From assembly GCA_017394405.1 (NCBI GenBank), contig JAFPYW010000060.1:1-47957 (forward strand): DNA of 47,957 nt. Direction: 5' to 3'. The translations under genes and the position numbers were made by a program. The notes under the pieces were generated by a model. It searched no databases and had not been told where the DNA came from. It worked only from the letters and a program-made list of their open reading frames with translations. This DNA is from Alphaproteobacteria bacterium. GTDB taxonomy: Bacteria > Pseudomonadota > Alphaproteobacteria > CAAHEQ01 > UBA3637. This document shows positions 1 through 47,957 of the stretch, one piece after another; the first letter of the stretch is position 1, and the number at the start of each line of letters is the position of its first letter.

Positions 1-2373
1 AACCTGTATAAATATGATGAAAATGCCAAAGGGGAAAAGTTGTATTGCTTGGAAATGTTCTCTTATCCGTCCGGCGCCAGCTTGCATTGCGGCCACTGGT
101 ATAACTTTGCACCAATTGATTCTTGGGCTCGTTTCAAAAAGATGCAAGGCTATAACGTCTTCCATCCAATGGGTTTTGACGCCTTTGGTTTGCCCGCCGA
201 AAACTATGCGATTAAAACCGGTGTACATCCAAAAGATTCCACACTTAAAAACATTGACATCATGACAAATCAATTGATTGCCATGGGTGCAAATTACGAT
301 TGGAATTATTCGCTGAACACCTGCGACGAAGAATACTACAAATGGACACAATGGATCTTTGTGCAATTATATAAAAAGGGTTTGGCTTATCAAAAAGAAG
401 CGCCAGTGAACTGGTGCCCAAGTTGCCAAACGGTGCTCGCCAACGAACAAGTTGTGGATGGGTGCTGCGAACGCTGTAAAACACAAGTTGTTCAAAAGAA
501 AATGAAACAATGGTTCTTTAAGATTACAGATTACGCTGACGAATTGTTGGAAAAAATTGATGGCTTGAATTGGCCGGAAAAAACCAAGAAAATCCAAAAA
601 AACTGGATTGGTAAATCACATGGTTCTTTGATTACATTTGATATTGATAACGGCACGCAATTACAGGCCTTTACAACACGCGCCGATACATTGTATGGTT
701 TAAGTTATGTGGTCATCGCGCCAGAACATCCCGCCGTTGCCTCACTCACAAAACCAGAACAAAAAGAAGCCGTGGAAAAATATGTTGCTGATGCGGCAAA
801 AGTGAAAGAAATTGATCGTTTGTCCGAATCTCGCGAACGCACCGGTGTCTTTACAGGTTCCTATGCCACCAACCCAGTGGACGGGCGCAAGGTTCCTGTG
901 TGGGTGGCCGATTATGTGATTGCCACCTATGGGACGGGCTTTGTGATGGCTGTGCCAGCACATGACGAACGCGACTATGATTTTGCCAAACGCTATGATT
1001 TGCCGATTTCTCGCGTGATTGTGGATAAAGATGGCAACGAACAACCACTGCCTTTCTGCGAACACGGCAAGTTGGTGAACAGCCAAGAATTTTCAGGGCT
1101 CACAACGGAAGAAGCGATTCCTGCTATCGTGGCCAAATTAGCCAAAGATGGCAAAGGGGAACTCACAACCATGTTCCGTTTGCGCGACTGGTTGATTTCT
1201 CGCCAACGTTATTGGGGGGCACCAATTCCAATGATCCATTGTCCGCATTGTGGCACAGTGCCAGTTCCTGAGTCAGATTTGCCGGTAAAATTGCCGTATG
1301 ATGTGGAATTCCGTCCAGATGGTGAATCCCCACTCAAACGTTGTCCGGAATTTATGCATGTGAAATGTCCGGTTTGCGGTGCCGATGCCGAACGTGATCC
1401 AGATACGATGGATACCTTTGTGGATTCCAGCTGGTATTTCTTGCGCTATCCGGATGCCCGCAATGATAAAGAAGTTTTTAACAAAGAAAAAATCAACCGC
1501 ATGTGCCCGATTGACATGTATGTTGGTGGACAAGAACATGCGACCATGCACCTCTTGTACGCTCGTTTCTTTACCAAGGCGTTGCGTGATATGGGATATT
1601 TAAATTTTGACGAACCCTTTACCGCTTTGGTACATCAAGGCACAATCTTGGGTCCAGACGGACAAAAGATGAGTAAGTCCAAAGGCAACACCGTCAATCC
1701 CGATATTTATGTAGATAAATATGGTGCGGATGTGGTGCGTTTATTCTTTGAATTTGCGTTCTCATATACAGACGGCGGTCCGTGGTCCGATGCCGGTATT
1801 GATTCTATGGCACGTTATGTCAAACGTGTGGAAGCGTTGTTTGAAAAAGCCGCCACATTGGCTGACGCTGGATCCGAAATGGGCAAGCGCGAAAAAGATT
1901 TGGACTTTGTGCGCAACAGCACCATCAAGGCCGTCACAAAAGATTTGGATGTCATGCAATTCAATACATCCGTGGCACGTATGATGGAATACCTGAACGC
2001 ATTGAACGAATATATCCAAGGTCCTGTCAATAAAGCGTTCTTAAACGAATGCTTAAAGACTTATGTCGTCTTGTTGGCGCCATTTGCTCCGCATTTAACG
2101 GAAGAATTGTGGGAAGGTTTGGGAGAATCTTATTCCGTTCATAATCAACCATGGCCCTCAGTCAATGAAGAGGCCTTAGTCAAAAACGATATGACGATTG
2201 TGATTCAAACCAACGGTAAGTTGCGTGGTCAATTTGAAGTTGCCAAAACAACCGATAAAGACACGATTATTGCTATGGCCAAAGATAAGATCAAAGATTA
2301 TTTGGCGGGTAAAGAAATCGTCAAAGAAATCTATGTGCCGAACAAGTTGGTCAATATCGTGATCAAGGGATAA
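1..2373 (+). CDS. leuS: leucine--tRNA ligase (5' end outside window)
   Basis: Frame open from base 1 ([25 protein letters not shown]); HIGH-like [15 protein letters not shown], editing-domain FTTRADT and [28 protein letters not shown]. Confidence 0.97.
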
Positions 2374-2386
2374 GATCCCAGATATC

Positions 2387-2416
2387 AAAAAGCCCCGAGC
2401 AATCGGGGCTTTTTTT
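2387..2416. terminator. bidirectional intrinsic terminator between leuS and the Cys-rich gene
   Basis: AAAAAGCCCCGA-GCAA-TCGGGGCTTTTTTT hairpin with A and T tracts, between convergent genes. Confidence 0.9.
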
Positions 2417-2433
2417 ATTGGCCATTCTGCGCG

Positions 2434-5400
2434 TTACACACCGCTACAAATATGTGCGTTGTAATCCCATGATCCGCCAGCATCGGTACAGCAAGCCCCT
2501 TTCAACATATCACTGGCTAAAGGATCATCCAAGATGGTTGGATCACAACATTGTGGGTTGTAATCTGGAGAGGCACTATTGGCCGCAAGCGAACAACATT
2601 GAGCTGTAAATTCTTGCGCCCCCACGTCTTGACCTTGCTTGCAGCAGACGCCATTTATCCAAGTGCCACCGGCCTTGGTACAAGCGCTAGGGGAACTACC
2701 GCCATTTGGACAACATGTGTTGCTCCATACATCGTCATAATCTTTGCAGGTACGATATGTTTCATCGCCTTCTGTTTCAATTTCACAACAAACGTTACCC
2801 ACCTGTTGATATTTCTTTTCACCATTTGTCGGGCAGCCGCAATGTTCAACGTCCAACTTACAATACGGATATCCCACATCCAACGGCGTACAAGTGCTGT
2901 CATACGCTAAATTATTATAGCAACAAGTACCATTTTTGTTTTCACCCTGGTTGCCAGCAAATTGTGGACAATCGCAAGCCGTAATATTAACTTCGCTGTA
3001 GGTTCCAGCATTTCGGTCATAAGCATAGCCCCACTTACAACATGTTCCGTTTTTCAATTCACCCTGGTCCCCATTATCATACGGACAACCGCAGGTCGTA
3101 TAGTCATTTTGTTGGCTTCCGCCATTACTGATCCGGTCGCTATATTGGTTACAGCAAATGTTGCTATCTGAACCAGGGCCACCCCTTGGGCTATATCCGT
3201 CTGGGCATCCACAATATTTGGTATCAATGGCGCTGTAGTTGGAACCATCCCAGGCATATCCATTATTGCCACAACAGATTTTGCCGTCTTTGTTCCACGT
3301 ACCCCAACCCGATTGATTGCTTGGGCAACCACAGGCCGCATAGTTATCTTTAGTTATAGATGGATTGTCCTCGGTCACCTCTTTGCCTATCTCGCTGGAC
3401 GAACAACAGACATTTTCATATCCTTCCACTTCGCTTCGACGGGATCCTTCTGGACAACCACAAGCATTATCCCGCTCGGTCTGTGCATTCATAGCATCCG
3501 TTCCGCTTACAATTTTATACCCAGATCTGCTGCTGCAGCAAACAGAGTAGTCGGACGACATAGAACCGCCCAATCCCGTACAACAGTCGGGTTCTATGAA
3601 GGTGGTACTGCCTTGGCCATGTAAACCATTACAACATTCTTTTGCACCGCCACTTAGGGAATAGGCGGGCCCATTAGACGGACAACATTGGCTATAATCT
3701 GCAGTAGAGACACTATGCTCGCTGTCATCACAACAGAATTTATAATCACTAGAACCAGTATAAGTATTACTCATGGCACCCGATGGCGTTGAACAACAAC
3801 TCGTTGCCATATAATTCCACTCATCCCGCTCATAACCGTAACCAAAGTAAGATTTCCATGCGGAGCAACATTCGGTGCTGGTTAAACCCAACGCCATACA
3901 ACAGGCGCCCGAGACCCCTTCTTTACCATATTCCTTACCATCAGACATACAACAAATGGCTGAACCCGAATCGCTTATCATCTCACCCGGACAGCAGTTT
4001 TCATCCCATTCACCTGTTGCCTGATTAATCATACCATCACAGCATGTGCCATTCCTGAATTCTGGATCACCTTCCCATCCATGGCCACAGCAATATTTCT
4101 TTGAATAATCCCAATTGCCGTTGCCGTCATGACAACATTCGGTATGGGTTCCTTCTTCATCATAAACTTCATTTGCAAATCCTTTCTTACAGCACCAACG
4201 ATGTGTACCTGGTTCGCGACCCAAATCATCATCATCAGGACCACATCCGCAAGCATCCAAGTTTGAAACCTCAATTCCATCTTTCGTTATTTCAGTTCCT
4301 AGTCCAGTACAGCACACATATTCAACATCACTATTTTCGTCGTATTGGAATTCCACAGGGGCATTGCCACTCGGACAGCCGCAATGTTCAGGCATCCATT
4401 CGTCTGGATAAGACGCATATCCTATATGGTTGGAATCACAGCATGTACCATGTCTTGTTCCATTTGGATCCATCCAGAAATATCCACCTTCGGCCATGCA
4501 ACAATCATCATATCCCAGGAGGGAGGCTTGTGCAGCCGATGTTGAACAACAATATGCGCTTTCATGATACCATGTTTTTCCATGATATCTCTCATCATCA
4601 CAGCACACATAGCTGCCATTTGATAAGTCAGTATATCCATACTCACCACCACAGCAATAGATTGATTCAGCATTATATGCCCCACCCTCATAATCTGAAT
4701 TCCATTCAAAGCCATTTTTACAACAATATTGTTTACCATATTTTTCGGTCGGTTCTACACCCTCCGGACAGCCACATTTATCAACATCGGCCATGCGGTA
4801 CGATCCATTTTCATCAGGCAATTTTCCATTGCTGCAACAAATTGGATTGCCATTATCATCGTATGACGGATCGATCTCCACATCACCATCTTTAGGACAT
4901 ATACTCTCGCACGTGTCGCCAACCGCATGTGTACTACCGGTACAACAATGCGTCAGACCATAATAATCCACCTCTGTCACTGTTCCGTTCTCACAGCAAC
5001 CGGAATTTGTACAGTTGCCAGCTGAATCTCGGGCATCGCAATAGTATGGCGCATCATTTGAACATTTATTTTCACATTCACCGCCTGGTGTCCGTTCTTG
5101 ACTTTCCGAACACTTTTCTTTACATTCCTTATGGTCATCTACTTCAACAACTTCCATGTTTTCGTCATTACAACATGTCTTTGTGTTGCCATTTGTGACC
5201 AATTTATCGGAGTCGCAACAATCAGCCATTCCGCTGGATGTGTAGTAAAGTTCTGTTTCGCCTTTACAACAAACGTTCATACCGCCAGGTGCCAAAGACC
5301 ACTTACCCGATGGACAACATTCACCATCCACGTTCTTTTCGCCTTCACCGCAGCAATTACCATCGGCATCAGCATCAAGTCCCTCTTTGCAACAAACGCG

Positions 5401-8400
5401 TCCGTTAGAATCACCAGCGGCATTATAACGTTCGGTCGGAACTTCGCCGGACCGACAACACATTTGGCCATCATTTTCGTCGCCAACGGCATACAGTTCA
5501 TTGCCTTGATCATCTTGGCCACAACATTCGTATTTGCTCTTTTCAGCGTTCCATATCCGTTTTACCGTCAAACAGCAATAATTGTCGGCCGATCTGACCG
5601 GTGTTTCATTTTCAGCACAGCAAACGGAATCGCGCCAGAATCCGATCTTGCCGGGCGCACAACATGTCGTTTCATCCGGCATTGGAATTTCACCTTCTTT
5701 ACAACACACTGTTCTCTTGTTTGTTGTACCCGGCCAACTTTGCCATAGTGATGAAGAATCAATAATCACAGCAACTTTGCCATCTTCACCGCAACAATGA
5801 CCTGTTTTATCGGCGCCGGCGGCCTTGTCCTCACAACACACCTGATGTGAATAGTTGCCATAGTTATTTTGCGTATCACCGAAATATGTGACAAGATGTT
5901 CCATTGAACAACACACGTCATTGTCATCCAACAATTCTGAGCAACATTCGCCGTCTTTATCTAACTTATCACTTCCTGTACAGCAGGAACCATGCTTATC
6001 CACATTCCACACATCTTGGTCACAACAGGCGGATCCAAGAGCAGAGGCATCGGCACCCTCCGGCAAGATCTTTTTGCCCAAGTTCGCACAACAATCAGCA
6101 TCTCCTAACCTTGCGCCCTCATATATTGCCTTATCGCCATCACAACATTTCACACCGGAACTTGTGGTAATTTCTGTGGTTCCATTTGGACATTTACAGT
6201 TGCCCGTTGTATAATCACGATCCACACCATAGCATTTATCCAAGCAGACATACGATGGATAATTATTATACCACGTATCTTTATCCGGTCCGCACCAACA
6301 ACTGCATCCGTTTGGCTCAAAGACTTCACCTTTGGCGATACATTCTTGTTCTTTTTCTTCCTTGTTGTTGCAAACACACTCATCACCCTCTAAATGCTTG
6401 CCTGAAACACATTCGCACGAACACTTGCTATAAACCCATTCTTTATCGGTGCCACATCCTTCAATCGGCTGTTGCATGTCTGTCGGACATTTACACGTTC
6501 TGGTTGTACTGTTCCACACCCGAGGTGCAGTACATCTGTCTTCACACTTACAATCGGTAGTATTCCATTTCTGTTCTTCTCGACAATTGGCTTCTTCTGC
6601 GCTCATCAAACAAACACAATGGCAGGCATCCACACTCCATTCTTTACCTTCACCACAGCTCTCGGCTGGCTCTGTACGTTTGCACTTGCAAGAACAGCTA
6701 TCTGCATCCCATTCTCTGAGTGTGCTTTCACAATTAGATCCGCTTTGTGTGCATACACATTGTTTGGTGCCATTTTCCGTCACAACGTGCTTCTTTGAAT
6801 CATCGCAACAATGTTTGTCCTCACCTTCGCCGACAACCAAATCCATATTACAGCAATGATCGTCTACCCATTCTTCATCGTCGGCACATTCTATGCAATC
6901 GCCGTTTTCGTCGCGACCAGTATCGCATTTTTCTTTACATTCTTTAACGCCATTGACGACCACAACTTCTTTGCCTTCGTCATCACAACATTTGTCTTTA
7001 CCATCTGAACTGTACTTGTTCGCGATGTTGCAGCAACGGCCTTCAACAACTTCTTCATCGTCAGCGCATTCTTCACATTCGCCGGTTTCAGAATTACGAC
7101 CAGAACCAGTATCACATTTATCTTTACATTGCTTTGTACCGTCAATCTCTACAATCTCTTTATTTTCATCTGTGCAACAAACCTTAGTTTCACCCTCATA
7201 AGCGACCTGACTGGAATCACAGCATTGTTTGTTTTCGCCTTCGCCAACAATTTCTTTGCCTTCGTCATCACAACATTTGTCTTTACCATCTGAACTATAC
7301 TTGTTCGCGATGTTGCAGCAACGGCCTTCAATCACTTCTTCATCGTCAGCACATTCTTCACAGCCGTTGCTCGTATATTTCATACCGCTTGCACAACAAC
7401 CATAGTGAGCTTGGTCCTCATCATCATAATATGAACTTGTTTCTTCCCCTTCTTTACAACATGTGCCATTAGCTGCTGCATCAATTCCCTTAGGACAACA
7501 CACCGTTGAAAACGTACCATCACCCGCGTATATACCATGTTCACCTTCTGCACAACACTCCAAATTCTCATCGTCCCATCCATAAAATGCATTGTGAGCA
7601 TAACCATTTGCACAACATAAATCTGGCCTGTGCTTATTGGTTGCCAAATCTACTCGTTGATCATCACAACATGTCGTTTCCCCATCTGGATTCGTAATCA
7701 TTGTACCGCCTGCCGCTGTACAACAATCAGCATCCAATTCTCCTTCGGCATTCTTTGCCCCGTTACAACATTTACCGGCTTCGGAATTATAGGTTGTTCC
7801 ATCCGGACAATCGTCCTCGCTTGGCACACATTCGCCTTGGTCGTTTTCGGTATATCCATCATAGCATTCTTTATATTTATGACAGGTTTTGGCCCAAGCG
7901 CTTTTCACAAACAAATTCCAATTCCAAGCGGTTGATTCATCATCACAAATTTCACAATACTTACAATGTTCTTCTTCGCTTTCGGAATAAGTACCATTTC
8001 TGGCTTCGCAACATTCACGTGTAATGGCGTATTTTTCACCCAACGGCGGACAGCACATTTGATCATCCGGATTACCAACGGGTTCGTTATTATCTGCACA
8101 ACATGTGGTGACACCATCTTTCGTGGCACTTTTGCCTTCCGGACAATCTGGGTTCGGTTCGCATTCGCCAGTGGCGCTATTGCGTATTTGATTTTCTGGA
8201 CATGGGCAATGTTCATCATCCACCTTGGTATAATCTTCAGCATCATCGTCCCATGCTTTATGGTTCTTACAGCAATATCCACCTTTTCTTGTACCTCCCT
8301 TCGGACAGGTACAAGCTTGCTGTTCGCTGTCCCACACCAATGGCTCCTTACATGGCGCACACAAATACCCGCTGCCGTAGGTGCGTTCTTGCCCTTCTGG

Positions 8401-8670
8401 ACATTTATCCGCACAGGCAAAATCCAAATCTGCATAACCACGTTTTGCACAACATTCATAAACAGTCGGCGTAATGCCAAATGACTCAGCGCGCTTTGGT
8501 TTATCTGCCGGACAGCACTCACCATTTGCCGCTTGTACACCCTTTGGACAACAAACCTCTTTGAGCGAAGGATAATCTCTCACAGCAGCTGGTTTATCTG
8601 CCGGACAGCACTCACCATTTGCCGCTTGCACACCCTTTGGACAACAAACCTCGTGGCCCGAAGATTTCAC
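2434..8670 (-). CDS. giant cysteine-rich repeat protein, C-terminal part (continues 8699-10768 across a 1-nt frameshift)
   Basis: 2078-aa ORF dominated by CC, CxC, CxCxC and CGCP motifs; no signal peptide or obvious RBS of its own; frame stays open upstream to the extra base at 8713-8715. Confidence 0.85.
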   Translation of the reverse strand: MKSSGHEVCCPKGVQAANGECCPADKPAAVRDYPSLKEVCCPKGVQAANGECCPADKPKRAESFGITPTVYECCAKRGYADLDFACADKCPEGQERTYGSGYLCAPCKEPLVWDSEQQACTCPKGGTRKGGYCCKNHKAWDDDAEDYTKVDDEHCPCPENQIRNSATGECEPNPDCPEGKSATKDGVTTCCADNNEPVGNPDDQMCCPPLGEKYAITRECCEARNGTYSESEEEHCKYCEICDDESTAWNWNLFVKSAWAKTCHKYKECYDGYTENDQGECVPSEDDCPDGTTYNSEAGKCCNGAKNAEGELDADCCTAAGGTMITNPDGETTCCDDQRVDLATNKHRPDLCCANGYAHNAFYGWDDENLECCAEGEHGIYAGDGTFSTVCCPKGIDAAANGTCCKEGEETSSYYDDEDQAHYGCCASGMKYTSNGCEECADDEEVIEGRCCNIANKYSSDGKDKCCDDEGKEIVGEGENKQCCDSSQVAYEGETKVCCTDENKEIVEIDGTKQCKDKCDTGSGRNSETGECEECADDEEVVEGRCCNIANKYSSDGKDKCCDDEGKEVVVVNGVKECKEKCDTGRDENGDCIECADDEEWVDDHCCNMDLVVGEGEDKHCCDDSKKHVVTENGTKQCVCTQSGSNCESTLREWDADSCSCKCKRTEPAESCGEGKEWSVDACHCVCLMSAEEANCREEQKWNTTDCKCEDRCTAPRVWNSTTRTCKCPTDMQQPIEGCGTDKEWVYSKCSCECVSGKHLEGDECVCNNKEEKEQECIAKGEVFEPNGCSCWCGPDKDTWYNNYPSYVCLDKCYGVDRDYTTGNCKCPNGTTEITTSSGVKCCDGDKAIYEGARLGDADCCANLGKKILPEGADASALGSACCDQDVWNVDKHGSCCTGSDKLDKDGECCSELLDDNDVCCSMEHLVTYFGDTQNNYGNYSHQVCCEDKAAGADKTGHCCGEDGKVAVIIDSSSLWQSWPGTTNKRTVCCKEGEIPMPDETTCCAPGKIGFWRDSVCCAENETPVRSADNYCCLTVKRIWNAEKSKYECCGQDDQGNELYAVGDENDGQMCCRSGEVPTERYNAAGDSNGRVCCKEGLDADADGNCCGEGEKNVDGECCPSGKWSLAPGGMNVCCKGETELYYTSSGMADCCDSDKLVTNGNTKTCCNDENMEVVEVDDHKECKEKCSESQERTPGGECENKCSNDAPYYCDARDSAGNCTNSGCCENGTVTEVDYYGLTHCCTGSTHAVGDTCESICPKDGDVEIDPSYDDNGNPICCSNGKLPDENGSYRMADVDKCGCPEGVEPTEKYGKQYCCKNGFEWNSDYEGGAYNAESIYCCGGEYGYTDLSNGSYVCCDDERYHGKTWYHESAYCCSTSAAQASLLGYDDCCMAEGGYFWMDPNGTRHGTCCDSNHIGYASYPDEWMPEHCGCPSGNAPVEFQYDENSDVEYVCCTGLGTEITKDGIEVSNLDACGCGPDDDDLGREPGTHRWCCKKGFANEVYDEEGTHTECCHDGNGNWDYSKKYCCGHGWEGDPEFRNGTCCDGMINQATGEWDENCCPGEMISDSGSAICCMSDGKEYGKEGVSGACCMALGLTSTECCSAWKSYFGYGYERDEWNYMATSCCSTPSGAMSNTYTGSSDYKFCCDDSEHSVSTADYSQCCPSNGPAYSLSGGAKECCNGLHGQGSTTFIEPDCCTGLGGSMSSDYSVCCSSRSGYKIVSGTDAMNAQTERDNACGCPEGSRRSEVEGYENVCCSSSEIGKEVTEDNPSITKDNYAACGCPSNQSGWGTWNKDGKICCGNNGYAWDGSNYSAIDTKYCGCPDGYSPRGGPGSDSNICCNQYSDRISNGGSQQNDYTTCGCPYDNGDQGELKNGTCCKWGYAYDRNAGTYSEVNITACDCPQFAGNQGENKNGTCCYNNLAYDSTCTPLDVGYPYCKLDVEHCGCPTNGEKKYQQVGNVCCEIETEGDETYRTCKDYDDVWSNTCCPNGGSSPSACTKAGGTWINGVCCKQGQDVGAQEFTAQCCSLAANSASPDYNPQCCDPTILDDPLASDMLKGACCTDAGGSWDYNAHICSGV
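6967..7362. repeat. 111-bp intragenic direct repeat (6967-7077 and 7252-7362)
   Basis: Near-identical copies encoding CEECADDEEV(I/V)EGRCCNIANKYSSDGKDKCCDDEGKE; offset 285 nt, in frame. Confidence 0.9.
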
Positions 8671-8733
8671 AACAACTGGTTTATCTGCCGGACAGCACTC
8701 ACCATTTACCGCTTTCTACACCCCATGGACAAC
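8497..8733. repeat. tandem intragenic repeats (8497-8559, 8590-8652, degenerate copy 8677-8733)
   Basis: TGGTTTATCTGCCGGACAGCACTCACCATTT... encoding EVCCPKGVQAANGECCPADKP; a partial further copy lies near 9482-9516. Confidence 0.9.
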
Positions 8734-10768
8734 ATTCACCATTAGCATCCAACCCCTCACAACAATTATCATGCTTGTCTATTTTCATACCTTCACAACA
8801 TGTCCATGTACCATCACTTTTTTGGCGGCCATATGGTTTTTCGGCAGTACAACAGGTCCAGACACCATTCACTTTTATTGCAGATGCGGTCCCTTCCTCA
8901 CAACACATCATCTCCATTCCGGTGACGCCGGCTTTAAATACCGCAAGCTTATTTATAACAGCACAGCATTCATAGGTCGGATTCCACCAATAACTACCTT
9001 GATACCAATCCTTACCATCTTTACAACAGTGTCGATAATTCATCCCATCAACGTAATAGAGTCCATCTTCCGGACAGAAACAACCTTGCTTTTCACTGTT
9101 CCACACAAGTGGCGCCACACAGGTATCATTTTTGACACATTCACCCGCATCATTTTCTTCATACCCATCCTCGCAAACGCAATCACCGGCATCGTTCTTG
9201 AGGAAATGTCTTGACTCATCACACTCGCACTCATCACCAACATTGCGTTCTTTCTCATCGCACACCTTAACACATTCACCATTTTTAAAAACTTCTCCCC
9301 ATGCACAACATCCCCATTTACGTAGTTCACCATCATAAGAACCGTGAGGTTTTTCGGGGGTGCAACATTCATAAGCATCAGCATCTGTCACATAGTCTTC
9401 CACGCCCGGCGGACAACAATTACCATTTTCGTCCACACCTAGTGTTCCTGTTGGACAACAAACCTCATCGTCCGAATAATTTTTCACAACAACTGGTTTA
9501 TCTGCCGGACAGCACTGACCATCTATCACATTTACCCCAGCCGGACAACAATTACCATCTTTATCCAAACTCACCACTCCCGGTGGACAACAGGCAGACT
9601 TTCTACCATACTTCACAGACATTGGTTTATCCGTTGGACAACATGCACCATTCGCCGCCGCTACACCATCCGGACAACACGCATACCAGCCATTTCCATC
9701 AGGCACCATATAAAGCTCTGTGCCCCAACATTCACAGGATCCAGCAAAAGTCGACACGCGCGCATGTTCAGGACATTCACATTCCCCATCCTTGACACGA
9801 GCATTACCCGGACAACAAATCTGGCCACCATTTCCATCATCCATCAAATTCTTATTCGGGTGAGAACATTCACATTTACCACCATATACTTGTGCATTTT
9901 TTGCAATACATTCACAATCCCCATCCTTGACACGAGCATTACCCGGACAACAAATTTCACCCACGGTTTCATCATGCATCAATTCAGGCACGTACTGTGG
10001 ACAGTAACATTCGCCGTTATCAATTTTGGCATTCTTTGGACAACACTTTTGCGCCTTTTTATTCCATTGTCTTTTCAATTTAGCGCACTCTTTCGCCGTT
10101 TTAACTTCGTTCCATTCGTCGCTGTCCGTTCCATCCCGATTTCCACCGGCCAAAGCGTTTTTAATTCCAAATACCTCTTTTAATTTATTCAAGAAAGCAT
10201 GATCCGAGCCCTGCTTCATGGGGGTGCTTTCAATTTCTTCCAGACTGTTCGCATACCATTCAATCGTTTTCAAATCACCTTTGGTATCCCGATAATAATC
10301 CGTTACTTTATAGGTATCGTCTTCCCCATCATACACCAAGCGCCAAGATCCCGCGCCGCGCCCCGAAACCGTGTCGCCCATTTGGTCCACATAATCCCAT
10401 GTAAAAACGATTTTATAATCGTCTTCCAACCAATAAGACGCCCGTCCTGTTCCAACCAAAGTCGTTCCGTCCACGCAAGCATTGTCACGAATAACATGAT
10501 TTTCCAAATCGCAACATTTTTGATTTTCACCTTCGGTATAAACTAAATAGTTTGGACAACACTTTCCGACAACGGCCGTTTCATCATCACCACAATCACG
10601 GAACTCCGGCGGCACAATCGGATTATTTGGATCCACGTGCAAACCAAGGGAACTGACACCCTTCTCTTTGCGATAATAGGAGGATGATTTACCACTATGC
10701 CCGCCACCAAATGCAAAAGCGGCTGTTGATATACATAACGCTGTCACCAGCAAGATCAGTTTCTTCAT
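8699..10768 (-). CDS. giant cysteine-rich repeat protein, N-terminal part with Sec signal peptide
   Basis: MKKLILLVTALCISTAAFA signal peptide after AAGGA RBS; Cys-rich repeats shared with the downstream ORF; premature TGA caused by the frameshift. Confidence 0.85.
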   Translation of the reverse strand: MKKLILLVTALCISTAAFAFGGGHSGKSSSYYRKEKGVSSLGLHVDPNNPIVPPEFRDCGDDETAVVGKCCPNYLVYTEGENQKCCDLENHVIRDNACVDGTTLVGTGRASYWLEDDYKIVFTWDYVDQMGDTVSGRGAGSWRLVYDGEDDTYKVTDYYRDTKGDLKTIEWYANSLEEIESTPMKQGSDHAFLNKLKEVFGIKNALAGGNRDGTDSDEWNEVKTAKECAKLKRQWNKKAQKCCPKNAKIDNGECYCPQYVPELMHDETVGEICCPGNARVKDGDCECIAKNAQVYGGKCECSHPNKNLMDDGNGGQICCPGNARVKDGECECPEHARVSTFAGSCECWGTELYMVPDGNGWYACCPDGVAAANGACCPTDKPMSVKYGRKSACCPPGVVSLDKDGNCCPAGVNVIDGQCCPADKPVVVKNYSDDEVCCPTGTLGVDENGNCCPPGVEDYVTDADAYECCTPEKPHGSYDGELRKWGCCAWGEVFKNGECVKVCDEKERNVGDECECDESRHFLKNDAGDCVCEDGYEENDAGECVKNDTCVAPLVWNSEKQGCFCPEDGLYYVDGMNYRHCCKDGKDWYQGSYWWNPTYECCAVINKLAVFKAGVTGMEMMCCEEGTASAIKVNGVWTCCTAEKPYGRQKSDGTWTCCEGMKIDKHDNCCEGLDANGECCPWGVESGKW
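9773..9955. repeat. 48-bp intragenic direct repeat (9773-9820 and 9908-9955)
   Basis: Both copies encode ICCPGNARVKDG(D/E)CEC; offset 135 nt. Confidence 0.85.
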
Positions 10769-10807
10769 GGACATCCTTATAAGGTTAGTTTTTACGTACG
10801 TACTTTC

Positions 10808-10836
10808 AGATTATAAAAACAAAAATCAAATGTCAA
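10808..10836 (-). promoter_or_regulatory. sigma70 promoter of the Cys-rich gene
   Basis: TTGACA-N17-TAATCT (TATAAT at N15) about 40 nt upstream of the start codon. Confidence 0.65.
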
Positions 10837-10846
10837 GCATTTTATC

Positions 10847-10889
10847 AAAAAAAACGATGCCTCCCTATTTATATAATATAGAGAGGCAT
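10847..10889 (-). terminator. intrinsic terminator of aspS
   Basis: Minus strand AUGCCUCUCUAU...AUAGGGAGGCAU stem followed by CG and U8. Confidence 0.8.
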
Positions 10890-10905
10890 TTTTAGCACCA
10901 GATTT

Positions 10906-12672
10906 TTAGCGCAATTTGATATGCACTTCTCTGAGCTGCGTTTCCGTCACCGGTGATGGCGCATGCATCAAAAGGTCTTGTGCCTGTTGGTTGAACGGGA
11001 ATGCAATCACTTCACGGATGAATTCTTCGTTTTCCAACATCATCACAATCCGGTCAAAACCGAAAGCTGCACCACCATGTGGCGGGGCACCATATTTGAA
11101 TGCGTTCAACATACCGCCGAACTTGGCTTCCACCACTTCCGGACCATAGCCGGCAATTTCAAATGCCTTGTACATGACATCCGGACGATGGTTACGAATA
11201 GCACCCGACAACATTTCCAAACCATTACCCACCATATCAAATTGATAGGCCTTGATTTCCAACGGATTCTTTGTTTGCAACGCTTCCAATTCGCCCTGAG
11301 GCATTGAGAACGGGTTATGACTGAACATCGGCTTACCTGTTTCTGGATCTTGTTCATAGAACGGGAAATCCACGACCCAACAGAAGCGATAAGCATTCTT
11401 TTCATATAGGTCTAATTCTTGCCCTAACAGGTTGCGCACTTTACCCGCAAACAAAGCGGCCTTATCGCCTTTACCACAGATGAAGAACACGCTGTCGCCC
11501 TGCTCTAATCCTGTCAGTTCAAACAATTTAGCCAAACGAGCTTCATCCAATTTTTTCGCAATCGGCCCTTTGTTGCCTTCGGCCGCACGAACAATATAGC
11601 CTAAACCGCCCATTTCATTTTCAACGGCAAAAGCATTCAATTTATCAAACCAACTGCGCGGACGATCTTCGGTCTTGGGCGCACGAATGGCCCGCACAAA
11701 ACCACCCTCGGCCACCGTGTTAGCAAAGATACCAAAATCGGATCCAGCAAACACTTCCGATACATCAACGATGCGCAATGGATTACGCAAATCCGGTTTA
11801 TCCGTTCCAAAAGTTTTCATGGCTTCATCAAATGGAATACGTTGGAATGGCGCTTCGCTGACCGTTGCATTTGGAGCAAACTCTTTGAAAATAGCGGTAA
11901 TCAATTTTTCGCCAACTTCCAAAATTTCATCTTGAGTCACAAATGACATTTCCCAGTCAATTTGATAAAACTCACCGGGAGAACGATCAGCACGGGAATC
12001 TTCATCACGGAAACACGGCGCCAATTGGAAATAGCGATCAAAGCCCGCAACCATCAACAATTGCTTAAATTGTTGCGGAGATTGTGGCAACGCATAAAAT
12101 TCGCCTTTATGCACACGGCTTGGCACCAAATAGTCACGAGCCCCCTCCGGGCTGGACGATGTTAAAATCGGTGTTTGGAATTCCGTGAATCCCATTTCCC
12201 ACATTTTATCACGCACAAACTTATTCAAGCGGTTACGCATTAAAATGTTGGCATGCGGTTTCGTCCGACGCAAGTCCAAGAAACGATACGTCAAGCGTTG
12301 TTCTTCGCTTAAATCCGCAGAATCAGCCGTGATTAAGAAAGGTAATACTTGGGCCTCACCCAACACATCCACCTTTTCCACGCCGACTTCAATTTCACCG
12401 GTCGGCATTTTCGGATTCACCGTTTCCGGCGTTCTGGTTAAAACTTTACCTTCAATACGGACAACAGATTCCGGCCGTGCTTTTTCCAAAGTGGCAAAGC
12501 ATGGGCTGGACGTATCCACCACACATTGTGTCACACCATCATTGTCGCGCAAATCAACGAATAAAAGGTTTCCATGGTCGCGTTTGGTTTGAATCCAACC
12601 AGACAACACAACCGCTTCACCAGAATTGCTTGCACGCAACTGGCCACACAATTTTGTTCTATAATTTTGCAT
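10906..12672 (-). CDS. aspS: aspartate--tRNA ligase, probably non-discriminating (Asp/Asn)
   Basis: [23 protein letters not shown] (His typical of ND-AspRS), [36 protein letters not shown]. Confidence 0.97.
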
Positions 12673-12698
12673 TTTTTATCCTTTTCTTTTTGTTAAGT

Positions 12699-12846
12699 GC
12701 AAGGGCGGATTTCGTCCGCTGTGCCACCTTGCTTCAGGATCACATGAATCCCCTTAAACACGCTGTAACGGGCGCGCCCGAAGGGTTCTACTGAGTCAAA
12801 AGGCTGTTCTTCCCTTATGCTCCCCTGTGTCATCAGGATCAAAGCA
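12699..12846 (-). promoter_or_regulatory. T-box riboswitch, ultrashort Stem I (class II/translational type), Asp (GAC) specifier, in the aspS leader
   Basis: K-turn Stem I UGC-UUU-GAU-CCUG-AUGACA-CAGG-GGA-GCA; Stem II AAGGG-AAGAAC...CAGUAGAA-CCCUU; IIA/B CGGGCGCGCCCGUUACAGCG; Stem III; GCAAGG-UGGCACA-GCGGA-CGAAA-UCCGC-CCUUGC. Confidence 0.9.
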
Positions 12847-12852
12847 AAATAC

Positions 12853-12881
12853 ATTATAGCAAACAGAAAAGAAAAAAGCAA
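12853..12881 (-). promoter_or_regulatory. sigma70 promoter for T-box/aspS
   Basis: TTGCTT-N17-TATAAT with extended -10 TG; predicted start about 12846, the first base of Stem I. Confidence 0.8.
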
Positions 12882-12888
12882 CAAAAAT

Positions 12889-13698
12889 CTAAATATCTGG
12901 AATCAGCGGTGCAGGCAAATCCCAATACACCCGATCCTCGCGAATGGGCATAAATGTTTCCAAGTACCGATCTACGCTGATACCCAACGGATTATCCAAC
13001 GTTTTATTTTGATTAAAACCGGTCCGAAGCCAAATTTTAGATAGCGTTCTTTTTTTCGCTTTTTTCATTTTACATTGCAGACATTTTTTTGAATTATCAT
13101 TGCATTGACATTCGGATTGCAAATCGTCCGTGATAGGTAAATCAAATTTTTCAATAATCGCCATCCATAAATTTTCATTTGGATAAACCAATTGTAAATC
13201 GTAAATATGAACATCACGAATCAAACCGCGTCCTCGCGTTTCCCGTTGAATGTCTGGTACTTCACTAGCAAAACGAGAATACACATTTCCTCGCGACATC
13301 CGAGCAATCGGACCTCCTGCGCTGAAATTGCTTTCCATTGTATCACGTGCCCATACCGTGCTGTTACGCAATGTCAGATATTTTATCAGTTGTTCTTCCA
13401 CCAAAATTTGTAACGCCGGCACAGACGTCCGCGCGGGTTGCACCTGTTTTAATGTCAAACGTTCCGGATCAATATAATAAAATTGCCAACTGCGTTCATT
13501 TCCAACACTCACGTCTTGGTGGGTCAATTGGTAATTCAAAAACACCCCCAAAACAATCAACAATGATGCGGCCAAAACCAACCCGACCGTCAAGGTGCGA
13601 ATCATTTTGAAAAAACGACGTTCCGGCAATGCATTCACATGTAGCCGCAACGGATAAGCGCCTAAATCGTCTTTCAATTCTTCGGGTGTGTCTGCCAA
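12889..13698 (-). CDS. VirB8/TrbF-like type IV secretion inner-membrane protein
   Basis: TTG start after GGAG; single TM helix; YLTLR and MSRGNVYSRF helices; C-terminal NPLG motif. Confidence 0.65.
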   Translation of the reverse strand: MADTPEELKDDLGAYPLRLHVNALPERRFFKMIRTLTVGLVLAASLLIVLGVFLNYQLTHQDVSVGNERSWQFYYIDPERLTLKQVQPARTSVPALQILVEEQLIKYLTLRNSTVWARDTMESNFSAGGPIARMSRGNVYSRFASEVPDIQRETRGRGLIRDVHIYDLQLVYPNENLWMAIIEKFDLPITDDLQSECQCNDNSKKCLQCKMKKAKKRTLSKIWLRTGFNQNKTLDNPLGISVDRYLETFMPIREDRVYWDLPAPLIPDI

Positions 13699-13818
13699 GA
13701 GTATCTCCCTTCCTACAAAATAAAATACGCGATTTTTATTTACCTTGCAACAAAAAAATAAAAAACACTTGAGATTTATCAAAAAATGTGTCCTAATAAA
13801 GGACAGCGAGGAATCATC

Positions 13819-14238
13819 ATGAAATATGTTACCGCTTTTTTGTTAAGTTTAGGAATCACCGCATCCGTTTGCCATGCCCAAACAGATCGCGTGTATACAG
13901 AAGCCGAACAAATGGGAACATTGGCCGGTTTGGCCTATGCGTGCGGATCTAAACAAAAATTAAAAGATTTTGAATTGATCGCCGCGCATATATTAGCTGA
14001 CAAATCTGCCACCAGCGAAGAAGCAGAAAAAAAATTACAGCAATTTAACAAAATGAAATATCGTTACATGAAAAAACAAAAAGATTCCCCCAGAATGTCA
14101 TGTAAGGAAGTTTTAGAACATTTTAATAATATGCCTATTTTCCAATCAACCGTTTATGCTGACGGCACGGTTAAAATGTTTGACGGCACCATTTTGAAAC
14201 CACAATATCCCATCATAAAGGTTAAAGTGAGGCAGTAA
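13819..14238 (+). CDS. hypothetical exported protein
   Basis: GAGGA RBS; signal peptide MKYVTAFLLSLGITASVCHA; stop overlaps the recG start. Confidence 0.75.
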   Translation: MKYVTAFLLSLGITASVCHAQTDRVYTEAEQMGTLAGLAYACGSKQKLKDFELIAAHILADKSATSEEAEKKLQQFNKMKYRYMKKQKDSPRMSCKEVLEHFNNMPIFQSTVYADGTVKMFDGTILKPQYPIIKVKVRQ

Positions 14239-16283
14239 TGCGGCCCAGTTTATTAAACCCCTTATTTGTTTCGGTTGAATCTTTTAAGGGCATTGGTCCG
14301 AAATTATCCGCATGGATTCAACAATTATGTGGGCCAAAGGCAGTGGATGTTTTGTGGCATTTACCCACCGCCTTACATCACCGACCGATCATTCAAACGG
14401 CACCAGATACCCCCACATTGGCCACATTACAAATGACCGTCACAAAACACCAAATTTCCCACCACAAAAAACAACCTTGTATTGTTTTCGGCACATGGGC
14501 AGACGGCGATATTCAGTTAGTATTCTTTAATTATCACGCCTCATTTTTAGCTCAAAAAATGGCGGTTGGGCAAACCATTTGGGTGTCCGGCCAAGTCGTT
14601 CCCGATAAACCCTTTACAAAAATTTTACACCCGGATTATATTGAAACAGACGCACATAAAATCCCCCAAAACGAAGCTGTTTATCCGTTAAAGGCCGGGG
14701 CCAACGGCAAAGTCATCCGCCGATTGGTGGAACAAATTTTACCGACCCTGCCCGATTTGCCGGATGAAATTGACGACACTTTACTCACGCGCGAAAAATG
14801 GCCGCATTGGCGTGAAGCGGTTTGTCATGTGCATTCCCCAAAAACAATGGATGATTTGGATCCCCAAAATCCCGCCAGACGGCGTTTGGCCTTTGATGAA
14901 TTGTTGGCCAACCAAACGGCCCTGCATTTGGTGCACAAATCCAACAAAATCAAAAACGGATTTATGTTACCGCATTTGGATAAATTGAGGTTACAATTGC
15001 CGTTTCATTTAACCGGCGCACAACAAAAATGTTTGCAACAAATTCGGACAGATTTGGCCTCCCCCGAACGCATGACCCGTTTATTGCAAGGTGATGTGGG
15101 ATCCGGCAAAACCATCGTGGCGTTGTTGGCTGCCCTACAAGCCATCGAAAACAAAACACAAGTGGCTTTATTGGCCCCCACCGATATCTTGGCCCATCAG
15201 CATTTCGAAAAAATTCAAAAATTATGCCAAGATTTACCTGTTCGCGTGGATTTATTGACCGCCCGAGAAAAGGGTAAAAAGCGCACCCAACTTTTGACCG
15301 ATTTGGCCACCGGACAAATTGATTTGCTGATCGGCACACATGCGTTATTAGAAGATAATGTATCCTTTTCAAAATTGGGATTGGTCATCATTGACGAACA
15401 ACACCGCTTTGGCGTTAAACAACGCTTGGCCTTGGCCGAGAAAGAAAAACAAGCGAACGTGTTGGTCATGACGGCCACCCCCATTCCCCGCACATTGGCG
15501 CTGACGGCCTATGGTGATATGGATATTTCCATTTTGAACGAAAAACCCGCCGGACGACAACCCATTGACACACGCGTTATGCCGATTTCAAAAATTGATC
15601 CGATTATCCAAAAATTAAAAAACACACAAACTCAGGTTTATTGGGTTTGTCCGTTAGTAGAAGAATCACAAGAATCAGACTTGACCGCCGCAAAAAAACG
15701 ATACGACGCCTTGCGTAAAACTTTCGGGGATCAAGTCGGTTTGGTTCATGGTCAAATGAAGGCCGATGAAAAAGATCGCGCCATGGCCGATTTTGTTGCC
15801 GGCCGCACAAAGATTTTAGTTTCTACCACGGTTATTGAAGTCGGTGTGGATGTGCCCACCGCTGGCCTGATGATTGTGGAACACGCCGAACGTTTCGGCT
15901 TGGCCACCTTGCACCAACTCCGTGGCCGTGTGGGCCGAGGCCAAGATAAAGCCGTTTGTTTATTATTACACGGACGATTATCCCAAATGGGGCGGGAACG
16001 ATTGGGCATTTTGCGCGATTCTGATGACGGATTCAAAATTGCCGAAGCCGATTTGCGGTTGCGTGGTGCCGGTGAAGTATTGGGCGTGCGCCAAAGCGGT
16101 TTGCCCGTGTTCAAAATGGCCGATCTGACACAACATGCCGATTTGTTGCAAATGGCCAACGAATATGCCGTTTCATTGTTGCAACAAGATCCTGCCTTAA
16201 AAACAAACCATGGACAAGCATTAAAAAATATGCTATACCTGTTTCAAAAGGAAAAGGAACTCAATTTATTAAAGGCCGGATAA
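14238..16283 (+). CDS. recG: ATP-dependent DNA helicase RecG
   Basis: RLLQGDVGSGKT, DEQHRFG, MTATPIPRTL, STTVIEVGVDVP, LHQLRGRVGRG, DGFKIAEADLRLRGAG. Confidence 0.97.
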   Translation: MRPSLLNPLFVSVESFKGIGPKLSAWIQQLCGPKAVDVLWHLPTALHHRPIIQTAPDTPTLATLQMTVTKHQISHHKKQPCIVFGTWADGDIQLVFFNYHASFLAQKMAVGQTIWVSGQVVPDKPFTKILHPDYIETDAHKIPQNEAVYPLKAGANGKVIRRLVEQILPTLPDLPDEIDDTLLTREKWPHWREAVCHVHSPKTMDDLDPQNPARRRLAFDELLANQTALHLVHKSNKIKNGFMLPHLDKLRLQLPFHLTGAQQKCLQQIRTDLASPERMTRLLQGDVGSGKTIVALLAALQAIENKTQVALLAPTDILAHQHFEKIQKLCQDLPVRVDLLTAREKGKKRTQLLTDLATGQIDLLIGTHALLEDNVSFSKLGLVIIDEQHRFGVKQRLALAEKEKQANVLVMTATPIPRTLALTAYGDMDISILNEKPAGRQPIDTRVMPISKIDPIIQKLKNTQTQVYWVCPLVEESQESDLTAAKKRYDALRKTFGDQVGLVHGQMKADEKDRAMADFVAGRTKILVSTTVIEVGVDVPTAGLMIVEHAERFGLATLHQLRGRVGRGQDKAVCLLLHGRLSQMGRERLGILRDSDDGFKIAEADLRLRGAGEVLGVRQSGLPVFKMADLTQHADLLQMANEYAVSLLQQDPALKTNHGQALKNMLYLFQKEKELNLLKAG

Positions 16284-16730
16284 ATGACAGTACAATTTAC
16301 TTTACAACCGCCCGAGGTCACCAAACGTTTGCGTAAAGAATTTGATCACAAGCGGTTAAATCGTGTATTTGTTTTGTGGTTGTACAGAACGGGACGATTA
16401 AATCCATACAGCCATGAAATTGATTTAATCCGAGCCTCACGCGGACGAGCACCATCCAATTTTGATGTCCATCACATTGTACCCCTGTCCGGTGGCGGAT
16501 TGAACAAATTTTCCAATATGTGTTTGATTGAACGCAGTTTGCATAAATTCATCAACAAAAAATGTTTTGATCCCGCCCTCAAAAACATCAAGGTCGGAGA
16601 AACTGTCACTATCAATGTGCCGGATTTTCCGCGTGTCGCTTTGCGCCGAGAATATAACGGATGGATTGATAAAACTTTGCAACAAACAAAAAATGCAAAT
16701 CGCTTTTATGCATTTTTGCGCCGGCCGTAA
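16284..16730 (+). CDS. HNH endonuclease domain protein
   Basis: FDVHHIVPLSGGGLNKFSNMCLI...H HNH motif; fills the recG-argS gap exactly. Confidence 0.8.
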   Translation: MTVQFTLQPPEVTKRLRKEFDHKRLNRVFVLWLYRTGRLNPYSHEIDLIRASRGRAPSNFDVHHIVPLSGGGLNKFSNMCLIERSLHKFINKKCFDPALKNIKVGETVTINVPDFPRVALRREYNGWIDKTLQQTKNANRFYAFLRRP

Positions 16731-18470
16731 TTACATCTTGTCCGGAACTTTTATGCCCAACATATCGGCGCACAATAACGCCACTTTCAATGTGTATTTT
16801 AACAGGTTCAAACGGCTGTTTTGAATCTGTTCTTTTTCGCCTTTAATCGGGCAATCATGATAGAACAAATTAAAATCCTGACACAATTTATACAGATAAT
16901 CGGCAATCACATGCGGGGCGCGATTATCATAGGCAATTTGCACATTTTCCGGGAACGTATAAAGGTTCAACAACAACTTTCGTTCGGCCGGATTTGTAAT
17001 CATTAAAGTATCATCTTTGGACGCGCCCAATTTTTCCAAAATGGATTTCATCCGCACCATCGCATACAATAAATACGGCCCAGTTTTGCCTTCGGTCGCC
17101 AACATACGATCTTCATCAAAAATATAGTTTTTGACTTTGTCGTTCATCAAATCCATAAACTTCAATGCGGCCACACCAACGGTATGTGAAATCTCGTCTT
17201 TTTCAGCATCTGTCAGGTCGCGCCCGATTTCACCGCTTTCCATTTTAGCGCGCGCTTTTTGAACGGCAGAATCTATCAGGAATCTTAAAGTCGGCACACC
17301 ACCATCGCGTGTTTTATACGGCTTATTATCTGCACCATTCACTGAGCCGAAAGGTTGATATTCCAATTTCACATTTTCTGGCACAATGCCTGTTTTCTTG
17401 GCTGTTGCAAACACCTGCGCAAAGTGCAGGCTTTGGCGTGCATCCGTAAAATACATAACAACATTTGGCTTAAACTCTTCCATACGCGCCTCCAAAGTCG
17501 CCAAATCTGTCGCCGCATACATGGCGGCCCCAGCGGAATTCACCAAAATAAGTGGCGGCGTATCGCCGTCTTGACGAATAATCCAAGCACCATCATCCAA
17601 TTCGGCCACCTTGGATTTTTTCAAACGCTCCACCATTTCGTTGCAACGATCATTGACCGTACTTTCACCCCACCACAGATCCAAATGCACATTGAGTTGT
17701 TGCATTAAATCTTGTGTATCGGCCTTGGTCAAATCCACAAATTTTTTCCACAAATCGCGCAAACCCCGGTTTCCCGCCTGCAATTCACGCGTATAGTTTT
17801 TAGCTTGTTCCATATAGGCTTCATCTTCCTTCGCTTTTGCAGAAGCCACGGGATACGCCTCAATCACATCCGCCAAAGTAAAGGGTACTTGATAGCCTTT
17901 ATCATTTTTGTAATCGGCCTTGAAATACGGCATATCCGGCCAACGTTTTTGCAGTTCGGTCAACACTAAACCCATCGGCCGCCCCCAATCGCCCAAGTGT
18001 GCATCACCGATTGTTTTATCACCGGCAAAAGTCATTATACGGCGTACAGCATCTCCAATGTTTCCGGAACGCAAATGCCCTACATGCATGACCTTACCAA
18101 CGTTCGGACCACAATAATCCAAAATCACAGTTTGTGGTTTGTCGGCACGTTCATAACCCGCCTTTTCTTGTGTTAAAATCGGAGCCGCCAGTTTTGTCAA
18201 TTCTTCATCTTTAATCTTCATATTGATAAAGCCGGGGCCTGCCACAGAAACTTCGCTAAAAAATGAATCTTTTTTAAGTTCGCCCGCAATTTTTTCCGCC
18301 ACTTCGCGTGGATTTTGATGCTGACTTTTCGCCAAGGCCAACGCGCCGTTTGCTTGATAATCGGCCAAATCTGGACGATCCGCCGCTCGCACTAGTGTTT
18401 GAGCATTATCAAAATCACACGCAGCAAACGCCTTTTCAACCTTTTCATTGACAACAGACAACAGATTCAT
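16731..18470 (-). CDS. argS: arginine--tRNA ligase
   Basis: ADYQANGA, GPGFIN, PNVGKVMHVGHLRS, GDWG, YKTRDG, GPYLLY; ATG after GGAG. Confidence 0.96.
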   Translation of the reverse strand: MNLLSVVNEKVEKAFAACDFDNAQTLVRAADRPDLADYQANGALALAKSQHQNPREVAEKIAGELKKDSFFSEVSVAGPGFINMKIKDEELTKLAAPILTQEKAGYERADKPQTVILDYCGPNVGKVMHVGHLRSGNIGDAVRRIMTFAGDKTIGDAHLGDWGRPMGLVLTELQKRWPDMPYFKADYKNDKGYQVPFTLADVIEAYPVASAKAKEDEAYMEQAKNYTRELQAGNRGLRDLWKKFVDLTKADTQDLMQQLNVHLDLWWGESTVNDRCNEMVERLKKSKVAELDDGAWIIRQDGDTPPLILVNSAGAAMYAATDLATLEARMEEFKPNVVMYFTDARQSLHFAQVFATAKKTGIVPENVKLEYQPFGSVNGADNKPYKTRDGGVPTLRFLIDSAVQKARAKMESGEIGRDLTDAEKDEISHTVGVAALKFMDLMNDKVKNYIFDEDRMLATEGKTGPYLLYAMVRMKSILEKLGASKDDTLMITNPAERKLLLNLYTFPENVQIAYDNRAPHVIADYLYKLCQDFNLFYHDCPIKGEKEQIQNSRLNLLKYTLKVALLCADMLGIKVPDKM

Positions 18471-18493
18471 TTCAAACTCCTTGATAGGAAAGC

Positions 18494-18540
18494 ATTGTAT
18501 CAAATTCCCCCTTGAAAAGCAAGCAAAAATATGTTATAAT
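18494..18540. promoter_or_regulatory. overlapping divergent sigma70 promoters for argS and gltX
   Basis: Plus strand TTGAAA-N17-TATAAT (18512-18540); minus strand TTGCTT-N17-TACAAT (18522-18494). Confidence 0.7.
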
Positions 18541-18568
18541 TTCGGCTAAATTCAAGAAAGGATTAAAA

Positions 18569-20206
18569 ATGACGCCCGAGATTTTAGATTTATTGTTTCC
18601 AAATAAGTTGCCTACCATAGCCGAGATAGAAGCAAAATATCCCCCCCGGCAATTACCAGAGGGTGCTGTTGTATCGCGTTTGGCACCCAGTCCGACTGGA
18701 TATTTACATATTGGAAACTTTTATCAAGGCTTCATGGCGGAACGTTTGGCACACCAACACAATGGCGTGTTCTTTTTACGCATAGAAGATACCGATCAAA
18801 AACGCGAAATTGAAGGTGCCGTAGAGGTTGTATTAAGAGCATTGGCACACTATGGTATTTACCCAGATGAAGGCAGCACTTTAGATGGCGAAAAAGGTGC
18901 CTATGCCCCCTATACCCAATCAAAGCGTAAAGAAATTTATCAAGCATTTGCTAAAGAATTGGTTGCTAAAGGACATGCCTATCCATGTTTTTGCACCCCA
19001 GAAGAAATAGATATGGTCCGCAAAATCCAAAGCAAACAAGGCTTACGTACGGGTTATTATGGTCACTATGCAAAATGTCGTAGCTTGACAGATGATGAAA
19101 TACTGGCAAATTTGAAAGCCGGCAAACCTTTCTGTATTCGTTTAAAATCAACCGGCGACTATTCAAAACGTATCGTTGTGGATGATTTGTTCAAAGGCAA
19201 GGTATCATTGCCCGAATACGACATTGACGTCGTAATTATCAAGGCCAACGATGGTTTGCCAACCTATCACTTTGCCCATTTAATTGACGATCATTTAATG
19301 CAAACAACCCACGTCATCCGTGGCGAAGATTGGCTATCTTCTGTTCCTTTACATATTCAATTATTCAACTTGATGGGATGGCCTGTTCCCCAATATGGAC
19401 ATCATGCCCTGTTACAAAAATTAGGAGAGGATGGTAAGCGTCGCAAGATTTCCAAACGTTTAGATCCAGAAGCAAACATTGCCTACTTTGCGGACCATGG
19501 TTATCCGCAAGATGCTATTTTGGAATACCTGCTCAATTTAATGAACGCCAGTTTTGAAGATTGGCGCAAGCAAAATCCAACCATTCCTGTTTTGGATTTC
19601 CCAATGGATATTCACAAAATCTCAAATACTGCCGGGGCTTTGTTTGATATGGTGAAATTGAACAGCATTGCCCGCGAAGTGGTAGCACGCATGACAGCTG
19701 AAGAAGTATACAATAAAGTGCTGACATGGGCAAAAGAATACAAGCCTGAGTATGCTACATTATTGGAAAACAATCGTGAAAAATGCATTGCTATTTTCAA
19801 CATTGAACGCGGTATTGGTGCCAAGTCCCGCAAAGATTTATTTAAGTGGGAAGATGCTGAACACGAAACAGAATTCTTCTTTAATCGTCCGGCCTATGAT
19901 GAAGCCTTGTTGGCTCCAATGACACATGCCGACATTCAAAAGGTGGCAGCCGATTTTGCGGCGATTTATGATCCTGCGGATGACAACCAAGCGTGGTTTG
20001 CGAAAGTCAAACAAGTGGCCGAACAAAATGGTTTTGCAACCGATATGAAGGCATACAAAGCCGATCCATCTGGATTTAAGGGTTCTGTCGCTGATGTGGC
20101 AAAGATCTTCCGTGTGGCGATTACGGGACGCGTGCAAAGTCCAGATTTGTGCTCTATTATGAAGATCTTGGGTAAAGACGAAGTGGCTGAAAGGTTGAAA
20201 ATATAA
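18569..20206 (+). CDS. gltX: glutamate--tRNA ligase
   Basis: RLAPSPTGYLHIG, LRIEDTD, AYPCFC, PTYHFAHLIDD, HVIRGEDW, KISKR. Confidence 0.95.
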   Translation: MTPEILDLLFPNKLPTIAEIEAKYPPRQLPEGAVVSRLAPSPTGYLHIGNFYQGFMAERLAHQHNGVFFLRIEDTDQKREIEGAVEVVLRALAHYGIYPDEGSTLDGEKGAYAPYTQSKRKEIYQAFAKELVAKGHAYPCFCTPEEIDMVRKIQSKQGLRTGYYGHYAKCRSLTDDEILANLKAGKPFCIRLKSTGDYSKRIVVDDLFKGKVSLPEYDIDVVIIKANDGLPTYHFAHLIDDHLMQTTHVIRGEDWLSSVPLHIQLFNLMGWPVPQYGHHALLQKLGEDGKRRKISKRLDPEANIAYFADHGYPQDAILEYLLNLMNASFEDWRKQNPTIPVLDFPMDIHKISNTAGALFDMVKLNSIAREVVARMTAEEVYNKVLTWAKEYKPEYATLLENNREKCIAIFNIERGIGAKSRKDLFKWEDAEHETEFFFNRPAYDEALLAPMTHADIQKVAADFAAIYDPADDNQAWFAKVKQVAEQNGFATDMKAYKADPSGFKGSVADVAKIFRVAITGRVQSPDLCSIMKILGKDEVAERLKI

Positions 20207-20403
20207 TGGCAGACGATCGTTTAACGGAAATTGAACGGCACATGGCCGATTTGGAAAAGCAGGTAGATGATTTGAACACTGTCGTCATTCAACAAGGCAA
20301 GAAGATTGACCGCTTGGAAAAAGATTATCGCGCCTTGCGTGACAGCGTGGATGCTTCTTTGGTCAAACCCCAATCAGAAGAAACACCGCCACCACATTAT
20401 TGA
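20206..20403 (+). CDS. slyX: SlyX family protein
   Basis: 65-aa coiled coil RLTEIE...DDLN...QQ ending in EETPPPHY. Confidence 0.9.
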   Translation: MADDRLTEIERHMADLEKQVDDLNTVVIQQGKKIDRLEKDYRALRDSVDASLVKPQSEETPPPHY

Positions 20404-20453
20404 TTGTGGCAGCGGTATTTTTACGATTTTTCAACAAAGATTATAAATCTTTA

Positions 20454-20927
20454 TTAGCGACTTTTTGCTTGGCGGACAGCAGCCACTTTAACGGCCGCTT
20501 TTTTCTTTGCCGGTTCGCGTAATCCCAAACGATTTTCCAATTCAGAAACACACATTTCCGTTTCAAAGGTCAAGTTATCCAACAAATCTGCACGATGCAA
20601 TAAACTCAACTGCAAATCGCCATTACGGCAAGTTTTCATCCTCGCTTCTGCATTGGTCAATTCTCTTTTGTATAAAGCCAAGCGTTCGCGTTCGTTTTCC
20701 AATTCCAACATATCCATCTTGCGCTGATATGTATTGATTTGGCTTTGCAAGCGTTTTACACGAGATGTATCACCCGCCTTTTGAGCGTCCTTAATTTCTT
20801 CTCTGATTTCATCCACACGGGCACTCATCAGGGCTTGTTTTCCTTCACGATTACGTTGTTTTTCTTCAAAATTAGCCGGCTTTGTGGTAAAAAACCCGGG
20901 CAAATCGTCAACTCTTCTCTTAACCAT
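20454..20927 (-). CDS. hypothetical coiled-coil protein
   Basis: 157-aa ORF with AGGAGG RBS and own promoter TTGACA-N16-TACAAT (20990-20963). Confidence 0.75.
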   Translation of the reverse strand: MVKRRVDDLPGFFTTKPANFEEKQRNREGKQALMSARVDEIREEIKDAQKAGDTSRVKRLQSQINTYQRKMDMLELENERERLALYKRELTNAEARMKTCRNGDLQLSLLHRADLLDNLTFETEMCVSELENRLGLREPAKKKAAVKVAAVRQAKSR

Positions 20928-21079
20928 CTCATCCTCCTGTAATAAACGTTGATGATGCTATAATTGTACCACAGATTTGATATCTGTCAATTAAAAATTT
21001 TACGCAGATACATTTTTTTCTTGACAATTCATTCAAAATAGATAAAAAAGAGGGAAAACACATAATAAAGGAGTTTATA

Positions 21080-21430
21080 ATGGATAAGAAAAAATGGGGA
21101 TTAAAACGTCAATGCCATAAATGCAATGCGTTCTTTTATGACATGGGCAAGAAACAATTTACCTGTCCAAAATGCGGTACCAAATACACTTTGGAAACGT
21201 ATGAACAGGCCCGGGAAAAACATTTGGCAAAAATGGCGCGTAAGGCCGCTCCCAAATTGGATGATGAAGATTTGGATGCAGAGACATTGTTAAACATGGC
21301 TGCTTCAATGCCCCTGACCGATGAAGATGATGAACCAAAGGAAACGGATTTGTTGGAGGAAGAAGAATTGACCCCCGAAGATCCGGATTTGAGCGATATT
21401 ATGGACAATTTTGAAGACGACAATGGATAA
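21080..21430 (+). CDS. FYDLN-acid domain (TIGR02300-like) zinc-ribbon protein
   Basis: WGLKRQCHKCNAFFYDMGK...CPKCG followed by an acidic tail. Confidence 0.85.
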   Translation: MDKKKWGLKRQCHKCNAFFYDMGKKQFTCPKCGTKYTLETYEQAREKHLAKMARKAAPKLDDEDLDAETLLNMAASMPLTDEDDEPKETDLLEEEELTPEDPDLSDIMDNFEDDNG

Positions 21431-21995
21431 AAACGTCGCCTTTCAATCTTTCGCCGGTCAATTTTTAATTGCCACACAAACCGATAATAATTCTTTGTTC
21501 GGGCGGTGTGTTGTATTGATAACAAAACATTCTAAAACAAACGGAGCCGAAGGATATATCATCAACAAACCATTGGTTTCTATGTCTCCAGCAGAAGTTT
21601 TCAAAGACAGACCTTTTCAATTTTTGGGTGAAGATTTTCACATCTACAGCGGCGGCCCCGTTGATTTAGACCATGGAGCCGTTTTACACAGCACCGATTA
21701 TCACGCATTAGATACACATCAGGTGCTGCCTGATTTGGCTTTAACAGAAACGCAACAAATTTTAGATGATATTTCCACCCAACAATCTGGGCCCAAGCAT
21801 TTTATTGTTATGGTGGGAAAATCAGCGTGGGCTCCCAACCAACTGGAAGACGAAATCATGGGCAATATATGGATCCCAGCCCCTTTTTCTTTTGATTTAA
21901 TGTTTCATACACCGGATAACAAAAAGTGGCAAGAAGCTCTTGCCACTTTGAAAATTGATGCCAATTTGTTGGCTCAAAATGCCGGAAAGGCCTAG
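21423..21995 (+). CDS. YqgE/AlgH (DUF179) family protein
   Basis: GQFLIA, F.R.VVL, GYIINKP, GGPV, G.SAWAPNQLEDEI..N.W. Confidence 0.88.
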   Translation: MDKNVAFQSFAGQFLIATQTDNNSLFGRCVVLITKHSKTNGAEGYIINKPLVSMSPAEVFKDRPFQFLGEDFHIYSGGPVDLDHGAVLHSTDYHALDTHQVLPDLALTETQQILDDISTQQSGPKHFIVMVGKSAWAPNQLEDEIMGNIWIPAPFSFDLMFHTPDNKKWQEALATLKIDANLLAQNAGKA

Positions 21996-22558
21996 CCTTT
22001 CGCACGTTCCACATAAGAATTATCTTCCGTGGAAACAACAATTTTTTCACCCTGAGCAATAAATGGCGGTACCGTTGTGCGAATACCATTTTCCAATGTT
22101 GCAGACTTAAAGGATGTTGTCACCGTCGCACCTTTGATACATGGCTCTGTTTCTGTCACAGTCAATGTCACGTGAGGTGGCAAATTGACGGAAACGGGCT
22201 TGCCCTCAATGAAATTCACGGTCACAGCCATATTATCTTGCAAGAACAAAGCACGATCACCCATCATTTCGGCGGGAATTTCAAATTGATCGTATGTTTC
22301 TGTATTCATAAAGCACAAATTGTCGCCATCACGATACAAATATGTGCAATCAAATTCTTCACTCATCAACTTTTCAACTGTATCTGCTGTGCGCCAACGT
22401 TGTTCTGTCTTTAATCCTGTTTTCACGTCACGCATTTCAACTTGAATAAAGGCGCCACCTTTTCCCGGTGTAATAATGTTGATTTTTGTAACCAGATATT
22501 GTTTGCCGTTAAAGTCAATGACCCATCCCGGACGCATTTGGTTTGCTTGTTGCTTCAT
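21992..22558 (-). CDS. efp: elongation factor P
   Basis: TPGKGGAF (modifiable Lys), YLYRDG, KGATV, LENG...VPPFI. Confidence 0.97.
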   Translation of the reverse strand: MKQQANQMRPGWVIDFNGKQYLVTKINIITPGKGGAFIQVEMRDVKTGLKTEQRWRTADTVEKLMSEEFDCTYLYRDGDNLCFMNTETYDQFEIPAEMMGDRALFLQDNMAVTVNFIEGKPVSVNLPPHVTLTVTETEPCIKGATVTTSFKSATLENGIRTTVPPFIAQGEKIVVSTEDNSYVERAKG

Positions 22559-22624
22559 CTTTTAATCCTTTCCTTGAAAAAATTGAATAAATGGAGTATA
22601 CTAGATTTATAAAGGAAAGTCAAG

Positions 22625-23599
22625 ATGAAATGGTGGAAACCCGATTTATACCTAAAAAATACGCCCTATCGCAACATTCGGCGACAGGTGATTCATACCA
22701 TCCGCAACCACTTTGATTCGGTGGGTTTGAACGAAGTAGATGTGCCGGTGTTGCAACCTGCCCCATCCGATGAAGTGCATTTGAAATGTTTTCAAACAGG
22801 GGACATGTATTTGCACACAAGCCCGGAATTGGCCATGAAAAAGTTATTGGTCGCGGGCGAAACTGCCATTTATACCTTGTGCCATGCCTATCGTGACGAG
22901 CCCGTTTCCGACACGCATGCGCCCGAATTTTTAATGTTAGAATGGTACAGAACTGGCACAAATTATCACGCGATGATGGATGATACAATCAACCTTGTGC
23001 GCGCCTGTTGTGATGCCTGCGGGGTCAAAGAATTAAAGCATAACGGACGCACCGCGGATCCGTTTCAAGAATGGGAAATTTTAACCGTTGAAGATGCGTT
23101 CAAGCGTTATGCCAACGTGAACTTATGGGCGGATGATTTACGTGCAGAAGCCGAAGCAAATGGCGTTCCCTGCGGTGAAAACGACACTTGGGAAGACGTG
23201 TTTTTCCGCATTATGCTGAATAAAGTGGAAGATCATTTGGGCGATGGAAAACCAACCATTTTATGTGAATACCCGACTGAGCTCGGTGCCCTGGCCCGCA
23301 AAAAGCCGGACAATCCAAAGGTATGCGAACGCTTTGAAGCATATGTATGCGGTGTAGAATTGTGCAACGCTTTTTCAGAACTGACCGATCCCGTGGAACA
23401 ACGCGAACGCTTCAATTTTAACTATGCCGAACGTAAACGCCTGTATGGCTGGAACGATCCGATGGATGAAGATTTCTTGTCCGCCCTGGAATACGGCATG
23501 CCGGATGCCAGCGGGAACGCCTTGGGCGTAGATCGGTTGATTATGTTGATTGCCGACGCGGAAAAATTGGCCGATACCGTTTGGGTTCCCGTGAAATAA
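22625..23599 (+). CDS. epmA: EF-P lysine aminoacylase EpmA (GenX)
   Basis: YLHTSPELAMKKLL, HAPEFLMLEWYR, ERFE, ELCNAFSELTDP, GMP.ASGNALGVDRL; divergent from efp; no anticodon-binding domain. Confidence 0.93.
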   Translation: MKWWKPDLYLKNTPYRNIRRQVIHTIRNHFDSVGLNEVDVPVLQPAPSDEVHLKCFQTGDMYLHTSPELAMKKLLVAGETAIYTLCHAYRDEPVSDTHAPEFLMLEWYRTGTNYHAMMDDTINLVRACCDACGVKELKHNGRTADPFQEWEILTVEDAFKRYANVNLWADDLRAEAEANGVPCGENDTWEDVFFRIMLNKVEDHLGDGKPTILCEYPTELGALARKKPDNPKVCERFEAYVCGVELCNAFSELTDPVEQRERFNFNYAERKRLYGWNDPMDEDFLSALEYGMPDASGNALGVDRLIMLIADAEKLADTVWVPVK

Positions 23600-23602
23600 A
23601 TC

Positions 23603-23631
23603 TTGACACCCCTCGACAAAAATGCTATAAT
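23603..23631 (+). promoter_or_regulatory. consensus sigma70 promoter of tRNA-Ala
   Basis: TTGACA-N17-TATAAT followed by GC-rich discriminator GCGCCC. Confidence 0.85.
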
Positions 23632-23645
23632 GCGCCCATTCGCTT

Positions 23646-23721
23646 GGGGATATAGCTCAGTTGGTAGAGCGACGCGTTCGCAATGCGTAGGTCAGGGGTT
23701 CGAATCCCCTTATCTCCACCA
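23646..23721 (+). tRNA. tRNA-Ala(CGC)
   Basis: 76-nt cloverleaf, G3:U70, anticodon arm ACGCG-TTCGCAA-TGCGT, TTCGAAT T-loop, encoded CCA. Confidence 0.97.
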
Positions 23722-23737
23722 AATTTATTTCACCGTA

Positions 23738-24190
23738 TTAGATATCCCTTCCCTTAGCATCAAATCCTAAGTTTTTATTTGTCAAACGCATTAGTGTTTC
23801 AGCAAATACAGGAACACGACTTTTCGTAACGAGTCCAAGACGATTACGGAATGAACATTCCCCAGTTAAATAATTTTTAGAAAATACTTCGTTAAACGTA
23901 TTCACATAAGAACGTTCACAAACCCGATCTGTTGCTATATCACGACGTTCCTCAAACATCTTCAGTTTCATTTTTTGACCAAATTCACATTCAAAATTTT
24001 CTTGCGGTTCTGCAAACACAGTCCTTGTTGAACGTCTTAATCCACTTGCTGTTCCATACACTCTGGTAAACACAGTTGCAAAATACTTGCCATTTATATA
24101 GCGATCATAAATTTGCCGTATAACATCGCCTTTTTTATTTGTTGTCTGGCTTACCATTCTTATTTCTTCTTTATTATCCATTGTATACAT
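23738..24190 (-). CDS. hypothetical protein
   Basis: 150-aa AT-rich ORF with GGAG RBS, convergent on tRNA-Ala. Confidence 0.65.
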   Translation of the reverse strand: MYTMDNKEEIRMVSQTTNKKGDVIRQIYDRYINGKYFATVFTRVYGTASGLRRSTRTVFAEPQENFECEFGQKMKLKMFEERRDIATDRVCERSYVNTFNEVFSKNYLTGECSFRNRLGLVTKSRVPVFAETLMRLTNKNLGFDAKGRDI

Positions 24191-24279
24191 TCTCCATTAA
24201 AAAAATGAAGTTGCATTTTAACACAAATTCACGCATTTGTCAAATCACCAATTTATTGGCCTGCCCATGCGGGCATTTT

Positions 24280-24612
24280 TTATTCTTTTTCAATCTCTAT
24301 GCCCACAACACCGTATTGTTTTTGTTTGTCTGCAGGATAAAATTGTTCCATAATTTGCACCAATTCCGCCGCATCATGAAAACCACACAATTCCGGCTTA
24401 ACAATATCACATAAAGCACGAAAATCAGGCGCCCGATGCAAAGCCACCACCCGCGCCATAAAGGTATCTGCGGCATCTGACAAATCTGAAAACTGAATTT
24501 CATCGCCCACTTTGATTTGTTGGCGTTTTTCATCATACAAACGCAACTCCACACGCTTCGTTCCCTGCTTCAACAGGTGATAGTATTTTGTTTGAACCTT
24601 CATCGTGTGCAT
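24280..24612 (-). CDS. ASCH domain protein
   Basis: GTKRVELRLYDEKRQQIKVGDEI (GxKxxExR motif), C-terminal YGVVGIEI; AAGGAG RBS. Confidence 0.88.
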   Translation of the reverse strand: MHTMKVQTKYYHLLKQGTKRVELRLYDEKRQQIKVGDEIQFSDLSDAADTFMARVVALHRAPDFRALCDIVKPELCGFHDAAELVQIMEQFYPADKQKQYGVVGIEIEKE

Positions 24613-24674
24613 TTTTTCTCCTTGCAAATTATTGAAAAATCTGATATAGTAATTTTACAAAAGGATTGGTAAAA

Positions 24675-25187
24675 ATGCAAATAAAAAACTACGTCACATA
24701 CCAAGACGAACAAAAAGTTTTATATCAGCAAGTCTTGGTCATGTCTGCAACAATTGAAACCATCTATCCCGATTATATCGATTGGTATCAAAAGGTGTTT
24801 TTGACCGGATTAAAAAGGGGCGAACGCGCCTTGATTGTCGCCACAAACAGAAAGCATTTGGTCGGGTGCGCTTTGGTTAAAAAGACGCCTGATGAATCAA
24901 AAATTTGCACATTGTTTGTTCATCCAGATCACCGGGGCAAAGGCATTGGCACCCAGCTGATGAAGGCCTCTTTGGCTTATTTGGGGCCCCATCCATTGCT
25001 GACCGTTTCAGAACAAAACTTGGCCCAATTCCAACCCCTGTTGAACAAGTTTAATTTCCATTTGGATGGTCAAGCAAAACGCGGCAAACACACAGAGTAT
25101 TATTTCAATGATCGCAAACGGCACCTGATTAAAACAGGGCTGATTCCCGTGTTGTTACAACGCATCAAACAATTGACTCAAAAATAA
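24675..25187 (+). CDS. GNAT family N-acetyltransferase
   Basis: KICTLFVHPDHRGKGIGTQL acetyl-CoA motif A; YPDYIDW and PLLTVSE. Confidence 0.85.
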   Translation: MQIKNYVTYQDEQKVLYQQVLVMSATIETIYPDYIDWYQKVFLTGLKRGERALIVATNRKHLVGCALVKKTPDESKICTLFVHPDHRGKGIGTQLMKASLAYLGPHPLLTVSEQNLAQFQPLLNKFNFHLDGQAKRGKHTEYYFNDRKRHLIKTGLIPVLLQRIKQLTQK

Positions 25188-27443
25188 TTAAATACTTCGG
25201 TGTAAATTACCATTTGTGGTACCGACAATCTTGGCGCCCGCTTTTATTTTGGCCCATAATTCTTGAACTTTTTCGGGTGTATATGGACGATTTACAAAAT
25301 CCACACGATAAAAGTCTGCGGCCACTTTTTCTTTATCCTCACCCACATAGAAAGCATGCTCGCTATACAGCGTCAATTGGCAATTTTTAATCGCTGCGAA
25401 ATAGGTCTGCCCGCCATTTTTAAGCGGCAAAACACAGGCCGATTTATCGCACGTTTTACAAGCATTTTTGATACAATTCGCACTAGTGAACAAGGGCACA
25501 TCTTGATACACAACCATCGTTATTGGAAGTGCTGAATTTTTCGCCACCGCTTGCATATTTTCCAAAGTATCTTCCACCGATAATGCCACGCGACTTGATC
25601 CCAACTCTTTGGCAAACTCAGTGCTTTCGCGATTCAACATATAAAATGGCGCGTCAAAAGTTAAATCTATTCCTTTTTGCGGCAATATTTCCAATCCCCA
25701 CCAGTTGCCAATTTCCCATTTATGATGCCCACCGGCCAACGCTTTTTTGATTATCGTGGCATAGTTTTGTGGTTCTCTTACAACGGTCGGCAACGCCAAA
25801 CGTACCTTGTTTTTTGGTAATTTTTTAAGCGCCTCCAAATCAAAATTAGGATTCAACTCAACAATAATTTCCGTAAAATCTTCCAGATTCAATTCAGCAA
25901 TTTTTTTCAAATCATCTGTTTTCAAAAGCCACTTCGGATCCGCATGTTTATGCGTCGTTGTGGGTGGTAACACACCATGTTTTGTCGCAACAACAATATC
26001 ATTATACAAATCACGACGCAAGTTATTGAGCGCTGAAACGGGCACAAAAATATCAGCTGGATTTTCCACACTTACATTAGCAGCAAACGCATAATCATTG
26101 TCTTTTTGGAAAGTTTTAATGGTGGAATCAATCATCTTTTGTGTGTTTTCAGCAATCGCAAAGTCACCAGTTAAAGTTTTGGAAACACCTTGCGCTTCGG
26201 CCACTACTTTCCCTTTTTCAAAAGTAATTTTTACATTCACAACGGGACGCGTTTTATATTGCCCGGGCTTTGGTTTAATAAAATCATAAGCCCCTTTGAC
26301 CCGCGAAGATGAAGCTAAATACACCGGAGCCCCCTTGGGCATAAAGGGGCTATGCGGTGGCAACAAAATTTGAACATGCTGACCGGCTTTCACCTCAAAC
26401 ACAGACTTGTGATTCACGCTCATTTCCTGCACAGAAAATCCAAATGGCTTTTCATCGTTGGGCAGGTCTATTTGCAATCCATCATACCGCGCCACAGGAT
26501 GAGTTGGTGTCAAACATAATTGACGTCCCAACACCGCTTCCACTTTGCCAATCACAAGGCCACGATGCCCCACAAAATCGGGATCAATAACATCCGTATT
26601 TTTGCCATTAAAATGGAAAGTTGTCCAAGCACGCGAAAAGATTTGTTTAATGTTTTCGGCCCGTTTAGGATCAGCATGACCCGTATCCAAAATCTGCCGA
26701 TAATAATCCACCACAGCAGCCACATACAAGGCTTTTTTCTTGCGTCCTTCAATTTTGAGTGAAGTAACTGGCATTTTCAAAACCGCTTCACCTAACGCCA
26801 TATCTTTCATTGAAAAACAATGCGTTTCTTTATCCCCCTTTTGGAACAAAGCGCGGCATGGATATTGACATTTTCCACGGTTCGCACTGCGCCCACCAAC
26901 CATAGAGGAAAACAGGCATAAACCACTATACGCATAACACAAAGCGCCATGGATAAACGCTTCTGTTTCCAAACCGGGAATAGCGGCAATTTCAGCGATT
27001 TCTTTTTGTGTCAACTCACGAGCCAATACAACACGCGAAAAACCAAGTTTTTTTAATGCCAATGCACCCTCTTTATTATGTACTGCCATCTGCGTGCTGG
27101 CATGCAAAACCAATTCGGGATAACTTTCACGGATCACACGTGCCACCCCCATATCTTGCAAAATAATGCCATCCACATGGGCAGCAGAGCATACGTCCAA
27201 AGTTTGCAACAAAGCATCCAGTTCATGCTCTTGAATCACAGTATTGACCGTTACATAAACCTTGCGATTCAAATGGTGCGCATAGGCGGTAAATTCGTTT
27301 AATTCTTGCGGGGTAAAATTGGTAGCCCCCGCCCGTGCGGAAAAACTTTTAAGGCCCAAATAAACCGCATCCGCCCCAAAATAAAGGGCGGCATATCCGG
27401 CTTCTAAATCGCCCGCAGGCGCTAATAATTCTGGCTTTTTCAT
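25188..27443 (-). CDS. U32 family peptidase-like protein (RlhA-like RNA hydroxylation, long form)
   Basis: PELLAPAG, GADAVYLG, HASTQ, VVLARE, HGALCYAYSGLC, SANRGKCQYPCR, LKIEGR. Confidence 0.9.
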   Translation of the reverse strand: MKKPELLAPAGDLEAGYAALYFGADAVYLGLKSFSARAGATNFTPQELNEFTAYAHHLNRKVYVTVNTVIQEHELDALLQTLDVCSAAHVDGIILQDMGVARVIRESYPELVLHASTQMAVHNKEGALALKKLGFSRVVLARELTQKEIAEIAAIPGLETEAFIHGALCYAYSGLCLFSSMVGGRSANRGKCQYPCRALFQKGDKETHCFSMKDMALGEAVLKMPVTSLKIEGRKKKALYVAAVVDYYRQILDTGHADPKRAENIKQIFSRAWTTFHFNGKNTDVIDPDFVGHRGLVIGKVEAVLGRQLCLTPTHPVARYDGLQIDLPNDEKPFGFSVQEMSVNHKSVFEVKAGQHVQILLPPHSPFMPKGAPVYLASSSRVKGAYDFIKPKPGQYKTRPVVNVKITFEKGKVVAEAQGVSKTLTGDFAIAENTQKMIDSTIKTFQKDNDYAFAANVSVENPADIFVPVSALNNLRRDLYNDIVVATKHGVLPPTTTHKHADPKWLLKTDDLKKIAELNLEDFTEIIVELNPNFDLEALKKLPKNKVRLALPTVVREPQNYATIIKKALAGGHHKWEIGNWWGLEILPQKGIDLTFDAPFYMLNRESTEFAKELGSSRVALSVEDTLENMQAVAKNSALPITMVVYQDVPLFTSANCIKNACKTCDKSACVLPLKNGGQTYFAAIKNCQLTLYSEHAFYVGEDKEKVAADFYRVDFVNRPYTPEKVQELWAKIKAGAKIVGTTNGNLHRSI

Positions 27444-27450
27444 GCGAACT

Positions 27451-27479
27451 ATTATATCACGAAAGCGGTAAAAAGTCAA
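27451..27479 (-). promoter_or_regulatory. sigma70 promoter, probably giving a leaderless U32 mRNA
   Basis: TTGACT-N17-TATAAT-N7-ATG, no SD. Confidence 0.7.
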
Positions 27480-27535
27480 TTTATACTTGACATTATAATC
27501 CAAACATTACACAATAAAACCATTAAGGAGATGCT

Positions 27536-27823
27536 ATGAAAAAACTGATTTTACTGACCACTTTGGCTTTATTGGGTTGCGCCACAGAAACAAAATATAA
27601 AACTCAATTGAACACTTGGATTCAAAGTTCAAAAACAGATTTGGTCAGCCATTGGGGCGTCCCAGATAAAACTTATAAACCAGACAAAGAAACTGAATTG
27701 TTGGCATATAAACGTTCCACAAAGATCAACAAAGTCAAATACTGGTGTACAACGACTTTTATTTTGAAAAATAATATCGTTGATAGTTGGAAAACCGAAG
27801 GCAACGATTGCACCTCTTATTAA
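27536..27823 (+). CDS. small lipoprotein (paralog 1)
   Basis: LLGC lipobox, WG.P motif, C..TF...G..C; AAGGAG RBS. Confidence 0.85.
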   Translation: MKKLILLTTLALLGCATETKYKTQLNTWIQSSKTDLVSHWGVPDKTYKPDKETELLAYKRSTKINKVKYWCTTTFILKNNIVDSWKTEGNDCTSY

Positions 27824-27835
27824 ACTGGAGATACC

Positions 27836-28123
27836 ATGAAAAAACTGATTTTACTTTCGTTTTTAACTTTACTAGGTTGCGCCACCGAAAGCAATTATCA
27901 CGATCAGTTGAATATGTGGGTCGGTCGGTCAAAGGCCGTTTTAATTATGGAATGGGGCACCCCGTCGTATCGATATAAATTGAATCAAAATATCGAGCTG
28001 TTGGAATACGATAAAAAACGCGTCTTTTTGGGTGATGATTTTGAATGCAAAACAACATTTATTTTGAAAAACAATGTTGTTGATAGTTGGAAAACCGAAG
28101 GCAACGATTGCACGTCTTATTGA
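27836..28123 (+). CDS. small lipoprotein (paralog 2)
   Basis: LLGC lipobox; same 95-aa length and near-identical termini as paralog 1. Confidence 0.85.
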   Translation: MKKLILLSFLTLLGCATESNYHDQLNMWVGRSKAVLIMEWGTPSYRYKLNQNIELLEYDKKRVFLGDDFECKTTFILKNNVVDSWKTEGNDCTSY

Positions 28124-28731
28124 TACAGCCAACGTTCGTGACCGATTGTGGTCGCGGCACCGTGACCGGGATAAACGGGCGTATCATCCGGTAATTTTTG
28201 AAATAAAGTTTTCAAACTTTTTATCATAGCCGCTTCATCGCTTTCAGCCAAATCTGTCCGTCCGCAAGTCCCCATAAACAACGTATCCCCGGCAAATAAA
28301 TTCCCGTCAATCAAATAGCAAACACCCCCCAAAGTATGCCCCGGAGTTGGTATTACCTCAATTGCATATTTACCCACATTAAAGTGCTTTTTCTCATCAA
28401 AAGTCTTCACCTGAACAGGCCCCCATTTGTCCGTATGAAAATGCCGCATATAACGATCCGCCGCCGGCAATAAAGGGGCATCTTTTTCGTGCAACCACGC
28501 TTCCACACTATACTTTTTCAAATAATAACTGACGCCCATGACATGATCAAAATGCCCGTGCGTCAGCAAGATATATTTTAGTGTCAACCCGTTATCGCAC
28601 ACCCAATTTATTATATCATCCTCCGGCATGGAACAATCAATCAAAACGGCCTCTTTTGTATCGGTATCATAGACCACATAATTGTTGTTGTCCAAAGGAT
28701 GTTTTGAAAATGTTTGAACTTTTAACGTCAT
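28117..28731 (-). CDS. MBL-fold metallo-hydrolase (glyoxalase II-like)
   Basis: LLTHGHFDH, TPGHT, FAGDTLF, GRTDL, VYPGHG. Confidence 0.92.
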   Translation of the reverse strand: MTLKVQTFSKHPLDNNNYVVYDTDTKEAVLIDCSMPEDDIINWVCDNGLTLKYILLTHGHFDHVMGVSYYLKKYSVEAWLHEKDAPLLPAADRYMRHFHTDKWGPVQVKTFDEKKHFNVGKYAIEVIPTPGHTLGGVCYLIDGNLFAGDTLFMGTCGRTDLAESDEAAMIKSLKTLFQKLPDDTPVYPGHGAATTIGHERWLYQ

Positions 28732-29207
28732 ATTGTTGCCTCGTGTGTTAAGTCAACAAAGGGTGCACGCACAAATCCAGCCAGTTGGTTCGGCTCCACC
28801 GCCAAAGTGAGTCCCACCCTGCCGCCACTCACACAAATTGTATCAAACAAAAGGGCCGTTTCATCTATAAAAACAGGAAAATCTTTTTTCATGCCGACCG
28901 GCGAACACCCGCCGTGAATATATCCCGTAACAGGCAACAACCTTTTTTGTGGCAACATAGATAAACTTTTTTGCCCTGCTGCTTTGGCCGCTTTTTTCAA
29001 GTCCAGTTCCGACCCCGCCGGCACCACAAATACAAAGTATTCACGAGGATTTCCTTCGGTCACCAAAGTCTTGAAAATTTGCTCGGCTGGTTTTTGTAAA
29101 TACCGCGCCACAGACACAGCATCCACGCCTTGCGCCGTATCATATTCAAAGGCCTGAAAGGCAACTCCTCCATCTTCCAACAATCGCATCGCATTCGTTT
29201 TTTGCAT
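28728..29207 (-). CDS. ybaK: Cys-tRNA(Pro) deacylase YbaK
   Basis: KTNAMRLL, IFKTLV, LDLKKAA, TGYIHGGCSPVG, SGGRVG. Confidence 0.92.
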   Translation of the reverse strand: MQKTNAMRLLEDGGVAFQAFEYDTAQGVDAVSVARYLQKPAEQIFKTLVTEGNPREYFVFVVPAGSELDLKKAAKAAGQKSLSMLPQKRLLPVTGYIHGGCSPVGMKKDFPVFIDETALLFDTICVSGGRVGLTLAVEPNQLAGFVRAPFVDLTHEATI

Positions 29208-29849
29208 CTAAAAATCCGATTTTTTCTTCAAAGAATCATACCTTCTATGAATACATTTCATGGCCGTCACATGAATTCCCGCCAAAGATTCATAAATCAT
29301 AAAACGCCCATTGCGTTTAGAAATGACAAGGCCGTCCGTTCGCATCCTTTTCAAAAGTTGCGATACTTTAAGGGGAGAAAATTTCGCACCCTTGGCAATG
29401 GCCGACACCGTGCTGGGCCCGTATAAAATTAAAAAATCCAAAATACGCATTTTATCAACATGCGCGAACAATTTAATTGTTTCCGCCGCCATAGATGTAA
29501 AATCAGCAGGCAATATGTGTTTATAATTATCTTGCAAAAAATAAAAATCGTTTGCCAAATACCCATACCATTTACGCAAGCAAACAAAAATGCTGGCGGG
29601 ATATTCTTCACAAATCGTGTAATAAATGAACAAACCACGGCGCGTTGTTTTGACCAAATGTGCCTCACGCAATTTACGCAAACTTTGTGAAACAAATAAT
29701 TGCTCAACATCAACGCCTTTGGCAATCGCAGATACAGAACTGGATCCATTGACGTCCAAAAATTCCAAAATACGCAACCGCAGGGGATGGCTGATATAAC
29801 CAATTCCCCGCGCCGCCTTTTTCAGTATACCGATGGGCAGTTGCTTCAT
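29208..29849 (-). CDS. transcriptional regulator with two tandem ArsR/SmtB wHTH domains
   Basis: HPLRLRIL...VSAIA...VSQSL..L...LV...R.G..IYY repeated as HVDKMRIL...VSAIA...VSQLL..M...LV...R.G..IY. Confidence 0.85.
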   Translation of the reverse strand: MKQLPIGILKKAARGIGYISHPLRLRILEFLDVNGSSSVSAIAKGVDVEQLFVSQSLRKLREAHLVKTTRRGLFIYYTICEEYPASIFVCLRKWYGYLANDFYFLQDNYKHILPADFTSMAAETIKLFAHVDKMRILDFLILYGPSTVSAIAKGAKFSPLKVSQLLKRMRTDGLVISKRNGRFMIYESLAGIHVTAMKCIHRRYDSLKKKSDF

Positions 29850-29864
29850 TCAAATTCCCATTTT

Positions 29865-30245
29865 TTATTTTGCCAAGAAGGGCTTGATATATTCGTCAAA
29901 ATTCGCTTCTTCAGATTTATCCCAACCCAAGATGTAATGTTGTCCCATACAGAATAACGGGGCACCCAAACGCCATTTGCTGAGACCGAATTTGGCACCA
30001 CATGCATAGAAATATTCAAGATTTGTTTTGTTGGATATTTCGCGCTCTGTCAATCTTAAATTAGGATATTGTTTTGCCAAATAAGCCTTTGCTTCCGCGC
30101 AATGCGGGCATCCGTTCATCGTGAAAAAATACACTTCATCATCTGTAATAATTTCGGATTTATAGGGGGTTGTCACATTTTCACTTGCATTAGAAAAACA
30201 AGCCACCAAAATACCAGCCAAACACACCAAAAATAAATAACGCAT
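29865..30245 (-). CDS. glutaredoxin-like lipoprotein
   Basis: LVAC lipobox, GCPHC active site, GAP cis-Pro, ILGW. Confidence 0.85.
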   Translation of the reverse strand: MRYLFLVCLAGILVACFSNASENVTTPYKSEIITDDEVYFFTMNGCPHCAEAKAYLAKQYPNLRLTEREISNKTNLEYFYACGAKFGLSKWRLGAPLFCMGQHYILGWDKSEEANFDEYIKPFLAK

Positions 30246-30256
30246 TTTCTCCTCCT

Positions 30257-30838
30257 TTATTCAATGCAACAATCCACGGCCTTACGCACCACAGACTTCA
30301 ACCGGCCAAACAAAGAATGGTCTTCTGGTTGTTTCGGTTCCTCTTTTTTTGCAGCAGTTTTAACCTTCAAAGCCGCCACTTCCTTTTTCACGTCTTCCAA
30401 ATTATCTGGTTTCCATTCAATATCCTTGGCATCCACCAAATTCATATTGAGGCCCCAAAACAAACAATACAAATCGTATGCATTAGTAAATAATTTATAC
30501 GCTTCTTCTTTGTGGCCCATAGATTGTTGTTTGGTCCCAACTTCCATCAAACGCATGGCCGTTGCCAATAAATGTTTGGAAATGCACCACACTTCCCCTT
30601 CATAGGAAGGAATCACCTTCAACATCAAATTTTTGTGTAATTCACGCACATCTTGCACCATATCATAAAATGATGTTTTACCCGTTTTTGCACCGGAAAA
30701 TACCAAATGTTCTTCAATGGAAATCAAATTCATAATCGCGATTGTCAAATCTTGATCTGATGATAAATCTTTCGGATTTTTCTTTTTTGCTTGATCCACG
30801 CGCTCAACAAATTCCTTTACAGATTCTGCTTTTTTCAT
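30257..30838 (-). CDS. hypothetical helical protein with C-terminal CC motif
   Basis: 193-aa ORF, AAGGAG RBS; motifs NLISIEEH, WCISKH, terminal DCCIE; first gene of the operon. Confidence 0.8.
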   Translation of the reverse strand: MKKAESVKEFVERVDQAKKKNPKDLSSDQDLTIAIMNLISIEEHLVFSGAKTGKTSFYDMVQDVRELHKNLMLKVIPSYEGEVWCISKHLLATAMRLMEVGTKQQSMGHKEEAYKLFTNAYDLYCLFWGLNMNLVDAKDIEWKPDNLEDVKKEVAALKVKTAAKKEEPKQPEDHSLFGRLKSVVRKAVDCCIE

Positions 30839-30859
30839 CTCTTCTCCTTTTTTAAGCGT

Positions 30860-30909
30860 TATCTATCAAAAACAATATCTAGCATAATTGATAGATATCA
30901 AAATGTCAA
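30860..30909 (-). promoter_or_regulatory. promoter with overlapping ArsR-type operator palindromes
   Basis: TTGACA-N17-TATGCT; ATATCTA-N10-TAGATAT (30875-30898) and TATCTATCAA-N18-TTGATAGATA (30860-30897). Confidence 0.6.
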
Positions 30910-30981
30910 TATATTTTTTCATAAAAATAACCCCTTGATTTTCGGGATGTACTGACTTATTTTATGAAAAAAGGAGAACAC

Positions 30982-31584
30982 ATGGATTTACAAGCATTAT
31001 TCAAAATTTCTCATGGCGTTTATTTAACCGGCGCAAAAGATGAAAGCGGTCGTTTGATTGGCAGCTGTATTGATTCCGTTATGGTGGTGGAAGCCGATCC
31101 GCAACAGATTATTATTTCTATGAATAACGCCTCCTACACCATGGAAAATGTGGTAAAATCCGGCGAATTGACATTGTCTATTTTGCCCGCTGACACCCCA
31201 GACGAATTGATTGAATTATTCGGCATGCAATCATCCCGCGATACTGATAAATGGGGACCAACAAGCCACGTGTTGTATCATGATTTACCGGTTTATAAAG
31301 AGGCAGTCGCATACATGTATTTGAACGTGAAAGAAACCTTTGAAACGGCCGGGCATCATGTGTTTTTATGCGATGTTGTGGCAGGCGAGGCCGGCACCAT
31401 GGCCGACCCGATGTTGTACGCTGATTATCAAAAAAGGAAAGCCACCTCAATCAGCATGAAAAAACGTTGGCGTTGCACAGTTTGCGGATATATCTATGAT
31501 GGCGAAATTCCCTTTGAAGATTTGCCAGATGATTGGGTTTGCCCGTTATGTAAGCAAGATAAAAGCGTTTTTGTTCCGGAATAA
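30982..31584 (+). CDS. flavin reductase-rubredoxin fusion (high-molecular-weight rubredoxin-like)
   Basis: [10 protein letters not shown]...[11 protein letters not shown]...GHHVFL flavin reductase domain; [10 protein letters not shown]...[10 protein letters not shown] rubredoxin. Confidence 0.9.
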
Positions 31585-31586
31585 AA

Positions 31587-32240
31587 TCAATTCAAAACAC
31601 ACCCGAACAGCACCGCGAAAAAGTGCATAATCGTGCCCGCCAGCACCATAAAATGCCAAATGGCGTGGGTGTATTTTTTGCTTTTCCACACATAAAAAAT
31701 GATACCGAGAGTATAACAAAGGCCGCCCAAAATTAAAAAGGTCAAAGCCGTATCTGGCAATTCACGAAATACCTGTTTAGATGCAAAAGCAACCAACCAT
31801 CCCATCAACAAATACAACCCGACTGACCACAATTTTGTGCCCGATCCGCCTAATGTCAATTTCAAAATCGTCCCCAATATAGCCAACCCCCAAATAATGC
31901 CAAAAATCGTCCAACCCAACGCACCATGCAAAGTCACCAATGTAAAAGGCGTATAAGTTCCGGCGATTAAATAATAAATAGCAATATGATCAAATTTCTT
32001 CAACACCACCTTGGCGTGTTCATTGGGAACTGCGTGGTACAACGTTGAAGCCGTATAAAGCATCACCATACTCACCCCGAAAATCACCGTTGAAACAACC
32101 GTCCAAGCATTTCCTTTAATGGCCGACAAAGCCGCCAAAATCACCAAACCGGCAATGCTCAAAATAATACCAAATCCGTGAATGGTACAATGCCAAATTT
32201 CTTCACCGATTGTGTAGGAACGCACCGTCTTTTTTTTCAT
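31587..32240 (-). CDS. hemolysin III / PAQR family membrane protein
   Basis: EE...IHG, STLYH, DHIAIYYLIAGTYTPF, HAIWH; alternative start at 32252. Confidence 0.92.
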   Translation of the reverse strand: MKKKTVRSYTIGEEIWHCTIHGFGIILSIAGLVILAALSAIKGNAWTVVSTVIFGVSMVMLYTASTLYHAVPNEHAKVVLKKFDHIAIYYLIAGTYTPFTLVTLHGALGWTIFGIIWGLAILGTILKLTLGGSGTKLWSVGLYLLMGWLVAFASKQVFRELPDTALTFLILGGLCYTLGIIFYVWKSKKYTHAIWHFMVLAGTIMHFFAVLFGCVLN

Positions 32241-32241
32241 A

Positions 32242-33636
32242 TTATTCTTCATACTGAACTTTATAGGTTAGTGTTGTTTTTCCTTTGGCCGGCACAGAAA
32301 TACTCCATTTGACTTTATTGGAATTCAAACGCGTTCCTTTTTGGCTTTCATCAAACAACTTAAAATTCGTTGGGAAATACAAAGTTAAATCAACAACAGC
32401 CTCTTTATCGCCACCATTTTTGAAGGTCACTTCATACGCACCACGATAGGTCCGCTCGCCCATTTTTTTGAAAGATGTCCGTTTCATATCTGCCGACAAA
32501 TTGAAAGCCGTACCGGTTTTCAAACGTACTTCTTCGTTTTCGGCTGTATGGTTGATTCTGTCTTCACCCACAAATTGAGTTCGACCATTTTTGTCTTCCT
32601 TATACAAGCGAATCGTTCCCTTTGGTAATGGCTTACCCAATTTATTTTCTTTGGTGTTTTCAAAACTGACATAAATGCTAGGCTTCATTTTTTTGACTTC
32701 ATCCGAATAAACGCTAAATGGTTCATTCAACTCGTATGTCTTTTTTATGCCCAAATCCGTACCTGTCAGCAAAGCCACTTGTTTTGTTTGATTTGATAAA
32801 ATATCCGTTTTATGCGGCAATGTGTATAAATAAAAGTCTGCCAATGCCTCTGCTGCCATTTCGGTTCGTGCAGATCTTCTTACAGCGCCATCCGCCATAG
32901 CCATCATCACCTTCGGAGCAACATTATATTCCCGAACCTCATTCACATCACCGGCCACCAATTGCAACTGCGCCTGTTTATAATTGGCTCCGGACGTATT
33001 TGTCAACGTCACAAATCCGTTCAAATCCATTTTTGTTTCATCCGCATTGACACGCGCCACATAATCGGCTTTCCATGTCAAACCGCTGGTCAAATAATCC
33101 AGTTGTAAATTTTCTGTATTTTCATTATCGGACAACACAGAAATGGTCAAAGTTGGCTCAGCTCTCAATTGTTCCGGCACCTTATCAAACACAACGCGTC
33201 CGGGATAATTTGTTTCAATTTTATCGTCAATTTTTAACACGGGCTTGCCGTCATTATATGACAACAATGTTCCCTTGTCGCGCGTAATTTTGCCGGTAGC
33301 GGGATCGATATATTCCAAAGATACCTCGGATCCCACGGACTTTTTCATCATTGCAGAATGTGTCAATAAATCAAAATTAAAGTTTTGTTCCAATGTGCTG
33401 ATTCCTTTGCCTTTTAACAGGGCGGTTTGCGGCATCATTTGTTCGGAAACACCCGCAAAGGACACTTCATTCAATCCTTTTTTCAACGGCACACGACGTT
33501 CATCTTTCACCAAAGCGCGGCTGCCGTTGTAAATGGTCACATTTAATTCGGTTTGATCTGTGGTGGGCACAAACGTTTCACCGGCCAAAGCCACAACGGA
33601 ACAACTTAAACTCAATAAAAATAATAATGATTTCAT
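32242..33636 (-). CDS. DUF4139 domain exported protein
   Basis: Signal peptide, VTIYN...ALVK, EQNFNFDL, YLTSGLTWKADY, LPKGTIRLY, FVGED.I.HT. Confidence 0.82.
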   Translation of the reverse strand: MKSLLFLLSLSCSVVALAGETFVPTTDQTELNVTIYNGSRALVKDERRVPLKKGLNEVSFAGVSEQMMPQTALLKGKGISTLEQNFNFDLLTHSAMMKKSVGSEVSLEYIDPATGKITRDKGTLLSYNDGKPVLKIDDKIETNYPGRVVFDKVPEQLRAEPTLTISVLSDNENTENLQLDYLTSGLTWKADYVARVNADETKMDLNGFVTLTNTSGANYKQAQLQLVAGDVNEVREYNVAPKVMMAMADGAVRRSARTEMAAEALADFYLYTLPHKTDILSNQTKQVALLTGTDLGIKKTYELNEPFSVYSDEVKKMKPSIYVSFENTKENKLGKPLPKGTIRLYKEDKNGRTQFVGEDRINHTAENEEVRLKTGTAFNLSADMKRTSFKKMGERTYRGAYEVTFKNGGDKEAVVDLTLYFPTNFKLFDESQKGTRLNSNKVKWSISVPAKGKTTLTYKVQYEE

Positions 33637-33733
33637 TTTTCATCCCCCTTTGGCGGGTATTTTATCAGATATTATCTGAACAAGCAAGCATATTTTCATT
33701 GTTTTTTTTACAAAAATGATTTACAATAAAATC

Positions 33734-35026
33734 ATGACAGGATTATTTGAAACATTGGCTCATAAACCGCTTGCTGATAAAATGCGTCCAGCCCGTTTGG
33801 ACGAGGTGGTGGGGCAATCGCATTTATTGGGTGAAAAAGGCCCACTGGCGCGGATGATTCAAAACCAAAGTTTATCCAGTTTTATTTTGTGGGGCCCACC
33901 CGGATGTGGCAAAACAACAATTGCACGCATTTTGGCGGAACAAACAAACCTGCACTTTGAACAACTTTCTGCCGTGTTTTCGGGCGTTGCCGATTTGCGC
34001 AAAGTCTTTGATGAGGCCAAACGTCGCCGGATGGCTGGTCAAGGTACATTATTGTTTGTGGATGAAATTCACCGCTTTAATCGCGCCCAGCAAGATGGCT
34101 TTTTACCCTATGTGGAAGACGGCACGATCATTTTGGTCGGAGCTACCACAGAAAACCCCAGTTTTGAATTAAACGGCGCGTTGCTTTCCCGTTGTAAAGT
34201 TTTTGTTTTGAATCGTCTTGACAACGATGCCTTGATGGAATTGGCAAAACGCGCCGAAAAGATTATGGAAAAACCGCTTCCATTGGATGATGTCGGACGC
34301 GAATACCTGTGCGCTTTGGCGGACGGCGATGGGCGTTATTTCATCAACCTGATTGAGGCAGTGTATCAGTATGCTGTGCAAGACGAGATTTTGGATAAAG
34401 ATGAACTGGAAAAACTGCTTCAAAAACGCCTACCAAATTATGACAAAGATCGCGAGGGGCATTATAATTTAATTTCCGCCCTGCATAAATCATTACGCGG
34501 ATCAGATCCCGATGCCGGGCTTTATTGGCTGGCACGCATGGTAACGGCCGGGGAAGATATGAAATACATTTTGCGTCGCCTGACCCGTTTTGCATCCGAA
34601 GACGTGGGTATGGCCGATCCGCAAGCCCTTGTTCAAGCTATCAATGCGTGGAACAGCTATGAACGTTTAGGCTCACCGGAAGGCGATTTGGCCGTGGCGA
34701 ATTTAGTGGTTTATTTGGCCACCGCCCCCAAATCCATCAGCGTGTATCGGGCGTGGGGTGAAGCCACGCGTTTAGCCCGAGAAACAGACAGCGTGATGCC
34801 ACCAAAACACATCTTGAATGCCCCCACAAAGTTGATGAGCGAAATTGGTTACAGCAAAGGATACCAATACGATCCCGATACAAAGGATGGTTTTTCAGGG
34901 CAAGAATACTTCCCGGACGAAATCGGACACCATACCTTTTATCATCCCGCCGAGCGCGGTTTTGAACGCGAAATTCAAAAGCGATTAGATTATTGGAATA
35001 ACCTCAGAAAAAAGTTAAAAAAATAA
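33734..35026 (+). CDS. rarA: replication-associated recombination protein A
   Basis: PLADKMRP, WGPPGCGKTT, DEIHRFN, GATTENPSF, ISALHKSLRGSD, ASEDVG. Confidence 0.96.
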   Translation: MTGLFETLAHKPLADKMRPARLDEVVGQSHLLGEKGPLARMIQNQSLSSFILWGPPGCGKTTIARILAEQTNLHFEQLSAVFSGVADLRKVFDEAKRRRMAGQGTLLFVDEIHRFNRAQQDGFLPYVEDGTIILVGATTENPSFELNGALLSRCKVFVLNRLDNDALMELAKRAEKIMEKPLPLDDVGREYLCALADGDGRYFINLIEAVYQYAVQDEILDKDELEKLLQKRLPNYDKDREGHYNLISALHKSLRGSDPDAGLYWLARMVTAGEDMKYILRRLTRFASEDVGMADPQALVQAINAWNSYERLGSPEGDLAVANLVVYLATAPKSISVYRAWGEATRLARETDSVMPPKHILNAPTKLMSEIGYSKGYQYDPDTKDGFSGQEYFPDEIGHHTFYHPAERGFEREIQKRLDYWNNLRKKLKK

Positions 35027-35086
35027 ACGTCAAAACCCTTGATTTTTGCTGAAATTGTCGGTACAATGTTTTTTACGAGGGGAAAA

Positions 35087-36055
35087 ATGACAGAAGTACA
35101 ATTCATCATTGTGGCACCAAAAGACGACGATATCCGCTTGGATCGTTGGTTTCAACGTCATTATCCCGATTTGAAGCACGGCATGTTAGAACGGCTGATT
35201 AAAAATAAAAACATCAAACTAAATAAAGCCAAAACAACAGCGGGCACACACGTTCATACTGGCGATGAAATTCGCATTCCGCCTTTGGATACACCAAAAC
35301 GGCAAGACTCCCCTATACGTCTTTCCAAAAAAGATATTCAGATGATGCAAAATATGGTTTTATATAAAGACGGGGCCATGTTGATTTTGAACAAACCCGC
35401 GGGCTTGGCTGTTCAAGGCGGCAGTAAAACCACACACCACATTGACGGGATGTTGGATGCTTTGCGCTTTGAATCGGATGAAAAACCACATTTGGTGCAT
35501 CGGCTGGACAAAGAAACGTCCGGCGTTTTGGTATTGGCGCGATCTGCAAATGCCGCTGCTAAATTGACCGCGGCATTCAAGGGGCGTGATGTGCATAAAG
35601 TTTATTGGGCTATTGTGGCGGGGAAACCAACGCCTGTGGCCGGCAAAATTGATGCACCACTTACAAAAAAAACGGACAAAGTCGTCGTCGATTTTGACCA
35701 CGGAGATCGAGCAATTTCCGTTTATCAAACCATTGACAACGCGGGACAAAAGGCCTCATGGTTGGCCCTGAGTCCTTTAACGGGACGCACCCACCAGCTG
35801 CGTGTGCATTTAACCGATATTTTACAGACGCCTATTTTAGGGGACGATAAATACGGCAAAAAAACATTGGCGGGCATAGGAAACGGCTTGCATTTGCATG
35901 CACGAGCCATTGAAATTAAAAGTCCGGACACCCATAAAATTGTGCGAGTAATTGCCGATTTGCCCCCGCACATGAAAACAACTTTTCACATGTTGGGATT
36001 TGATGAAAAAGATCAAAAGAATCCCTTTCAATTTTTAGATAAGGAGTCAAAATGA
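35087..36055 (+). CDS. rluC: RluA-family pseudouridine synthase (RluC-like)
   Basis: S4 domain RLDRW, NKPAGLAVQGG, VHRLDKETSG, TGRTHQLRVH, LHLHA. Confidence 0.85.
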   Translation: MTEVQFIIVAPKDDDIRLDRWFQRHYPDLKHGMLERLIKNKNIKLNKAKTTAGTHVHTGDEIRIPPLDTPKRQDSPIRLSKKDIQMMQNMVLYKDGAMLILNKPAGLAVQGGSKTTHHIDGMLDALRFESDEKPHLVHRLDKETSGVLVLARSANAAAKLTAAFKGRDVHKVYWAIVAGKPTPVAGKIDAPLTKKTDKVVVDFDHGDRAISVYQTIDNAGQKASWLALSPLTGRTHQLRVHLTDILQTPILGDDKYGKKTLAGIGNGLHLHARAIEIKSPDTHKIVRVIADLPPHMKTTFHMLGFDEKDQKNPFQFLDKESK

Positions 36056-38307
36056 GAACACTGAAAAAAATCCTGCTCTTTTTATTTGTCGTGATTGTCT
36101 TGATTGCGGCAGTGGTTACAATTTTTTTGCTGACCTTTGATTTGAATCGGTATAAGAACTTTACCGAACAGAAACTGACAACTTTACTCAATCGCCCTGT
36201 TACCATTGAGTCTATGGAAACGAAATTGGCATTGATTCCGACAATTTCTATTACGGGATTCAAAATTGCCAACAATGAACCATTTGCAGACAAAGAACCA
36301 TTGATTTACATCAAAAAGATGGAAGCCGTGTTAGAATTGGCTCCATTATTAGTTTCCCAAGTCAACATACATCAGGTGGATATTGAGGATGCAGATGTTC
36401 ATATGTTCAAAACAGATAAAGCCAATAACTGGCACATAGATGATCCAAAGAAGGCCGAAAAAGAGCCACATCAAAAGGGAAATACCAAGGCAGATAATAC
36501 CAATTTGAACCTGCGCCTGATTCAGGTTAAAACATTAAACTTAAATTATCAAGACGGCAAAAACACGCAACAAGCCACCATCAAAAAATTGGATGTCAAA
36601 GATTTGCACGTTGTGTCGGGCGAAGTTGTATATAATAAACAAACTTTAACATTTACCTTAAATATGGGATCCATTTTTGATTTATTGAATCAAAAGCCGA
36701 ATTTCCCGTTGGATTTACGGATTCAATCGCGCATATTCAATGTCACGATCAACGGAAAGATTGGTGATTTCAAAGAATTCAACGACATTCAGACAACGAT
36801 TGCGCTCAGAACCGTCAACCTGAAGAATATGTTAAACTTCCTGCAAATCTCACATCCGATGTTACCTTTGCAGCACGCGAATTTGCAATTACAACTTACC
36901 GGCAGTTTAGATAAAATGGAAATTAAAAAAGCCGAATTTAACATTGGTGGCGAAAAAGATTTTGTGTTCCAAACCACCGGGAACGCCTTAAACTTGCGGA
37001 AAAATCCGACACTGCAATTGGACTTTACAGCACAATTATATCCTAATAAACTCAGCGAATTTTGGGGTGTTCCGCCCATCACAGCCAAAGGTGATTTGGA
37101 ATTGACCAAAACGTCCGCTAAAACAAAGAAAATCACATTGGATGCCAATCGTTCTGATATGCGGCTATCCGGCGATGTTCAATGGGGTAAGAATGCCTAT
37201 AAAATCAACGGGGCTTTGGCTTCTGACTTTTTGGACTTAGATGATTTCAAACGTGAAAACGCTGCCAAATCAGAAGATACGTCCACCTCCAAAAAGGCGG
37301 CCGCTTGGGAAAACATTAAATTGCCATGGGCTGAGATGAAAAAGATTTCCGGCAACGTCAGTGCGAACATTGCACACTTACATGTGGGCGACACTTTCAC
37401 GAATTACATCAGCATTGTGGCAAAACCGCAAATGTCGGCCAACAAATTGAATATGCCTTTCACAATCGGCATGTTGGACGGCCAATTGACTGGCACATTA
37501 TCGGCCAATGCGGCATTACAAAGGATTGCCTTAAATGCGAAAGGGACGCAATTAAATCTGAACGGATTACGCCCCATCAACCAAGAAGTGCAAGATGTTG
37601 TTTTATTGACCTCGGCTTCATTGGAAACAAAGGGCACAACTTTAATTAGTTTATTAAAGGCCTTGAATGGTAAAGTGGTGGCGCAAACAAATCAAGGTAA
37701 AGTTTTGAACAAATGGTTTAATTCTTTGCCTAAAGCGTTAAATTTGACCCAAAAGAAACAAAATTCCGTGGCGTTCAGCAACACAGATTCCAATGTGTCT
37801 ATCAACTGCGCGGCTGCGAATTTGAAGATTGTCAATGGCGTTTTAACCGGCAACGAACAAATTGCTTTGGAAACAAGTGCAATCAATATGGTGGCCGGCG
37901 GAACGGTGAATTTAGTGAAAAAGACGATGGATGTCACCTTGTGGCCGACATTACCGGATTACGAAAAAACAGATGACTTGTTGTCTTTATCAAAACTGAT
38001 TCGCATTTCGGGTCCGTTTAATAAACTGACGCCATCTATTGATACGCAACAAGCCACAAACAAATTGATTGAAACTGGTTTGTTAAAGTTGGCTGGCGTC
38101 AAGAATACACCGACCGCCATGCTCACGGGCACAATGTGTAAAAATGTTTTGGGTAAGGATGCTATTCAACAACAACAGGTGCAACAAAAAACTGTTCAAA
38201 AGAAAACCCAAACAACGACACCTGCGGCACAACAACAAAAAACACCGACAAAGCAAGAATTCCAACAACAATTATTGGATACCTTGTTCCAGGCCTTATC
38301 CAAATGA
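36052..38307 (+). CDS. AsmA family protein
   Basis: N-terminal TM then D.N.YK...R.VTI; beta-rich body; C-terminal INCAAA...G.VNL...I.G; follows rarA-rluC. Confidence 0.8.
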   Translation: MRTLKKILLFLFVVIVLIAAVVTIFLLTFDLNRYKNFTEQKLTTLLNRPVTIESMETKLALIPTISITGFKIANNEPFADKEPLIYIKKMEAVLELAPLLVSQVNIHQVDIEDADVHMFKTDKANNWHIDDPKKAEKEPHQKGNTKADNTNLNLRLIQVKTLNLNYQDGKNTQQATIKKLDVKDLHVVSGEVVYNKQTLTFTLNMGSIFDLLNQKPNFPLDLRIQSRIFNVTINGKIGDFKEFNDIQTTIALRTVNLKNMLNFLQISHPMLPLQHANLQLQLTGSLDKMEIKKAEFNIGGEKDFVFQTTGNALNLRKNPTLQLDFTAQLYPNKLSEFWGVPPITAKGDLELTKTSAKTKKITLDANRSDMRLSGDVQWGKNAYKINGALASDFLDLDDFKRENAAKSEDTSTSKKAAAWENIKLPWAEMKKISGNVSANIAHLHVGDTFTNYISIVAKPQMSANKLNMPFTIGMLDGQLTGTLSANAALQRIALNAKGTQLNLNGLRPINQEVQDVVLLTSASLETKGTTLISLLKALNGKVVAQTNQGKVLNKWFNSLPKALNLTQKKQNSVAFSNTDSNVSINCAAANLKIVNGVLTGNEQIALETSAINMVAGGTVNLVKKTMDVTLWPTLPDYEKTDDLLSLSKLIRISGPFNKLTPSIDTQQATNKLIETGLLKLAGVKNTPTAMLTGTMCKNVLGKDAIQQQQVQQKTVQKKTQTTTPAAQQQKTPTKQEFQQQLLDTLFQALSK

Positions 38308-38594
38308 TAACGCGCTACATCAAAATTATCGGGCGTGTGCAAGGTGTCGGCTTTCGACGCTGGGCCGAACGGACGGCCGAGAAATACCATATATCTGGAT
38401 GGGTGCGTAATTTATCTGACGGATCTGTGGAAATTATGATGAAAGGTGAAACCGCTGACGTGGATGCGTTTTTATCGGCCTGTCAATCGGGGCCGGCGTT
38501 TGCTTCCGTGATTGGCGTTCAACCGGTTGTGATACCAACATCAACACCTCCGCCCGTTCATGACGGCGTTTTTGAAAGTGTTGCCAGCGCTTAA
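38304..38594 (+). CDS. acyP: acylphosphatase
   Basis: GRVQGVGFR, GWVRNLSDGSVE, GP. Confidence 0.93.
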   Translation: MITRYIKIIGRVQGVGFRRWAERTAEKYHISGWVRNLSDGSVEIMMKGETADVDAFLSACQSGPAFASVIGVQPVVIPTSTPPPVHDGVFESVASA

Positions 38595-38596
38595 AA

Positions 38597-38929
38597 TTAA
38601 ATTGTGACTAAATTTTTGGGAACGGACATATTTTTCAAATAAGCCACGTCACAGACGTATTCCCGCACGATCGCCCCATTGTTTGTTTCAACAATTAAAA
38701 CCTTTTTCTTTTGGCGCAGGGCTTTACGAATAGCGGGGTGAATATAGTCCAAAATAACGGTATTATGATCGTTGCGGTATAACAAAGCGTGTTCACCACC
38801 ATTATAAACCAACTTCGGATTGCTGGCATCTTCCAAACGGGCGCGAATCAAAATCATCAACTCCCCTGCTTCGTTTTGCAAGATGTTAAAGCTTTTTTCC
38901 TGTTCAATCAATGGTGCCAACATTTTCAC
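38597..38929 (-). CDS. hypothetical protein
   Basis: 110-aa ORF with GAGGA RBS; start may be the ATG at 38923. Confidence 0.7.
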   Translation of the reverse strand: MKMLAPLIEQEKSFNILQNEAGELMILIRARLEDASNPKLVYNGGEHALLYRNDHNTVILDYIHPAIRKALRQKKKVLIVETNNGAIVREYVCDVAYLKNMSVPKNLVTI

Positions 38930-38994
38930 TCCTCACACAATCTTTTTCAGCATAGAGCAGAAAAAAACAAAATGCAATACCTTTTTTTGATTTT

Positions 38995-39228
38995 TTATTT
39001 GGCTTGTGTTTTGTCAAAGACAACACAGCCCTTTCCATCTATCCATTTGTCACAATCATACCGACATTCATGACGATCTGGATCCCAGACCCCACCGACA
39101 TCCAGACATTTGTCACCAAAATAAAAGTAAAAATATATTCCCGCTGCCATAATTAGGGAACAAAGCAAGATAAAAGCAAACAAAAGAATTTCAAAGCATC
39201 TTTTTATATTTTTTTTAATATCTTTCAT
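38995..39228 (-). CDS. small membrane-anchored Cys-containing protein (putative immunity/partner)
   Basis: One TM helix then DKCLDVGGVWD...C...C...GC; overlaps the end of the upstream gene. Confidence 0.7.
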   Translation of the reverse strand: MKDIKKNIKRCFEILLFAFILLCSLIMAAGIYFYFYFGDKCLDVGGVWDPDRHECRYDCDKWIDGKGCVVFDKTQAK

Positions 39229-39598
39229 TTATTCCTCCAACTCTGAATTGTTGACAACCTTCTTTTGCATTTTTATATAACACATTTTTTGCATTTTGTC
39301 TACCGGTTACATTTGCAAATTGATCTTGCATGCAATCAATTAAAGAATCTTCTATAGTCATGTTTTTCCTGATAGGATTACTTTGAGCATTTGAAAGTTC
39401 TCGAATATTGCTCAGAATGGTTGCAAGTGATTGCCCTATAGGGCCACGCCTTGACGCTTCAAAATTGGCTTTACAATGAAAATACTTATCTCCACCAATT
39501 GTTTTGTCTATATGCATATCATAATAGTTTTTACCAAAATCACGAATTGCTCCTATAATTTGACTGATTGTCGGTTGTTCTTTTAATTTATTCGTCAT
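39215..39598 (-). CDS. serum amyloid A-like domain protein
   Basis: GGDKYFHCKANFEASRRGPIG...DQFANVTGR resembles SAA DKYFHARGNYDAA.RGPGG...DQ.AN..GR. Confidence 0.75.
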   Translation of the reverse strand: MTNKLKEQPTISQIIGAIRDFGKNYYDMHIDKTIGGDKYFHCKANFEASRRGPIGQSLATILSNIRELSNAQSNPIRKNMTIEDSLIDCMQDQFANVTGRQNAKNVLYKNAKEGCQQFRVGGINERY

Positions 39599-39735
39599 AT
39601 TTTTTCCTTTCATGATAGATTTATACATAAGATATCAACCATGATATCCCTTTACATCTGCTTTATATCACTGGAATTTTGAAATACGCACCTAAAAATT
39701 AAAAACACCCTATTTTTTTATTTTGGGCATAAAAA

Positions 39736-39811
39736 TGGTGCCTGGAGACGGAATCGGACCGCCGACACAGGGATTTTCAGTCCCTTGCTCTACCAACTGA
39801 GCTATCCAGGC
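39736..39811 (-). tRNA. tRNA-Phe(GAA)
   Basis: 76-nt cloverleaf, anticodon arm AGGGA-CTGAAAA-TCCCT, encoded CCA; T-loop TCCGATT; upstream TTGCAT-N16-TATAAT. Confidence 0.95.
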
Positions 39812-39870
39812 ACGTTGTAGGGTTTATTATACACATTTTGAAACAAAATGCAAGGACTTTTTGACAAACC

Positions 39871-40458
39871 CTATTTTTTCTGTTCGACCAACCATTCGGA
39901 TTTCAATTTAGACCACACATTTGAATCCCGGAACGATTGAAGGGCTTCGGACCATTTATCTTGGCGCAAGACTCCATCCAAATGATATCCGCAGCGCTTC
40001 GGCACATTGACGGAACGCGTATTTTCCGTATCATTTCCGATCATAATACGATTTAGACCCAATTTGAAAGCCACCGATTCCAAAGCCCGCACGGCCTCGG
40101 TCATATACCCGTGGCCCACCGCGTCATTGCTCAGCCAATAACCGATTTCAGCTGATTTATTTACTTCATCAACTTGCATCAAATCGATCGCGCCCAACAC
40201 GGCCTTTGTTTTTTTATCGCGGATCAGATAGGCAAAGCCATGGCCTTCATTCCAATGTTGTTGAGCCCAATTTACCAACCAATGAGTATATTCATCCTCT
40301 GGGGTTTTGGTGCCCGGTACCCACGGCAACCATTTTTGCAATGTTTCACGCGATAATTCCACCTTTTCAAAGACCTCTTCAGCCAACTTGAAAGTGGGCG
40401 GATACGGGCGAACTAATACAATTCGTTCACTTGTGATTTTTTGTGGCATTTTGAACAT
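39871..40458 (-). CDS. RimJ/RimL family GNAT acetyltransferase
   Basis: WLPW, AEIGYWL...GHGYMTEAV, N.RS..VPKRCGY; AAGGAGG RBS. Confidence 0.9.
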   Translation of the reverse strand: MFKMPQKITSERIVLVRPYPPTFKLAEEVFEKVELSRETLQKWLPWVPGTKTPEDEYTHWLVNWAQQHWNEGHGFAYLIRDKKTKAVLGAIDLMQVDEVNKSAEIGYWLSNDAVGHGYMTEAVRALESVAFKLGLNRIMIGNDTENTRSVNVPKRCGYHLDGVLRQDKWSEALQSFRDSNVWSKLKSEWLVEQKK

Positions 40459-41086
40459 GTTTGCCTCCTTTGTTGTTGATAAATTCACCTAATTCAATTA
40501 AAAACGGAATTGTTTTCTCCCGAATTACTGCCCCCTCTACATCGCGAAATGAGGGAGAAAATTCCAGCTGCAAAACCTGGGGACGTCCGGTTGCTTTTTG
40601 CAACCGACCAGTCAAACCAATCTTGCCGCTGTATTTGGGCAAATTGACACGATACTTGATTTTATATTTACGACACAATTCCCCGGCTTTCTTTAATACG
40701 TCGGCATATTTTTGACGACCCAAATACCCAGTACCGATGGCCAAATCAAAGTTCTTGTGCACCTTCATCCCATGAATATCCAAGAAGAAAGAATCTTCCA
40801 ATTTTTGGGCCAAAATAAAATCGCTGATCATTTCTTTGCGGGGAACAAATTTATTGCGCACAATCGCGGCAAAGCCTGCCTGCTTACCCAAATACTGAAC
40901 AATAGCACCCGTTCCAACATCACGATTCTTTTCTTGCTTATGAACAAATGAATGCACAGCATGGGGCGCACAAAAACAAACAACCCCTTTACCTTTCGTG
41001 TGCGTATAAACCACCTTTGCGGTCGGACAACCTTTTCCGCCGTTTTGTGCAAAATAAGATTCATATTCTTTCAGCAACTTTTTCAT
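40427..41086 (-). CDS. N-formylglutamate amidohydrolase-like (Zn hydrolase fold) protein
   Basis: APHA, LDIHG, DLAIGTG, LQLE motifs. Confidence 0.6.
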   Translation of the reverse strand: MKKLLKEYESYFAQNGGKGCPTAKVVYTHTKGKGVVCFCAPHAVHSFVHKQEKNRDVGTGAIVQYLGKQAGFAAIVRNKFVPRKEMISDFILAQKLEDSFFLDIHGMKVHKNFDLAIGTGYLGRQKYADVLKKAGELCRKYKIKYRVNLPKYSGKIGLTGRLQKATGRPQVLQLEFSPSFRDVEGAVIREKTIPFLIELGEFINNKGGKHVQNATKNHK

Positions 41087-41113
41087 ATTTCCAACCTATC
41101 AAAATCATTTTTG

Positions 41114-41161
41114 TATGTCAAATAAAAAAGCCCGAGATGATCCCGGGCTTTTGTTTTCAAC
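41114..41161. repeat. terminator plus -35 module, copy 1
   Basis: TATGTCAAATAAAAAAGCCCGAGATGATCCCGGGCTTTTGTTTTCAAC; hairpin terminates the lipoprotein gene. Confidence 0.9.
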
Positions 41162-41168
41162 TACCTTT

Positions 41169-41774
41169 TTATTTCAGCTTCGCAGACAAGCTCGGGATAT
41201 CTGCTTGCAATTGCTGAATCAAGTTATTCAACGCCTTCTTGTATCCCTCAAATGTAGCAGCTCTTAAGGCCTCTATCCCATCTTTATAGCCCCAATATAA
41301 TGCTTCATATTCTGTGTTTTCCACTTCAGCAGAATAACGTTTAATCCGTTGGCCACTTTTATCCAAAACATTTAGTTCCAATTCCCATTCTGTCGTATAT
41401 GATGTCATTGGGCAACCAAGTAACATAGGAACTATTAGGATATTAGGAAAGCGCCAAGCCATATTATAGTCTCGCTTTACAAAAATCGGTTCCAACACCA
41501 ATTTACCTTTGATTGGACCATATTCATCAATCAAATTCTTTTCCACTTCACGACGGAAATAGGTAGCAAATTCGTTATTTAGTTGTACGCTTGTTGTAGC
41601 AGGGGTCCCAGAATCAGCATTCGACGCTTTTCCGGCTTCAAAAATTGGCTCCATATTGGGCAATTTTGGATAAATATTCCGATTATCCGGACGCATCGCT
41701 TGTTGCATATCATAACTGGCACAAGCGCTCAACAACATACCCAAACCCAAAATCGCTACTTTCAAAAATTTCAT
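41169..41774 (-). CDS. lipoprotein of unknown function
   Basis: LSAC lipobox, internal hydrophobic hairpin NILIVPMLLGCP; AAGGAGG RBS; promoter TTGACA-N17-TATGAT. Confidence 0.8.
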   Translation of the reverse strand: MKFLKVAILGLGMLLSACASYDMQQAMRPDNRNIYPKLPNMEPIFEAGKASNADSGTPATTSVQLNNEFATYFRREVEKNLIDEYGPIKGKLVLEPIFVKRDYNMAWRFPNILIVPMLLGCPMTSYTTEWELELNVLDKSGQRIKRYSAEVENTEYEALYWGYKDGIEALRAATFEGYKKALNNLIQQLQADIPSLSAKLK

Positions 41775-41825
41775 TTTTTCCTCCTTTATATTGAAATATG
41801 CTTCATCATATCAACAATAAAATTT

Positions 41826-41874
41826 TATGTCAAACAAAAAAGCCCGAGATGATCCCGGGCTTTTGTTTTTCAAC
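41826..41874. repeat. terminator plus -35 module, copy 2
   Basis: TATGTCAAACAAAAAAGCCCGAGATGATCCCGGGCTTTTGTTTTTCAAC; hairpin terminates the PFOR gene. Confidence 0.9.
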
Positions 41875-41882
41875 CGGAAAGA

Positions 41883-44800
41883 TTATTTTTCTTCCCCGGC
41901 CAGTTGCTTGTAGTATGCCCAGCGGTCATCCACCTGCTTTTGAGCCTTCTGCAACAATTCCTCATAATGTTCTGGATCTTGTTGTTTCACATACTTAAAG
42001 CGTGTTTCCGTTGCCATAAAGTCGGCGACCGGAATACTTGGCTTAGAATCCAACTGGAATGGATTTTTGCCTTCCGCTTTCAAGCGCGGATCAAAGCGAT
42101 AGAGTGGCCATAGACCGGACTTCACCGCCAATTGTTGATGGTTCAATCCTTCCTTGCCAATGTCATAACCATGGTTGATACAATGGCTATAAGCGATAAT
42201 CAACGACGGGCCATTGAAAGATTCCGCTTCATTCATGGCTTTTAATGCTTGAGCATCATTGGCACCCAAGGCAATGCTGGCCACATAAACTTCGCCTGAG
42301 CTCATGGCAATGGCGCCCAAGTCTTTACGGGGCAAAGAACTGCCAGAGACGGCAAACTTAGCAGAGGCACCAATCGGTGTCGCCTTGGAACGCTGACCAC
42401 CGGTATTGGAATACACTTCGGTATCCATCACCATAATATTCACGTTTTTGCCAGAATACAAGGCATGATCCAAACCGCCGTAGCCGATATCATAGGCCCA
42501 GCCGTCTCCACCCAAAATCCACACGGATTTCTTGACCAGGTAATCGGCATGTTCAGCCATCAACTTCACACGATCACCGGACAAGGTTGCCAATTTTTCT
42601 TTCAACGCTTTCACGCGATCACGTTGTGCAGCAATACCTTCTTCGGTTGTTTGATCGGCATTCAAAATGGAATCAGCCAATTCGGCACCAACTTGCTCTT
42701 TCAATTCGCCCAGCAATTGAATCGCGAATTCAATTTTGGAATCAACGGAGGTACGCATACCCAAACCGAATTCAGCATTGTCTTCAAAGAGCGAGTTGGC
42801 CCAAGCCGGACCCCTGCCTTCTTCATTTTGTGCATACGGTGTTGTTGGCAAGTTACCGCCATAGATGGAAGAGCAACCTGTTGCATTGGCTACCAACAAA
42901 CGATCACCAAACAATTGGGTCATCATCTTGACATACGGTGTTTCACCGCAACCGGCACAAGCGCCAGAGAATTCAAACAATGGGCGCATCAAAGCAACGC
43001 TTTTCACCATCTTCGGATTCAATTTGCTACGATCCGCATCTGGCAATTGCATAAAGAAGTCAAAGTTTTTGATTTCTTGATCAATGTGCTTTTCAATTGG
43101 CTCCATAACAAGTGTGTTCTTCGCTTTCATTGGGCAAACCTGGGTACATAAAGAGCATCCTGTACAATCTTCTGGTGCCACCTGAACGATAAACTTATTG
43201 CCAGTAAAATCTGGTGTTTTATAGTCAGCAGACTTAAAGCCCTCTGGTGCATTCGCAAAAGCTTCCGGTTTCGCCACTTTTGCACGAATAGCGGCATGCG
43301 GACAAACGGACACGCACTTACCGCATTGGATACATGTTTCCGGATCCCAACAAGGAATCTCGGTTGCCACACGGCGTTTTTCATAACGTGCGGTATCGGA
43401 TGGCCAAGTCCCATCCACAGTCCATTCAAATGCGGACACAGGCAATTCATTTCCTTTTTCTTCAATGATTTTGCCCGTCACATTACGGATCAATTCAGGA
43501 GCCGTTGCCGGCACACCTGGTTGACGATGAATCTTGGAATTTGCCTCTCCAATCTTCACTTCATACAAATGCTCCAAACTGGCATCCACAGCCTTGATAT
43601 TGGCATCCACCACTTCTTGACCTTTTTTCATATAGGTCTTGGTGATAGCCGCTTTAATCTTTTCAATCGCCACATCCTTTGGCAACACGCCAGAAATAGC
43701 AAAGAAGCAAGCCTGCATGATCGTGTTGATACGACGACCCATGCCAGTCTTACCCGCCACATCCACAGCATCAATGGCATACATTTTAATCTTTTTATCA
43801 ACGATTTCCTGTTGCACTTCAATTGGCAAACTATCCCACACTTGATCGGCGGGTGTTTGCGTGTTCAATAAGAACACCGAATTCGGAGCAGCCACCGCCA
43901 ACAAATCAATCTTGTGCAAGAATGGTTCATGGTGACAAGCTACAAAGTCCGCGGACGTGATCAAATACGGCGCTTTAATCGGGCTTTTACCAAAACGTAA
44001 GTGAGATGTTGTCATGGCCCCAGACTTTTTAGAATCATACACAAAGTATGCTTGGCCATACATATCATCGGCATCCGCAATAATCTTGATAGAGTTCTTG
44101 TTTGCACCAACGGTACCATCGGAACCCAAACCAAAGAAGATACAACGAGTTAAATCTTGGGCTGGCAAATGCCAACCAGCATCATAGTCCAAGGATCCAT
44201 TTGTCACATCATCATTGATACCAACGGTGAAGTGGTTTTTATCCACATTTTCAAACACGGCTTTTGCCATCGCAGGTGTAAACTCTTTGGAAGAAATTCC
44301 ATAACGACCACCCAACACTTTTGGCATAGCACGACCAGCGACAGCGCCTTCTGCCAATGCGGACACAACATCCAAGTAGAGTGGTTCACCAACGGAACCA
44401 GCCTCTTTGGTACGATCCAAAACGGTCACATATTTCACGGATTCAGGCAAAGCCGCCACAAATGCTTTGGATGGAAATGGACGATACAAATGCACCGCCA
44501 CAACACCATATTTGCCACCTTCTGAATTCAAAGCTTTCACTGTTTCGGTCAGTGTTTCCACGCCGGAACCCATAGCGACCACAACATGTTCAGCGTCTTT
44601 TGCACCAACATAATCCACAATGTGATAAGCGCGACCGGTCACTTCTTCAAACTTGCGCATACATTTTTCAACGATTTCCGGACAAGCTTGATAATACTTA
44701 TTTGCGGCTTCTTTAATTTGGAAGAACACATCTGGGTTTTGGGCTGTACCACGAACCTTTGGATGATCTGGCGTCAAAGCGTTTTTACCAGTAAAGTCTG

Positions 44801-45395
44801 TCGGAATATCCGCCATCAAAGCTTTCAAATCATCATCACTCATCATATTGATTTTGTTGATTTCATGAGATGTACGGAATCCATCAAAGAAATGCATAAA
44901 CGGAATGCGTGACAGGTATGTGGACATTTGTGCCACCGCAGCTAAGTCATGTGCTTCCTGAACAGAGTTAGAAGCCAACATCGCGAACCCAGTTTGACGG
45001 CAGGCCATTACATCGGAGTGGTCACCAAAGATGGACAAAGCATGTCCTGCAACTGTACGAGCGGCCACATGCATCACAAATGGTAACAATTCGCCCGCAA
45101 TCTTATACATATTCGGAATCATCAACAATAAACCTTGTGAAGCGGTATATGTTGTTGTCATGGATCCAGCTTGCAAAGCGCCGTGCACGGCACCAATAGC
45201 ACCAGCTTCAGATTGCATTTCCAAAACCTCGGGCACTTTGCCCCAAATGTTTTGTTGCTTTCCTGCTGCCCAAGCGTCCGCCCATTCGCCCATTGGAGAC
45301 GATGGTGTAATCGGGTAAATAATGGAAAGTTCATTCAATTTATACGCCACTGTAGCGGCGGCTTCATTTGCATCAAGCATTTTCGTTTTAGACAT
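41883..45395 (-). CDS. nifJ: pyruvate:ferredoxin (flavodoxin) oxidoreductase
   Basis: YPITPSSPM, MQSEAGA, GLGSDGTVGANK, two CxxCxxCxxxCP, FEFSGACAGCGETPY, GGDGWAYDIG. Confidence 0.97.
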   Translation of the reverse strand: MSKTKMLDANEAAATVAYKLNELSIIYPITPSSPMGEWADAWAAGKQQNIWGKVPEVLEMQSEAGAIGAVHGALQAGSMTTTYTASQGLLLMIPNMYKIAGELLPFVMHVAARTVAGHALSIFGDHSDVMACRQTGFAMLASNSVQEAHDLAAVAQMSTYLSRIPFMHFFDGFRTSHEINKINMMSDDDLKALMADIPTDFTGKNALTPDHPKVRGTAQNPDVFFQIKEAANKYYQACPEIVEKCMRKFEEVTGRAYHIVDYVGAKDAEHVVVAMGSGVETLTETVKALNSEGGKYGVVAVHLYRPFPSKAFVAALPESVKYVTVLDRTKEAGSVGEPLYLDVVSALAEGAVAGRAMPKVLGGRYGISSKEFTPAMAKAVFENVDKNHFTVGINDDVTNGSLDYDAGWHLPAQDLTRCIFFGLGSDGTVGANKNSIKIIADADDMYGQAYFVYDSKKSGAMTTSHLRFGKSPIKAPYLITSADFVACHHEPFLHKIDLLAVAAPNSVFLLNTQTPADQVWDSLPIEVQQEIVDKKIKMYAIDAVDVAGKTGMGRRINTIMQACFFAISGVLPKDVAIEKIKAAITKTYMKKGQEVVDANIKAVDASLEHLYEVKIGEANSKIHRQPGVPATAPELIRNVTGKIIEEKGNELPVSAFEWTVDGTWPSDTARYEKRRVATEIPCWDPETCIQCGKCVSVCPHAAIRAKVAKPEAFANAPEGFKSADYKTPDFTGNKFIVQVAPEDCTGCSLCTQVCPMKAKNTLVMEPIEKHIDQEIKNFDFFMQLPDADRSKLNPKMVKSVALMRPLFEFSGACAGCGETPYVKMMTQLFGDRLLVANATGCSSIYGGNLPTTPYAQNEEGRGPAWANSLFEDNAEFGLGMRTSVDSKIEFAIQLLGELKEQVGAELADSILNADQTTEEGIAAQRDRVKALKEKLATLSGDRVKLMAEHADYLVKKSVWILGGDGWAYDIGYGGLDHALYSGKNVNIMVMDTEVYSNTGGQRSKATPIGASAKFAVSGSSLPRKDLGAIAMSSGEVYVASIALGANDAQALKAMNEAESFNGPSLIIAYSHCINHGYDIGKEGLNHQQLAVKSGLWPLYRFDPRLKAEGKNPFQLDSKPSIPVADFMATETRFKYVKQQDPEHYEELLQKAQKQVDDRWAYYKQLAGEEK

Positions 45396-45500
45396 GTTTT
45401 TCCTTTCAAAAAATTATGAAATTCTTATACAACTTTTTTGGGCAAAATGCAAGGGGTTCGCCCATCTTTTTGTGTCTAAAATCAGCTGGCCGGTAAAAAC

Positions 45501-45529
45501 TTGACAAATGCTTTACTTTATGATACAAT
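45501..45529 (+). promoter_or_regulatory. sigma70 promoter
   Basis: TTGACA-N17-TACAAT upstream of 45569. Confidence 0.75.
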
Positions 45530-45568
45530 ATCGCCCGTATTAATTCTAAAAATCCAAGGAGTAAAAAC

Positions 45569-45784
45569 ATGAAAGAATTTACACCAGAACAAATAGAAGC
45601 CATGAAACATTTCCCAAGAACACTTCCCGAAGACAGACGTCGCTTTTGCGAGCTTTTTTTGACTCCCCCATCCCGTGAAGAATACTTAAAAGCACAAGCG
45701 CGCAGAAATCACCAAACAGAATCTTCTGATTTGGTTTATAATCCCGTGTTATCTTTATTTCAAAAAAGAAATCAACGAGGCTAA
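45569..45784 (+). CDS. hypothetical small protein
   Basis: AAGGAG RBS and promoter; 71 aa with basic C-terminus. Confidence 0.7.
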   Translation: MKEFTPEQIEAMKHFPRTLPEDRRRFCELFLTPPSREEYLKAQARRNHQTESSDLVYNPVLSLFQKRNQRG

Positions 45785-45831
45785 ATAACCGCACGTTTTA
45801 TCGCACATATTTCTAGATAAGGAGAAAAATC

Positions 45832-46125
45832 ATGAAGATATTTTACGTTAAAAATCCCAGCACCGGAGAATATACACCTGGAGATCACGCATGGGAATAT
45901 CCTGCTTCAATCGCCAAAAATCCAGGATATACTGGGTATATGCCGGGAAGTCACGTGTGGGGATGTCCTGCTTCAATCGCTAACCAACAACAAACCAAGG
46001 AACAACGCATTCCCCAACGGAATGAAGCAAAGAAAGCAACTGTTAAGGCCGGCCAAGAGCAAATGAAAAAAATTGTCGCCGATTCAAAGTTATGCGCCAA
46101 TTTTATGAAACACTTCTCGAGGTAG
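45832..46125 (+). CDS. hypothetical small protein with 22-aa internal repeat
   Basis: TAAGGAG RBS; YTPGDHAWEYPASIA / YMPGSHVWGCPASIA. Confidence 0.72.
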   Translation: MKIFYVKNPSTGEYTPGDHAWEYPASIAKNPGYTGYMPGSHVWGCPASIANQQQTKEQRIPQRNEAKKATVKAGQEQMKKIVADSKLCANFMKHFSR

Positions 46126-46126
46126 T

Positions 46127-46633
46127 ATGTTCAAAGAGCCACAAATACATCGCTATGCCGAGTATGTGGATAATAATCTAGAGTCATTATTACCCGGGGC
46201 GATTCATTTGTGGCAACAACATTACAATCTGATACAAAAATCATTACATGTCGGGCTGGACCAACAAGAAACAGATCGTATCAACGCCATGGCCGATTAT
46301 CGTTTGCATGTCGAGGAAGTTTTGGTTCCGTATTTGATAACAGTCAATCAAAAAATTTTACGCGGATGGCACCCGATATATGAAATTGACGAATTGATTA
46401 AAAAGAAAAATTGGATGCCCAATTTATTGCAACGCCAACAACGTGGCACCGGCGATTTTTATCGCCAGCCCTTTGCCGATCAAATTCAGGCAGTTTTGTT
46501 ATATACAATGGCACAAATTGATTTGCCTACACTCAACCGAATTTTGACTACACCTTGCTTGGCCGAACAAAAGTTCGTGCCTGGCAAAACCGTTCGATTT
46601 ATCGGCAATTTGAATTTATCTGGCAGAGACTAA
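46127..46633 (+). CDS. hypothetical protein
   Basis: 168-aa ORF coupled to the upstream gene (GAGGT RBS). Confidence 0.7.
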   Translation: MFKEPQIHRYAEYVDNNLESLLPGAIHLWQQHYNLIQKSLHVGLDQQETDRINAMADYRLHVEEVLVPYLITVNQKILRGWHPIYEIDELIKKKNWMPNLLQRQQRGTGDFYRQPFADQIQAVLLYTMAQIDLPTLNRILTTPCLAEQKFVPGKTVRFIGNLNLSGRD

Positions 46634-47922
46634 CCCGCGCGACCGTCAGACCCGGGCAATTTTTGTGGCCTAATACGCGTGGCGGGGTTGCCCGTTTGCT
46701 TCACGGCCTTATTTCTTTTTTCTGTGGTGTTGTAAAACGACACGCTGACCATACGAGAAACTTTGTCATGCCCGTTGCGATTTTTATATTCCCTTGATAT
46801 TTGTTCAAACGTGAAGTTGCCGGTTTTTTTCAAAATCGGTTTGAAATACCGCATAAAGCCACTCATCAACTTTATTAAAACTTCTTGTGTTGGCGAAGAT
46901 TTAGAGATATCCGCCATAAAAGCAGCAACGGCCGACCGCTTCAATATACGTTCTTGCTCCATACGTTCCTCGCGCGTCATTGCACAAACAGAGGCAAATA
47001 CATCTTCATCCAAAAAGCCCATGTTTAACAAATAGCACAGCGTTGCCCTAATTTTTTCCCTCACCCATGGCAACGGAACCTCTTGTAACTCACCCTCCAC
47101 CCGTTGGGTACATTTGGGAGAATCAGCATAATTCCACATATCTGCAAAACTTTTGTAAATTCTGAACCAGTTTAGGGCACCCAATTCCTCACGCGTCGTG
47201 GATAAATCCATTTTCCAAAATCCCTTCTTTTGCGGCGCGGCCATTTTATTCATCCACACCCAACAAGCATTTTCATCTTGTGGAGCCGTAGCGGTATCAG
47301 GGAATTCATATTGCCCCACCAACTCGTCCATCGCGCTTTCCCACTCGCCACGTTCGTTACGGATTCCTTCCAAATTCAAGGCTTGATCCAAGTTGCGCAC
47401 CATCGGGCGCACAGCGTTTAAACGTAACAACAAATTTTCATGGGTGTCCAACAACCACTCGGCCTGCTTTGCGTCTTTCAAATAATTTTCCAATGTGGCA
47501 CGCGGAACACTGATTGTATGATTTGGTCTCTCGTCGTCATCATCATCGGAAAAATCATTCCCATTCATTTTGTCAGCAATCAATTTACCTTGCCAACGCG
47601 CAATATAGTAGTGCAACATTTCCTGTTCGGACGGATGTATAAAACCGCACATCAAATACAATAAATCGTCATCTTCTTCTCGTTTGTTTTCCCTATGCCA
47701 TTCGGGCAAAGAATAATTGTGTTTGCGTCTGGGCAACAATTCAATTAAAACACTTCTTTGTATATTATACGCCGGGGTCAAAGCCGGAGAGTTCGCCCCC
47801 ACATCAAACAATGTAGTCCATTGAAAATCTGGCTTTATTTGGGCTGCTTCTTTTTTATTGGGTGTAGTTGCTTGATCTTTTTCGTTTTTGTCCGGTTCGA
47901 CGGGTTTATTTTCTTCTGCCAT
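46630..47922 (-). CDS. hypothetical protein
   Basis: 430-aa ORF, GGAGG RBS, acidic patches, basic C-terminal tail. Confidence 0.78.
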   Translation of the reverse strand: MAEENKPVEPDKNEKDQATTPNKKEAAQIKPDFQWTTLFDVGANSPALTPAYNIQRSVLIELLPRRKHNYSLPEWHRENKREEDDDLLYLMCGFIHPSEQEMLHYYIARWQGKLIADKMNGNDFSDDDDDERPNHTISVPRATLENYLKDAKQAEWLLDTHENLLLRLNAVRPMVRNLDQALNLEGIRNERGEWESAMDELVGQYEFPDTATAPQDENACWVWMNKMAAPQKKGFWKMDLSTTREELGALNWFRIYKSFADMWNYADSPKCTQRVEGELQEVPLPWVREKIRATLCYLLNMGFLDEDVFASVCAMTREERMEQERILKRSAVAAFMADISKSSPTQEVLIKLMSGFMRYFKPILKKTGNFTFEQISREYKNRNGHDKVSRMVSVSFYNTTEKRNKAVKQTGNPATRIRPQKLPGSDGRAG

Positions 47923-47957
47923 CTTGGACCTCCATGGTTTAAAAACTAACTGGATTG

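Follow-up and report, generated by a model that had tools for sequence, protein, structure and literature searches.

The aspS locus and its leader

The window (the whole stretch of DNA that was analysed, 47,957 nt) belongs to a gut/rumen alphaproteobacterium with an AT-rich genome of ~1 Mb. On its minus strand, it contains aspS (10906-12672), encoding a bacterial-type aspartate--tRNA ligase (AspRS) of 588 amino acids (NF001750, 783.7 bits vs a cut-off of 443), as the original prediction had assigned the gene 3' of the leader. The ATG of aspS lies at position 12672 and the gene begins 26 nt past a conserved RNA element, which occupies positions 12851-12698 of the same strand.

For this element, the original prediction had proposed a T-box riboswitch with an ultrashort Stem I, to be checked against the Rfam model RF00230. 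In a permissive local search, the leader matches RF00230 from end to end (model positions 1-219) with 47.8 bits and an E-value of 1.2e-9, which is under the gathering score of 93, and an Rfam search at gathering thresholds does not report a T-box for the leader. The low score is explained by the absence of the distal part of Stem I, as 72 model positions are replaced by 2 nt, and because of this threshold standard annotation misses the alphaproteobacterial leaders. A covariance model built for this family (R1) scores the leader with 176.4 bits. It is the sole strong match in the genome: neither RF00230 nor R1 detects another T-box there (next best R1 match 9.7 bits, E ~1). The motif GGTGGNACNGCG has three matches in this genome, the other two of which are not matched by R1.

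Covariation among homologous leaders, on which the original prediction had staked the T-box assignment, is pronounced. In an alignment of 31 distinct homologous leaders, 97.2% of the pair cells contain standard pairs, every helix is kept and 23 of the 42 pairs are changed in a compensatory manner on both sides. None of 500 shuffles attains any of the five pairing and covariation measures, and pairing falls to 30-50% when the partners are slid by 1-3 columns as a control. RNAalifold, run on 18 sequences, likewise finds 15 of 38 pairs to be compensatory. The model match, RNAalifold and covariation thus agree on a T-box with an ultrashort Stem I, and all of the predicted elements are present on the minus strand where they had been placed. 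As judged from sequence and covariation, the aspS leader is a real T-box riboswitch with an ultrashort Stem I, predicted to be specific for tRNA-Asp.

The conserved stretch also appears in the mechanical list of open reading frames as part of a small ORF (12693-12884, minus strand, 63 amino acids, TTG start). A coding function can nevertheless be dismissed for practical purposes, because the start codon would precede the promoter-like hexamers, homologues carry insertions and deletions of 1, 2 and 4 nt in the loops of Stem II and Stem III, and their changes occur pairwise across helices. These hexamers, read from the sequence, constitute a putative sigma-70-type promoter on the minus strand (12881-12853), with TTGCTT (12881-12876) and TATAAT (12858-12853) separated by a 17-nt spacer. 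Transcription from this promoter would begin at ~12846, which coincides with the T-box 5' edge. A TTGnnn-17-TATAAT-like arrangement is found at the same place in most of 18 homologues. A consensus promoter scan called 0 sites, as the -35 hexamer matches the consensus at only three of six positions. Three RNA-labelled libraries, each from a different study, contain contigs (Logan) that cover positions 12673-12832 with 88-97% identity, and one of these contigs extends into the start of aspS; such contigs give no 5' end, strand or level and are a weak hint that the leader is expressed.

Sensor domains and tRNA identity

Stem I comprises only 27 nt in all (12845-12819, minus strand; helices 1 and 2 of the covariation test). 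Its base has a K-turn-like pattern (GC/UUU/GA...GGA/GC), with a 2-bp C-stem (GC/GC), a variable bulge of 3 nt and tandem G.A/A.G pairs formed by G12840 and A12839 with G12822 and A12821. Above them follow a 5-bp stem (12838-12834 with 12827-12823) and a 6-nt apical loop, AUGACA. Helices 1 and 2 are 92.4% and 97.4% paired in the 31 distinct homologues, with changes on both sides in six of eight pairs, and the G and A residues at the K-turn-like core are the same in all 18 sequences compared. From this pattern, the base of Stem I would adopt a K-turn geometry. The long Stem I of class I T-boxes, with its distal elbow platform of interdigitated T-loops, is missing, and the corresponding distal part of the model is deleted in the leader.

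The apical loop contains the specifier GAC (12831-12829), followed by a conserved 3' purine, A12828. The original prediction had read GAC there as the Asp codon. GAC-A is found in 30 of the 31 distinct homologues; the remaining one, which comes from another order, has AAC-A. The two loop bases 5' of GAC are variable (AU, CC, CU, CA or a single C). In an alignment with ileS leaders, GAC-A occupies the position of AUC-A. Four triplets can be read in the loop (AUG, UGA, GAC and ACA), and of these only GAC is read by a tRNA that has a G73 discriminator base in this genome. Of the 39 tRNAs found in the genome, those with G73 are limited to Arg, Asp, Gln, Glu and Ser tRNAs, and tRNA-Thr and tRNA-Met carry A73. 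The genome's own tRNA-Asp(GUC) ends in G73-CCA, which is complementary to UGGC in the bulge of the antisequestrator-type helix (see below). The proposed fit between bulge and discriminator therefore holds for the actual tRNA of this organism, and the specifier agrees with the amino acid of the regulated gene.

The position next to an aminoacyl-tRNA synthetase gene and the conserved hairpin loop would also be compatible with a tRNA-like operator, by which AspRS represses its own synthesis as described for E. coli thrS, instead of a sensor of tRNA. This possibility is extremely improbable, as the loop displays the codon GAC and not the anticodon GUC, and as the whole RNA aligns both to the T-box model (UGGN bulge, Stem II, Stem IIA/B and Stem III) and to ileS T-boxes.

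The T-box assignment is further substantiated by the domains that follow Stem I on the minus strand. Stem II (12816-12781; helices 3 and 4) contains an S-turn-type internal loop, formed by AAGAAC (12811-12806) and CAGUAGAA (12793-12786). Its two helices reach 100% and 93.5% pairing, seven of their nine pairs being changed on both sides. The loop-E-like bases do not vary and correspond in the alignment to AGUA of Stem II in RF00230. In Stem IIA/B (12780-12759), IIA pairs CGGG (12780-12777) with CCCG (12772-12769) and is invariant in 31 of 31 homologues. The same region contains an F-box-like CGUUA (12770-12766) and the IIB pseudoknot, in which the loop 12776-12773 pairs with 12762-12759. The four IIB pairs are 89.4% paired; L109 has one of them replaced on both sides, from C-G to A-U, and two others vary on one side.

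Directly 5' of Stem III lies the RAG motif (12755-12753), which is present in 31 of 31 distinct homologues, as AAG in 29 and as GAG in two. RAG is described as holding the uncharged NCCA end of the tRNA and as having to be free for this contact (PMC11297988). Stem III itself (12752-12736; helix 7; GGGAUU/GAUCCU with the loop CAUGU) is 98.4% paired, with changes on both sides in five of six pairs. A paired change from A-U to G-C at 12749/12739 is also seen in contigs of two sequencing runs (X4 and X5).

The 3' end of the leader is formed by the antisequestrator-type element (12732-12699, minus strand; helices 8 and 9). Helix A1 pairs GCAAGG (12732-12727) with CCUUGC (12704-12699), and helix A2 pairs 12719-12715 with 12709-12705. 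Between them, a 7-nt bulge, UGGCACA (12726-12720), exposes UGGC (12726-12723), complementary to the NCCA end of the cognate tRNA. A1 and A2 reach 100% and 99.4% pairing and covary, with changes on both sides in four of 11 pairs. A1 exists in the variants GCAAGG/CCUUGC, GUCAGG/CCUGAC and GUAAGG/CCUUAC, while UGGCAC is invariant in 31 of 31 distinct homologues.

Proposed route from RNA to AspRS synthesis

The leader is probably a functional ultrashort-Stem-I T-box that makes aspS expression dependent on the charging of tRNA-Asp. For such a leader, tRNA binding and the direction of regulation can be predicted. The anticodon GUC of tRNA-Asp would pair with the GAC of the Stem I apical loop, a contact that would be supported by the Stem II S-turn and by the IIA/B pseudoknot. 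In an uncharged tRNA, the 3' end G73-C-C-A would pair with the bulge sequence UGGC and, together with RAG, would stabilise helix A1. A1 would then retain CCUU, which could otherwise pair with the AAGG of the SD. Uncharged tRNA-Asp would thus lead to more AspRS, most likely at the level of translation initiation.

The SD sequence, AAGGA (12683-12679, minus strand), is read from the sequence 7 nt before the ATG and can pair with CCUU (12704-12701) in the 3' strand of A1. This candidate sequestrator consists of 3-4 bp across a loop of ~17-20 nt and is reduced to CCU/AGG in leaders with the GUCAGG/CCUGAC variant; no other pairing that sequesters the SD is possible. Two further pairings, between the 3' strand of Stem III and the SD and between the linker and the 3' strand of A1/A2, were rejected by eye, as they are not conserved between the sequence groups. 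Intrinsic-terminator-like sites are absent from positions 12500-13000, and the sequence 3' of the element contains no U-tract.

In a thermodynamic model of the whole leader, SD accessibility does not switch (0.48 vs 0.53), and ViennaRNA misfolds Stems I and II there. For this reason, the 3' domain was modelled separately. The mean SD accessibility drops from 0.81 to 0.43 when the 5' strand of A1 is unavailable, and the drop exceeds 0.2 in 23 of the 31 sequences. In the same model, the antisequestrator fold without tRNA is ~4.6 kcal/mol better than the best alternative, so that on paper the leader is 'on' by default. With A1 blocked, RNAalifold did not find a conserved SD-sequestering alternative in the 3' domain. 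The original prediction of translational control would fit the lack of a U-tract or terminator and the ability of CCUU to pair with the SD, and is weakened by the shortness of this pairing and by models that favour the antisequestrator even without tRNA. Translational control via the weak CCUU/AAGG pairing has about an even chance, with the remainder falling to another or an additional output, possibly via the conserved CUUAA sequence.

CUUAA (12697-12693, minus strand) directly follows the 3' strand of A1. By its pairing potential, it could supply the 3' strand of a candidate closing helix ('helix L'), the other strand of which, UUAAG (12757-12753), belongs to the linker and contains RAG. Pairing of at least 5 bp is possible in 31 of 31 leaders. 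Helix L is chosen by RNAalifold in the second sequence group and appears in the minimum free energy structure of the 3' domain in all four sequences inspected. Its strands read UUUGAG/UUCAAA in L105 and CUUGGAAC(G) in L098, L100 and L102.

These observations bear on the rather unlikely alternative that the leader is a true tRNA-Asp T-box with an output other than SD sequestration by CCUU, such as a switch in which the CUUAA-linker pairing competes with docking of the tRNA 3' end, an effect on mRNA stability or Rho-dependent termination. The weak CCUU/AAGG pairing and the modelled default 'on' state would be accounted for in this way, as would the conservation of CUUAAC directly after A1 when the A-rich spacer behind it is variable. 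The CUUAA-linker pairing is retained in all 31 leaders, L105 having both strands changed and L012, L098, L100 and L102 having changes that wobble pairing tolerates, and it would occupy the RAG motif that, according to PMC11297988, must be free for the NCCA contact. On the other hand, helix L is no longer than chance would give in a sequence so rich in U and A (60% of shuffled partners and 19 of 31 next-window controls likewise reach at least 5 bp), helix L excludes the SD, and the sequence contains neither a rut-like C-rich tract nor a terminator. Helix L thus remains a candidate structure.

Distribution and relation to known T-boxes

T-boxes are regarded as a Gram-positive hallmark. Of 80 genomes of the host's order, 31 carry the aspS element. 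Two further families of Alphaproteobacteria also have it, and a sample of 150 Pseudomonadota gave 0 cases. It is kept in five genera of the host's order and in one other order, with exactly one T-box per matching genome, positioned before aspS at every locus examined. The suggestion that other aminoacyl-tRNA synthetase genes of this lineage use the same device gains no support from these single matches. Within the same order, 11 aspS loci lack the T-box and form a grade between two T-box-bearing clades, indicating that this control is dispensable.

This patchy distribution, together with the weak sequestrator, could be taken as the signature of a decaying, functionless relic of a horizontally acquired T-box. 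Such a decay is very improbable, since all nine helices are kept by compensatory changes in the 31 distinct sequences from five genera and a second order, and since the single-stranded motifs GAC-A, UGGCAC, RAG and the F-box are fixed.

In five of five genomes checked, including this one, asnS over the cut-off is absent and gatB over the cut-off is present. AspRS is thus probably non-discriminating, and in these ~1-Mb genomes without AsnRS a single AspRS would supply both Asp and Asn decoding. The only T-box-controlled gene per genome, aspS, would thus encode the enzyme for both amino acids. The leader from the other order (G185) carries AAC, the codon read by tRNA-Asn, at the specifier position, which fits an AspRS that needs to charge both tRNAs. 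A further form occurs in Ca. Enterousia, where the leader has ~100 nt and lacks Stem II, Stem IIA/B and Stem III, and where the bulge is complementary to GGGUGCC, which lies downstream and is invariant. An insertion of the Enterousia Stem I into a split Stem IIA was considered and dropped, as it was contradicted on comparing more sequences.

A joint reading of these forms, which we put forward tentatively and rate somewhat below even, is that T-box control of aspS is an old trait of a host-associated, genome-reduced alphaproteobacterial clade and has diversified in three ways. The form described here, with an ultrashort Stem I and Stem II and without a real sequestrator, may have a switch in which the tRNA 3' end and CUUAA compete for the RAG linker; the second would be the ~100-nt Ca. 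Enterousia form and the third the AAC reader of tRNA-Asn. If this is true, these leaders would be natural experiments on the minimal RNA required for reading a tRNA, and the first members of the ultrashort class for an amino acid other than Ile.

The literature surveyed confines T-boxes to Firmicutes, Actinobacteria, Chloroflexi, Deinococcus-Thermus and Geobacter-type delta-proteobacteria. Ultrashort-Stem-I (class II, translational) T-boxes are described upstream of ileS in Actinobacteria, such as M. smegmatis, M. tuberculosis and N. farcinica (PMC7583486, PMC11297988, bioRxiv 10.1101/2023.02.28.530422), and one of these reports has all ultrashort T-boxes regulating ileS (bioRxiv 10.1101/2023.02.28.530422). 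As far as the TBDB methods state, the class II search was confined to Actinobacteria reference genomes and to class-I matches with a truncated Stem I.

The likeness to actinobacterial-type ileS leaders that the original prediction had pointed out is borne out by a base-for-base alignment with four metagenome ileS leaders. R1 scores high-GC metagenome leaders with 45-60 bits. The same Stem I with AUC-A and UGGU is found in 23 of 69 metagenome matches, and the four AUC-A leaders that were tested all precede ileS. The aspS leader shares with class II ileS T-boxes the K-turn-type base, a Stem I of 4-5 bp whose apical loop holds specifier and purine, and the missing tRNA-elbow platform. Also common to both are the Stem II S-turn, the IIA/B pseudoknot with F-box, RAG, Stem III, the 7-nt UGGN bulge and the lack of a terminator. 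It differs from them in GAC instead of AUC, UGGC instead of UGGU, aspS instead of ileS, and in its AT-rich ~1-Mb alphaproteobacterial host from gut or rumen. Its A2 and Stem III are compact and free of insertions, A1 is followed by the conserved CUUAA, and the sequestrator has 3-4 bp, in contrast to 9-10 bp in the folded ileS comparators. By its structure, with the specifier in the terminal loop of a short Stem I and with Stem II and IIA/B retained, the leader belongs to the ultrashort class; the response of ileS to tRNA-Ile that otherwise goes with this class is not shared.

In Firmicutes, class I (transcriptional) T-boxes with Asp or Asn specifiers are reported for aspS and aspS-gatCAB, e.g. 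in Clostridium acetobutylicum (Saad et al. 2012 and 2013, as cited in PMC4206432; for aspS also PMC2494555). The two systems have in common that an AspRS with a second role in the Asn pathway is under tRNA-dependent control and that either an Asp or an Asn codon can act as specifier, the latter in the G185 leader. The Firmicutes T-boxes have a long Stem I with an elbow-binding platform and an intrinsic terminator, both of which are absent from the leader described here.

In the literature surveyed, a short-armed T-box is not described for Alphaproteobacteria or for Asp. The aspS leader extends the range of this riboswitch to the Alphaproteobacteria and shows a compact scaffold that nature has re-set to another tRNA, by exchanging AUC for GAC and UGGU for UGGC, with AAC in one lineage. 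This is the same kind of specificity swap that is sought by engineers of T-box/tRNA modules. The weak sequestrator in turn raises the question of how a translational T-box works in an AT-rich RNA. As a separate observation, a T-box match with UGGC at one metagenome locus (L124) precedes a gene for an archaeal-type aspartate--tRNA(Asn) ligase.

The aspS leader and its conservation

In gut and rumen Alphaproteobacteria, aspS is preceded by a conserved T-box for tRNA-Asp that follows the ultrashort-Stem-I plan and that we regard as genuine. In the window, aspS lies at 10906-12672 on the minus strand (ATG at 12672; NF001750, 783.7 bits, cut-off 443), and the 180 nt upstream of its ATG are identical to the sequence on which the original prediction was based. 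At curated thresholds, two tRNAs were the sole Rfam matches in the whole window. A permissive search of 12600-12950 with the T-box family RF00230 detected the predicted element at 12698-12851 on the minus strand (47.8 bits, E 1.2e-9, model positions 1-219). The sub-threshold score is explained by the missing elbow-binding arm, i.e., the distal Stem I, which spans 72 RF00230 model positions and is reduced to 2 nt in this leader. Judged by its sequence, the element is a T-box that is complete except for this arm. A TTGCTT-17-TATAAT arrangement, recurrent in most homologues, has its 3' end 7 nt upstream of the T-box on the minus strand and was not called by a consensus promoter scan. The same scan found no terminator-like sites around the leader, and no U-tract follows the element.

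The window's own assembly (1.04 Mb, 81% complete) contains one RF00230 match, as do 17 of 40 relatives searched genome-wide. Eighteen leaders aligned well (alignment A1), and RNAalifold recovered the base and tip of Stem I, lower and upper Stem II, IIA, Stem III and the antisequestrator-type helices A1 and A2, with compensatory changes at 15 of 38 pairs. The covariance model R1, built from these related leaders as the original prediction had suggested, retrieved 55 leaders, which comprise 31 distinct sequences. With the IIB pseudoknot included, standard pairs fill 97.2% of 1299 cells, 23 of 42 pairs are changed on both sides and the covariation score is 0.396 versus 0.171 in shuffles. None of 500 shuffles equalled any pairing or covariation measure, and sliding the partners by 1-3 columns left pairing at only 30-50%. 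All of these figures are biased toward the structure, given the relatedness of the leaders and an alignment that had been fitted to R1. The independent MAFFT/RNAalifold result on the 18 leaders is consistent with these covariation figures.

Codon, discriminator and downstream gene all point to tRNA-Asp, which their agreement suggests as the cognate tRNA. The first two bases of the 6-nt apical loop vary among the distinct leaders (AU, CC, CU, CA, or one base absent), followed by GAC-A in 30 of 31; the UGGCAC bulge is present in all 31. The single-copy tRNA-Asp(GUC) of the window genome carries G73, and its CCA is encoded in the gene. Of the 39 tRNAs detected in that genome, those with G73 are confined to Arg, Asp, Gln, Glu and Ser, and the readers of other loop triplets, tRNA-Met (AUG) and tRNA-Thr (ACA), have A73.

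The three ORFs flanking aspS and its leader, at 12889-13782 (minus, 297 aa), 8699-10774 (minus, 691 aa) and 13786-14238 (plus, 150 aa), had no match in NCBIfam or Pfam at the thresholds applied. The plus-strand GC skew of the window is strongly negative at 4001-12000 (-0.26 to -0.29) relative to the rest.

Distribution and novelty

Homologous aspS loci with 84-96% identity are recorded as coming from rumen and gut MAGs of uncultured Alphaproteobacteria, on contigs of up to 368 kb. Within the order (80 genomes, one family, 16 genera), 31 genomes contain a T-box match, distributed over genera g1 (16/20), g22 (4/5), g25 (4/4), g5 (3/3) and g3 (3/10); the other 11 genera gave no match, including g2 (0/21), although absence from incomplete MAGs does not equal loss. 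All 31 positive genomes have exactly one match, and the proposed use of this T-box by further aaRS genes in the lineage is not supported. Two additional matches (G185, 55.9 bits; G156, 26.1 bits) came from a class-wide set of 150 other families, each represented by one genome, and a phylum sample of 150 genomes yielded none. In an AspRS tree of 72 rows, omitting the truncated L109 and L110, window-type T-box rows form two clades, separated by a grade of 11 rows that lack the T-box, a topology that requires at least two to three gains or losses. Upstream of the T-box-less loci, only a promoter and an SD are seen.

A literature search for T-box riboswitches and Alphaproteobacteria returned no title or abstract with either term. 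The available text of PMC2494555 and PMC3766115 confines T-boxes to Firmicutes, Actinobacteria, Chloroflexi, Deinococcus-Thermus and Geobacter/Pelobacter; as the original prediction held, Alphaproteobacteria are missing from these ranges. Its view that ultrashort T-boxes are almost exclusively ileS elements agrees with a 2023 preprint, the accessible part of which states that all of them regulate ileS (bioRxiv 10.1101/2023.02.28.530422). The TBDB class II search covered, according to the available portion of its methods, Actinobacteria reference genomes and truncated class-I matches. Relative to the searchable literature, host group and specificity of the window T-box are new.

Comparison with ileS leaders and the expression platform

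A metagenome contig scan with a pattern from the F-box and T-box core gave at least 120 matching stretches, and R1 matches 69 of the 80 loci listed. Among the matches listed, 23 of 69 have a GA(U/C)-CCGG-xxAUCA-CCGG-xGAG Stem I (45-60 bits with R1, G+C 59-73%), with UGGU visible in the aligned part of 14; ileS (TIGR00392) follows in all four whose downstream ORF was scanned. These ileS leaders and the window leader share the K-turn-type base, the S-turn GGAAGAA...AGUAGAAC, the RAG motif, CGGG...CCCGU(U/C)ACAGC and AAG(C/U)(A/G)AGGUGG(C/U)AC(A/C)GCGG, which bears out the predicted ileS class II architecture, while the aligned specifier is AUC in the former and GAC in the latter. The contrast is in the output part: when folded, the ileS leaders show sequestrators of 9-10 bp that cover the start region, a feature with no counterpart in the window leader. 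On these folds, the expression platform of the window leader differs from that of the ileS class.

The SD AAGGA (12683-12679, minus strand) has CCUU as its sole complement within the A1 3' strand, reduced to CCU in GUCAGG/CCUGAC variants of A1. In a model of the 3' domain, mean SD accessibility is 0.81 with the antisequestrator versus 0.43 with the A1 5' strand unavailable, and the decrease exceeds 0.2 in 23 of 31 leaders; even with no tRNA present, however, the antisequestrator fold is the more stable by about 4.6 kcal/mol. Whole-leader partition functions revealed no switch, the mean SD accessibility being 0.48 in the free leader and 0.53 with the antisequestrator enforced, and RNAalifold with A1 blocked gave no conserved alternative fold. 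Translational control via CCUU/AAGG, as originally predicted, would be the most likely output, with about an even chance of being correct.

Directly 3' of A1, a conserved CUUAA(C) can pair with the UUAAG linker that includes RAG. This helix L (12693-12697 with 12753-12757) can form 5-9 bp in all 31 leaders, with a both-side change in L105 and wobble-compatible changes in L012, L098, L100 and L102; an extra U plus an extra A distinguish the two sequence groups of leaders. Since helices of at least 5 bp also arise with 60% of shuffled partners and in 19 of the 31 neighbouring windows, helix L is a candidate only. According to the accessible text of PMC11297988, RAG touches the terminal A of the tRNA and the antisequestrator. 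Helix L, if real, would compete with tRNA docking.

Among the loci listed from the metagenome pattern scan are also non-ileS T-box matches whose Stem I region is short or atypical: L124:6821-6989 (minus; UGGC, 40% G+C) upstream of an archaeal-type aspartate--tRNA(Asn) ligase, L189:752-932 (minus) upstream of valS, and L155:1690-1857 (plus) and L167:55-220 (minus) with UGGC bulges.

Asparagine and the short Enterousia-type leader

No asnS exceeded the cut-off in the five genomes checked and gatB is present in all five, so AspRS probably does not discriminate between tRNA-Asp and tRNA-Asn and would supply the decoding of Asp as well as Asn codons. The leader of G185, the sole genome of its order, is of the window type (L109:1501-1665), precedes an AspRS-like ORF and has AAC-A at the specifier position; G185 tRNA-Asn(GUU) carries G73-CCA. 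In this single genome, the leader probably senses tRNA-Asn. An aspS-gatCAB operon under an Asn-specifier T-box is reported for Clostridium acetobutylicum in work cited by PMC4206432.

A second aspS leader type of about 100 nt occurs in Ca. Enterousia and relatives, whose aspS is 57-60% identical to that of the window (alignment A6: L062:1300-1506 and 35 other distinct loci, a subset of L051-L094 plus L110). Its Stem I has a covarying 6-bp base with a K-turn-like GAU...GGA, a 3-bp tip (A-U in 21 sequences, G-C in 15) and the loop ACUGAC(A/G)(A/C)C. Stem II, IIA/B and Stem III are absent, and the T-box core consists of AAG followed by GGGUGGCACCGCGC. In 35 of 36 sequences, an invariant downstream GGGUGCC is the complement of the bulge UGGCACC; alternatives for GGGUGCC are pairing with the 3' strand of A2/A1 and with a variable hairpin partner. 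These leaders have GGGACC as SD. RF00230 scored merely 26-31 bits, in five of six loci tried. A tRNA gene lies immediately upstream of the short leader in several Enterousia genomes (L062 1230-1300 and other loci; anticodon loop GGU, Thr, read by eye) and of the aspS T-box in G016 (L009 about 1456-1500); given this arrangement, leader and tRNA gene may be co-transcribed.
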